Notes under the pieces: model-generated
Databases searched by the model: none
What the model saw: the letters and a program-made list of their open reading frames with translations, nothing else
Told to the model about the DNA's origin: nothing
Made by a program: the position numbers and the translations under genes
From: Vitrella brassicaformis CCMP3155
Taxonomy: Eukaryota; Protista; Chromerida
Assembly (NCBI GenBank): GCA_001179505.1
Contig: CDMY01000444.1
Span: forward strand, 11,636-75,635
DNA length: 64,000 nucleotides
Reading direction: 5' to 3'
Part shown: positions 1-64,000 of the stretch, one piece after another
Numbering within the stretch: the stretch's first letter is position 1
How the letters are laid out: each line of letters starts with the position of its first letter

Positions 1-589
1 CCTGCACTCGTTTGCATCATGAGCTTTGCAGGATCCGTGTTTTTGAGGACAACCAGACCGACGCAGAAGAGACCGATGCCGAGAACGGCCAACTTCGAGG
101 AATCAGAAGCGGTTTGTCTGTCGGTACCTGTGTCTTTGTGTGTTTGTGTCGCAGGTTTCGTTGAGGTATTCGTGGATGGAGCAGGTTTGGAACACATGCA
201 GGTATGCCCGAGTGTGTGTGGCGTCTGTCTCTTCTCATCCACACACACAGCGCTCCCTGTGTGTCGTGTGCTGTTCAAGCAGGTGCAGCGGCAGGCAACA
301 TTCGAGACCGCCGATGCCAATGGCAATGGCAATGGCAATGGGAATGCCAAGGAGGACAGCAGCAACGTGGGAAAGATGCGACGGGCGAGCAGACTGACAC
401 CCACAAATGGAAAAGACGGCGTGTATTCGTCGGTGTGTCTGCTTTGCAGTTGTCGGTCTCCTCCCAGGCCAGTACGGTGCTACCGCCACACGGCTACTTT
501 CGGCACCGGTCAAGCTTCCTGACACAGGTAGACCGAAGAGAGAGTCTCTCACCTCACACACACACACGATGTCGCCACTCGTTTTGTGC

Positions 590-1040
590 AGAAGCAGGGC
601 ACGTTGGACAGTATCCCCGAGGACCTCCACACCACCATCAACATGACCATGAGCACCAGCCACGTATGTGCAGTGTGCATCAACACACGCATGTCCTGTA
701 CACGTGTGGCTGTGTTTGTAGGGTTTGTGCAGCCAGACGGTGCCCTTGTTGCCGGGCGGACGGATCGTCGGTGCGGTGAGCGCACACACACACGCAAAGA
801 AATAAATGGATGGGTGTGTGGCTGCTGCCTGCCTGCTGTGTGTTGTCAGCGTGTCGTCAAGACGCACATCTCCTCCCACTACTTGATGCCCAAGGTGAGT
901 GAGTCAACCGACAACCAAACCTCCTCGCACACGCATGCATGGCTGCACGGCACACTTACGTACCGCTTCTCTGGTTCGCTCCTTGTGTGTGGTTGACCAG
1001 GTCGTGGCGCATCGCATATACCTACCCACTGGCCGCTGTA
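590..1040 (+). pseudogene. Highly degenerate MAT central-domain remnant (3 exons)
   Basis: Spliced exons KQGTLDSIPEDLHTTINMT / RVVKTHISSHYLMPK / VVAHRIYLPTGR loosely align by eye to MAT [20 protein letters not shown] ... IxPxxxPxxYL...INPTGRF. Weak alignment. Confidence 0.4.
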
Positions 1041-1597
1041 AGATGCACACACAGACAGACAGGTTGCCATTGATTCGTGTGTGTGTGCAGGGGCAGCGCC
1101 AAGCACGAAGGCCTGCTGCAGATGATAGACTAGAGGGCATGTGGATGGACATCGTGTACGACATCGGCAGGAAAGAGATGGCACTCAAAAACGGTACAAA
1201 ACAGAGAGAGACGAGGGGAGGTACAGTAGTCCACTTGCTCAAGGCTGACACCGACACGACACCCCTGCACATCCGTTTCTTGTGGCGTGCTGTGCATGCT
1301 TTACCACCCATGCAGTCAGGTTGCTCAAGGACCGACGGACGCGGAGCAGCCTCACCACCCACACAGGACTCCGAGTAGCCTCACCACACACACACACACG
1401 AGGTACGTGCATGTGGGAGGCAGAGAGGGAGAGAGGGAGGGAGGGAGGGGCTTCAGTGCGGGTCAGTCATATGTTCTTGCTGTCTGTGGTGTGGTGTGTT
1501 GGTCTTGTTCAGATTGGTGCCATGTACGAGCGACACTTGAGCCTCGAGGGCACGTGTTGACGTCGGCCTCGCCGGCGGCCCACAGCCCATCGCCCGG

Positions 1598-1935
1598 CTG
1601 CTTCCTCGTCACCTCGGAGGCGGTCACCCTGGGCCACCCCGACAAACTCTGCGACGTGGTAGCGGACGCCGTTGTGGACGAGTGCAAGGCTTTGGACGCC
1701 GAGGCCCTGGCGAACGTCAAGGGTCACCTGCCTCGGTAAGTGTCACTCACTCCCCGCACCTCACTGCACCAGCGGCACTGCACCAGCGGCATGTGCGTGT
1801 TTGTCGGCTGTCTTGCAGGAACGGTCATGGTGTGTGGCAAGCTGCGATGCAGAGAAGTCGTGGAGCTGGGCTTCGACGACGCGACAAAGGAACTCGACTA
1901 CCGCACCATGAAGGTCTTCAACGCCCCACAGATCT
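1598..1935 (+). pseudogene. S-adenosylmethionine synthetase (MAT) N-terminal domain remnant, copy 1
   Basis: [28 protein letters not shown] (GHPDK at 1632-1646) matches MAT FTSESVxEGHPDKxCDxxxDAxLD. After an intron (GT at 1735) comes GTVMVCG...ELGFDDATKELDYRTMKV, matching MAT GMVMVFG...EIGYDDxxKGxDYKTCxV. No GAGDQG or later motifs follow. Confidence 0.8.
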
Positions 1936-2107
1936 CCCGAACCCTTCGGCGACCTTCTTTGGAGCTCTTCTTTCGTCTGTTTTTCTTTCTTTTTGCGCTT
2001 GGTGGGCGCTTCAAGGCAGCCAAACGATCCCAACCGTCCTTCTTCCGTTCCCGACGTTCCCTTTCGCCTCCAACACCTCTCCGAAGGCATTCGACGCCGC
2101 CACACTC

Positions 2108-2310
2108 ACCATCAGGCAGGTGAGGAGCACCCCACACAGCACCAGTAGGCCAGAAGTGACGGGCCGCAGCCAGAAGGGCGCGCAACTCATAACACGGGGG
2201 CAGAGAGGCGAGTGTGTCGACTGAGGGTGAGAGAGGGCGTGGTGGTGGCGTGTGAAGTCTGGCGTGGAGGACGGAGAGCCAGGCTGACGTGCTGGGAGGG
2301 AGGGGAGGGA
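2108..2310. repeat. ~200-bp dispersed repeat (copies at ~2108-2310, ~4505-4612 partial, ~13895-14090)
   Basis: Near-identical text CAGGTGAGGAGCACCCCACACAGCACCAGTAGGCCAGAAGTGACGGGCCGCAGCCAG...GGAGAGCCAGGCTGACGTGCTGGGAGGGAGG at these positions. Confidence 0.9.
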
Positions 2311-3124
2311 GGGAGGGATGCCAGTGGGTGCGGTGGGTGACCCTCCGTCCTGCCTCCAGCTGTGTGTGGTGTGGTGGGTGTGTGAACAGGTCTTTCGCGG
2401 CCCCTGTTGGTTGTGCGCGCACCCCTGTTTGCATCTCCTCCCGTCTCGAGTCCCCCCCACCGCACCAACAGCCGCCGCACCACCCACCGCCGCAACCACC
2501 AGTACTCTCGCTGAGGCGGCACACCTCACACCTCCTCGACAACACTACCCTCCCGCAAGAACGGCAACCGACGGGACATCGACAGAGGCGAACATCGACA
2601 GAGGTGCAAGTGAGGAGAAAGAGGGAGAGAGGGGGGAAGCGACAGACAGACAGACAGACAGACAGAGAGGTGGCAGATCTGTGCTGTGTGTGGTGTGTGG
2701 TGCGTTGGCCTCGTGCAGGGAGATGGATACCTTGAGAGGACTCGACCTGTGTGGGCGTTCGGATCATCTTTCCTCTCCATATCGCCACGCCACACCCGCA
2801 AGGCTCTCAGACCCACGAGGTACACACCACACCCAAGAGAGAGAGGGAGGGGTGGAGTCCTGCCTGATATCCTTCTCGCTGCCATTGTGTGTGTGGCATC
2901 TCTCTCTCTCTCTCTCTTGGCATCTCATCCACACGAAACATCCACATGTGTGTGTCTCGTGTCTGTTTCGTTCGCATGTGCAGCACCAGGCATCGTTCGA
3001 CGGCAGTGGCGAGGCCAAGAAGGTCGCTGAGGGGACAGCAGAGGCCCGGCGCGTAAGCACACTCACTCACAGAGACACTGGCGGTTCCTATGATCATGTT
3101 TTACATGTCTGTGTGTGTGGGTGG

Positions 3125-3424
3125 NNNNNNNNNNNNNNNNNNNNNNNNNNNNNNNNNNNNNNNNNNNNNNNNNNNNNNNNNNNNNNNNNNNNNNNNNNNN
3201 NNNNNNNNNNNNNNNNNNNNNNNNNNNNNNNNNNNNNNNNNNNNNNNNNNNNNNNNNNNNNNNNNNNNNNNNNNNNNNNNNNNNNNNNNNNNNNNNNNNN
3301 NNNNNNNNNNNNNNNNNNNNNNNNNNNNNNNNNNNNNNNNNNNNNNNNNNNNNNNNNNNNNNNNNNNNNNNNNNNNNNNNNNNNNNNNNNNNNNNNNNNN
3401 NNNNNNNNNNNNNNNNNNNNNNNN
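3125..3424. other. Assembly gap (300 N)
   Basis: N run. The 26 nt before it (3099-3124) are repeated immediately after it (3425-3450). Confidence 0.98.
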
Positions 3425-3739
3425 TTTTACATGTCTGTGTGTGTGGGTGGGTGGGTGGGTGAATGGGTGCCTTTCACATTGCAGTTCTCCGAGGCCACCA
3501 CTCGCTATGACCCCCGGGTGTGTTAATTGGTCGATGAAAGACGAAAGCAAACCCACCAACTGGCCTCTCTCGCTCTCTCTTTTTGCTGGCTGCAGGGATC
3601 TGCGTTGTTTGGTCATGTTCAACGTTCATGAGCCAGGTGAGATGTGTCACCCACTGGCTGGAGGGCCGCAGAAGACATCCATGCATCCAACTGGCTGATG
3701 GTCCCTGTTTTGGCGCGCGCGCGTGCGTGTGTGTGTGTA

Positions 3740-4205
3740 GGGCTCGTTGCCGATGAAGACCGGCGTCGACGAGGCGGAGCACAAGGCACCGCATCCCATC
3801 TACTGCCAGGTACATGGGCGCGTACATGCGCACATCTGTGTCGTATGTCGGTTGTGTGTTCAGCAGGTGCCGTATGACTGGCGCTTCCCAGTCGTTAGCC
3901 AGGTAAGGGCATCATCAGTGCCCCCCCCCCCCACACACACACACACATGCACACACGTGTGCAGCATAGCATGTGTGTGCTTCCTGCTGTGTGTTGTCAG
4001 CGTGTGAAGGCCGTCAAGCTGCTGCGGACTCGCATCACGTCACACTACCTGCCGCCGAAGGTGAGCACATAGGAGGCTGAAAGAAGGGGTGGTGGCACAC
4101 TCACCTCATTCTGTGGTTCGTGCTTTGTGTGTCATCGGTCAGATGGTGGCGCGTCGGATCACCGCACTCGCACCTGCCGGACCTCTCGGCGTGGGCCCTC
4201 GTAAG
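3740..4205 (+). pseudogene. Degenerate MAT central-domain tail remnant, copy 2
   Basis: Exons RVKAVKLLRTRITSHYLPPK / MVARRITALAPAGPLGVGP are paralogous to 845-1040 and 11415-11580. They loosely match MAT IIKPILPxxxL...INPTGRFVIGGP. Confidence 0.4.
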
Positions 4206-4699
4206 TGGCCCCTCGTAAGATGCATACACACACTCACACACCTGAGTGTGGGGAATATTTGTACTACATATTGACCTCTGTTGGTTGTTATGTGTGCAGA
4301 CCGTCGTCATGCAGTCGTCAAGTGCTGCGGCTAGATAGGAGTAGGAGGGAGGGAGAGGGAGGGAGAGGGAGTGGGATGCGTGGGCGTCCAGTTTGTTGAG
4401 GCTGCTTGGCTTGGCTGCTTGGTTCAACGAGCATACAATCCCGCCCGATTCCACCTCTTCTCCGTCGTGTGAAGGCCATGAAGTCACCTGGATCACCACA
4501 CCGACCATCAGACAGGTGACGAGCACCCCACACAGCACCGGTAGGCCAGAAGTGACGGGCCGCAGCCAGGAGGGCTGGTAACTCATAGCACGGGGGCAGA
4601 GAGAGGCAAGAGGGACTTTCCAATTGAGATAGTTGTCCGTCTGTACTGACTCTGCAGGCAGTCGGGGCCACGAAATCGTTGTCTACATTTTATATTCGT

Positions 4700-5890
4700 C
4701 GGCATCTTCTTTCGACCCTCACGCACCGCCTGAACGAGCCGGCGTGCAATGGAGACGCCGGATGGAACAGGTACTCGCAGACGGTAGGTGTCGCTCGCAG
4801 ACAGAGACACAGCAATTGCACATGCCGACGTGCTGTGCATCAAACATGTGTGCTGTGCTGCTCGTTGGTGTTGTGTTCCTCTGTACGCAGAGGTGCGCGA
4901 GAGACGTAGACGCCGGCTGCAGGAGGGTAAGTACCTACCCATCTACCTACCTACACAATAATGAATAGATGACATGTGACTGATTGGATGGATGGATGGA
5001 TGGCGCTTGTTTGTGCGTCTTGTCTTGTCTGTCTTGGTTTCAGAGGTCACGGCTGCCTCGCACAAGGAGCGGACGGCCAAGTTTGAGGCCGAGGCAGGTA
5101 TGCATCCATCCACCAGCAGACTCGAGAGACACACTCATCCACGTCCGTCCTTCTGACGGTGTTCTGTGTGCGTTGCGCATCCCATCCATGTGTGTTCAGC
5201 GCTCACTGCCACGATTCGCAAGCAGCGGGCCAAACTCATCAAGGCCGGTATGTAACACATACATACATACATACATACATACAATCCGCCGCCACACGCA
5301 CAGAGAAATGATTATAAGATCATCAGATGGCCTCTCTCTGTTTGTCCTGCCTGCTTTCGATGCATTGATGGATGCAGCCGAGAGGCGGGCGATCATGCTG
5401 CGCGACCTCAGTACGTCACGCCTAGCCTACACATCAACACAGACACACACACGAGTTTTGTGGGTGTGATTCATTCATTCATTCATGTGTGCAGAGCTGC
5501 TCAAGGTTAAAGTCCATCTACGCCGAGGCGGCCGCAAAGGCGGCGGCCGTGCGGGAGCCGGCAGAGGGTATGCACACACCCAACTCTCATCAATGTGATG
5601 CGGTATCTGTGATGTGTGATTGATGTCTTGCGCTGCAGGCACTATCATGGTGTTCGGCAAGAGCAAGTTCTTCGACAAGCCCATCGACTACGACAACGAG
5701 TCCAACGGTCTCGACTTCAGGACGGTGCGCGTGACGGCAGCGGTCAAGTACTGCGGGTACTACTACAAGCTGAGGAACTGGGACGACACGCCCTTCGGTG
5801 GGTCCGTCTGTCTGACTGACTGATTGATTGACGACACACACAAAGCCAGACAGACAGCGGGGAGGGACTTCTGTGTACACTCTCTCTCCT

Positions 5891-5927
<37 letters not shown>

Positions 5928-6272
5928 CAGAGGGCATGGTTTGTGTGTCGGGCTACGCGAGTACCGAGTCGCCTGATCTGTTGCCTGTGGCCCAATCCCT
6001 GGCCGAGAGGTTCGCCCACCGCCTCACTGTCGTGCGCAAGGACGGTCAGTGCACACCACACCAACACGCACCGCCCGCCTCCCTCCCTCCCACATATGTG
6101 TACACGTGTGGCTGTGTCAGGCACGTTGGCTTACCTGCATCCGGAGGGCAAGGCCATGGTCACGGTCGAGTGCGAGAAGGTCGGCCACGCGGCACGCCCC
6201 CGAGGTCAGCCCCGAGACGCTGCGCAAGAGGAGCAGGAGGGAGGGGGCAGGTATGAGGATGTAGGAAATTGA
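4700..6272 (+). CDS. Multi-exon hypothetical gene: charged coiled-coil exons followed by MAT N-domain tail and MAT central-domain remnants
   Basis: Exon GTIMVFGKSKFFDKPIDYDNESNGLDFRTVRV (5639-5800) matches MAT MVFG...GLDYKTCKV. Exons GMVCVSGYASTESPDLLPVAQSLAERFAHRLTVVRKDG (5930-6045) and TLAYLHPEGKAMVTVECE (6121-6180) match MAT GMMFGYATDETPELMPL.[35 protein letters not shown]. Upstream exons are paralogous to 15990-16340. Confidence 0.7.
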
Positions 6273-6480
6273 GAGCTGGGAATCGGCGAGATTCTCCGTG
6301 TCTCAGATATCGCTTCCTACATTTTATATCCCGAGGCGTCTTATATCTCCCTGGTCTTGCGTCTTATACATTATCTCCGAGGTGATGTCAAAGTCAGAAT
6401 CTTCGCCGCCCGCGCTGCAGAAATGTACCCACACGCCTGAGGATCAGCAATCGATACTCTCATTTGTCTGGCTTTTCTTC

Positions 6481-8850
6481 AGGGTTGTAGAAGAACAAGA
6501 AGCAGCAGCAGAAGCAGCGGCCAAGTACAAGTCCAAGTCGAAGGCGGTGCACAACGCCATAGACAAAGTGGCTGGAGTGGCCTGTAAGACGAGACACCAA
6601 AAGGTTCATCGTCACTTTCCACAAGGATGCTCTCATTTCTGTGCAGTGTCGGGTTTCTGGAGGCCGCCAGCAGCAGCACACCCCACGGAGTGAGAAACGT
6701 GAAGTTTCCTTGTGTTCGCTTCCTCATTCAGTCACTTCCCCTGCCTGTCTGTCTGTGTCGGCCAGCGAGCAAGAGGGTGCTCTTCCTCCTCCAGCGCATG
6801 ATGAACCTCTGGATTATGTCGAGAAACCCGGGCACCACCATGTTGGACCACGTGGCTGGGGGGAGGCTGAAGGTCGGCCGAGGTGAGCTGAGCACGAGAA
6901 CATGTGTTCATCTATGGGGGAGAAAAGGATGCATCCATGCATTTCTGTCATGCAGGCCGCAACAGGGACACGGCGGCTCAAGGGCCCGGTAGGACGGACG
7001 ATTAAGGGGTACGTATACGGTTGTGTATCGGCGCTTCATGCTGCCTTTTGTGTGTGCCCTTCTGCAGGAGAGGGTGGTCAAGTCGAGGAGCAGGAGCAAC
7101 AGGACGACGAGCAACAAGGACAGGAGCAACAGCAACCAGCCATCACGCAGGTATCTGTGAGTGTGTGGTATCTCCCTCCTTTCTATATTACATTCGGTGC
7201 TTCTTGTCTGTCTGTGTCCTGTAGGGGGTACAGCAAGAGGCCGAGGACCAACAGGAGGCGACTGTGGAGCAGCAGGACGAGGATGGCCAGGACGCCGTCG
7301 AGGAGCAAGGCGCCGATCAGCAACAGGAGCAGACGAAGACCCAGGTAGCCACGAATGCCCATGATGAATACCTCGTGTGTACACATGCTCCTGTGTGTCT
7401 TGTGCTCTGTTGGTTTGTGTGCATAACCAGAACCAGGAGCAAGAGCAGCGGCTATGAATCTGTGGGTCATGTCGAGAGACCCAGGAACGACGATCCTCGA
7501 CAATGTTGCGGGGGGGAGGTTCAAGGTCGGAGGACGTAAGTTGAGCAAGAGAATATGTGTTCATCTGTGGGGGAGGGAGGGATGCATCCATGCGTCTCTG
7601 TCATGCAGGCCGCAATAGAGGCGCGACGGGGGAAGGGCCCGGTAGGACGGACGATTAAGGGGCACGTGTACGGTTGTGTATCGGCGCTTCGCATGCTGCC
7701 TTTTGTGTGTGCCCTTCTGCAGGAGCGGGGCAAGTCGATGGGCAGGAGGAGGACGGGCAAGAAGGACAGGAACAACAGCAACCAGCCACCACACAGGTAT
7801 CTGTGAGTGTGTGGTATCTCCCTCCTTTTTATATCGCACTGGGTGCTTCTTGTCTGTCTGTGTCCTGTAGGGGGTGCAGCACGCGGGGGAGGCCGAGGAC
7901 CGACAGCAAGCGACTGGGGAGCAGCAGGGCGAGGAACATGCCGATCAGCAGCAGGAGGGGGGCGAGGAGGACCAGCAACAGGAGCAAACCAACACCCATG
8001 TAGCCACGATGCCCATGATGAATACCTCATGTGTACACATGCTGCTGTGTGTCTTGTGCTCTGTTGATTTGTGCGCAGGACCAGAACCCGAGGAGCAGCA
8101 GGTGCAGCACGCGGGAGGAGCAGGAGGCGATCAGCAACAGGAGCAGAACGACACCCAGGTAGCCACGAGTGCCCATGATGAAAAGACCCAAGTACACACG
8201 CTGCTGTGTGTCTGTGCTCTGTTGGTTGTGTGCAAAAGCAGGGACAGGAGCAGGAGCAGCAGCAGGGGAACGAGACCGGTAGGCATCGGGCCGAAGTGCA
8301 CAAGATGCACAGTATGAGACGTATGTATCCTTTCTGTGTGCAGAGGCCAAGGCGGCCAACGACACCCAGGACAACATCGAGGAGGGCGAGAAGCAGACAC
8401 CCGCCCGCCCCCAACGTGTAAGCCCCCAGAGAATAGTGGCAATCAAGGACCATTCGAGTGTTTGTGTAGGAGGAGATGTCGATTTCCATCCGATTCGAGA
8501 CATAGACATCACACCAAAGGAGAACCTGGTATACACGCTTGCACAGATCGACATAGCACAACCAAAACACAATTCATTCGCTCGTTCGATGGCAACCTGC
8601 AACCATTCATTCCAACATGCAGGCTGCAGTTGTAGGGACGGTGGCCGACCGAGTCGGCATTGACAATATCATAACCGCTCTGGCGACCAAGAACACTGCC
8701 AAAGTACGGGAGCGAGCAGACAAACAGACACAGACACAGACATATAGACATTTATACATATGTCTCTCCCACGTGTTTGTGTAGGGGGAGATGTCGATTT
8801 CCATCACGATTCGAGACGACAACAAACAGTCGACGCCGGTAGGTGGCTAT
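6481..8850 (+). CDS. Multi-exon E/Q-rich low-complexity hypothetical protein with tandemly duplicated exon-intron units
   Basis: Exons such as GGQVEEQEQQDDEQQGQEQQQPAITQ and EQQDEDGQDAVEEQGADQQQEQTKTQ. Block ~6890-7540 is repeated at ~7545-8230 including its introns. Boundaries approximate. Confidence 0.55.
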
Positions 8851-8999
8851 GCAAATGCATTCACATACATGGACAAATGTGTGTGGTGATGTGTGTGTGA
8901 ATGAATGAATGTGGCAGCTTGAGCAGCTTGAGCTGTCAATGTGGTCGATCGTTGTCTACATTTTATATCCTGCGGTCTCTTCTTCCGATTCTCGCGCAC

Positions 9000-11600
9000 G
9001 GAGGCGCTGACAGGTAGGCATTGAGCTCAATTCATTATTGTCAAATTGTAGACAGGTGGAGGAGGCTGAAACCTTGTCAACGCCTGATGCTCAACGCTCC
9101 GGCCAAAGGCCCCGCGAGTCAGTAAGGGCTGTCAACCTTTTGACATGCATCATCCACACGGCATTGTCTGTCATGGCGTCTTGGATGTGCAAACCAACAG
9201 TTGCACATGCAGCTGCGCCCTTTGATTGCAGCGTGCACATCCAGGACGCCATAAAGGAGCAAAGGACGGCAGGGCCATGAGAAAGAGACTTGTGTGGTCC
9301 TTGTGTGTATGCAGGACGCGTTGGCGTCGTCGCCCAGCAAGCGCCGGACCGAGGTACGTATTGCAGCATGTCGTGTCACACAGACGCATCGCTCCTTGCT
9401 GATGTTCAGAGACAGTGGCGGCCGGCCGTGCCAACCATCGACGAGGACAAGGACTCAACGGAGAGGAAGACGAAGAGGTATCCACCGAACAACCACGTGA
9501 ATTGACTACACGGATCTTTTCATTTGCTCTGGTTGTATGCAGCCCGACGCGACTGGCGAAGACCTGGAGCGGCTATCCAATGCATCTGTCGACGAAGAGG
9601 AGGAAGACCGAGAGCTGCCGGAGGGGCCACAAGACCATCAGGACCAGGATCACCCGGAGGACAGCACCATCAAGGGCACCAAGGTATCCACTAATGCATG
9701 TGCTGTCTCTTTCGTGTCACTCTGATGACCACGGTGGTGTGTGATGTGTCTGTGCGGTCCCTGCAGAAGTGCGAGACGTGTGGCCAGTTTCTGTAAGTGC
9801 ACCCATCGTTCATTCCTCATCATGACTGTGTGCCGTCCTTCTTTTCGCTCAGCGATGCCACGGACGATCTCGTTGCCCTGGAGGTCGAGCAAGAGTGAGG
9901 CGACAAGAAGGCCATCACCTTGCCAGTCAGAATGTCTGCATCTGGAACTACTGCCTTTCAGTTACGTCAAGAAGCAGAAACAAGACCTCGACACTGGCAA
10001 CGAGCGGCTCGTTGACCAGCTGTATAAGGCCGAGACCGACCTCGAGTAAGGCATCCACGCACCAACAACAATCTGCTTTTCTCATCGTGCTCTCTTTGAT
10101 ACAGGAGGGAGAGAAAGGGAAGCGCCAAGCTTCAGTCTGAGGCCGAGGAGGCTTGCGAGCGAATCGCCCTGTAAGAGACCAAGGCGCACACACCACTGCC
10201 ATGCCTCAAACGTTGTGTGTCGTCGTGCGCTGTGGTTTCGCCCAGGCTGGAGCAGCAGCTGGAGAAGGAGAGGGCCGTTCACAGGGTCAAGCAGGCCATC
10301 ACACACGAGGTCATCGGCGACCTGACGGACCGTGTCCTGCGGTGCGTCTACGAGGCAGAGCGAGACGTCGGCTAGCTGAGACAGCAGATTGACGAGCAAG
10401 ATGTAAGCTGACGACATACAGAAGCACACGGCTGAGGGAATGGTGTGTGGGGGCATGTGTATTGTGTACTCACTCAGGGATGCGTGACGCAGCAGGTCGA
10501 CTTGCAGGCCAGGCTGGAGAGGAGCGAGTGGCAGAACGGCGTGCTCATGTACGGAGGGGGGCACTTTGATGGGCACAAATGCGTTCGTTCGCTTGTCCAT
10601 CCGTGTGTGTGTGTCTCTGTGCAGGATGGAGTTGAATGTCTATCGCGAAGAGCTGCTGACACTCAAGGCAAACACAGATACACCCCCTACTGCTGGTGGC
10701 AATGGCAATAACATACACCTGTTGTGTGTGTGTGTGTGTGTGTTGTCATCAGGACGTGCATCCGCCGCTCACCAGGTTGGCCCCACCAGAAGAGGCCGGC
10801 CAATGGGACCCGCCTTCGCCTTCTCCCTGGCCGCACCCGGCGCAGGTACAAGAGGACCATGACCTGCTCGTGCTTGCGTGTTGCGTTCACTTCTCTCCGT
10901 TCCTTTCCAGCACGATGATGACGACGATCGCGAGATGGTCATCCCCAACGAGACATGGGAGCCGATCACCCCTCCCCCAATCAGCACACCACCACGGTTC
11001 CGGCCGCTGTCTCCGTCCCCCGCCCCCGCCACTATCAACACGCCCACCGCCCTCTCACACCCGCCAAATCCTCCACCACCACAACAGCCACACATGTCAG
11101 CCAATGTTGTGATCGCCGCGCCACTGCGCCCCTCGCCCGACACGCCAGGCACCACCACAATACGCGGCCCTCCCGCCGCACATGGAGGTATGCAGGCGCT
11201 CAAAGAGGCAGGCAGAGGAGCAGAGGAAGAGCACTCCACTCCTGTGTTCGTGCAGTTCCGTCGGTTCTTGCTCTCGTTGCGGCGCCCATGGACGACGGGA
11301 GGTCAGTGAGCGAGCCCCTAACACCTGTCAATCAACACACACATGTGTCCTTTCTTGCGTGCACTGACTCCATGTGTGCAGACCCAGCATTACACCTTCG
11401 CTTGCTGTGTCTGTCAGCGTGTGAGGGCCGTCAAAGTGCTGCAGACTCGCATCACGTCACACTATTTGCTGCCCAAGGTACGGCCAAACGGGCGATGGGA
11501 CACTCCCTTCTGTCGTTTGTGCTTTGTGTGTCATCGGTCAGATGGTGGCACGACGCATCACCACACTGACGCGTGTTGATCCCGTGGGAAGACGCGACAG
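9000..11600 (+). pseudogene. Multi-exon coiled-coil / Pro-rich hypothetical gene with an in-frame stop, ending in a MAT-tail-like exon pair
   Basis: Exons YVKKQKQDLDTGNERLVDQLYKAETDLE, LEQQLEKERAVHRVKQAITHEVIGDLTDRVLRCVYEAERDVG*LRQQIDEQD (TAG at 10373-10375), MELNVYREELLTLKANT, a Pro-rich exon (10910-11190) and RVRAVKVLQTRITSHYLLPK (11415-11478). Confidence 0.45.
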
Positions 11601-12079
11601 CCGTCACAAATGAGGAGGGACAAGCGGACCAGCAGCCCAACAACAAGACACAGCACAGCGACAGCGCCAACGACGCCACGTCCCTGCCCTCGCCCTTGCC
11701 GCCACCTGCACCGGCTCTTGCTTGCTCCACGTAAGATGCATTCACTCACGGAAAAATACACAGACACAAGCGTAGAGCATTGTTGTCCTATTGACCTCTG
11801 TCGCTGTCTGTGCATGTGTGCAGGCCACCCGGCAGCCAAGTGCTGCGGCTAGACGCAGAGGAGGGAGGGGGCAGGTATGATGATGTGGGAATTTGGGAGC
11901 TGGGAAGCGGTAAAAGAGATGTTCGGTGTCTCAGATATCGCTTCCTACATTTTATATCCCGAGGCGTCTTATATCTCCCTGGTCTTGCGCCTTATATTAT
12001 ATCTCCGAGGTGATTTCAGTCCTGGTATGCACGACGATGGAGCAGATATGAATATGGTGAGACACTGTTTTGTATGCAG

Positions 12080-13590
12080 GCAGCCGGAGACCCTGATCCA
12101 AGGTGAAAGCGAGCAGAGTCTTAAACACAAACAGGTATCAACCGTACACACCGACCCATCCCGTGTCTGCACTGACTGTGTGTGCTGCTTGTGCAGCGTT
12201 CCAGGTCTTTGAACGTAGGCAACCAGCGGTCAGAACCGTCCTTGTTCATCAGCCAAGTGGGATAGATATGCCTCTCTCCTCACGAATCAGGTGCGTCACC
12301 CACTGAAGACCCGCACACCCACTGAAGCTCTCTCGTGATCGTCCTTCATGTGTGTGTCTGCGTGTCTGCGTGTGTGCGTGCAGGGATTGCTACCAGTCGA
12401 CGCCAAGCAGCACAAGCTGAGGGACGAGTGCCTCAAGGCTGCGAGTGAGGCGATGGGGAGGGACGAGGGCATGGGCAAGGGTCACGCCTCGACCCAAACG
12501 AATGTCGTCGCTGTTGAGGTGAGCAGGAAGGGAAGGCAGGCCACGGGAGAACCTCTGTGTCTGTCACCTTCATCGGTTTCTGTGTTTCTGTATTCCTTTC
12601 TGTGTGTCTGCAGAGTAGTGAGGCGCAAACAGAGGAGACGCCATCGCCTCCTGATGCCGTTGACGAGTCGCCTGCTGAGGACGTTGCTGAGGAGCAGCAG
12701 ACCAAGATCACCACACCCACCAACAAGGTACGCACGAGTGCGTGCGGTGTCCCTGTGTTGTCTTGCGCAAACCTCCCTCCTTCCCTGTGCGTGTGATGTT
12801 CGGTAGATTGCGCCCGTGCCGGTGTTGAGTGCGTGGCCGGCACCCACGCCACTCGCCCCGCCATTTGCGCAGATGCTGGCGGTAAGATGCGTGAATGCGC
12901 GCAAATTGATGGTGCATGAGTACACGCTGAAGCTGTCTGCGTCACCTCTTCTCTGTCGTCAGATCAAGCAGTCAATGATAGCGCTCAACATGGCGCAGAC
13001 TCAGGCCAACTACAACAAGAAGATGCACCAGATTCACATGACGTATCTCGCCAAGGTACGCGGACTCGTCCAGAGGGATTAGGCAACAAATCCACCACCA
13101 ACCACACAGCAGAGAGTGTGTGTGCTGTCCATTCGTTCCATCAGGTCCGCGCGCTGGGACCGCCCCCCATCACCACCCCACACACACTGCCACACGGTAA
13201 GAAGCTGCATTGTAGATGGATGGACGCGTTTGCGTGGACGTGCGGTTGTTGTCGCTGCATGCAGCTGGCATGGTCCCGAAGAAGGTGTGCTGCCGATAGC
13301 CTAGCGGGATGGATGCGTACGTACGACGTGAAGAGGGTACCCACGAGTCGAGTGTGTGTGGCATGGTATGCACAAATTGGGTGAGTGGGGAGGGCGGCCT
13401 CCCTCTAATCTCATCCACACGCGTGAAGCCCTCCCATGTGTGTCGTGGTGTGTGTTCATGCAGCGGCAGGCATCGTTCGAGGATGACGGTGGCGAGGACA
13501 AGAAGGTGGCCTCCGGCACGGCGGAGGCGCGCCTGCAGGCTGCAAACCTTTATGCGAGGGAGGGAGAAACGGTAGGAGCAAGCCCGTGAC
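12080..13590 (+). CDS. Multi-exon hypothetical protein
   Basis: GT-AG bounded exons with coding-like composition: GLLPVDAKQHKLRDECLKAASEAMG, SSEAQTEETPSPPDAVDESPAEDVAEEQQ, IKQSMIALNMAQTQANYNKKMHQIHMTYLAK, RQASFEDDGGEDKKVASGTAEARL. The last exon is paralogous to ~2980-3050 and ~283-330. Confidence 0.45.
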
Positions 13591-14894
13591 GAAGCTCAAA
13601 GCTTACAAACTCGTGTCTCCTCAGACATCGCTGGCTACATTTTATATCCTGAGACGAATTTACTGTTGATGCTGACGCTTCACCGCCTGGGCGGTGGCCG
13701 AGGACCATCCAGGTCGACCGCAGGGTTATACAAGCTCATTTGGTGTTGTTTTTCTCCCGGTTTCTTTCTTTTCTTTTGCACCACCTGGTGGTGCATCAAC
13801 GATCCTCAACTGCCTTGTTAGCCTCCCTCCCCGATTCCATCGTTTCTGGGTCGTGTGAAGGCCATTGAAGTCACCTGGATCACCACACTGACTACCAGAC
13901 AGGTGAGGAGCACCCCACACAGCACCAGTAGGCCAGAAGTGACGGGCCGCAGCCAGGAGGGCGCGCAACTCATAACACGGGGGCAGAGAGGCCGGTGTGT
14001 CGACTGAGGGTGAGAGAGGGCGTGGTGGTGGCGTGTGAAGTCTGGCGTGGAGGACGGAGAGCCAGGCTGACGTGCTGGGAGGGAGGGGAGGGACCTCAGG
14101 CGGTAGATCAGCCAGACGACGCACGGGCCATGTCTCAACAGGTTCTGCTCCTCTGTGGTGTCCTGGTGTCATGCAGGAGTCTGGTGCGTGTGCTCGGGAG
14201 TTCCGACTCACCACACACGTGACGTGGGAGAAGAGGTACGTGCAGACGAGCGTGGGGTGTGGCGAGAGGGGTGGTGGTTGGACCAGTGTGTGGTATGTGG
14301 TGTGTGTGGTGTGCAGGTCTGTGGTCTCGTGCGCGCGTCGTCTCAACAACACCGGACGGACAGCCTCACACACACACACAGTACGTCCACTTGCTCAAGG
14401 CTGACACTGACACGACACATCTGCACATCCGCTTCTTGTGGCGTGCTGTGCATGCCTTACCACCCATGCAGTCAGGTTGCTGTGCCACTGTGTGTGTCCG
14501 GGCGATCGCGGGAGCATGGTCGCTGTCGGAGTGCGCCAAGGAGTGCAAGGAGGTACTCAAGTTCGTGTCGGACGCGCTCGAGGCGGCTCGGGAGGCAGTG
14601 AAGAACACCCGTGCTGCAATCAATGGTGAGGGGCTGGAGGGATCGGACGATGGCCACCCACACAGGACTCCGGGTAGCTTCACCACACACACACACACGA
14701 GGTACGTGCATGTGGGAGGCAGAGAGGGAGAGAGGGAGGGAGGGGCTTCAGTGCGGGTCAGTCATATGTTCTTGCTGTCTGTGGTGTGGTGCGGTGTGTT
14801 GGTCTTGTTCAGATTGGTGCCATGTATGAGCGACACTTCAGCCTTGAGGGGCACGTGTTGACGTCTGCCGCGCCGGCGGCCCACTCCCCCTCGC

Positions 14895-15355
14895 GCGGCT
14901 CCTTCCTCTTCACCGCCTCGGCAGTCACCGAGGGCCACCCGACAAAATGTGCGACTGCGTTTCCGACGCCGTGCTCGATGCCTGCCTGAAGCAAGACCGC
15001 TACGCCCTCACGTCAGTCAACACCGTGTGCACTCCCAACGGTGAGCAGCGCTACACACGATACGCCTACCTACCGACCTACCTACCTACCCACTTTGTGG
15101 TGCGTTGTGGTGTGTTGTGTTGTGTGTGTTGCAGGGTTGGTCATGTCTTGGGGAACCGTCATGAAGCGCTTCCAGTACCCGCCAGAGCCGGATGTGCACG
15201 TGGGCTACGCCGAGGTGATGCGCCAGACGCTGAGGGAGATCGGGTACGACAGCGGCGCAAAGGGCCTCGACTACACGTGCGTGAGGATTGTGGCCGACAT
15301 TAAGCACAACGTCGATTACGTCGGGGATGTGGAGTTCAGCGGCAACAGGAAGTGA
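14895..15355 (+). pseudogene. MAT N-terminal domain remnant, copy 2, with a 1-nt frameshift inside GHPDK
   Basis: SFLFTASAVTEGH then CAC-CC-GAC (one C short at ~14940, versus CAC CCC GAC in copy 1), then DKMCDCVSDAVLDACLKQD. The next exon GLVMSWG...VGYAEVMRQTLREIGYDSGAKGLDYTCVRIVADI is a strong MAT match and stops at 15353-15355. Confidence 0.85.
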
Positions 15356-15989
15356 GACCGGCTCATGAGTGACACACGACACAAGAAAGCGGTGGAAGCG
15401 ATGTTGACGGCAGCGCTCTTTGTCTTGAGGCCGTGCGTTTCGTCGTTTGCTAAGATCCTCACCAGAAGACTCACCAGCAGAGATGCACGTGTCTTGTTCC
15501 ATTGTTGGTCGTGCTGCAGGGACGGTGATAGTGGAATTCGGAGAATCATCAAATCATCGACTACGGGAACAGCGGACAAGAAGTTGACAAAGAAGGAGGA
15601 ACGGTAGGAACAAGCCCATCACGAAGTTCAGAGCTTACAGACACGTGTCTCCTTCAGACATCGCTGCCTATGTTTTATATCCGGAGGCCGTGTTTCTTAT
15701 TGCGGCGGACCAAGGTAGGATGATTCATCGAAATGCAAGTGTGCTGGTGTGTGCAGGGACCGTGGCGACGTGAGGCGCCCCGAGGTGGGACGGCTGAGGC
15801 CCGGAAGGCAGATGAGGACGAGGAGGTGGGAAGGAGAGAGGGAGTGAGGGAGTGAGGGAGCGATGTCGACGGCAGTGCTCTTTGTCTTGTGGATGTCATG
15901 TGGCTAATGTAGGGCCACCCTGTTGATGACACTCAACACCACACTCACAGGTAACCAATTGACCATCCGTGAAGGAGCAGACGGGTACT

Positions 15990-16705
15990 TCTGGCTGCTG
16001 CTTTCTGTCTGTGCAGAGTACCGCAAGCGCTACCTGGATATCGTCGACAACATTCGCACCAACGAGCTGCAAATCGCGCTGGGTACAATAAAGAGACAGC
16101 GACTCTTCTACTGTACATAACGCATTGCGTCTTGTCTGATGCTTTCCGCACACAGACGAGCGGCAGAGACGTAGACGCCAGTTGGAGAGCGGTACGCATG
16201 ACAACCCAATAACACGCCCTCACTGGTGTGTGCCGATGGATGGTGTTTTCGTTCGTGTCTTGTCTTCGATTTAGATGTGACTGCTGCGTTGAAGGCCGAG
16301 AGGAAGGCTAAGTTCGATGATGAGGCTGGTATGCAGCCCTTTTTTCTGTTTTTTTGCACCCATCGGGTGCATTCGAGCACATCAACGTTCCCAGCGTTCA
16401 TCTCGAGGGCTTTCTAGTGCGCTTTTCCGGCAAGGATTTCCGGTCTGAACTCGAGCACGCACCTCTGCACTCGGAATCAGGAGCCAGACCTCGACCTTCT
16501 CGCGACACAAATACTACACGATCTGGGCACTCAGCTGAAGATTGACGCCGACCACATCACCGTCAAGAAGGCCTCCCACACGTCAAGAAGGCATTTGACG
16601 ACACCCCGGAGCTGATGCCTTTGGCTCAGTCGCTGGCTGACAAGTTGGGCAAGCGGCTCACTGACGTCAGGAACGACAGTCAGTGACACCACACACACAA
16701 ACACA

Positions 16706-16742
<37 letters not shown>

Positions 16743-17015
16743 GCAGAGAGATAGAGAGATAGACTGACACTGACAAGACGTACAAACAGGTGCCTGCCTG
16801 CCTGCCTGCCTGCTGCTGTGCTCACCTGCCTGGTGTGTGTGTGTGTGTGTGTGTGTCCGCCTGTAGGCACTCTGGCTTATCTGCACCCCGCAGGCAAGGC
16901 GACGGTGACGGTTGAGTACGACCAGGCGGAGGGCGCGACTGCACGCGGTACGCCCCGGTCGTACAAGGAAGACATCCTCAAGACACTCAGGGAAGAGCGG
17001 ACAAGAAGTTGACAA
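15990..17015 (+). pseudogene. Paralog of the 4700-6272 gene with a MAT central-domain remnant
   Basis: DDTPELMPLAQSLADKLGKRLTDVRND (~16600-16678) and TLAYLHPAGKATVTVEYDQ (16866-16925) match the MAT central domain. The frame is disrupted just upstream of DTPELMP. Confidence 0.75.
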
Positions 17016-18770
17016 GGAGGGAGAAAGAGTAGGAACAAGCCCATCACGAAGTTCAGAGCTTACAGACGCGTGTCTCCTTCAGACATCGCTGCCTATGTTT
17101 TATATCCGGAGGCCGTGTCTCTCACTGCGACGGACCAAGGTAGGACGATTCATCGAAATGCCAGTGTGTTGGTGTGTGCAGGGACCGTGGCGACGGTGGG
17201 ACGGCTGAGGCCCGGAAGGCAGATAAGGACGAGGAGGTGGGAGAGAGGGAGGGATTCAGGGAGGGAGGGAGCGACAGACAGGTGACAGATCTCTGCTGTG
17301 TGTGGTGTGTGTGTTGAGCTGTCTGTGTTGCACAAGCCGAGCTGTTGGAGGTGCCGCAGGACAAGGAGGTCGCCATCTCGACTGTCCGTGGCTTTCTGGG
17401 GACCATCCCGAAGTTCTCAATCGAGACGACTGTCCCGACGACGGGCGAGCACCGTTATCTCTTGTCTTAGCGCATCGATGATTCTGCCTGTCTGCATTTG
17501 TGCAGGCAGCCGAGGCCGCCAAATTGCTGCCTACTTTTTATATCCCTGGGTCTCTTCTTTCAGCGAGTATCACAGGGCGTCCCCAGCTCACCACCACAAC
17601 CACCACCAACACGCCACGCGCAGACGCGTAAAGGAAAAGCACTGGACCACCTGCTCATGTCTTGAATGCAGTACATGTACCCTCAGAGGTGAGGTGCCCA
17701 TGGCCACAACAAACAGAGGTCAGTGACAGAGATATGGGCATACGTAGGCACGGAACCAGAAATGGTCGGTGCGGCCACCCCCTCCCACCCCTGCAGCCCC
17801 TCGTGTACCCCTGCTGCCAACCCTCGCCCAGCCAGCGACGCGAAAGAAGGCCTGCTGCACGTGACGTCCGGTGCGCGGCAAAAGCTCTCCGGTGCGCAAG
17901 GCAAGTGCATCCATTCATTTGCGTGCCTTTGGAGGGGCGGAATTGAGTGAGTTCAGATTTGGCTGATAGGGATGGAATGGGGAGAAGAAAAGGTATCTGC
18001 TGCATGTGTGGCGGGCTGGCTGGGCTGCGCTGCGCTGCGCTGCACTGCGCTGCGCTGCTATCTCGATTGGCAGAAACACGGGCGTTCACGCAAACGGTCA
18101 TCGTGTGCGTATGCAGCGTTGCATTGGTTATGTCGACTGGCTCTATGGGGCGCATTGGCTGGTCGATTGGGTGGATAAGTGGATAGTATAGATTAGATTT
18201 GGCTTGTGAGATGAACCGCACACAGACAAACGACGGGACATCTTTTTCCCATGGATGGACACGAGTCCGTTTGTGGTTGGGTTGCTGCGGTCGTATGCTT
18301 TCTGGCTGGATGGGTCGATAGCCACGGGCGTGGCGAGTGTCTCACTCGCCGGTTTCTCTCTGTCTGTCAGTCTGCCGGCCCCTCCCTCCCTCCCTGCTTC
18401 CCCCCCTCCTTGTGACACGTGTGCGGATGTGTGCATGCATGGTGTGGGGACGCGTTTGCTGGCTGTTTTTCTCGGCGTACATTTGTGGCGAGAAAGTCGT
18501 CCAAAGGACAGATTTGTCTGCGTCGGCCTGCCTGCCTGACTGGTCGAAATGTTTGTGTGTGCCGTTCGGTTTGGCTGAATGCCCGTGTTTCTTTCTGTCT
18601 GCACAACGATGTGGAACAGTCAGCGAATGAGGAAGTCACCACAGTCTCATACACACCCAGAGAGCCGGCAACCGTCGGTGCACATAGCAGACCGCCGCCC
18701 ACATGGAGGCACCCGTGCCCCATACCCCCATACCCCTCCTTCCCCATATCGACAGACAGCTACTGAACAT

Positions 18771-19807
18771 CTACTCATTGTTGAGCCATGTTGCCCCACA
18801 TCTGTGGTATGGGTTCACAGCCCAACGTCTGTGGTAGGGGTTATAATCTGTGGTTCCCTTGACTGCCTGGGCGATACACTGGACCACCCGCATGGTGATG
18901 TCGATGGGCAGCCTCTTGAGCAGCGGCGACCAGGTCTCCCAATTGCCCTCCACCACCTCCCTCGCCACCGACTCCACCATCTTCTGCTTGGGGAAGTCCT
19001 GGCTCTCCAGCACTCCCGGATTGAGGTCCAGGATGAACACGGCCATGGCAATGGTCCACTCCCCGGCGCACGAGTAGAGCGCCTCCAGGATGGCCGCCAC
19101 GTGCGCCTCCATCTGGAAGTACTGACACATGGCCAGCAGGGACAGCAGGCCGCTGTAGACCGTGGTGCCGGCCGCCTTGTGCTTCTTCTGCGGAGGGCCC
19201 TCCGATGCCGCGGCCGCTCCCTGCGCGGCACCCCCTGACTGTGTGTCGTCGCTGGGCACGTGGAGGGCATACGGTAGGCGCTGACACCACCACACACAGA
19301 CGGGAGGGGAGAGGGGGGTGCTGCACGTGTAATCGATCACTCTGATCTGCATCTACATGCCATCATGCCAGCTACTTGCGCCTTGAGCACCTGACGTGAA
19401 TGAATGGAAAAAGCAAACGACGCACGTGTGCATCAGCGAGAATAGACGACAGCAGCTGGCGCCTGCTGCTTGCTTCTCACCTCTGGATTCCCCACTTCTC
19501 CCGATTCGAGCAGCCAGCCCATGTGTCTGAAGGTCTCGGGCTGGATGGCGGGCACCTCGACGGACTGTGTGGAGCTCTCGGCAAATCCATGGCCGTCCAG
19601 CGCGGCAGCGAAGTAAGGCGAATACTTGACCAGAAGATCCTGCACACGTACACCAACCAAAGGCACGCACATCACTGACAGATGCACTGCGCCCCTCCCT
19701 GTGCCGTCCATCCCCCTTTCCTCCCTCCTCACCTTTTTCTGATCAAAGGTCTTCTTGACATCGCCCGACCCGACGACTATCTTCACCAGCGACGCCTCAC
19801 CCATCAT
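18771..19807 (-). CDS. BTB/POZ domain protein (about 3 exons)
   Basis: LVKIVVG...DLLVKYSPYFAAALDGHGFAESSTQSVEVPAIQPETF is the BTB signature (SxYFxA...FxES...V.l..i.p..F). It is followed by SLLAMCQYFQM and a helical C-terminus. Confidence 0.8.
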
Positions 19808-20171
19808 GGGCAACGCTCACCAAGAGGCGCTCTCCACCGCTATTTCTCAATCGAACTCTCTACTTTCTCATCTGCTGCAGTCCTGCAGCGCTACAGAAGG
19901 GCCCTCATGGGCTGGAAAGGGCTCTTCCGCACCGCTGCGATCCACATTTGCGAGCTTGAATCACGAAGGGAGATGCATTCGCTTCTTTCCAGCATGATGA
20001 TTCAGACAAGCAATCCCAGTCGCAGCAGCTGACAAGATCCAGCCAAAACAGTTCGTGTCAGTCGGCTTCAAAGTTGCTCGGGAGATGAGATGAATGCGCA
20101 CAGATCAGCAGGAGATAGTGACTGAGTTGAGGCTTGATTCGCCTCTCTTTCAGGCCCAGACAAGCGACGCG

Positions 20172-21623
20172 ATGAATTGGCTGCTTCAGACCGAGCCGGG
20201 CGCCGTGTGCCGCGTCTGCCACTCATGTGATGCCACTGTTGAGAGCGGCATACTCATTGCTCCGTGCGGCTGCAAGGGCACTCTCAGATGGGTGCATACG
20301 AGCTGCCTGGGAAACTGGAGAAAGCCCGCTGGTGGAACAGGTGGGCGTCTAAAGATGGACCTGCAAGTGGACATTTCAACTCGCATGGCTGGTCTTGTTG
20401 TGTGTGCAGCCAGGTTGAAGCCGACGTGTGACGTCTGTCTGAAGTACTAAGCTACAGAAGGAGAAGGGCTGGATATCTGATGTGCATTGCCTTGTGTCTG
20501 TCGGTTCAGGGATTATGACGCCGGGCCGCGTGGTCCGTTCTGTCTGCCGGTCGGCCTCATCCCAGACGCCCTCTTCGCTCTCGCGTACAGTCTGCTGGCC
20601 TGTCTGCCGCCGCTGCTGGCAATCATGCACAGCTGCGACAGAAGCAACATACTGACCCGGGCGCTCCGGCTCTACCGCATGATCCCCCTGGTCATCGTGG
20701 TCGGTCTGACTGTTTCCGCCTTTGATTGGCTGGCGGGGCGACAACATGCGGACGGCTCTTCGCTGAGATGTGGTCTGCGGATGGCTATCGGGCTGATTGT
20801 GACGGCTGCTGGGGCGCTGCGTATGATGGGCAGTGACATCTGGACATTTGAAGCGGGGGGATTCCGGTCATGCGACAATGGGGCGCGTTCCTTCCGCAGA
20901 GCGCTGGGAGATTGTTTTGTGTTACTCATGGTGTCGCTCGCCTTGCTGCCTTATAGTCTTTTGAAAGGGGACAAGGTGCACCAGGCCACACGAGAGGCGC
21001 TGTTGCGGTTTCGGCAACGACATGCTATTGATTCTGATGGACTCTTTATGGGCATGGTGTCGCTTTACATGCGAGAGGGGTCCTACTATCTCATGATCGC
21101 GGTGTGGTCGCTGACCCCTCTGGTGATTTGCGCCAGGTTGTGGAGCCGAAACAGCCTGCCATTCATCCCACTCTACTTGATTGTCGCGCTGCTGGGCGCC
21201 ATCTCTGTGTGGAAGCGGCGGGCGATTGACCAGCTGATGGAGGAGGGTGGACTGTATTCATCTTCTTTGGCTTTCTGTATCGTTGGCGTGGTCTTAAGCG
21301 TCATCCTTCGTATGGCGTCGTTTGCCATGCGCCGGTCCTGGTGGATGTTTGAGGCACTGGGGGAGTATGATCTGCTTGGCTTCCTAGTGGTGGGGCTCCC
21401 CATTGCAACAATCATCGGCTGCAGCATTTCCGGGCCCCTTGAAAGGTGGGATCTGCTGCAGCGAGTGCGTCTGGTACTGCCCCTGCCTTGTCTTGCCCTC
21501 TGTGTGTGTGTGTGTGTGTGTGTGTATGTGATGTGTGCAGCCTGCGAGCCGCCGTCGTGCGATTGTCCGACGACCATCTGCGTGCGGGCGGATAGGATTA
21601 TCGTACAATCGATTCGTATTTGA
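20172..21623 (+). CDS. RING-CH (RINGv/MARCH-type) membrane-bound E3 ubiquitin ligase, copy 1
   Basis: CRVC...[23 protein letters not shown]...CDVC is a C4HC3 RING-CH. The spliced downstream exon encodes many hydrophobic segments. Start inferred from an ATG shared with copy 2. Confidence 0.8.
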
Positions 21624-22097
21624 CCTCGTGTTGCGTGCATCGTGTGGCTGCCTGGCTGTTCGGCCGTATGGGAATCGAAAGTGTGGTGGGAGAGGAGCGT
21701 CCTAGCATTTTCGGCCGGGAACATATGACTCGGGTTGGGCTCCCTTGGCTGTGGTGGTGATACCAGTTGGCTGGTACTGATGGCAGGTGAGATCTCTAAT
21801 CGGGGGGTCCGGAAGCTGGAAAAGATAGACAGGTGCGTGTGTTTGTGTGCATGTCTGTCTGTCTGTGTGCGTGTGTTTGGGATTATGACGTCGGGCCGCG
21901 TGGTCCTGCAGCGCTACAGAAGGGCCCTCATGGGCTGGAAAGGGCTCTTCCGCACCGCTGCGATCCACATTTGCGAGCTTGAATCACGAGAAGCGAGAAA
22001 TGCTTCTTTCCGCATTCTCACAATCCCAGCCGACAAGATCCAGCCAAAACAGTTCGTGTCAGTCGGCTTCAAAGTTGCTCGGGAGGTGAGAAATGCG

Positions 22098-23388
22098 ATG
22101 CTGTCGTTGCTGGCCCAGCCCGAGCCGGGTGCCGTGTGCCGCTTCTGCCTTTCACCTGATGAGACTGTTGAGAGCGGCATACTCATTGCGCCGTGCGGCT
22201 GCAAGGGCTCTGTCAGATGGGTTCACGTCACTTGCTTTGATTCATGGCGGAAGCGTGATGGTGGGGTGAAGTCGACTTGTGGCGTCTGTCTGGAGTAAGC
22301 TACATACAGTGAGAGTGACAACCGGCCGGTTCAGTGATTGATTGGTGATCTGTGGGTTGCCTGTGTTGTGTGTGTCCAGGCGTTATGACATTATGCCTTA
22401 TGACATTGGGCCACATGGCTCGTCTAATCTGCCGGTCGGCCTCATCCCAGACGCCCTCTTCTCTCTCGCGTACAGTCTGCTCGCCTGTCTGCCGCTGCTG
22501 ATGACAATTCTACACAGCTGCGACAGAAGCAACATACTGACCCGAGCGCTCCGGCTCTGCCACGTGATCCCCATGGCCACCGTGGTCGGCCTGACTCTTT
22601 CCGCCTTGGACTGGGTGGCGGGGCGACAACATGCGGGCAGCTCATCGCTTCGGTGTGGTCTGCGGATGGCTATCGCATTCATTGTGGCGGCTGCTGGGGC
22701 GGCGCGAATGCTCATCTGGACATTTGCCGCAGGCGGACTTGGCGGCGTGTGGGCTGCGCATGTGGCGGGGTGCGCCGAGAAGCGATCGTTGGCTACCGCC
22801 TTTTTCTGCTATTGTCCTTTGATCTTTGTGTCTTTGGCCTTCCTGCCTTACTGTCTGGTGAGGGGTGAGAAGGTGCACCAGGCCACACGAGAGGCGCTAT
22901 TGCGGTTGCGGCACCGACATACGGCTGCTACTGCTGGTGGTGGTTGTCGTGAGGGCGTTGGGTCGTTGTTTGTGTGCCTCTTCTCCGCTGCTTTGTTCTA
23001 CTTGAGGGAGGGGGCCTACTATGTGCTGATTGCCATGTGGTCCCTGGCACACATTGTGTTTTGGGAGCTGATTGTCAGCCGATTCCTTCCGGCTTATCTC
23101 ACTGCCGCGGCGGTGGTGGCCGTGAGTGTGTGACAGCGGCCGCAAGTGGACGAGCTGCTGCAGCAGAGGGGGTGGTATACGGAGGTGCCCCCGGCTGTTC
23201 TGTCGAGTATGATCTATCTCGCCGGTATCGCTGTGGCAGTTTGCTTTGGAGTTTCTAACGTGCGGTTGTCCTTATGGATCGTGGGCCTGCTGCAGTTGGC
23301 CGACGATACCGTGGTGCTCACGTTGCTCTCGTGGATTCCCGTCTTAATCTTGTTAATCTTGTACGGCTATGTCCTCACAACGCATTGA
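22098..23388 (+). pseudogene. RING-CH membrane E3 ligase, tandem copy 2, with an in-frame TGA at 23131-23133
   Basis: CRFC...APCGCKGSVRWVHVTCFDSW...CGVC. The TM region is clearly paralogous to copy 1. VSV*QRPQVDELLQQRGWY aligns to copy 1 [19 protein letters not shown], and ORFs 22342-23133 and 23146-23388 are in the same frame. Confidence 0.75.
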
Positions 23389-23509
23389 CCGGTGAGTGAG
23401 ACTCAGTACTCTTCAGTTAGTCTTTATGTGCGCACCCCACTGTTCCCCTGTCTGTCTGTGTGTGTCACTCGTCCGTGCAGGCCGTCTTGCAGGGGAATAG
23501 GATTGGTAT

Positions 23510-23890
23510 GTGCCAGCTGGCCCCAGGTAGACAGATAGACAGACAGTGGCTGACTAGCGTGGTGTTCTTTTCGTATGATGTGTCACACTTGCCCGGGCCA
23601 GCGCATTTGTACTAGTGAGCAAGGAAGCCTCAAGTTCGTGTCGGGATTTCTTTGAGTCCCTTTTGCCTGCCTTCCTGCCCTCAATGTGTTCTGTACGCTA
23701 ATGGAAGTCACATAAGTCACATCAATGCTCACTGACTCAGCGGAAAGGAGTCCCGCGCACACGCATATCTCTCCTCAGGTATACACACAACCTACTGGAT
23801 AGATGGATCATCACATATGCAGATGGATAGGTGGCAGGCATGTGCAGCCGAGCACTATAAAAGACACATCAGCACGGGAGACAACGGAAC
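23510..23890. repeat. Duplicated non-coding block (second copy ~25710-26035) with a TATA-like CTATAAAAG at ~23855
   Basis: Collinear matches: GCGCATTTGTAC, CTCAAGTTCGTGTCG, CTCAATGTGTTCTGTA, GGAAGTCACAT, GCAGCCGAGCACTATA. Confidence 0.8.
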
Positions 23891-24142
23891 TAATCCAGCC
23901 CAGCACACCACTCGACGGACGAATGAAGCCAACCGGTGTTACTCAGCCGTGCAGCCTTTGACTTAATCAACGTGTGAGCGGCTGTGAAGCAGGTCAACAG
24001 CATACGTCATTTGACTGGATCGAGTTTACATACAGTGTACATGCCGCCGTTGGATTCCTAAAACTTCCGTAACTCGTCCTTATCAGCCTTTCCGCGAGCC
24101 ACCACTCCTCCCGAGAGGCACGCCAAGCCAAAAGCAGTCACC

Positions 24143-24808
24143 ATGCAGCGCGCCACCGTCCTCTTCGCGTTCGTCTCTGTGCTCGTCTGTGGCGTGACAG
24201 CTGAGCCCCTGGCTGTTGACCCCGTGCAGCAGTTCAAGGACTTCCTGGGCGGATTCGAGAATGTCAAAGACTTCCTGGGAGGACTCGATGTGACAAAAAA
24301 CATGGGTACGTGGATGGGGTGTGGAGAACAACACACAGACACACGTACAGTGAGCCGTTGCCGCATCTCTCGGTCTCGTGTGTGCACAGGGCAGGTCAAG
24401 AAGTTCCTCGAAGGACTGGAGGAGAACGTCAGCCTGGGTACGTACGCATCCCCACACACGTAGCTGTAGCCGCAACACGCCTGTGCGTGCCGCAACTGCT
24501 TCTGCGATTCAGGGAGCATTAAGAATGTGCGTGAGAAGGCCACTCTCGCCCTCGACAACTCGTTCAAGACCATCAAGGCAATCCAGACGCGCAGAGGGCC
24601 ACAGGACGAGCCGCGCAAGCCGCGCATGACTGCAGCGAGCGAGGAGGAGGATGACCCGATCATCGACTTCATCAACGACATTCTCCAGGGCGTCGACGAC
24701 CTGCTCAACGACCTCGATGAGCAATTGACGGACGACCAGAGGGAGCTGCTTTTGCAGATCAGGGCGTTCTTCGTTGCGTTGCTAGCTGTCTTCAGCATCA
24801 ACATCTAG
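24143..24808 (+). CDS. Small secreted amphipathic alpha-helical protein (3 exons)
   Basis: Signal-peptide-like MQRATVLFAFVSVLVCGVTA, repeats of FKDFLGGFE / VKDFLGGLD / VKKFLEGLE, an acidic helical C-terminus, and GT-AG introns near 24307-24389 and 24438-24512. Confidence 0.75.
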
Positions 24809-25660
24809 GCATGTGTGTGTATTATTTGTCTCGTTGTTGATGTGGTGCGTGTGGGTGGGTGGGTGCGTGCGTGCAGTCAGGACAGTCGTGTGTGCGTGCC
24901 GTGCATGGGTCTGAATGTGGGTGCCTAAAGGAAGCGCCGGCAGGACGCGTGCATGCTCGCATACATACATACATACGTACATGGCATGGTGGAATGGGAG
25001 GGATCTCAGAGAGACTTCGTTCGTTCGTGTGTGCTGTGCTCTATGCGTTTAGGCGCGTGTGAGTAGGTTACAGAAGACAGACACAGCCAGCAGGCCGAAT
25101 CGGCCAGCCAGCCGGCCCTACCATGTGATGATGACTTTTGGCGTACATTTCTTGAGAATTTCGACTGATCGAACGGACTGGCTTTCGGTAGGTATGTGTT
25201 ACTTTTGGGTGGAGTTGACGACGTATGCGGACGTATGCGTGAGTGTGATGGATATGTGTTGCATTCGAATGGACGGACACACCTGAAGGGATGAACTCTG
25301 AGACACAAATGTATATGACGACAAACCCACACACAGCCCCGAATGCACGTGCACAAACACCGTGAGGATACTGTTTGCTCGTGTGGTCTTCATCTGTCTG
25401 TCTGACTGTCTGTCTGTCTGAGGAGGCGGCTGAGAAGGAGAGGCAGTCGAGCAGCAGTACGAGCAACGCCAGCAGCACGACCAGCAGCAGGCGGCCCCGA
25501 TAGAGGTATCATCAACTCGACTGCGCCCACCCCCCTCACTCCATCTGTCGTCTGTCGTGTCGATCAGGTGCCGCAGGAAGCAGTATGTCTACCTGTGGGA
25601 TGGGGCCCGTACGGAACTGCGCCCGCTCGTCACTGTGCAGAGAGGGACACAGACAGAGAC

Positions 25661-25691
<31 letters not shown>

Positions 25692-26404
25692 GGGGCAGCT
25701 CGAGTGTGGCGGCCGGCTGACTTGCTTGGTGTTTTTTGCGTGTGATGTGCCACACCTCCCCGGGCGAGCGCATTTGTACCAGTGTGCGGGGATTTCCGCA
25801 GGGTGACGTCAGGGGAGACTCAAGTTCGTGTCGAGATTTCTCTTGAGTCCGTTTTGCCAGCCTCTGTGCTCTCAATGTGTTCTGTATGCCAGTGGAAGTC
25901 ACATTTGTGCCCACTACGAAAAGGATTCCCCGTGCTCCCCGCACACACGCACACCTCGTCAGGTCAATGAATGATTCATTCATCACCGAAATGCAGCCGA
26001 GCACTATAGAGACATATCAAGAGAACAACGGATGTCGGGGGGTAAGCTCTCTAAGCTCAGCTCACTTAGGACATTCCGTGAAACCGCTCTCTCGCAATGG
26101 GAGAGAGAGCTCTCACCTCGGGAGAGCTACCACCAAGGACGAGGCGTACAGAGCAGAGCAGAGAAGCACTAGGTGAGTCGGTGGGCACGTCACTCTCGCA
26201 CCTCCTCGCCATTTTGATCACCATCTGGCAGATCAGCGTGTGCCACGGTCATTCATACCCGTCTGCACGTCAGGGCAGGCCACGGCAGCGAGGCACCACA
26301 GGACAGACAGAAAAGAGCCGAAAAACGGGGCGCCAATTCACTTGAGGGGTCGATCTCTCTGTGTGAGCAGGAGGAGCACCCACCCACACAAGACCACCCA
26401 GTGG

Positions 26405-26438
<34 letters not shown>

Positions 26439-26689
26439 CACCGGTAAGTATGACAAGCATGTGGCCACACTGGAGGGCTGGAGGCATTTTCTTGAGTAAT
26501 TGATCGCAATATAGTGGGGGAAGAGGAATGGCCGCTGGTGTGTGTCGGTACAGACAATGTTCAGCGGCCTGGCACTGTTGGGCATGACGCCCAACTGGGC
26601 CCTTACGATCCCCCATCGGGCGGGTGAGAGAAAGGGAGGGATGGAGGGAAGGAGCACACGGACAAGGGTGTCCGTGTGTGTGTGCGTGC

Positions 26690-28340
26690 GTGCAGCGGCC
26701 GAGAAGGAGAAGAAGGAGAAGGCGGCGAGGGAGGCGAGGGAGGAGGAGGAGAGGAAGGCCGGTGAGTCGTACGACCCACACGGACACACTCCACACACGA
26801 ATGTGACGAAATGCATTCGCACGCGTCGTACTTGCAGACCTGACCGCGATGCTCGACCGCATCCGGCAGCGTCGCGCCGAGGAGCGCAAGACAGGTGGGT
26901 CAGGGTGGCCGCATACACAGGCAGGTTGTTCTCTTTGTGATGGATGGATGGATGGTGTGCAGCGGAGAGACGGCGGGAAAGGGTGTGGCTGCGCCAGTTG
27001 AGGGAGAGGGGTACGTGAGATAATAACAAGACGCACCCTCTTCCCCACACACATGGTCTTGATTCTCTCTGCAGAGGCCATGCGCAAGAGAAGGGAGGAG
27101 CAGGAGCAGCGGCAGAGGGAGGAGCAACAACAATCGGCTAGAGAGAGGGGTACGTGAGAGAATGCCAAGACGCACCGTCTTTCCCCACACACTTGGGATT
27201 GATTCTCTCTGCAGAGGCCATGCAGCAGGAGGACATCAAGGTGCCTGGGCCCGAGGAGAAGCAGGAGCAGGAGCAGCAGCAGCAGCAGCAGTCAGCCAAG
27301 GACGGTATGTGCCAATCAAACGCCGCACGACACAGACTCATCTCTCCCTGCCTTTTGTGCATGATTCTGCAGCGGGCGACAAGAGCAAGAAGGAGGCCGA
27401 GGCGCGGAGGGTATGCGCATCAGCACACCCCACCAGCCAACCCACCCACATAACACGTGCCGATCCTGTTGTGTGATGCAGGCATCATGGGCCAGCACGG
27501 CCAGCACGGTTTGTGTACATCTGTGGAAGCATCACCAAAGTGCAGGACTGCTTGGTGGCTGTTACTACTTGGACGCATTCAGGACAAGAACGGACGAGTG
27601 TCGATGCGGGGTTCAACATTTTCGCTGTTGGGCAGCCAGGTATGCTACGTCCCCGACCTCCGACCACACCAATCATTCTGCCTGGCCGCATTTGTGCAGT
27701 TCTCGATGCCCCTCAACACGAGCACGCCCCCCATGGTGACGCAGGTGCGCATGCACCGGACATCACCACGCCTCTGTCTCGAGTGTGTACATGCGTTTGT
27801 GAGTGCGTGTGTGTGTGTGTTCAGGTGATGACAAAGGACGGCAAGATTGCCATCGTACCGGTGAGCACAAATCGCCTGAACACAAACCCAGACCAGACCA
27901 ATCAGACCACCCACACACCCGACACTTGGTATATGAGTGTGGCGATCTCCGTCAGGTGGTGTACGCACCGACGAGCGGCCCCCAGCGCATCGCAGCCCGG
28001 GCCCCCAGCCGACAAGCGTGCTGCCAGTGGTTGCCCGCGTGCATGCGCCCTGACACGACCGGCACACACACCACATCGGTAGGGAAATACGAGCACTCCC
28101 GAACGAACGTGTACATGTTGTATGCTTGGTGTGTGTGTGCGTGTGTGTGTGTGTGTGTATTGTATACTGCGAAAAAAGTCGTTTTGATCAACGGTGTTCG
28201 CAATCCAGCCGCTCAAGGCACCGCCGCGAATCAGGGGACCCTGGTTCTGAACACCCACATCGACCCCACCCACGCACCGACCCACCCATCCACCCAACCC
28301 GGTGTGTGGGTGTCGCCACGCTATGCTATGCTATGCTGAC
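26690..28340 (+). CDS. Family A hypothetical protein (E/R/Q coiled-coil exons plus a conserved RFVYICGSITK...VAVTTWT domain)
   Basis: Multi-exon. The core exon VYICGSITKVQDCLVAVTTWTHSGQ (~27510-27640) is paralogous to a minus-strand copy at ~32890-33065. Boundaries approximate. Confidence 0.55.
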
Positions 28341-31300
28341 GCGGCGGTGATTGGATGCATGGATGGATGGATGAGTGGTCGTGTGGATAAATGATACCTG
28401 ACGCCGCTTCTCGTACGATCGTGTCGATCGAGTGGTTGGTCTGGGTGGGGGGCCGATGCGTGTGTGTGTGTGTGTGACACGTATAGGTGGGAAGGAGAGA
28501 GAGAGAGAGAGAGAGAGATGAGATGGCACACCTCTGTTTGCTTCGGTGTGCTGACTGTCTGATACTCGATGGTGACCTCACAAAGTGAGTGTTGATCATC
28601 GCTCTCTATGTCTGCGGTCGCCGTCGAGCGGCTGACTGACAGACAGATAGACAGACAGACAGACGCACGTCCCATGCACACAAAGGAAAGAAAGACTGCC
28701 GACTGCTGCTGGTGGGGTATGTGACTTGGATGGACTCCCTCCCTCTCTGTCTCTCTGGTGTGTTGTACTGTGTATGACCCTTATCATCTTGTGCTGTATT
28801 GGTGCGAGTAGCGCTGTTGCCTGGCCTGGATGTCAATCTGTGTGAGGGTGGGAGAGCGAGAGATTTTTCTGTTTCGCCAGCTGTGATCTGTATACTATCT
28901 GTATGGCATTGTGTGTGGTTCTTCTGTGTGTGTCTGCCTCTCTCTCCCCTTGTGTGTGCATCTCATCAGTCACCTCGCAACGCTAGAGCATCAGCCACAT
29001 GGTGTTGGTGCTTTGGGGTTGCCGGGCGATGACAGAGATGCGCGCAGAGGGAAATGAACACACACGCGACTGCTCACCCATCCCACCAATTGAGGCAGCG
29101 GATGTGTCCTTTTGCCGTCCGTCCGTGTGACATGATTGTTCACCCGCACAGACAGACCGACGCGCATTTTGCCCATATGGCCCACCGCCCCCCCAGGTTT
29201 GCTGATGGACACCCCGATGTGAGTATGCAATTGGGGTGCCGGTGTGTCTGTCAGTGTGGGACACTCATGTGGGAGGCCACATAAAGACACACAGAGGGAC
29301 GTTTGTATGTGAGTCGGCATTTTGTGCGCCCCTCTCTGCCGACGAGCGGGTGGCTGTCTGGCGCATTGTTATGTTTGTGTGGGAAGGCCGATTTGCTATG
29401 TCAATGTGGGAAGAGAGAGAGAGAGGTCTATTTGCTTTTCTTTTGGTGTGTATCGTGTGTCGGTGTGCTGACTGCGAGATCCTCTGCGGTCACCCTACAC
29501 ATTGAGATGCTCGACCCCACCCCCAGACAGACAGACTGTCGTCGTGCGTGTACACACACACACGCACACCGATCTGTCCCTTTGTCCGTTCGCCTGACTG
29601 AATGTTGTTCGTGTTTTCCTTGTTTTCCTGCGTGCGTCCATCCCCCTATGTGGGCATCTTGAGCATCGCGGCAACCATAGAGTATCAGCCCACGTGTGGT
29701 GTTGGTGCTTTGGGGTTGCCGTGTGGCGACAGAGATGCTCACAGAGGAAAATAGACAGACACATACGACTGCAAACGGCTGCTTACCCATCCCCCCAACT
29801 TGCTGTCTGTCTGTATCCGCACACACACATGGATGGATGGATGCGTCGGTGTCTGCACTGTTTGCTCTTAGGGGTCTGCGCATCTGTCTCTTTTCCGTCA
29901 GTCTCTCGTTGACTCGTCCGTGTGATGGACAACGCGTACGCGGCTGACGACGAAAAGGGCAGCGGTTTCTTGACAGCTGACCAACGTACGAGTGTCCTCG
30001 GATGAGTCCATGGATGGCACATAAGTGTGGGTGTGTGCATGATGTGGCCATAGTCATGCGTGTGAGTGCCTTGGAGTTTCAAGCCAAATTGAAGAAGACA
30101 TGCATGCATGGTTGGTCCAGGGCACCACACAATATAAAATGCAGACAGCGATGTATGTTATTTGACTGCATCGAAACGCCATTAAAATCGACCCACACCT
30201 AATAGCGCGAGCTGGTGCATCCATCCCATCGCATCCATCCCATCCGTCCCACATCCGCGCGACACCAAATGAGCGACTAAAGACACAGCACAACCCATCG
30301 AGCGGTGCAGCGGAGAGCTGTGCATACACAGTGCCAACATACATATCAATACCAAGCTAGCTGTGAGCCTGCCTGGTCGTGTGCTGCCTTGCTTGATATC
30401 AATTGGTGTGTGCATGATGTGACTACAGGCAGGCGTAGACGGACAGGGGGAAAACGAGTGTTTGTCTTTCACACGACACACAGGGCAGTCGTCGACATGG
30501 ATGCACAGCCAAGCCAAGCGTCGGTCACAATCCACTCGCCATGCAGACCAACCAGCAGCCAGCAGTTGTCTTATCCCACGCCCTCCCCACTCCGTCCCTC
30601 TTGAAACGCACACCAAGTCAAGTCAGCATGCGCCTCCCCTCCCGTCACACACATGCAGCCTCTCTTGTGTGCATGATGATCCTACTTAGTAGAGATGTCA
30701 CGCAATAGTAGAGATGAGACATGTAGGAAAGACGCAGGCAGGGAGGCAGGCAGCAGGCAGATGGAAGGAAAAAAATGGAACGCCATACTTCGCGTCCGCC
30801 GAGACGTGCACTTAAAGCAGTTCGTGCGGAACCCACCCGGCCCGACAGGCGTACGTGTGTGTCTCTCTCTGTTCTCCAAGCTATCATCCAAACCAACACC
30901 AAGCTACCAGCCTAGCAGGAGGCAGTGGGGGAGCGAGGATGAAGCAGCATTTATATGCATCCTCACAAGCACACAGCAGGTACACTCAAGACGTCATAAG
31001 AGAGAGAGGGGGGGAGGGGAAGGTAGACAGTGTGTGCGTATGTCATGAGTAGGACCGAAAGAGATCCCGTGTTCTCTCTGTTCTCCAAGCCACCATCAAA
31101 ACCAACCCATCACACCGTTATTTAGCGGACAGACAAGTGCCAATCCAGACATCCAGCACACATCCAACCAACTCGGTGTCATGGAACTAGACGCCACCCT
31201 GTCACGAACACACATGGCTAAATATGAGTGCTCGGCAGTGCCTGAGGCTAAGAAAATGAGCGAACACCCATCCTCTCAACCATCAAAATGACTGAAGAGA

Positions 31301-32150
31301 ATCCACTTGTCTGTCTGTCTGTCTGTCTCTCTATCTCCCTTAAAACAGGCTCACTTAAGTGACAGTCTGGCTATTGCCCTTTATATGCGTACGCATACGC
31401 ACGCACAGCGCCCCTCCCTGTATTCGCCAGAAAGCATTGCCATCTTCATTGCTCTCTCTTACTGTGATGACAGAAAGATGCCATCCACCCGCCCATCCAC
31501 CCGCTCTCCCGCCTCTCTAGGCCATCAAAAAGACCCCTCTCGCCCCTCCCGTCGCCCCCCCTCCTCTCTCGCGACGGACATACACATACGGACGGCATGC
31601 ATGAATGACGACAGACAGACAGACCGACAGATGGATAGAGACTGTGGGTGGGATGTGGGTGTGTTCTCTACTGTGCCTGTCTTCGCCGCTGGCCGACCAC
31701 CGAGTGGAATGCACTGACACACAGGTACGACCAAGCTGCCCCATTTTTGGCTGGACGAAACGCTGGGTGCACTCTCAGTCCACACCACACACGGGGCTGC
31801 CGTCGCTACTATCTGGGTCTGTGCTGGCTGCCCTTCTTCATGTGTTTTCGTGCAATGGACAAGACACGATAACAACTGGCGAAAACAGAAAAGTCTCTCT
31901 CTCTTTTTCCCACTCTCACACACATTGACAGCCAGGCCAGGCAACAGCGCCCACTGCGCACCCAGCAGATCGAAGAAGATGGTGAGTGTCACACACAGTA
32001 CATCACACCAGACAGACAGACAGACCACTATCACACACGGCACTTCCAGCTATCACGGCCCCTCCCTCACCCTCCCAGTTAAAACGCACACCAAGTCAGC
32101 ATGATGCGCCAGTTTATCCATCTGTGCGCTCTTTCACAGCGAATCGAATG
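28340..32150. repeat. Non-coding mosaic of direct and inverted repeats between the family A copies
   Basis: 28790-28890 is the reverse complement of ~31860-31970. 28985-29100 resembles 29690-29810; 30858-30900 resembles 31068-31110; 30600-30630 resembles 32080-32105. Confidence 0.7.
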
Positions 32151-32379
32151 AAATAGAGGCCACAGGATATAAAATGTAGACGGCGATTTTCCTCTGAATG
32201 GCAACACAGAATGGCAACACAGACGGGAAGACGGAATGCACAGACGGAGGGAGACATGGAATGCACTCACTCGTACATACCTGCCTCACGTCTCTGCTGC
32301 TCGGCAACTCGACTGTCGCACATCACACACATAACAAAATAGCGTCTGTGTGTGTGGGTGATGAAGGAGAGGGAGTACC

Positions 32380-33480
32380 TGGTCATCGTGACGTTGGGTC
32401 AGCCCGAAAGATACGTGAGAGACGGCGGGACGGCTCCTTGTCGATCGACGTGAGAGACTCACGCATGCACGGGAACAAGCAGCAACTTGAATACGGCGCC
32501 TTGGCCGTGGGGTGGGGGCCGCTCGTCACTGTGTAGGCCACCTGACGAAGGTCGCCACACATACCAGGTGTCGCGTGTGTGGGTGGTCTGGTTGGTCTGG
32601 TCTGTGTTTGTATTCAGGCGGTGTCTGCTCACCACCGGGGTAACCTTGCGGTCCTTCGTCACCTAGAGAAAGAGAGAAAGAAAGGAAGGAAGGAAGGAAG
32701 AACACTCGAGACAGAGGCATGGCAATGTCCGGCGCATATACACGTGCATCAGCGTGTGTACCTGCATTCGCATCACCATGGGGGGCTGGCTTGTGTTGAG
32801 CGTCGAAAACTGCACAAATGTAGACAGGCAGAATGATTGGTGTAGCACCGAAAACTGCACAAATGCGGCCAGGCAGAATGGCGTTGGGCGTAGCGTACCT
32901 GGCTCTCCAGTAGCGAGAAGGTGGATCCATGGTGAACGAAGGAATTGCGGCCGAATTTGTCCTGAATACGTCCAAGTAGTAACAGCCACAAAGCAGTCCT
33001 GTGTTGTGGTGATGCTTCCACAGATGTACACACACCGTGATGGCGGTGCTCTCCCAAGATGCCTGCATCACACAACAGGATCGGCACGTGTGTTATGGTT
33101 GCGTAGGCGGGCGGGGTGTGCCAATGTGTATACCCGTCGTGCTTCTGCCTCCTTCTTCTTCTCGTCGCCGGCTGCAGTGTTATAAACACACACAGAGAGA
33201 TGAGTCTGTGTCGTGCCGCGTTTGCTTGTAAGCATATACCCTCTCTGGCCATGCGCTGCTGCTGCTGCTCCTGCTCCTCCCTCTGCCGCTGCTCCTGCTC
33301 CTCCCTCTGCCGCTGGTCCTCCTCCTCCTTCTCTCTCCTCTCTCTCTCCATGTCCTCCGCGCGCCTGGCCTCTGCAGAGAGAATCAAGACCATGTGTGTG
33401 GGAAAGAGGGTGCGTCCGTCTTGTTATTCTCTCACGTACCCCTCTCCTCCATCTACCGCAGCCACAGCAAAGCGCTGATC
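32380..33480 (-). CDS. Family A inverted paralog
   Basis: Exons and introns are the reverse complement of 27000-28000 (VYICGSITTTQDCFVAVTTWTYSGQ; GDLRQV.Y...SGP). Confidence 0.55.
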
Positions 33481-33869
33481 GATCGTGTGAGCATACACAT
33501 GGAGAGCACACACACGTGGAGGGCTGCAACCAGCATGCGAATGCACACACCCGCGTATGTGTATACGATGCCAGCTGTGTGCATGGTCGTGTGCTGGCCT
33601 GCTTAAATGAGTGTGTTACCATACGCACGCACTGAAAAGCAGGTGCCGAGGGCGCGGGTCGAATGAAATACGAGCCACAGGATATAAAAAGTAGACGGCG
33701 ATTTTCCTCTGTGGCCTTCTTGGGATGAATGACTTCATACTGGGAGGCCTTGGTGGTGCCTGCCTCCGTCTTGGCGATGGTGCTGGCGCGGAGGCTCATC
33801 GTGTGGCTCCGCTGCGTGTCATCGGCGGCCTGAACGAAGAAACGAACACAACACGACGGCATGCACGGA

Positions 33870-35200
33870 AACATGACGGAAGTCGTGCTTGATGGTGTCG
33901 TACCACTGCGCGTAGGTGGTCATCTTGGGCAGGGGTGTGTGAATGGTGTCATGATATGAACGGGGGCAGAAGGCATTCACATCTACGCGCCCTGCACACA
34001 CAAACAGGGCGAGAGATGGATGGATGCATGGACATACATGTCCGTGTATGTGTGTGTCTGTGTGACCTCGGTGGAATTGGTGCGGCTGGCAGATGTGATG
34101 GCGTCCTCGTGTCTGCCGCCCCCACCCTATCGAAGCACACACCCACACCCACACCCACACCACATTTCCAAGTGCCCCTTGCCTGTCTCGTTCTCCTCAC
34201 CCCTGATGTGAGATAATAATACAGGACGCCCGCAAGGACCGACAGGCCGCCCATGCCCATCAGTGGTCCCCCATACCCCCACCGTCTGTTGTTGTTGGCC
34301 GCGCTCACTCCTCCGTCAGCTGGCCCGTCTTGGCTCCCCGCCATTTGGTAGCTGGCGAAACAGCACACAGATCCGTTTTTCGTTTCTCGTCTCTTCCTTA
34401 GTACCGCTGGCCGGTCGGACACAGCGTGGAGCAGGTGACGCAGAGCCGGCGCAACGTGACGGTGAAACCGCGGCACAGCTTGCAGGCCTTGTCGAGCCAG
34501 GGGCAGTGCTGCTCGAAGGCGTTCTCGTCCTCTGCGCACAGATCGAGAGGCAGTGATGACATTGACGCATGTTGTGTGTATCCTGTGCCCTCACCCACCT
34601 CGCTCGCCTCTGGCGTCCTCGTCTTCTCGTTGGAGCTCCAGGTCGGCAGGCTGTCCTCCTGCCGCCGCTTCATCACCTTCACCTGCAAAACAGACATCTG
34701 CCCGTACGCACCATCCGCTCGTTTTTCGCACCGCCCAGCTTGAAGGTGATCACATCGCCTTTCTTGAACGCCTCGTTGAGTTGTTGGCCGCCCTGCACAC
34801 CGGGGTGGCTGCCAGTGCAAGCACACACCGAGCAGATGAGGGGTATTCGCAGCGTTCCAGTGCTCGTGACTGACCTTGTGGAGATGATCTCGGCGTTCTC
34901 CAGCAGGAGGTGGGTGCATCGTCGACACGCCCCGTACTGTAATCCAGTAGTAGCCGTCCTTGTCTTGCACACACCCGTCGCCCGTGAAGTAGTAGCCCGG
35001 GTCTAGGGGCGCGGGTACACGTTGAGCAGGCGCTCGTGGTCGCCATACACCGTCCGAAGAGCTGGCGGAGGATGGTGTCGACGGTGGTGGCAAACCAAAA
35101 AGGACGGCAGGCTGGGCAGCGCAAGAACACAGATAAAGAATACGGGGAAGCTCCTTCACCTCTAAAAATTAAACGGCCGTCTCCGTCGCGAGTTCTCGAC
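33870..35200 (-). pseudogene. Family B paralog carrying an acetyl-CoA synthetase fragment
   Basis: Reverse-complement paralog of 37069-38600. Same exons: CKLCRGFTVTLRRLCVTC, GGLSVLAGVLYYYLT, FCPRS...TTYAQWYDTIK. Confidence 0.6.
34915..35056 (-). pseudogene. Captured acetyl-CoA synthetase (ACS) fragment, frameshifted
   Basis: RTVYGDHERLLNVYPRP* then frameshift, PGYYFTGDGCVQDKDGYYWIT, frameshift, GRVDD. This matches the ACS motif RTVYGDHERF...PGYYFTGDG..RDxDGYYWITGRVDD. Confidence 0.85.
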
Positions 35201-36339
35201 CGACCGTTTTAACGACACAGCGTACAGTGGTTGCGCAGACGTCGGCTTCTGCGGACGAACAAATCCTGGTCATCATGATTAGACTGGCCAGCACTCTCAT
35301 TGCCGCTGCGGACGCGCTACTCGCGAGCCTTTCCAAGGTTCATCATGCCAGCGTGTCACTGCACTTCTACGGTCGAGTGCTTATTGCCATGGTCGTATCG
35401 GCCCTTCTGCCGCCCTATCTGCTGCTCGGCACTGATCCTGTGACTGTGTTTCTCGGCCATGGGGCGTTTGCGGAGCCATCGAATGTCGCAGTGCGTCTGG
35501 CGGGCGGAGGGAGAAACAGGACCACAAACCATGCAGACTCTCTGTGTGAGTGTGTGTGTATGGTAACACACACTCATTGAAGCAGGCCAGCACACGACCA
35601 TGACACAGCTGGCATCGTATGCACATGCGCGGGTGTGTGCATTCGCATGCTGGTTGCCCTTTTTTTTGTGGCTGTCGGATGGATGCCACATGCGTGGGTG
35701 TGTGCATGATGTGGCCACAGACGGATCTGTGTGTGTCGAGTCGACAATATACAAGGAAGAGCAATTCCGGCTTACAACGGCAGCGATGGCTGTCTCCACC
35801 ATCGGCAGGCGACTCTCACCGACAGACCCCTGCACACAACCACAAACCACACACATACAAACCGAGGAGGGAGTGAGCAATGACACATCAGGTATGCTCA
35901 GTCAGCCATTTGTCGACCCACTGACTGACCTTGGCAGCCAGATATCTGATCGAGTCGCCCATCTGCACACACCGCACGCACAACACACACGTCACACCCG
36001 TTATCCATCTCCCTGTCTGCCTACATGTCCTCTCGTCTGTGTCTGCAGCCATGCCCTCTCGTCTGTGTCCTCTCTGCTTGTTTGCTGCTCAGTGGAGTGG
36101 GTTGGGTGCATCCTCGCAGTACCACACTAAGGAATGGATTGGATTCGTCTAAGGAAGGGGTGAGTGTGCACCATATGCAGTTCATAACCAATCCACGTAC
36201 AACACAGAAAACGCTCATGTTAGTCTACGTGTCAACATACCACAGCGCGATAAACACGCTCACGCAGTCACTTATATACACACGACGACACACGTCAAGT
36301 ACGTGAGCAGGTGGAGTGAGGTCGGGTTAGCAAGCAAAG

Positions 36340-37005
36340 TCAACGAGAAAGTCAGTCATCAGTCTTGAACAAACAACGCCGCCGCCCTCGGCTCTTTCGC
36401 CTCCTGCCGCCGCTTCCACTTCTGCTCAGTAGTCGTCCCGAGGACTGCACATGATGAAAACTGCACATGGTGAAAAGCGACACAGAGTGATGTCTATTTG
36501 ATTCCTATCTGGATCACTCCTTCACGCACCTGTGACATCTGGAGGAGGAGCAAGCGGGCCTGAACCACACAAAACGCAAATCATGGTAAGCGATGGAGGG
36601 AGTGCTGGGCCTGCAGAATACTGCCTACCTCGTCGCTCTTTGGACCCTCTTTGTCTCATGACGATTGGCTGCTCCTTGGTGGTTCCGATTTCTCCGAGGA
36701 ACTCCTCGATGGTCTTGAGTTCTACACGGCTCACCGGCGCGTCCAAAGAACTCAATCTCACTCGTGCTCTTGTAGAGATGCTGCACGCGCACGGCGGACG
36801 AAGACGGTGTCTGTAAGGGCTGTGTATTGGGTGACTCCCCCTTCCCTCCTCCTTCCTTACCGAGTACCAGCGAAGCAGACGCCTCCTGAGGTCACCGACT
36901 GTGTTGGGCTTCTCCCGCAGCACAAGGTTAAAGGAACGCCACGGATAGACGTTGGACCACCGAAACCACACGGAGTACCCGTCGGGATCTCTGTGCGTCA
37001 TGCTT
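36340..37005 (-). CDS. Small hypothetical gene, head-to-head with the family B plus copy
   Basis: Exon-like stretches MTHRDPDGYSVWFRWSNVYPWRSFNLVLREKPNTVGDLRRRL and VELKTIEEFLGEIGTTKEQPIVMR. A ubiquitin-like fold is possible but unconfirmed. Confidence 0.35.
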
Positions 37006-37068
37006 CTCCTTCTCCTTTCCCGCGAGCTTTTTGTGGCGAGCTCGAGACGGAGCGCAGATCTTCCAGAG

Positions 37069-38600
37069 ATGGCCAACAGGAACACGCACCCACCACTCCC
37101 GGCTGCCGACGCGCCGATGACCATCAAGTTCAAGCGGGCCGGTGCCGAGGGTGATGTCGCACCATACACCGAGCCTGGCACCACCACTGTCGACGCCATC
37201 CTCGACCTGCTCCGAGAGAACCTCGACCGGAGAACGCCGAGATCACCTTCACAAGGTACGTTACGAGCACTGGAACGCTGGGAATACCCCTTATCTGCTC
37301 GGTGTGTGCTTGCACTGGCAGCCACCCCGGTGTGCAGGGCGGCCAGCAACTCAGGGAGGTGTTCAAGGACGGCGACGTGATCACCTTCAAGCTGGCCGGT
37401 GCGAAAAAGGAGCGGACGATGCGTACGCTCAGATGTCTGTTCTGCAGGTGAAGGTGATGGAGAGGCGGCTCCTGCAGCGGCCGAGCCACAGGCGGCAGCA
37501 GCGGCACAAATCGAAGGCGGGCTTGGAATGGGAGCAGACAGCGGCAGAGGTAGGTAGTTGCACGGACGGAGGCTCACCAGAAAGGAAATTGCGCTGTGCG
37601 TGTTTGTGTTTCAATCCTTTCAGTCGTGCCGACGCCCATCGGACGGCCTGCCGACCTGGAGCTCCAACGAGAAGACGACGACGCCAGACAAGAGCGAGGT
37701 GGGTGAGGGCACAGGATACACACAACATGCGTCAATGTCATCACTGCCTCTCTGTGCGCAGAGGACGAGAACGCCTTCGCGAAGGCCTTCCCCTGGCTCG
37801 CCGAGGCCTGCCAGCTCTGCCGGGGTCTCACCGTCAACTTGCGCCGGCTCTGCGTCACCTGCTCCACGCTGTGTCCGACCCGCCCGCGGTACTAAGGAAG
37901 AGACGAGAAACGAAAAACGGATCTGTGTGATGTTTCGCCAGCTACCATATGGTGGGGAGCCAAGACGGACCAGCTGACGGAGGAGTGGGCGCGGCCAACA
38001 ACAACAGACGGTGGGGGTATGGGGGACCACTGATGGGCATGGGCGGCCTGTCGTTCGTTGCGGGCGTCCTGTATTATTATCTCACATCACGGGTGAGGAG
38101 AACGAGACAGGCAAGGGGCACTTGGAAGTGTGGTGTGTGTGTGGGTGGATGGGTGTGTGCTTCGATAGGGTGGGGGCGGCAGACACGAAGACGCCATCAC
38201 ATCTGCCAACCGCACCAATTCCACCGAGGTCACACAGACACACACACACATATACATGGACTCACACAGACACACACACACGCACATGTATGTCCATGCA
38301 TCCATCCATCTCTCGCCCTGTGTGTGTGTGTGTGCAGGGGGGGTAGATGTGAATGCGTTCTGCCCCCGCTCCACCGACGACACCACCCACACCCCCGTAG
38401 AAAGGATGACCACCTACGCGCAGTGGTACGACACCATCAAGCGGGACCTCCACACACACCTCGCCAACACCTCCACGACCAAGAAGCCCACCAATGCAGC
38501 CGAGGAGGACGCGGATGACGACCGCCTGGCCATGCCAGGGAGGCACCCGCCGACACGGCACAATACACACACATCACGAGCACTAACGACTGATGGATGA
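37069..38600 (+). CDS. Family B hypothetical protein (CxxC...CxxC motif, one TM helix, conserved C-terminal domain)
   Basis: Exons MANRNTHPPL...TTTVDAILDLL, ACQLCRGLTVNLRRLCVTCSTLC, GGLSFVAGVLYYYLT, DVNAFCPRSTDDTTHTPVERMTTYAQWYDTIKRDLHTHL. Confidence 0.55.
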
Positions 38601-39514
38601 ATGTTACATGTTGCATGAGTGCGTGTTCACGTCCACTGCACTACCACTAGGCGGGGAGAGGGGAGGGATGGAGGGATGGAGGGAGAGGTGCACACACACA
38701 CACACGCGCATGCGCGTCGATACATGTAGTTTATCTTCACGTACATGTGCATGTCGGTCGGTCGATACGACCACCCTGCATGCACTGTACTCTTCTTTCT
38801 TTCAAGCCATTCACTAGTAATCCTGATGCACGACACTGCTAGCTGTACGATATTCATCTGTGTCCACATGTTTTTCAGATTCGCGCGCCCTTTCTTGCGG
38901 TGATGGATGTGCACGAGTCAGGGAGGGAGGGAGGGAGGGAGGATGTACAGATTCGTTCATGCGTGGGGACACCTCTGTTCGGCTCAACACACGCTCCACC
39001 CCCCACCTTCTTTTCTTCCTCTGAGCCTCTTGTCGACACAAACACTGACCTGTAGAGTAGGTTTGATTAGGTAGACTTACCTGACAGACAGACAGAGAGA
39101 GCTGCACTCTGCTGACTAGCAGGCAAGCAGCCAGCCAGCCAGGCAGGCAGACAGAGTTCTACCGGTAGCCAGTTGGTCCGCGTGCGTGTGCTTTGTGTGT
39201 CTTTTGTGTGATTTGGGCATTTAGTCTACACGCGTTGCGTGTATCTCAATTGCATTTGCCTAGGGAAGGGGTATCAGATTCTGTTTACCTGCATGCATGG
39301 GGGAGTGAGACATCCCGTGGCAGGAGTAGTCAGGGTGGGCTTTTAGGGACACAAAGAATTGCATTTGATTGACACCGAATTGCACTCACTTGTGTCTTTG
39401 ACGGACCAGAGAACATGCACATACTACGTACGATCGCCAGGAAACGGCACAACGGCTGACACTGTACGATCGTACAGCGCCCATCTCCACTTCTGATCCA
39501 TAAACCGCTCCCAT

Positions 39515-40254
39515 ATGGTGCAGCTGGCGATGGTATCCGCCCTGTCACTGGCCTCTTTCCTCCTGCTGTCCGCCTCCCCCTCTCACACGGCTGCTGATGC
39601 GGCACAAATGATCGATGAGCGTCGGGCAGCAGATGGCAGTGGCGGCCCTATCGATGCCCTCAAGCAGCAGGTAGAGACGCACTGCCAGGCGGGCACAGAC
39701 AGACAAACGGATGTGTGCATGTGTGTACGGGATTCTGCGTGGCAGTTTGAGGAGTTCTTGACGGCTCTCCAGGTCAAGGGTGAATCCGAAGACATCCAGC
39801 CACACACCCAGGAGCAGGACCATGACACCGCTGCTGGTACGCAACACGCAAATGCAGTGCGTGTGTCCATCACGTGTGTGTGAGCGCAGGCAAGGACATG
39901 GACCAGGAAGAGAGCAAGAAAGCCGCCAGGCTGACCGTCGACAAAGTGCGCAAGACGGTCAGCAAACTCAAGAAGGGCCGCCTTGTCAAGACCGCCAAGG
40001 CCACCAGAGAGCAGAGCCCGTACAGCCCCGAATTCATCGCCGGTTTTGACGCTTTTGTGGCCGAAGTCACCGCCAGTATCGACGCATTTCGGGCGGCACT
40101 CGGCGCTGAGATCGGCGACGAGATATCTGTGCTCCTGGTGAGCATCGAGGAGGACTTGGAGGCCATCGAGGTGCTGGCTGCGACAGGCGGCGTAGACGTC
40201 ATCGATGGCGACCTCGACATTGACATTGAGCTTCGTTCTGGCCGACACACGTGA
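39515..40254 (+). CDS. Secreted helical hypothetical protein (3 exons)
   Basis: Signal-peptide-like MVSALSLASFLLLSASPSHTA, GT-AG introns, and a basic then acidic amphipathic C-terminal exon (FIAGFDAFVAEVTASIDAFRAAL). Confidence 0.7.
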
Positions 40255-41016
40255 CTGACCTGATGTGACGCGTCCATGTTTGTCTGTCTCTGTATGGATG
40301 GATTGATGCATCAACACACTGCATGGGGAAAAAGGGCCATCAAGTCTGTCTGAGTCGGTCAGTCGTGCAAAGACGCGGCAGAGGCGGCACATGTCAGCTC
40401 AGCCCTCGGAGGGCTGTTGTGTCTGTACCATTTGTGAAGGATATCGATATCTGTTGTGCTGCTCATTAGGTCTCCATTTTTACTATCTGTGTCGTGTGTG
40501 TCTCCGTCCGCACGGACAAGATGCTGGCCATAGCTATATTTACTTGTGTCTGTCTGTGTGTCGGCTCTACTTATTTGTTTATTTGTGTCGCCCCTTGACA
40601 GACGGAGGGAGGAAGGGAATGACTCTATGATCACTCTCTGTGTCAGTCTAGTGAACTGAGCTCATCAACACGTGCACTCTGTGTAGGGATCTGCCGACGG
40701 GATCGGTTTCTTTATTTCAGCAAAGAGAGAGGGCTTTCATTTCAGTCACTAGAGCAATCAGTCGTAGGTGGCAAGGAAAAAACAAAAAAAACCACAAGTC
40801 CGTCCATCCATCCATCCATCCATTCATTCATCCATCCATCCGTGTGTGTGGCGGTGTGTATACGAACGAATTGACGTATATCGGATGTGTGTGAGATGCG
40901 CGGGTGGGTGGTGTGTGCGGTTCTCAAACGTCTGATATCTTGGGCTCGCGAGGGAGAGCGCCTGAGTTGGACAGACATCCGTCGCCCACACGTGTGTATA
41001 TGCACGTGGGTATCTA

Positions 41017-44000
41017 TCAGCGCCGACCTGTCTTGATGAGTGCCTCTTTCCAGTCGGTCAAGGCCTGCACTTGTGCAGTGAGGTTCTTCAGGTGCTTCTC
41101 GATCCTTATCATCTCTGCACACACACGAGATGACACACACAGACGTGCATACTTTCACCCACTGGCGAGCACTGCACGAGAGCTTACCGGGGGATGGCTG
41201 AGACGGCTGCGGCACCTGCACACGCCATCGAAATGTGCGTGTGTATGTTCATTTATCTGTGTGAGCGAGCCGACGTACCAGTGCGAGCCCTGAGGGTCTG
41301 GTGGGAGGTGAGCCGATGCTCACAGACCTGCATTCAGTCAGTCGTGTGCATGCGAACGTATGAATGCGCGTGTGTGCATAGCATTGTGACTTACAGGTTT
41401 TCGGATGTTCTCTTCCTTATCAGCTCGTGGCTCTTCTCCTCTCTCTTGAGGTACTCTGCACACACACAGACACCCACCCACCCACACACACAGAGAGAGA
41501 GAGAGGGAGAGAGATTTGCGTCTATGTTGATGTCTGTGTGGGGCTATGTGTACCAGTGACGCCGTCCTTGGATATCTCTTTGTTGAGGAACTCTCTACGA
41601 AGAGATTCCAGCTGCTTCTTGACCTCCTCTGCAGACACAGGCACAGACACATGAGACACAGCGCACAAACATTAGCGTGTGTGTGGGGAGGGGCGAGAGG
41701 AACGTCAGCACACACACACTCACGTTGGATCTGCTCCTTGGTCTTCTCTCCCGCCAGCACCGATCCGAAGAGCATGTCCTCGCTGTCCGCGTCGTCGCTG
41801 TAGAACTTCTTGAGAATCAGCACTTTCAGAATGTCACCCAGCTGATGACCGGTCGATGGATGGCGACGCGCGCGTGCTTTGTGTGCATGTCTGTCTGTCT
41901 GTCTGTGTGCATGTGTGTTGTGTGTGTGTCTTACGAAGAACCAGATGAACGAGTAGAGCCACACAATCGCCACGTGCTCAATCCCTACAGACAGACAGAC
42001 AGACAGAGACACGAATGGGATGGACGTCTAGAGGCATATCTATCTGCACACAAGCTTACGAATGCCCTCGACTGGCGCGCCTCCACCGAACTGCAAATCT
42101 CCCGGCCAGCTGCACCAACAGACACACGCACACACCCCTCGCAATGTTGCACAAAAGCATGCATTGATTGCAGCACAGGAACGCACATGAGCATGAGTAC
42201 GCTTGAGAGGACCATCGAGGCGATCACCGGGATGATCACCACTATCGAAGGCGGCTTGGCCTCCTACACACAAGAGGGCATCGATGTATTGTGTCTCTCT
42301 CTTTGTGTGGGTATGTGCATATCAGTCAGTCCACTTCAGTTCAGCTCCCTCACCACGCCGTCATAGTACCAGAACCATGACTTGGTGCGCGTGGAGAAAA
42401 TGTTGAGCTGGATCATCACCGCCAGATTCAGGTACACAGCCGCGTTGAGCCGCGCCTACACACAAAGGGAGGGAGACACACAGGTAGTTCGATGGACTGT
42501 GTTGGTTTGCATGTGTGTGTGTGTGTGTGTGGCCCCCACTCACTTACGATAGAGATCTCGCATTCATCGTCGGTGAGGGAAATCTGCTCGTTGCATTCAG
42601 AGCCGTCCTGAATTTTGCGTGTGGACCACACAGAGTCATCCACACGAGTCGTCCGTCCATGTGTGTGCGTGTGCGTCTGGGTGTGGGTGCGGGTGTGTGT
42701 GCAGAATGGGCCCATACGTATTTTCTGTAGACGAGGAGATCGTCGACGCCCCACCCTGCACACGTGTGTTCGGTTTGGGCATACACACACAAAGAAAGTA
42801 CCCTCCATCCGCTCGTTGGCTCACCTTTCCACCAGTTGATGCCCCCTGCGATCTGTTCGCCGTCCGCAAAAAGAAACAAACCCAAGAACGCACCTGCACT
42901 CACACACACACACACAGACACACACACATGAATGGTCGACCAATCCACAAGCAGCCGTACCTACCGATCACGTTGGTAAAGCCGAGCGTGCCAGCCACGA
43001 TGAGGACCTGCAGACAGACAGACAGACAGACAGACAAGTGTGTGTCGCATCCATCCATCCATCCATGCATGGCTGGAGTGGAGTGTGTCGTCCGTCCTTC
43101 CCTTGCCCCACCTTTTTGAGGTCCCAATGCTGCGGCACTCCCGCGCGGACGACGTTGTCCTTGCTGGTGCTCATGATGGTGAAGTCGTTGATCAGAGACA
43201 ACTGCATTTCATGCAGGAAGAGAGAAAAGATCAATCAACTGTGTTTCCGCGTGTGTGCAGGGCAGGGGCGGCATACAAGGATGAGTGTCCAAGTGGGGAA
43301 GTCGTATTCGGCAGCTGCACACACACATAGACAGGCTCACACCCACTAATGACTGACTGACTGACTGACTCACCGCAGATGGACAGGACAAAGAAGAAGA
43401 GAATCAGCGACGACGAGGCCATGCGGTACATGATGTAATTCTGGATCCGCTGGAAGATCGTCCGCGACGTGAGCAGCGCCGTCACGATCGTTGACAGACC
43501 TGGCTGCAGCAGAATGATGTCCGCCGCACCCTGTGAGTATGTTTGTGTTGATATGGTGGACGGACGAGACACAGAGAGGGAGGACACACACATACAGAAA
43601 AGGAAACACGTGATGGAATGTCTTACCTTTGCGGCGTCGGTCGCCCCAGCGACAGCCACGCCGACATTGGCCTTCTTCAACGCGGGGGCATCCTGAAGAC
43701 ATGTGTCCAAAGATTTGTGTGTGTGTGATGCCCCACGACCGTCGCACATACGTTGACGCCGTCGCCCGTCATGCCGACGAGCTTGCCCATGTCCTGCAGG
43801 GCCGCCACTATCTGCACACACTCACCCATGCCCATACACGTGTGTGTGTGTGTCTGCCGGCAACGGACGGCTTGCCTTGAATTTGTGCTCGGGGTATACG
43901 CCAGCGAAGCCGTTGACCGACATGATGAACTCACCCAGCCCGCCCCTCTGCTCCACCAGCGACGACTCCGTGCTCCATATCTGCATGTGTTTCCAAGCAA

Positions 44001-45929
44001 CACAACACATCCATCGCGTGTCGCAAACAAGAGCGAGAGAAGTCAGTAGCTGACCTCGTTGCCAATGATGTTGGTGCCCATTCCGAGGCGCCGTGCCGTC
44101 TCGATGGCGATGGCGCGCTGGTCGCCCGTGACCATCTTGACGTCAACTCCGTACTCCATCGACTGCTCGATCGTGTGCTTGGTGTCGTCTCTCTGCACAT
44201 CACCCACATCACGCACACATCGGAGCGGCTCCTCTCTCTCTCTCTCTCTCTGTCTCTGTACTGACAGGCGGATCAAAGAGCGAGATGAGGCCGACAAACT
44301 GCCAGTCGATCGTCTCGGGGTCGCTCCAACACACACCTGCAAAGCAAACCCAGATCCACAATTGCTGGTGCCTCTAGGCCTAGAGTGTTTGTGTCTGTCG
44401 TCTCGTCTTGTATGTATCTTGCCGACATACCGAGTGTTCGGAGGCCCCTCTCAGCCTTGCCGTTGATGATCCCCTCCATCCTGCACATACATATACACAT
44501 ACACTTGCACACAGGTGTATCCGTATAGGTGAGCCGCCTTACTTTTCGGCCATTTCAGGATAGTTGACGGCCACCTGGTTCATTCGCTCAGCAGACAGAC
44601 GATTGCAGACGGGGAATGCAGTGGGATGCAGGCAATCTCTCTCCCTCCCTCCCTCCCTCACCATGTTGCGGATCACATGTGGCGCGCCTTTCGAGATGAG
44701 CTTGATGGTCCCATCCGGGAACAACACTGAAAGCGCGCGAGAGAGAGAGTGGGCGAGAGAGAGAGAGAAAGAGAGCGTGTCATCTCTAATTACCCACCCA
44801 CCAGTGCTCTCTGTCTTCTTATCCACCGGGTTGAAGGGAATGAACTTGGTCACCTTTGGAAGGGGAAACAAAGAGACAGACAGACGTGCACACAAACAAA
44901 GAGGCACAAACAATATCAGCTGACAAGCGTGTGTGTATCCCCACCGACCCACCTTATATTTCTCCAGTTGTGAGAGGTCGGTTGCTGCCGTGATGGCCTT
45001 GTCGATTGGCTCCTGGTTGGTCAGCTTGCTCGCCAGGGAGGCCATCACCAACACGTACTCGCCTGTGAAACCCTCGCCGCAGGTTATCTACACACAGACA
45101 GACAGACAGACAGACGATTAACGAGTCTCTCCCTATGTGTGTGTGCAAGGACCTACCTCGTCTTTGTCGAGTGTGAGTTTGTTGAGGGTGAGTGTGCCCG
45201 TCTTGTCGCTGCACAGCACCTCAATGCCGGCCATCTCTTCAATGGCGGACAGCCGTGTGACCACCGCCGACTCCTTCGAGAGCTCCAGGGCACCCACAGA
45301 CAACACTGATGGATGGATGGATGGATGCCACACACACACGTCTCTCTCCCCCACCCCTCATTGTGTGTGTGTGTGTGTGTGTGTGTGCATACCAGTGGTT
45401 GTGACGACGGGCATGGCGATGGGCACGACGGCCGTCAGAATCACGAAACACAGCTTGACCGTCTGGGCGACGAAATCCTGTCCACACATTCGCACACACA
45501 CACACACACACAGGTGGTTGCGAACTCTCTCTCTCTCTCTCTCTCTCCATCTCCGTGTGTGTGTGTGCATCCTACGAACCCCGCGGTTTTCGCGCTCACT
45601 CCGGGCGATTCTGACTATAAATATGATGACACAGAAAAAAAGGCCGATGAGGGCCATCGTCTTGGCCACTTTGCCCAAGGTCTTCTTCAGGTGACCCTCC
45701 TCCTACACCCACACCCACACACACACACATAACTAACGATGTGCACAGACAGAGCACGAGAGAGCCACCCACACCCACACACCTGGACGCTTCCGAGGAG
45801 GGCGAGTGTCTTGCCGAAGAACGAGTTTTCGCCCGTCTTGGTGACCATCATGTCGAGCTCGCCGGACTGCACCACTGCTCCCGCCAACACCTACAAATAC
45901 ACACACAGACCCGTGTCCGTGTGCGATGC

Positions 45930-45966
<37 letters not shown>

Positions 45967-46414
45967 TGTTCTTACTTCGTCGCCCACTCTCTTGGTGACG
46001 GCGAGCGCCTCTCCAGTGAGAGCGGCCTCATCGATCTGCACCGGCTCACCTGACACACGCTCGGAGGGCAGGCAGTCATATGTGTGTGTGCATGGGACGG
46101 ACGTACATAGTACCTACCTTCGCCAACGAGTTTGCCATCGGCTGGGATCACCACGCCGCCGCCCAGAAAACAAATGTCACCTTCACACCAGCAGACAGAC
46201 AGGGAGAGAGAGAGAGAGAGATTCGCGTGAAGATGCATATCTCATCTCGCCCTCCCTGTGCACAGCACACCTACCGGGCACCAGCTCGCGGACTTTGACC
46301 TTCTCCCACTTGCCGTTGCGCTTGCACTCGCACTCGGGGGCGCTGAGGTCCTTGACGGCCTTGATGGCATTCCCTGCACACACACACACACACACACACA
46401 CATGGATGTGGCAC

Positions 46415-46451
<37 letters not shown>

Positions 46452-47105
46452 TGTACCGGCGTTCTTATCGGAGTAGTAGTCGACCACCACCACCAGCAAG
46501 AGCTCGAACACCTACACCCACACACCCACACAACACACACACTGCCTTGCAGTCAGTGCGTGTGGAGAGGGAGAGTCCTTCCTACACGCACATTGACGCG
46601 TGCGCACCAGCAGAGCAAAAGACATCCAGTCACGCTTCGCGATATTGCCCGGATCTGCGAGCCCACACATGAAGACACACAGACACAGACACAGATAAGA
46701 GAGTACATATATCTTCATTTGCTGACTGACTCGCCGCTCACCTCGGGGGTCGGGCACCGCAACACCCAATACGGCCGTGATCATCATGATGATCGGCACT
46801 ATACCCGTAAACTGCATATTGCACACACATCCAATACATGAAGCGATCCATCCGCATGCACGCGTGTCGTGTGCACAAGCTGACTGACGTACCCTCTTGG
46901 CAATTTTGACCCATTCCGGCGTTTCCTTGGGCGTCACTGCGCAAGGGAGAAAGAGCAGTGACTGAGCAATGTCTGTCTGTCTGTCTGTGTGTGTGAATGC
47001 AAGCAGGTACCTACCCTCGTTGTAGCCGTGGATGGCGCGCAGCTTGGCGACCTCCTCATCGGACAGGCCATCGAGGTTGACTTTGATGTCGTCCACTTCT
47101 GCCAT
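41017..47105 (-). CDS. PMA1: P3A-type plasma membrane H+-ATPase (about 30 exons)
   Basis: Spliced motifs: [40 protein letters not shown] (phosphorylated Asp), [59 protein letters not shown] (proton-acceptor Asp), NIFSTRT. ATG at 47105; TGA at 41017-41019. Confidence 0.95.
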
Positions 47106-47710
47106 GATCGCTGCTCTTTAACTTGTGGCTTTTCTTCTCTCTTGGTCGGTGGCTCTACACACACACACATACGCACACACACACATCACCAGACACACAT
47201 GTGCTCTTTGTGTGTGTGTTTGACCTTTCTATGTGGATATGTGCAGACAACAAGGCCCGCCAGGTAGGAAAGGCAACAGGTCACCAATTTCTCACAAGAG
47301 GCTCAGCCTGTACGTTTTCTGCACATACAGCCATCACGCACATACAATGAGCACCAACACACAAACAGAAACAGGCAACGCTCGTGTGTGTGCAAACTCA
47401 CACACCGTCCCGCGTCATATGTCAGACCCAACCTCAGCCCCGAGAGAGCCCTGTGTGTTGCCACCACAAGCACTCACACACAGGGCAATCACACAATAGA
47501 TGACTCTCTGGGGGGGCCTCGGAGTTGCGAGCTTGGCGGCGTCTCTTTTTTCCCCCTTGGCGCCCCCCTCCTCCAAAGAGCGGAGGACACACAAATGCAG
47601 CACCACGACAGCCGACAGGTGGTTGACTGTCAGGTGCAAGACAGGACGTATGCGAAGACACACGAGAAGACAGCTCTCCCTTCTCTCTTTCGTTCCCCCA
47701 GGCCGTCACG

Positions 47711-50172
47711 ATGTCGTCTGAACGCCCCTCACAGCCCGCCCTCCCGCCCCCTAACGGAGGCGACCGATCAGCCGACTATTCCGCCATGCTGGCGGACTTT
47801 CAAGCGATTCTGGCGCAGCCTGTGGTGGTGCCACCACCAGTGGCAGCACCAGTGGCAGCACCCCCATTGACACGGCCAGAACCAACAGCAGCAGCAGCAG
47901 GTCGGTCTGTCTGTCTGTCTGTCTGTCTGTCTGTATGTCCATTTGAATGCATCCATGCGTCTGTGTGTGTTGCAGCTGATGAGCATGACGAGCAAGTGGC
48001 TGAGGAGGACTTGCCGGCAATGAGCATGACTTTCCGCCCTTCCGCTACTGCTGCTGCTGCTGCTGCTGTTGGGCGTGTGATTGTCCGTGATGAAGGCGAG
48101 GAAGGCCTGGACGAAGACATAGACACAGACATCCGCCCCTCTGAAGATGAGCCGACGAGACCAACACCGCTCAGTCAGATGCCGACATCGACATATCAAG
48201 ACGATAAAAGGATTGTGGCTCGACCTGTGGAGCCGAACCAGCCACAGAGACAGACCCACAAGCTCCACGATCTTCGGAGGCCGACAGCGACTTTCGGGGA
48301 GCCTCAGGCAGGACAACAACCACCACAGCCAGGTCGGTCTCTCTCTCTCTGTCTCTGTCTCTTTGCCTGAGTTCTGTGTGTCCATTGCCACACATCCACC
48401 CATCTTTTGGTCTGCTCTGCATGCAGCACCCACACCATCACCAGCACCAGCACGGACCATCGAGCGTTCCTTCACCCTCTCCCCCACCTCGCCAGACATC
48501 CCCGCACCCCTTGAAGACAAAAAGCCCCCAGCAGTCAAGCCCCGGCAAGAAAAGAGACAAAAGGCGATAGGGAAGCGGCCCCCGCAGCCACAGCCGCCAG
48601 CTCTCTCAGACGCGAGAAGCGAGCCTATCGCGCACACAGTGGGGCGGACTTCTTTCGTCACGAACGGCGAGCTCGCCATGAGGGCCGGTGCCCTTGTGCG
48701 GCAGAGAGAGCCTGAGGGCGGGTATACGTGGGAGGGCCAGGCCCGCAGCCTCTGGGTGGAGGCGTTCTCGCCTGAAGAGGCGAGACAGGAGAAGAAGAGA
48801 CAAGACCTGAGAGAGTTTCCCGTGACCCTTCCGCGCAGCGTCTATGTGGACAGCAGCGTCCGTGTGCACGGCCTTGTCAGTTGGTCAGCCGCCGCGCCTT
48901 TGTCAGAAAGCAAAGGAGGGACAACGCTCACGCTGGCCGGTACCCCGTTTCTGGAGATCAGCACGTGCATTTTGCCACCAAAAGGCGTCTCACCAGACGC
49001 CAGCGTCGCCCACCGTCCAAACGGGGCGTTCGGGTATCGCACTCGTGCGGATTGGGCCATTACACTCGACCTTCTGGACCACCCCTGTCTGGTGTCTCCC
49101 TCCCCACCTGAGCGATTGAGGCGCGTCAGAGGGCCGGTCGAGAGAGGGGGAGAGGTGGAGCTGTGGCTTGAGCCAGGGAAGGGGGAGAAGGACACCGGTG
49201 GGAGGCTGCTGCTGCGGCTGTCTGTGAGGATACTCCTGGGTGGGAGGATCGTTGTGCGTGAGGAGGTGTTGGTGCGGCTGGAGGGGGGTGGGGGGGAGGA
49301 GTTGGGGTTTGTGCCAATGGGTGATGGCCCAGGCAAGCTGGTGGAGTGGGTGTCGTGCTCTCTCGAGAGCCCGGCCGATCGGCTGCCGGCTGCCCTTCTC
49401 CGGCCGATGCAGGCCTTTCCTTTGGAGCGGCTGTTGAGTGATGGCTGGCTCGTCAGCGAGCCAAGAGTCACAAAGAAATACATAGAGGTGAGGGTCACGT
49501 CAGTCACCATGCAAATCAGGTTTGTATATGCGGATGAGATGGCGTCTCTCTCTGTGTGTCTCTGGTGATCAGCCGGCCTCTCCGAGCGATGCTGAGACAT
49601 CGTCTTCTTTCTACGCCCCTCTCCCCCACGCCCTTGACTACTTCCTTAGAGCCATGATTCTCCATTATCTCGCCATCAACGGCCCGCCCCCGCCATCAAA
49701 CTGGGCTGGAGGGGAGGAGCAGCAGAGGCGGCTGTTCCTCAATGAGGCGCAGACCGCCTTCCTAACCTGTCTGGAGAAACTGCGGTCGTCGCGAGAGGTC
49801 ACCATGGCTGTTCCGTGTGTTTGGTATCATCTGGGATTGGTCTATATCGACCAAGGTGACAGCAGTCGCGCGCAGCAGGCGTATGATCGCGCCCTGTGTT
49901 CTCTGCTGGAGGTGCGTGGGCTCACCACGGGCGGCATAGCGATTACAGTGCACCTCAACCGTGCGTACATGCGCACGGCGCATTACCTGAAGGATGGGCA
50001 GAAAGACGACCTGAGACAGGCCTTGAGGGAGTGGGGTGAGTTCACGCGGGCGGTGAGGCAGCGCTCGCGTGAGGGGGGAGGGGAGGTGATGGGTGTGCTG
50101 CGAGGCAGTGGGGGCGTGCTTGATCGGGATGAGTGGGTGGCTTACATGCATGCTCTCGCTGTGAGTAAGTGA
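47711..50172 (+). CDS. Hypothetical protein with a Pro-rich N-terminus and a C-terminal TPR-like region
   Basis: Long exon ORFs 48147-49568 and 49522-50172. WYHLGLVYIDQGDSSRAQQAYDRAL is TPR consensus. Confidence 0.65.
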
Positions 50173-50329
50173 GAGAGGGAAAGTGTCACTGTCATTTGGC
50201 GCTTGGCACTTATTGTGTGAATGATGGATGGATGCATCAAACAGATCATGCCCTTGACTTAGTTGCGGACAACACAGCGCAACGCCTTTGTATCTCTCTG
50301 CGAAAGCCATGCGTCAACCGTCTCTGCAC

Positions 50330-51011
50330 TTCCATACGCCGCCTCTGATACACAGACACACACACACACACACACAATGGCACCTCTCTCTTCCACGGGG
50401 TGGCGTCTCTCGCTTTATTACCTGCGTATCGATTCTATCATGCCTGGCCATCATGGCCGCCCTGCGCTCAGGATCAGCCACAGGTGGCTCGTGACAGTGC
50501 ACATCATCGCGACAAAAGCCGCTGCACCCGCAGAGAAGAAAGGGAGACATAAGATCATCGAACAGCACATCCCCGCCTCCATCCATCCATCCACACAGAG
50601 ACATACGAGCAGTCGTCCTCAAATCCGTCGACACCATTGTCGCCCAAGAGTCCCCTGGCCACCCGGCGAGCCAGCCGCGCCGCCTCTTCATCCATCCACC
50701 CCCACACACGGCCCTTTGACCGACACCTCAGCCAAACCGGCGGCGGCGCCCTCTCTCTGCGAGGGCTTTCTGCACACAGAGGGAGAGAGAGAGACGGTGA
50801 GACTGCGTGTGCACAATGGCTGTCGTATGCACCCGCCTGGCGAGAGGCCCCGTGGGGCCTCGTATCGGTGGAAGCGGCCGTACTCGCCACTCTCTGTCAC
50901 GTAAGGCCTCCCAAGGGCCCGCTCGCAGGTGTAGCCCACCGAGCTGATGTGGCAACATTCGGTCGACGGCCTGCAGTAGCCCTCTCGCCGGCGCGAGCAC
51001 CAGTAGTCCAT
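50330..51011 (-). CDS. Small Cys-containing hypothetical gene, head-to-head with hslU
   Basis: GC3-rich exon MDYWCSRRREGYCRPSTECCHISSVGYTCER... followed by plausible GT-AG exons. No family recognised. Confidence 0.3.
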
Positions 51012-51207
51012 AATGGGGCAAGTGGCAAGTGGGGGAGGGGAAAGGAGGAAAGATGGCGGGGGGTAGGAGCTGAAGGCTCAGATGGGAGGCTGCTGTAATG
51101 AATGGATGGTGGCAGGGGCGGGATCCGGAGCGCCTGAGACTCTGTCTGCAAGCTAAGCTCGCAGGTGTGGCAACTTCTGTCTTCAGCGCAAATCACACGC
51201 ATTCGGG

Positions 51208-51660
51208 ATGCTGGTGCGGCAAGCATTACGTTTAGGACGAGCGGCATCTCCGTCGATGCTGTCGGCATCACCCGCATGTCTGCCGCCTCTCGCAGCAGCG
51301 GCAACCAGAGTGGCAGCGCCGAGGCTAGGTGTGGGTGTGGGTGTGCGTCAGTTGTCCACCTCACATGCGCACCCGCAGCTGATGCCGGCGCCCAAGGACT
51401 TCAACCGCACGCCCGACGAGATTGTGGCCGAGCTGAACAAACATATCATTGCACAGGTAGACAGATGCAGACAGATGCAGTGTCTGTGGGTGTGTGTGAG
51501 TGTCTTCCCTCTCTCTCTGCCCGTGTGTGTGTGTGTGTGTGTGTGTGCCTGTGTGTGTCGGGTGTAGGATGACGCCAAGCGTTCCCTGGCAATCGCACTG
51601 AGAGATCGATGGCGACGGCAGAGTTTGCAGAATGACGACCTGCGGAAGGTCAGAGAACCC

Positions 51661-51691
<31 letters not shown>

Positions 51692-54185
51692 GACAGCCAA
51701 GCCAGCCGCTCTCTCGCCTGTGTGCATATGAGTGTGTGTGTGGTGTGTGTGCAGGAGGTGACGCCCAACAACATCTTGCTGATCGGTCCGTCCGGGTGCG
51801 GCAAGACCGAGCTCGCCAAGCGGCTCGCCGCTTTTGCTGGGGCGCCATTCGTAAGCAAAGCAAAGCCAGCCAGGCCGTGCCATGTGGATGGGTGGAGAGA
51901 GGTCCATGTGTGCGTGATTGTGTGTGTGTGTGTGTGCAGGTGAAGGTTGTTGCCACCCGATACACTGAGGTGGGGTTTGTGGGTGACGATACCGTGTCCA
52001 TGGTGCACGAGCTCGCAGAGGTACCAATCAATCGGCACACACAGACAGACGTGTGCGCTGGTGTGTGCGTGTGTGTGTGGGCCCACCCGCAGCAATCGTA
52101 CATGGACGAGAAGCGCCGTATGAAGGATTTGGTGATGGACCAGGCCAAGACCAGGGCTAAGAACGAGCTGATCAAGGCCATCATGAAGAACCCCCTCTCC
52201 GACACATGGACCGAGTCACTCATCAGCGAATACCTCGACGTACACACACACACACACACACACACACAGGGATGGAGGGATGGTGCATGTGACGTCTGTC
52301 TGTCTGCAGGATGGCCGTCTCAACGAGATGGAGGTCGAGCTCGACGCCGAGTTGCTGACCCGTGACGAGCCTCAGAAGAGCCCCCTGGCCGACATCTTCG
52401 GCAACATGGCTGGGGGGCCCGGCGGCGGAATGGGCGGCGGCCGCCCGGGGGGCATCTCGGCTGTGCCCATCGGCGTATCCGTGCAGGTAAGTAACCCCAC
52501 ACACAGAGAGGGAGGGAGACAGAGAGGGGGTTTCCACACACACACACACACGGATGACCCACACATGGCCTGTGTTGTGTGCAGGGCCCCAATGCATCTG
52601 ACATCAACAGCAAGCTGGAGGACCTCTTTGGCACCGGCGGCCGGAAGAGCAAAAAGAAGGGCGAGAAGAAAAAAGTCAAAGTCGCCGAGGCACGACCCCT
52701 CCTGGAGGACCACTACGCGTGAGCCAAGCCATGCCCACTCAGACAGACAGAGAGAGAGAGAGGTTGGGTGGGTGCTGATGTGTGTGTGTGTGTATGTGTG
52801 TGTGTGGGTGTATGTGTGTGTGTGGGTGGGTGGGCGGGTGGGTGTCAGTAATGAGCTGATCAATGAGGAGGACCTGACGGAGAATGCTCGAGTGGCGGCT
52901 GAGCAGAGAGGCATGTAAGCGCAACCACCCTCACTCACCCAACCTACCAACCAACACACAGACACACACACACACACACACAGCCAGACGCGTCACACGT
53001 CTGTGTGTGTGTGTCTGTGTGTGTGCGTGTGTCTGTCTGTCTGTCTGTCAGCATTTTCATTGATGAGTTTGACAAGCTGATAACTGACAAGCAGGAGAAT
53101 GAGGGCGGCTACAAGGGAAAGAGAAAGGGAGTACAGGTACGTCAGTCAGCCCACCGACCTCGCCGCCTCTCTCTAGACAATATATGGAGAGAATGACGTG
53201 TCTCTCTCTCTGTGTGTGTGTGTGTGCAGAAAGAGCTGCTCACACTGATGGAGGGCACCACAGTCAGCACCAAGATCGGCAGACTCCGAGTAGCCACCCG
53301 CACCAGATACACACACTGCGATTCCCACGCACAGAGCCCCACATTTCTCTCTCTGTATGTGCGTGTGTGTGTGTAGACGGACCATGTGCTGTTCGTTGCG
53401 TCGGGCGCCTTCACGCAGTCCAAGCCCACAGACATCATGCCAGAGCTGCAGGCAAGCAGCCACACATACAGAGAGAGAGAGAGAGAGGGATTGGGAACCG
53501 CGTGGGTCCATGTGTGTGCTGTGTGTGTGTGTGTGTAGGGTCGTCTGCCGATTCGTTGCGAGCTGAAGCCTCTCACCGAGGCCGACTTTATCAAGATCCT
53601 CAAAGGTGAGGCCAGCCACACACACACACACACACATGGGGCACAGACACGCAGTGAGATGTGTGTGTGTGTGTGTGTGGACAGAGACGCGATACAACCT
53701 GTTGATGCAGCAGGAGGCTCTCCTGGCCACCGTAAGACCGACCTCCTCGCCACATACCCACCACCCATCCACCCTCTCTCCCGCCCCCCTCCCTCCCTCC
53801 CTCCCTCCCTCTGTGTGTCCGTCCACTGCCCTCCACAGGAGGGCGTGTCGCTCAAGTTTTCCGACGACGGCATCAACGAGATCGCCAAGATCGCCCACAC
53901 ACTCAACACCGAGACGGCTAATGTGGGCGCCCGAAGGCTCAAGACCGTCATGGCAAAGCTCCTCGAGGACCTCAAATTCGACGCCCACAAAATGACCGGC
54001 AAAAGTGAGCTGAGTGTGGGTGGAGGAGAGGTGTGCGGGCATCTTTCTCTCTCTCTCTCTCTCTCTGTGTGTGTGCGTGTGTGTGCGTGCGTGTGTGTCC
54101 AGCTGTTGAGGTGACGGCCGATATGGTGAAGGAGAAGCTGGCGACGATGACCAAGCAGAGCGACCTCTCCAAGTACATCATCTAA
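51208..54185 (+). CDS. hslU: Mitochondrial ATP-dependent protease ATPase subunit HslU (ClpY)
   Basis: Transit-peptide-like N-terminus; [21 protein letters not shown]; [20 protein letters not shown] (Walker A); [11 protein letters not shown]; IFIDEFDK (Walker B); [12 protein letters not shown]; [12 protein letters not shown]; PELQGRLPIR; GARRL; C-terminal DLSKYII*. Confidence 0.95.
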
Positions 54186-55546
54186 TCAGGGGCGGTCTCA
54201 GAAGGAACGGACGAACGAACATGTCTGTGAGTCTGTGAGTGTGGGAGTGTGGGAATGTGTGAAGTGGGGTGGCTAGCCGCATGTGTGGCTGCCTTGTACA
54301 GAGGCGGAGAGAGAGAGAGAGAGAGAGGGAGAGGGGGCCGAGAGGGAGGGGTGCAGTCAGTCGAGTGAGTCGTCAGTCAGGGGTGTGGTGTGTCACACGT
54401 GTGAGTGTGTGAGTGTGTCGGTCACTGTGTATGTCCCTCCCTGTTCTCATTTATCGCGACAAATCCTCAAGACAGAATGTGTATGTGCCATAATTTGCAA
54501 TCGGTCCATATATCCACCCTGCCGTGCTCGCCTTAACGCCATCTGACTGAGTGGGCAGCTGTGGGTGGCCGTCAAGCTGGCACGGCCAAATGGCGGCACC
54601 ATGGTGCCTGCCGTGCCGTGTGGCCACACAACAAATCCAATCCAATCCTGCCATTTATCTGTGTGTTGTTGAGAGTACGTGTGTGTCTGTCATGCCAGCC
54701 AGGGAGAGAGAGTCTGAACGCATGGCATGGCATGGCATGCCCTCACCACATCAGAAAGTCGATTACCGATCACATCCCTCGAGTGTCGAGACACACTTAG
54801 TCAGTCAGTCAGTTGACGAACGAACGACCACAAACCATACACCAACACACATGGTACCGATGAATGGCATCCGTCCCATCCCGTCAGTCAGGGGAAGAAA
54901 GAGGTGACCTCCCTGCTGTCTTGTCTGTCTGGACTGTCGCGTTGGTATGAGAGAGAGTGTGTGTGTGTGGGTGTGAAGAAAACAAAATAATGGTGTGGTG
55001 TGGGCGGGGTGGAACGATCATGGGATGGAAGTCATGTCGGTCGACACGCACATTTGTACTGACTGACTGCGAATAAATATCCCTCTCTGTCTCTCTCTGT
55101 AATATCCCTCCCTCTTTGTGTCATCATATCATCTCTCCCGCCATACCCCATTCCCCTTTAATGGTACTGCTGCAGCCTGACACACAACACAACACAACAC
55201 GCTCTCAGTCAGTTGCATGCGGGCATCACACGCATGCAATGATTACAATGCATTGCAGGCCTTTCCTTCGTCCATCCATCCATCCATGTGTGTGTGTGTG
55301 TGTGGTGAGGGGCCGTCAAAAAACCTCGTCTGTCTGACCTCGCTCACTCGACGATCGTTGAAAGATGGAGTGACAGCCCCACACCCACACACACACCCAC
55401 ACCCACACACAGCACACATACCTCCCTCCCTCCCTCCCTGTCTGGCTATATATCAAAACCACTCACCCCACCGCACACACAACGCTCCCAAGACACTGAG
55501 TGAGGAGTGGTCTTAAACGTGATATAGATACATCGGTGGTCAGTGC

Positions 55547-56397
55547 TCACTCAGTGGTGGCGGCGGCAGGGGAGGCCTTCGGGGGGTTGGGCGTGGTGGC
55601 CTGAAGTGCCTTGACGCGCTCGATGCGGCTCTCAAAGCGGCCGGGAGCCGCCGTCACACGCAAAGACACCTCGGCCGCCTCGCCATCCTTGCCACCTACA
55701 CACGCACAGAGAGAGAGAGATGGACATATCAGGACCTGCAGGCGTCATGTGGCTGTCTGTCTGTCTGTCTGTCTGACCATTGCCCTGGTCTTTCGCCGGT
55801 GTGCCGTCTACGCGGCCCCTTTTCCTTTCGGCCTCCTCTGGCTGCGGGGGGTTGCTCGCGCCGCGCTTCTTGCCGCCGCCGTGGCAGGGCGACGCCGCAG
55901 TGGGCAGTGAGGCGGGTGACATCCCCTCCTCGGCTTTGTCGTCGCTCTCGTTGCTGCCAGTGGGTGGTGAGGAGTGTGTGTGTGGGGCGGCGGCGGCGGC
56001 GGCGGCCTTGGTGGTGGTGGGCTTCTTGGTCTTGGTCTTGGGTGGTTTGGTCTTGGTCTTGCTCTTGGAGGAGGTGTTGGCGAGGTGTGTGTGGAGGTCC
56101 TGCTTGATGGTGTCGTACCACTGCGCGTAGGTGGTCATCCTTTGCAAGGGGGTATGGGTGGTGTCGTCGGAGGAGCGGGGGCAGAAGGCATAAAGGTACA
56201 CGCCCTGCCACACACACACACATTCACACACACAGAGGGAGGGTGGGTGTGCAGTGACGCTAGCTAGCGTGAGTACCTTGTCGGCGGCCTCCTTGGGGAC
56301 CATGTGTCCGTCGGGGTACATCTCCGCCAGCAGGTTCTCCGTGTGGGAGGTGCGACGCGTCTTGACCGTCATGCAGGGGTGGCCCACACTGCATACA

Positions 56398-56431
<34 letters not shown>

Positions 56432-57220
56432 TCACACTCGTCCATGCCAGGTATGTTTGCCCCTCCCCCGTGTGTGTGTGTGTGTGTGTACCGCGGCACC
56501 CCCCATGACGACCTCAGCGACCAGCAGTACTTGCACCCCGCCACCTCCCCCGACAGAATCGCCGCCTTGTGCGGGTCCGTCTCAGTCGAGCACGTCGACT
56601 CGCTCCCTCCATTCTCGCCGCTGCCGTTCCCCTTGCCAGGCCCCTCCGGCTGCTGCCCTCCCTCTCCACCGTCACACCCCACTGCAGCTGGTGCAGGGGA
56701 GGGTTCGGGTGCCGGCCCCGAGCACAGCAGCGGCATGTCGCATTTGGCGCAGCAAACGGGCTCCAGTGCGAGCGACTCGAGCAACTCCCGCTTCAGAAAC
56801 CGGATCTCGTCCTCCCTCTCGGCCAGCTGGCGCCTGTACATCAAACACAACACACAGAGGGAGAGAGGGTGAGTGTGTTGGTGGGTCTCAGGTGTGTGGT
56901 GAGAGCGTACTTGAGTTGTTGTATGGCGACCTGAGTGCGGTCGAACTGGGCCTTGGGCACTTGTATCATCCTCTGCATCTGCATCTGGTGGGTGCCGGTG
57001 CCTTGGGTGGAGGAGGGTGAGGGCGGGATGGGGTGCATCATCGACAGCGACACCCCCTCGGGACCAACGTGTGTCAGGGACATCTCTGTCTGTCTGACAG
57101 CTAAGTAGCTATGATGGCTATCAACCACACTGGTCGATGAGATGAGATGGATGGCAACAAACAGGGCGTGGCGTTGAACGACCAACCAGTGAACTGCCTG
57201 CAGGAGACCACACGACACGG
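55547..57220 (-). CDS. Multi-exon hypothetical protein (coiled coil, Cys motifs, family-B C-terminal domain)
   Basis: Exons YRRQLAEREDEIRFLKRELLESL...CCAKC...CKYC, HPCMTVK..., and AFCPRSSDDTTHTPLQRMTTYAQWYDTIKQDLHTHL, which is shared with 33870 and 38340. Confidence 0.55.
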
Positions 57221-57838
57221 CACACAGGAGAGCGTTGCGTGGCGTGTGTGTATGTGTGTGACTGCATGGGCTGGTGGCTCAGGTGCTCTCCATTCCACCC
57301 CTCTGTGCGTACCTTGCTCGTTCGTTAGTTGGGTGTAGTTGCTGCCTCCAGCAGCCCGACGACACGGTTTCCTTACCAATGCCCCTGCAAACCCACCTGC
57401 CACACACCGAGGCACAGCACCACAGGTGAGAGCATCAACGCCACGCCCAAAGGGCTGACTCCCCTCCCTCCTAACACACACCGCCCCGCCCTCCCTGACT
57501 GACCCCTCTCACACCCTCCTCACTCTCATGCAGTCGACAGAACGGCCTTTCTCTCCCGCTGCCCAGCGATGCATTCCGCACCCACTGGCTGCAGCCCATC
57601 CCTACCGCCTCTCTCAGCCTCCCTGAGGCCCTGTGCGACGGCCCTCACCTTGTGTGCGTGCAGGTGGTTCTCTTGCAGGGGTGGGAGGTGGAGAGCCGAT
57701 GCACCTGGCCGACGGAGGGCTCTCCGGTGGCTTCAGAACCGAGCTGGAGTGGGCTGCGGAGGCCGGGGAATATCCTCCAGGCCCTTCAGAGTTTAGGAGA
57801 TTCGTGAAACCGATCAGTCCCTCCGGCTAAGCTCGCGC

Positions 57839-58841
57839 ATGGCGACAGCGATGAAGAGGGCTGCACTCAGCTGGAGAATGGCAACCACCTCTGCTGCAGC
57901 TGCAGCTGCTGCGCCTGCTGCCGGATCTGACCAGCTGCACGATGCCGTTCATCAGATCTCATCAGTCAATGGCAATCGTGGCAATGAGCCCAATGATGAC
58001 GGTGACGGTGCCCATGGTGGTCCACAGGCAGACATGCGTGTGCTGATGCGGTCGCTCTCGGCTTGTGGATCAATGGGTGAGCTGCGGCAGATGGTGGACC
58101 GACATGGCGGCTCTCTCGATGTTCCCGCGTGTGCCATGGCTCTGCACAGGTGGGCGGACGGGTGGGCGCATCGCATCGAAGCACAAGACGCATTGCATTG
58201 CATTCATCACAAATTCGTTAACTGATTGAGTGATTGCGATGGGCCAATGTCTGTCTGTCCATGTGTTGTGTTGGTCTCTTCTCTTTGTGTGTGTGCAGGT
58301 TGGCGAGGCTGTCGCGCAAGCCACTCGAGGGCGTGAAGACCAAACCCAGATGGTCTCCCAGCGACGCTCTCTGCGACACCCTGCTCTCCCAGCTCCTCTC
58401 AGTCATCACTCGCACACCCAATGGCAACACCACCTCAATCGCCCCACGCGACGCGGCCATGGCGCTTGTGGCCATCGCGCGGCTGCACCCTGGGTGGGAG
58501 AGGGAGAGCGAGATATGGACGAGGCTGTTGGAGGGCGGCTTGATGCCGGTCAGGGCGACGGTGGGGGCAGAAGTGATAAAGGACGTTGTGTGGGCTGCGG
58601 CGAGGGCAGGGCGTGGCGACAGTGCGGTGCGGCCGTGTTTGGAGGCGCTTGTGTGTGAGGTGACGCTGGAGAGGCGCTATGTTGGTTTCCGGCCAAGGGA
58701 CCTGTTCTCTTTTCTGTGGGCGTGTGGGAGTCTGGGCATCGATTTGGGAGGCTTGGCTAGCTACACTGCCACCAACGACTACCTGCTCGCACACTTACAT
58801 GTATCTAAGGATGCAGGCAGACACACACAGAGAGGGCTCCA

Positions 58842-58872
<31 letters not shown>

Positions 58873-59575
58873 CAGGATCTCACCCCAACGGACTGTGTGC
58901 TCAGTTGCTCCGCGTGTCTCTCTCAACTGAGCCGCTCTCAGAGCTCCCAGCAGCAGGGCAGGTCGGCAGCTCGGCGAGAGATTGAGAGGGTCCTTTCAGC
59001 GATCGGCAGACACGCCATGTCGCAAGCAGACTGCGCAAACCCACACACAAGCACATGGGACGCCAAGTGCTACGCCGGTCTGTTGCGCGTGTGCGCCAAG
59101 CACCAGTACAAAGACACTCGGCTGCTCGGCCACATCTCTCGGCAGCTGCTGGGGCAGATGGACCGATGCCGTGTGCAGGACCTTGCCAAGACGGTGTGGG
59201 CGTGCGCGGCGCTGAGCTACACCAACAGGGAACTGTTTGAGGCGATTGAGCGGCAGCTGATGGGGCAGTTTCTTAGAGAGGGAGAGGGAGAGGGGGTGCG
59301 GATGAGGCCGATTGAGGTAGGAAGGCAAGGCTGGCGGCCAGTGAGAGGCCATTCCATTCCACCCCCCACACACATCACGCCATCTTATCTTCCTTGGCAG
59401 GTGTGTCATTTCATGTGGGGCTTTGCGTCGAGAGGGTATCGCTCCCCCGAGCTGTTTGATGCCCTCAGCGATGTGGCGCTCGCCGACATTAAGAACTACT
59501 CGCCGCACGACATGGCAGTAAGGGTGTAGGCCCACATCCGGCGTCGGTATCTCTCTCTTTCTCTCCCTCTCTCTC

Positions 59576-59638
<63 letters not shown>

Positions 59639-61933
59639 CGCTGTGTGGAGCTTTGCGTCGACGCAGAACCTCAAGGAAGAGCTCTTCCGGGCCATTGCCA
59701 GAGAGGCCGTCTCAAAGCTCACCAAGTTCTCCGCCCAGGTACCTAGGTAGCAGAAGGTCCTTTCATCCATCCATCCATCCCTTCCTCCATCGATGCGCTC
59801 AACACACACTCACTCAGGACCTCGCCAACACCATCTGGGCGTTCTGCCGCGCCGGATTCTACTTCGACAACCTCTTCGGCCCCCTGACCGCACACACGAT
59901 GCAGCACATGCACCGGTTCAAGCCACATGAGGTCGGTCCACAGACACCCTCGACAGAGAGAGAGAGAGAGAGAGACATGGATGTCTTGTATGTGTGTGCA
60001 GGCGGCGAGCACTGCGTGGGCTTTTGCGACCAAGAGAGAGGGGGGAGGGGGGCAGCGAGAGAGACAGGGGGAGGAGGAGGTGCTGGTGGGCTTGCGCACG
60101 GCCATCGAGCGGCAACATGGGCTCGCAGCACTCTCGTCGCAGAGCATACTCGCTGCCGGTAAGTCAGCAACAGACAATCACATTCTTGGTTCTTCTTCAC
60201 CCGTCTCAGTGTGGAGTTTCTCTGTGACGGGTTTGCTCACGCCATCGTTCCTGGATGAGTCGAGGCGGCTGCTCATCAACAGAGCAAAGGAACATGATGC
60301 TCTCGTGGCCACATCCATATCGACCTCCCCTGGTGGTGCTGTGGATTTCCGCAAGCGCAAGGGCGACCCTGGAGATGATCATGTCGGTGTTGGTGTGTCC
60401 TCTGGTAAAGTTGATATTATGGGAGGGGAGAGGGAGAGGGAGAGGGAGAGCTGTGGTGGTGGTGGTGGTGAGACGGCCATGGCGACCGAGCCTTTTGTGC
60501 TGCAGCACCATCCTGAAGTGCTGGTATGATTGCAGCTTCCGTGAAATGTCTGTATCCTCTCTCTCTCTCTCTCTGTGTGTGTGTGTTAGATATTGGGCAA
60601 GCCGCCATTCTGGAGTGTGACGACCACATGGACCCCAATGGAAGGCGACACCAACACCAACACACCAACATACTCATACCAAAGTGAGTCAGTCAGTGTG
60701 GGTGAGCTTAGCACCTATCTAGAGCACACCTGACCCACTCACACACCCCTCCATCTCTCTCTCCGTGTGTGTGTGTGCAGTGTCCGAGCGTCTGCCTGTG
60801 CAAGAGACCAGCAGCACACCTGACCCACATGATGAGGATGCAGAAACGGAAGACGAGCATGAAGAGGAGACGGAGCTTCGTTCGGTGGTGGGGTGGGTGC
60901 GAGAGCGCTATGAGCCGTCTCAGCCCATTCATGCTGACCCCGCAGTCGCGCGGGCGTTCCTCCATCGACTTGACTATGAGACCAGTGGTGCGGTTTGTGG
61001 GCATCCGTCTGTCGAGTATCTCATTGTGTCTCATTGGCTCTCTTTCTCCCTGTCGTTCAGGCCCGTTGCTGATTGCCCGCACTTATACGTCATGGGCCAA
61101 TCTGCGCATCCAGATGCAGAGCCATCAGCTGACGAAGGAGTATGTCTGTCTGGTGCATGGGAATGTCCCTATCGGCCAGCAGCAGAGAGGTGCGCTCTTG
61201 CCATGAATACACACGCAGAGAGAGAGAGAGAGATATGGAGAAGCGGCCATTGTTGATGTGCGTGTGTGTGTGTGGGTGTGCGTGTGCAGTTGATGCACGG
61301 ATCGAGACGCTGACGGACTACCCCCACACCAGCAAGACCAGCCGCGTGCACCCCAACGGCAAAGTAAGATACTCATCCACACACACACGCACACACGCGT
61401 ATATCTATCTCTCTCCCTGTCTGTGTGGGTACGTCTTCACTGCAGCCAGCAATCACTCTGTATGAGTGTGTGGGCCACTACAGGCGCAACTCCGCGCCTT
61501 TCAGCCTTCTCAAAGTCACCCTCCTCACCGGCCGCACACACCAGATTCGGTGCCACATGCAGCACATAGGCCATCCGGTGGTTGGGGACAGCAAGTACCA
61601 CTCCAGAGGGGAGAGAGAGAAAGGCGACAACGGCAAATCGAGAGGGGACGACCGAAAATGGTACGGCTGTCTGTGTGGGGCTATCATTCCATTCACGAAA
61701 GTATCGATCCATCTGTCTGTCTGTCATTGGTGTGTGCAGGTGTCCGCGAACGTTCCTGCACTGCCAGCAGCTGGGCTTCACAGACCTTCAAGTACGAACA
61801 CGTGCGAGGAATAATCAATCGCATAATTGTCTGATCCCACGATGGCATCGATCAGGGCGACGCCGTGGTGGTGAGATGGGACCTGCCCCCAGACTTGCAG
61901 GACGTCCTGAGCGTGGGCATGCAGCCGGCATGA
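57839..61933 (+). CDS. Heptatricopeptide-like helical-repeat protein fused to an RluA-family RNA pseudouridine synthase, probably organelle-targeted
   Basis: Repeats (Q/H)D(L/M)AxxxW(A/S/G)F have Trp-to-Trp spacing of exactly 37 aa over three consecutive units. They splice in frame into VLQHHPEVLILGKPPFW, HRLDYETSG (catalytic Asp at 60972-60974), KEYVCLVHG, LLTGRTHQIRCHMQHIGHPVVGDSKY, RTFLHCQQLGF and WDLPPDL*. Confidence 0.88.
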
Positions 61934-62270
61934 GACGAATGGATGGATGAGCCGGCTGCTGGTCGTTGTGTCAGGCAGGCTGACTGATTCTCATGATGGG
62001 AGTGCGTGGAAAGATTTCCAGATGGACTGACGGATGGCTGGATGGATGGGTGTGTATAGGCGGACACCGTGCCGCGTGCAGACGCAGACAGAGTGTTTAT
62101 AGTCTGTCTCCATTGTCGGTCTTTCAGACAAGCGGGAAGATGCAATCAGTTCTTTTCTCTCGATGCGACGCAGAACACGTACGGCAACAGGAAACCACCC
62201 GAACAGCCAAAATACGTGCCCAAATGACAGAGACTTGGGGCTCAAACTACTGTATCTATCATGGTATCTA

Positions 62271-63794
62271 TCAATCGATACCCAGCGGCACGAATTGATG
62301 TCTCTCATTATCCAAGTATCCCAGCTGCTCCCACCCACTGAACTCGCAGTCGTCATTGCCAAGATGCTCGTTGAAGCCCTTCTCCACACCCTCGACACCG
62401 TGCTGCGCCGCCTCGTCCAACCGGGCCCTGTGCACCACCTCCCGCACACCCAGCAGCCGATGCTGCCCACTCCCACCATTGACGGCAAAGCATTGCAGCG
62501 GCACTCGCACCGTCAGCGCGCCCACGTCGGCTAATGCACCCACCACCTCTCTGTTGCCTCTCGCCCGAGTGCTCGCCTGACTGACAAAGTGGCCGACAGC
62601 CACACGCATGCGACGCCTCAGACGCGAGTCGCCGATAAGATGCTCGTCGATCGCCGCCATAGCGGCAGAAGGCTCGTAAACAAACGCAGCGATCTTCCAG
62701 CTGATGGCCTCCGCCTCTTGTGGACCGAATGAGAGGTTGGAGGGGGATGGGCAGGGGTAGTCGCCGTCGTGATGAGGGGCGATTGGCAGCAGAGGGGTGA
62801 TGACGGATGCGAGCCACCGCTGGGGGCGAAGGGCACCGTTGATTGCCGCCATGACCACACTCGGCAGCTCGTTGAGCACTGCCGCATACTCAGCCAGCAC
62901 CAGCTGCCGTGATGGTTCGGTCAGGCTGGAGATGAGCGACAGGGATGGCGCCGCCCCGCCCCGCAGAAGCACACGTGCAGTGGTCTGGTACCGCTGGCAC
63001 CGTCGCGCGCAAAACTCTCTCATCGAGTCTCGTTGTTCATTCTGCATTAGGTGATGGTAATGCTTCAGCTGGTAGGCACTCAGGGCCAGGGCCGTGAGGG
63101 TTGCGTCGTTTGGGGCCGAGCCGTTGACGTCATCGGCACTCAAATGGCGGCACAGATAGTGGGCAACACGGTAGGAGCCGGATTGACCCGCCTTTTGCAA
63201 GGGGGTCAATCCTTCGCCTTGGAGCTCTCTTGCTGTTATGTTGGCCCCATGGTTCGCGATCAGGTCGAGATACTTGTCAATGAAGGCTTGAGAGAAGGAG
63301 AAATGCCAGAAATCGGCTGCATGATGAACCAGGTTTGGTCGCAAGGGATATCGCTGTTCTTCGGTTGCGAGCGTCGCGTCTCGTTCGACGAGCCGCCGGT
63401 AGATGAGCAGTCAAACGTCCTCATGCTGCTTGGGCAGCGGCGTGCGGTGGAGATATGGAAGCTCCATAATGAACATGCCGCGGACGTCAGGATTGCGGTC
63501 GAAGAGCACGTCACATGCAGCCACATTGCAAGCATGGACCGCCATGTGTAGAGGCCTCCTCTCCACCGGAAAGCCGGCCGCATTCAGGTCTGCCCCGCCA
63601 TCGATGAGTGTGGTAAGGACGTCTCGCTGCAGCCGAGATGAAGGCCACTGAGGAACTTTGATCCAGGCAGGACCCACGCGTGAGTTGGGGCCCCAGTAGA
63701 GTATCGTCTTGAATTTTTTTATTTCAAGGAGAGATAATTGACAGATGGCATCCATGCACTCGCTTGTCCAAATCGCCTCCATGAATCTATCCAC
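62271..63794 (-). pseudogene. Ankyrin-repeat protein (intron-poor family) interrupted by an in-frame TGA at 63411-63413
   Basis: LIDGGADLNA...RPLHMAV, LIANHGANI...GLTPLQKA, and further Ank-like segments. ORFs 63411-63794 and 62271-63344 share a frame, and the 66 nt between them translate cleanly (LLIYRRLVERDATLATEEQRYP). Confidence 0.75.
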
Positions 63795-64000
63795 ATATGC
63801 CTATGCACAAAGGGCACGCTCACTCATCCGATGAGAACACCCCAGCCCCGTCCATCGCCCCAACACCACGCCATGCCTCCCTCAAACACAGGCTAGCAGC
63901 CCGCACCAATGCAACAGACAAACGAGCACGCAGCCACCCATGCACTCGCCCTCGCCCCCTATCTGACCACCCCTGCCTCGTCAACAGCTGCTCAGTCAAG

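What the first reader, a model, noticed from the sequence alone, without database searches (positions are those of the whole stretch)
57839..61933. HPR helical-repeat array fused to an RluA pseudouridine synthase: a candidate sequence-programmed organellar RNA modifier
Seen in sequence: a mitochondrial-transit-like N-terminus, then about 8-10 helical repeats. The best four give Trp spacings of 37, 37 and 37 aa (VCHFMW, IAVW, DLANTIW, AASTAW). These splice without a stop into a complete RluA/RluD-type domain (KP motif I, HRLD catalytic Asp, TGRTHQIR, FLH). Established: 37-aa heptatricopeptide repeats are organellar RNA-binding proteins in apicomplexans and relatives, and myzozoan mitochondria have fragmented rRNAs. 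RluA enzymes normally find targets through their own domain or an S4 domain. Inference: the repeat tract may read RNA sequence and deliver the catalytic domain, like PPR-DYW editing factors but writing pseudouridine, possibly on rRNA fragments or the few mitochondrial mRNAs. I cannot tell whether this architecture is already catalogued.
Basis: partly seen in the sequence, partly recalled or inferred. Interest (0 to 1): 0.88.

Follow-up and report, generated by a model that had tools for sequence, protein, structure and literature searches.

The report
Helical-repeat pseudouridine synthase fusion gene
This is one spliced 15-exon gene for a 968-residue protein that joins an organelle-type RNA-binding helical-repeat tract (HPR/FAST-like) to a complete RluC/D-like pseudouridine synthase; related fusions are common in dinoflagellates and present in Vitrella, but no paper found here describes them.

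Summary
Spliced transcript contigs give 15 GT-AG exons and one open frame of 968 aa, 57839-61933 on the + strand. One 4,537-letter contig covers both halves. Trp424/461/498/535 are spaced 37/37/37, and lag 37 is the best self-periodicity.

The repeat tract is homologous to FAST_1/RAP (HPR-type) proteins (best E 3.6e-26). A model of part of it is all-helical and resembles RESC6 and mitoribosomal solenoid proteins. The C-terminus is an RluA-family domain nearest RluC/RluD. It keeps every family motif, including the catalytic Asp782, and has no S4 domain.

It is not unique. At least 61 fetched proteins carry 3-15 HPR repeats N-terminal to the same domain. The named ones come from Polarella, Symbiodinium, Alexandrium, Effrenium and Yihiella, and Vitrella has a homolog with a more degenerate tract. 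A parallel PPR-RluA fusion also exists. These are only auto-annotated database entries; six full-text searches found no description.

Best reading: an organellar, probably mitochondrial, pseudouridine synthase whose repeat tract replaces S4 as the RNA-targeting module. This is the cis form of the human FASTKD2-RPUSD4 pairing. Sequence-programmed targeting is plausible but untested. I rate it a new variant of a known kind, interest about 0.6.

The parts
57646..57838 (+). 5' UTR covered by transcript contigs, with an in-frame stop at 57794-57796 ahead of the ATG
   Evidence: Contigs of X1 and X7 begin matching at 57646. The origin of the further upstream letters in those contigs is unresolved.
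57839..58149 (+). Exon 1, aa 1-103: start codon and a presequence-like N-terminus. The first 30 aa hold 3 K/R, 0 D/E and 20 A/S/T.
58299..58800 (+). Exon 2, aa 104-271: degenerate helical repeats (W202 and W244 motifs)
   Evidence: The AF2 model of this piece is all-helical.
58876..59316 (+). Exon 3, aa 272-418: degenerate repeats plus the first strong HPR repeat (aa 372-400, bases 59176-59262, W379)
59401..59517 (+). Exon 4, aa 419-457: regular HPR repeat with W424
59637..59738 (+). Exon 5, aa 458-491: regular HPR repeat with W461
59818..59931 (+). Exon 6, aa 492-529: regular HPR repeat with W498
60002..60158 (+). Exon 7, aa 530-582: HPR repeat start with W535, followed by a G/E/R-rich insert
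60210..60523 (+). Exon 8, aa 582-686: last degenerate repeat (W583) and a low-complexity linker. No S4 or other Pfam domain.
60590..60683 (+). Exon 9, aa 687-718: start of the RluA domain, motif I KPPFW (60599-60613)
   Evidence: The exon is fixed by the 200-letter contig arithmetic.
60781..60987 (+). Exon 10, aa 718-787: acidic insert, then motif II HRLD (60963-60974). The catalytic Asp782 codon is 60972-60974.
61061..61189 (+). Exon 11, aa 787-830: conserved Tyr795 and KEYVCLVHG. PF00849 positions 53-84 at 20.2 bits.
61290..61363 (+). Exon 12, aa 830-854
61446..61660 (+). Exon 13, aa 855-926: motif III TGRTHQIR (61527-61550). PF00849 at 30.2 bits (cut-off 26.8) and TIGR00005 at 61.8 bits.
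61740..61791 (+). Exon 14, aa 926-943: CPRTFLH motif
61856..61933 (+). Exon 15, aa 944-968, with the stop codon at 61931-61933
61934..62300 (+). 3' UTR, at least this far. Transcript contigs run on past 62300.
   Evidence: pieces 61856-62300 in X1, X6 and X7

Best explanation
A single nuclear gene of a chromerid-like alveolate encodes a 968-aa protein with four parts:
1. A presequence-like N-terminus, which probably sends it to an organelle. The mitochondrion is the more likely destination.
2. An alpha-solenoid of about 12 helical hairpins of the HPR/FAST_1/RESC6 type. About five are regular 37-mers.
3. A flexible low-complexity linker.
4. An RluC/RluD-like pseudouridine synthase domain with all catalytic motifs and no S4 domain.

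The most likely mechanism is that the repeat tract binds a single-stranded stretch of organellar RNA, such as a fragment of the fragmented rRNA or one of the few mRNAs, and holds the tethered catalytic domain near a uridine. Asp782 then isomerises that uridine to pseudouridine. On this reading the tract takes over the substrate-recruiting job that S4 does in bacterial RluC/RluD and that FASTKD2 is reported to assist in trans for human RPUSD4.

Shown: the gene model, one spliced mRNA, the architecture, the homology of both halves, intact catalytic motifs, and the existence of a family with the same domain order.

Inferred: organellar location, catalytic activity, RNA binding by the tract, and the claim that the tract sets site specificity.
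For: One spliced transcript and one continuous ORF.

Repeat tract:
- HMMER search of aa 105-457 against 1.84 billion representatives gave 397 hits at E<=1e-3. The four top hits I scanned all carry FAST_1, and two also carry RAP.
- Own repeats score at domain E 1e-10 to 1e-12 against the repeat profile.
- The AF2 model of the own piece is all-helical (pLDDT 76.8). Its low-confidence stretches fall roughly where the two read-through introns lie.
- Its best solved-structure matches are RESC6 and mitoribosomal solenoid proteins of Polytomella and Toxoplasma.

Catalytic domain:
- PF00849 is above its cut-off on one exon alone.
- The own C-terminus scores 212 bits (E 1.4e-64) against a family profile.
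- That family profile hits RluC at 1e-34 and RluD at 1.6e-32 in the PDB.
- All nearly invariant family residues are present, including HRLD and GRxHQIR.
- No S4 was found.

Same architecture elsewhere:
- 61 fetched proteins have 3-15 HPR repeats, always N-terminal to the RluA domain.
- Polarella has at least 8 clusters whose RluA domains are 42-54% identical and whose tracts are 29-38% identical.
- In a tree rooted on bacterial-type sequences, all 67 repeat-carrying proteins fall in one 74-tip clade and none of the 56 others carries repeats. The window protein groups with Vitrella and Chromera sequences at 0.925 support.
- The AF2 model of family member P0178 is confident as a whole (pLDDT 86.7, pTM 0.86): a solenoid plus an RluA fold.

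Functional precedent: FASTKD2 assists 16S rRNA modification by RPUSD4 (review PMC12687428). HPR proteins bind organellar RNA and sit on the Toxoplasma mitoribosome (PMC6212722, PMC11652630).

N-terminus: no acidic residues in the first 30 aa and no hydrophobic core.
Against: - No experiment bears on localisation, activity or targets.
- Pfam FAST_1 on the only own repeat piece that could be submitted is below threshold (16.7 bits against 27.4). The strongest repeats are split over exons and could not be scanned as one protein.
- Only about five repeats are regular, so a long programmable tract is not evident.
- No RNA-recognition code is known for HPR repeats.
- RluA-family enzymes can find their sites through their own domain.
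- Some pseudouridine synthase homologs act as assembly factors rather than enzymes, for example T. brucei mt-LAF3, which is among the PDB hits.
- The amphipathic moment of the N-terminus is modest (0.30), so targeting is uncertain.
- The node uniting all repeat-linked RluA domains has weak support (0.20).
Confidence: 0.55

Rival explanations
1. The protein is mainly a mitoribosome assembly factor or RNA chaperone. The RluA domain and the repeat tract hold rRNA fragments during assembly, and catalysis is dispensable or secondary.
For: The family profile also matches the T. brucei and Leishmania mitoribosome assembly-intermediate proteins annotated as pseudouridylate synthases (6yxx_EC mt-LAF3, 7aoi_XP, 7am2_BZ). 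HPR proteins are structural parts of the Toxoplasma mitoribosome (PMC11652630). From my own knowledge, not checked here: RluD and Chlamydomonas Maa2 have roles that do not need catalysis.
Against: Every catalytic-site motif is kept in the window protein and is invariant across 44 aligned family members. That argues for selection on catalysis. The match to RluC/RluD (E about 1e-33) is far stronger than the match to mt-LAF3 (E about 1e-11).
Confidence: 0.2
2. The enzyme is active, but the repeat tract is not a sequence reader. It is a general RNA or protein anchor, for example docking to the mitoribosome or an RNA granule, and the RluA domain selects the site itself as in bacterial RluA.
For: RluA recognises its sites by indirect readout through its own domain (title of PDB entry 2i82). 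The window tract is largely degenerate. Solved HPR-like proteins sit peripherally on mitoribosomes.
Against: Paralog expansion with diverged tracts on a more conserved catalytic domain (Polarella) and an independent PPR-RluA fusion are the pattern expected of targeting modules. This evidence is circumstantial.
Confidence: 0.2
3. The apparent fusion is an artefact: two neighbouring genes joined by a chimeric contig or by read-through.
For: Logan contigs can bridge neighbouring genes. In run X6 the two halves lie on separate contigs.
Against: The frame stays open across all 14 splice junctions. The 60158|60210 junction is seen in two runs. Dozens of proteins from independent transcriptomes in other genera have the same domain order and a homologous linker-to-RluA boundary.
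Confidence: 0.02

Closest known systems
HPR (heptatricopeptide repeat) / FASTK-like organellar RNA-binding proteins (Hillebrand et al. 2018, PMC6212722; Pfam FAST_1, RESC6)
   Same: 37-aa helical-hairpin repeats with the consensus (core motif LANTAWAFA). The tract is homologous to FAST_1-carrying proteins, some with a RAP domain. It has a solenoid fold like RESC6 and the Toxoplasma mitoribosomal helical-repeat proteins. The family is expanded in myzozoans.
   Different: The C-terminal effector is an RluA-type pseudouridine synthase rather than FAST_2/RAP. The HPR surveys I read mention only FAST-kinase-like or RAP extra domains.
Bacterial RluC / RluD (RluA family, TIGR00005)
   Same: Catalytic fold and all motifs. 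These are the best PDB sequence matches (1xpi 1e-34, 1v9f 1.6e-32) and among the best fold matches.
   Different: No N-terminal S4 domain; a ~500-aa helical-repeat tract stands in its place. There is an acidic insert between motifs I and II. Scores are below every NCBIfam equivalog cut-off, so it is not an ortholog of a particular bacterial enzyme.
Human FASTKD2 - RPUSD4 mitochondrial pseudouridine synthase module
   Same: An HPR/FAST-type RNA binder working with an RluA-family synthase on mitochondrial rRNA (PMC12687428). RPUSD4 (5uba) is a detectable relative.
   Different: In humans these are two separate proteins acting in trans. Here they are one polypeptide. The window domain is nearer to RluC/D than to RPUSD4.
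PPR-DYW RNA editing factors of plant organelles
   Same: The logic resembles it: an organellar helical-repeat tract fused N-terminally to an RNA-modifying catalytic domain, with paralog expansion.
   Different: No PPR motifs and no DYW deaminase. The chemistry is U-to-pseudouridine, not C-to-U. A repeat code is established for PPR and unknown for HPR. This is an analogy only.
Database homologs with the same architecture: Vitrella brassicaformis P0300 (1118 aa); Polarella, Symbiodinium, Alexandrium, Effrenium and Yihiella proteins
   Same: The repeat tract lies N-terminal to an RluA domain that shares the family-specific KPPxW and WCPRxFLH motifs. The window protein clusters with the Vitrella and Chromera sequences.
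   Different: The window protein is only 27% identical to P0300 over aa 313-961 and 35-39% identical to dinoflagellate RluA domains. P0300's tract is degenerate: my repeat profile counts only 2 repeats in it and its FAST_1 hit is faint. No near-identical protein is in the 1.84-billion-representative library. The window repeats are more degenerate than those of the dinoflagellate members (5 scored repeats against a median of 10).
T. brucei mt-LAF3 (6yxx_EC), a mitoribosome LSU assembly factor of pseudouridine synthase fold
   Same: An RluA-family fold used in mitochondrial ribosome biogenesis.
   Different: A distant relative (E about 1e-11). It has no HPR tract.

Membership tests
RluA family of pseudouridine synthases (Pfam PF00849 / TIGR00005) | Match to PF00849 above the gathering score | tested here: met
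   Exon 13 alone scores 30.2 bits against a cut-off of 26.8, E 6.4e-07, profile positions 116-152. Exon 11 scores 20.2 bits at positions 53-84. The whole spliced protein could not be submitted.
RluA family of pseudouridine synthases (Pfam PF00849 / TIGR00005) | Motif II HRLD with the catalytic Asp, and motif III GRxHQIR | tested here: met
   HRLD is at aa 779-782 and TGRTHQIR at aa 882-889. Both align to invariant family columns and to RluC.
RluA family of pseudouridine synthases (Pfam PF00849 / TIGR00005) | Equivalog-level match to a specific bacterial enzyme (RluA, RluC, RluD or TruC) | tested here: not met
   All NCBIfam scores for the own exon and for four homolog domains are far below the equivalog cut-offs. 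TIGR00005 scores 62-114 bits against a cut-off of 192.7.
RluC/RluD-type architecture | N-terminal S4 RNA-binding domain | tested here: not met
   No S4 (PF01479) hit in any own exon translation or in six fusion homologs. Bacterial relatives do carry PF01479.
HPR proteins (Hillebrand et al. 2018) | Tandem 37-aa repeats | tested here: met
   W spacing is 37/37/37, lag 37 is the best periodicity and lag 74 is second. Four repeats score at domain E 7e-10 to 9e-12 against a 37-position repeat profile, and a fifth partial one at 4e-06.
HPR proteins (Hillebrand et al. 2018) | Sequence homology to recognised HPR/FAST_1 proteins | tested here: met
   phmmer with aa 105-457 gave a best E of 3.6e-26 and 77 hits at E<=1e-10. 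The top hits scanned carry FAST_1, and two also carry RAP.
HPR proteins (Hillebrand et al. 2018) | Direct Pfam FAST_1 match above the gathering score | tested here: inconclusive
   16.7 bits against a cut-off of 27.4 on the one submittable piece, which lacks the three best repeats. Those repeats are split over exons 4-7 and have no single reference.
HPR proteins (Hillebrand et al. 2018) | Alpha-helical hairpin solenoid | tested here: met
   The AF2 model of the own piece has about 20 helices and no strands, pLDDT 76.8. Its best PDB matches are RESC6 and mitoribosomal solenoid proteins. Caveat: the piece contains two intron-encoded inserts, and the low-confidence stretches fall roughly at them.
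HPR proteins (Hillebrand et al. 2018) | Organellar localisation and RNA binding | not testable with these tools
   Only composition of the N-terminus is available: 3 K/R, 0 D/E and 20 A/S/T in the first 30 aa, with no hydrophobic core.
FASTK family sensu stricto (FAST_1 + FAST_2 + RAP) | C-terminal FAST_2 and RAP nuclease-like domain | tested here: not met
   No RAP or FAST_2 hit in any exon translation. The C-terminus is the RluA domain. Fusion homologs also lack RAP.
PPR-DYW editing factors | PPR motifs and a DYW deaminase domain | tested here: not met
   No PPR or DYW Pfam hit. The comparison is functional analogy only.

The most novel reading that the evidence does not exclude
HPR-RluA proteins, and the parallel PPR-RluA proteins, are a family of repeat-programmed, site-specific pseudouridine writers for myzozoan organellar RNA, the pseudouridine counterpart of PPR-DYW editing factors. 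Each paralog would leave a nucleotide-resolution mark next to its binding site. Matching the paralogs' tracts to pseudouridine maps could then yield the still unknown RNA-recognition code of HPR/FASTK repeats.
Probability: 0.35. Interest if true: 0.85.

Novelty: new variant of a known kind. Interest (0 to 1): 0.62.

Why it matters
HPR/FASTK-type repeat proteins are a large and mostly uncharacterised class of mitochondrial RNA factors in apicomplexans, dinoflagellates and humans. How they recognise RNA is unknown.

A natural fusion of such a tract to a pseudouridine synthase does three things:
1. It is a 'Rosetta stone' that independently supports the functional pairing of FASTKD2 with RPUSD4 in human mitochondria.
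2. It predicts that the fragmented organellar RNAs of myzozoans carry pseudouridines placed by protein-guided enzymes.
3. It offers a readout, a modified base, that pins down where an HPR tract binds. Editing sites gave the same handle on the PPR code.

The multi-paralog sets in dinoflagellates and the convergent PPR-RluA fusion make this testable by comparison.

Tried and rejected
- Pfam on ten single-exon translations found nothing. The exons are too short, and only longer or better-conserved pieces scored.
- The spliced 968-aa protein has no reference, so it could not go to Pfam, structure prediction or the indexed protein search. I used exon references, a stop-free read-through piece (58300-59517, which carries two in-frame introns) and sandbox HMMER on the joined sequence.
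- I looked for the window's own protein in the databases and found none. The best hit to the repeat piece is 30% identical, and the RluA part scores at most 137 bits against any fetched protein. The gene seems unannotated or absent from the collection.
- I looked for apicomplexan members. None appeared among named hits. The lists are capped and length-filtered, so absence is not shown.
- Chromera P0390 (963 aa) is not an architectural ortholog. Its RluA domain is N-terminal with a long acidic tail and it scores no HPR repeats.
- Vitrella P0314 likewise scores no repeats.
- Six literature searches and five targeted paper reads found no description of an HPR- or PPR-pseudouridine synthase fusion. 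The supplements of Hillebrand 2018 are not held.
- The earlier-findings index had nothing relevant.
- The 'two genes' reading is rejected.
- A signal-peptide or plastid-type bipartite leader is judged unlikely from hydrophobicity (maximum KD over 12 residues 1.18), but it is not excluded.
Full report
**1. What is in the sequence**

The region is part of a eukaryotic nuclear genome of about 57% GC, with short introns full of dinucleotide microsatellites. I laid the contigs of four public runs on 57400-62300.

Runs X1, X6 and X7 hold spliced contigs. Ten introns are reported directly as GT..AG joints. The other four lie at repeats the tool skipped:
- 58801-58875
- 59518-59636
- 60524-60589
- 60684-60780

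These four follow exactly from the record coordinates of the contig pieces. For example, 200 record letters between 60417 and 60781 equal 106 + 94 bases of exons 8 and 9.

Joining the 15 exons gives one open frame of 968 codons, from the ATG at 57839 to the stop at 61931-61933. All 14 introns are GT-AG and 51-149 bases long. An in-frame stop at 57794-57796 inside the transcribed 5' leader fixes the start codon.

X7 record 8 is a single 4,537-letter contig running from 57646 past 62300. It covers both halves of the protein. The junction 60158|60210, which links the repeat part to the linker, is seen in two runs.

The only correction is that intron 1 starts at 58150, so the tail of the first mechanical ORF is intronic.

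**2. The repeat tract**

- Trp424, 461, 498 and 535 are spaced 37/37/37. Lag 37 is the best self-similarity lag between 20 and 79, and lag 74 is second.
- I used the stop-free piece 58300-59517, which is aa 105-457 plus two in-frame introns, for a full HMMER scan of 1.84 billion representatives. It gave 397 proteins at E<=1e-3 and 77 at E<=1e-10, with a best E of 3.6e-26. The four top hits I scanned all carry FAST_1, mostly in several copies, and two also carry RAP. That is the HPR/FASTK-like class.
- I seeded a 37-position repeat profile with the four regular repeats and iterated it on the fetched homologs, reaching 2,768 repeats. Its consensus has the HPR core motif LANTAWAFA. It scores own repeats at aa 372-400, 416-448, 452-488 and 489-525 at domain E 7e-10 to 9e-12, the partial repeat at 526-539 at 4e-06, and five weaker partial matches.
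- Pfam FAST_1 on the submittable piece is sub-threshold (16.7 bits). That piece lacks the best repeats, which are split over exons 4-7.
- An AlphaFold2 model of the same piece is all-helical, with about 20 helices, pLDDT 76.8 and pTM 0.67. Its low-confidence stretches at residues 161-175 and 331-359 fall roughly where the two intron-encoded inserts lie.
- Its best solved-structure matches are trypanosomal RESC6 and the helical-repeat proteins of the Polytomella and Toxoplasma mitoribosomes.

**3. The catalytic domain**

- Exon 13 alone passes PF00849 (30.2 bits against a cut-off of 26.8) and scores 61.8 bits on TIGR00005.
- The joined C-terminus (aa 671-962) scores 212 bits, E 1.4e-64, against a profile of homolog domains.
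- That family profile finds RluC (1xpi, 1e-34), RluD (1v9f, 1.6e-32), RluA, human RPUSD1 and RPUSD4, and the trypanosomatid mitoribosome assembly proteins of pseudouridine synthase fold.
- All motifs are intact: KPPFW 690-694, HRLD 779-782 (catalytic Asp782, codon 60972-60974), TSG, Tyr795, TGRTHQIR 882-889 and FLH 931-933. These are invariant or nearly invariant across 44 aligned family members.
- No S4 domain is present.
- No NCBIfam equivalog cut-off is reached. It is an RluA-family enzyme nearest RluC/D, not an ortholog of one bacterial enzyme.

**4. It is a family**

Six of the 150 best repeat-tract hits also carry this RluA domain, with Pfam FAST_1 + PseudoU_synth_2. A profile search then returned many more, with precomputed FAST_1/RESC6 + PF00849. 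The named ones are:
- Polarella glacialis, at least 8 clusters
- Symbiodinium
- Alexandrium
- Effrenium
- Yihiella

Among all fetched proteins, 61 have 3-15 HPR repeats (median 10), always N-terminal to the RluA domain.

Vitrella brassicaformis P0300 (1118 aa) has a comparable layout, a degenerate helical tract followed by the RluA domain. It is 27% identical to the window protein over aa 313-961. My repeat profile counts only 2 repeats in it and its FAST_1 hit is faint. Perkinsus has a short form with a vestigial repeat.

Polarella paralogs are 42-54% identical in the RluA domain and 29-38% identical in the tract.

In a FastTree of 130 RluA domains rooted on bacterial-type sequences, all 67 repeat-carrying proteins fall in one 74-tip clade. 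None of the other 56 proteins carries repeats. The clade node itself is weak (0.20). The window protein groups with the Vitrella and Chromera sequences at 0.925 support, apart from the dinoflagellate and Perkinsus sequences. This fits an old fusion in the common ancestor of these lineages but does not prove it.

A model of family member P0178 is confident as a whole (pLDDT 86.7, pTM 0.86). It shows nine hairpins followed by an RluA fold, matching RESC6 and RluD/RluC respectively.

The ESM Atlas holds automatic clusters labelled PF00849 + RESC6 + FAST_1.

**5. Literature**

Six full-text searches and five targeted reads found no description of an HPR- or PPR-pseudouridine synthase fusion. The papers read were the founding HPR paper, a 2026 HPR survey preprint, the Toxoplasma mitoribosome paper, the Perkinsus complexome paper and a 2011 deaminase-fold paper that co-mentions PPR and a pseudouridine synthase domain. 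The HPR surveys mention only FAST-kinase-like and RAP extra domains.

A 2025 review states that FASTKD2 assists 16S rRNA modification by RPUSD4 in human mitochondria (PMC12687428). The window protein is the same pairing in one chain.

**6. Mechanism and rivals**

Most likely the protein is imported into an organelle. The N-terminus has no acidic residue in its first 30 aa, is Ala/Ser/Thr-rich and has no hydrophobic core, so it resembles a mitochondrial presequence more than a signal peptide. The solenoid would bind single-stranded organellar RNA, and the tethered S4-less catalytic domain would convert a nearby uridine.

Nothing here tests whether the tract reads sequence one repeat per base. 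The window tract has only about five regular repeats, and no HPR code is known.

Rivals:
- An assembly-factor or chaperone role, with the mt-LAF3 precedent. The conserved active site argues against this being the only role.
- A non-specific anchoring tract.
- An artefactual fusion, effectively excluded by the open frame, the junction reads and the homologs.

**7. Verdict**

The architecture is real, expressed, recurrent and undescribed in the searched literature, but it is made of two well-known modules and is already present, unremarked, in databases. I rate it a new variant of a known kind, with interest 0.62.

Noticed in passing
P0393 (Effrenium voratum, 685 aa) and an ESM Atlas cluster; not in the window: There is a parallel PPR-RluA fusion. 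P0393 has about a dozen PPR motifs followed by the same type of RluA domain. The ESM Atlas holds a 59-member cluster with PF00849 in 100% and PPR_2 in 81% of members. Helical-repeat tracts of two different kinds have therefore been joined to this enzyme.
   Followed up: partly
window 59401-60158 (exons 4-7): Each of the four regular 37-aa repeats lies on its own exon. The introns are all phase 0 and fall 3-6 residues into the repeat, just before the Trp helix. This looks like tandem exon duplication.
   Followed up: partly
window 57400-57646: Transcript contigs from two runs (X1 record 1, X7 record 8) both stop matching the genome at 57646. They carry 1,503 and 957 further letters that do not lie in 57400-57645. 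There is no AG at 57644-57645. This could be a non-canonical 5'-UTR intron, a distant exon or an assembly chimera. It is unresolved.
   Followed up: partly
window 58150-61855 (introns of the gene): At least nine of the 14 introns contain a (GT)n, (TC)n, (AG)n or (CA)n microsatellite. Three more short simple-repeat runs (GGGAGA, GAGAGG and GTG units) lie inside coding exons and encode G/E/R-rich low-complexity stretches.
   Followed up: no
window 57839-61933 compared with L001 (Vitrella contig CDMY01000346.1): The window protein has no near-identical entry among 1.84 billion representatives. The window resembles a Vitrella brassicaformis locus in GC (0.568 against 0.556) and in tetranucleotide usage (r = 0.91). 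The gene may be unannotated in the public assembly.
   Followed up: partly
window 62271-63344 (- strand): A 357-aa ORF lies on the opposite strand just downstream. By eye it has ankyrin-like motifs. The 3' UTR of the studied gene (to at least 62300) appears to overlap its end.
   Followed up: no
P0190, P0234, P0021, P0042/P0183: Other HPR/FAST_1 combinations appear in dinoflagellate or metatranscriptome proteins: an HD domain plus RluA, patatin plus RluA, a C-terminal SAP domain after RluA, and FAST_1 plus RRM. Some may be gene-model fusions.
   Followed up: no
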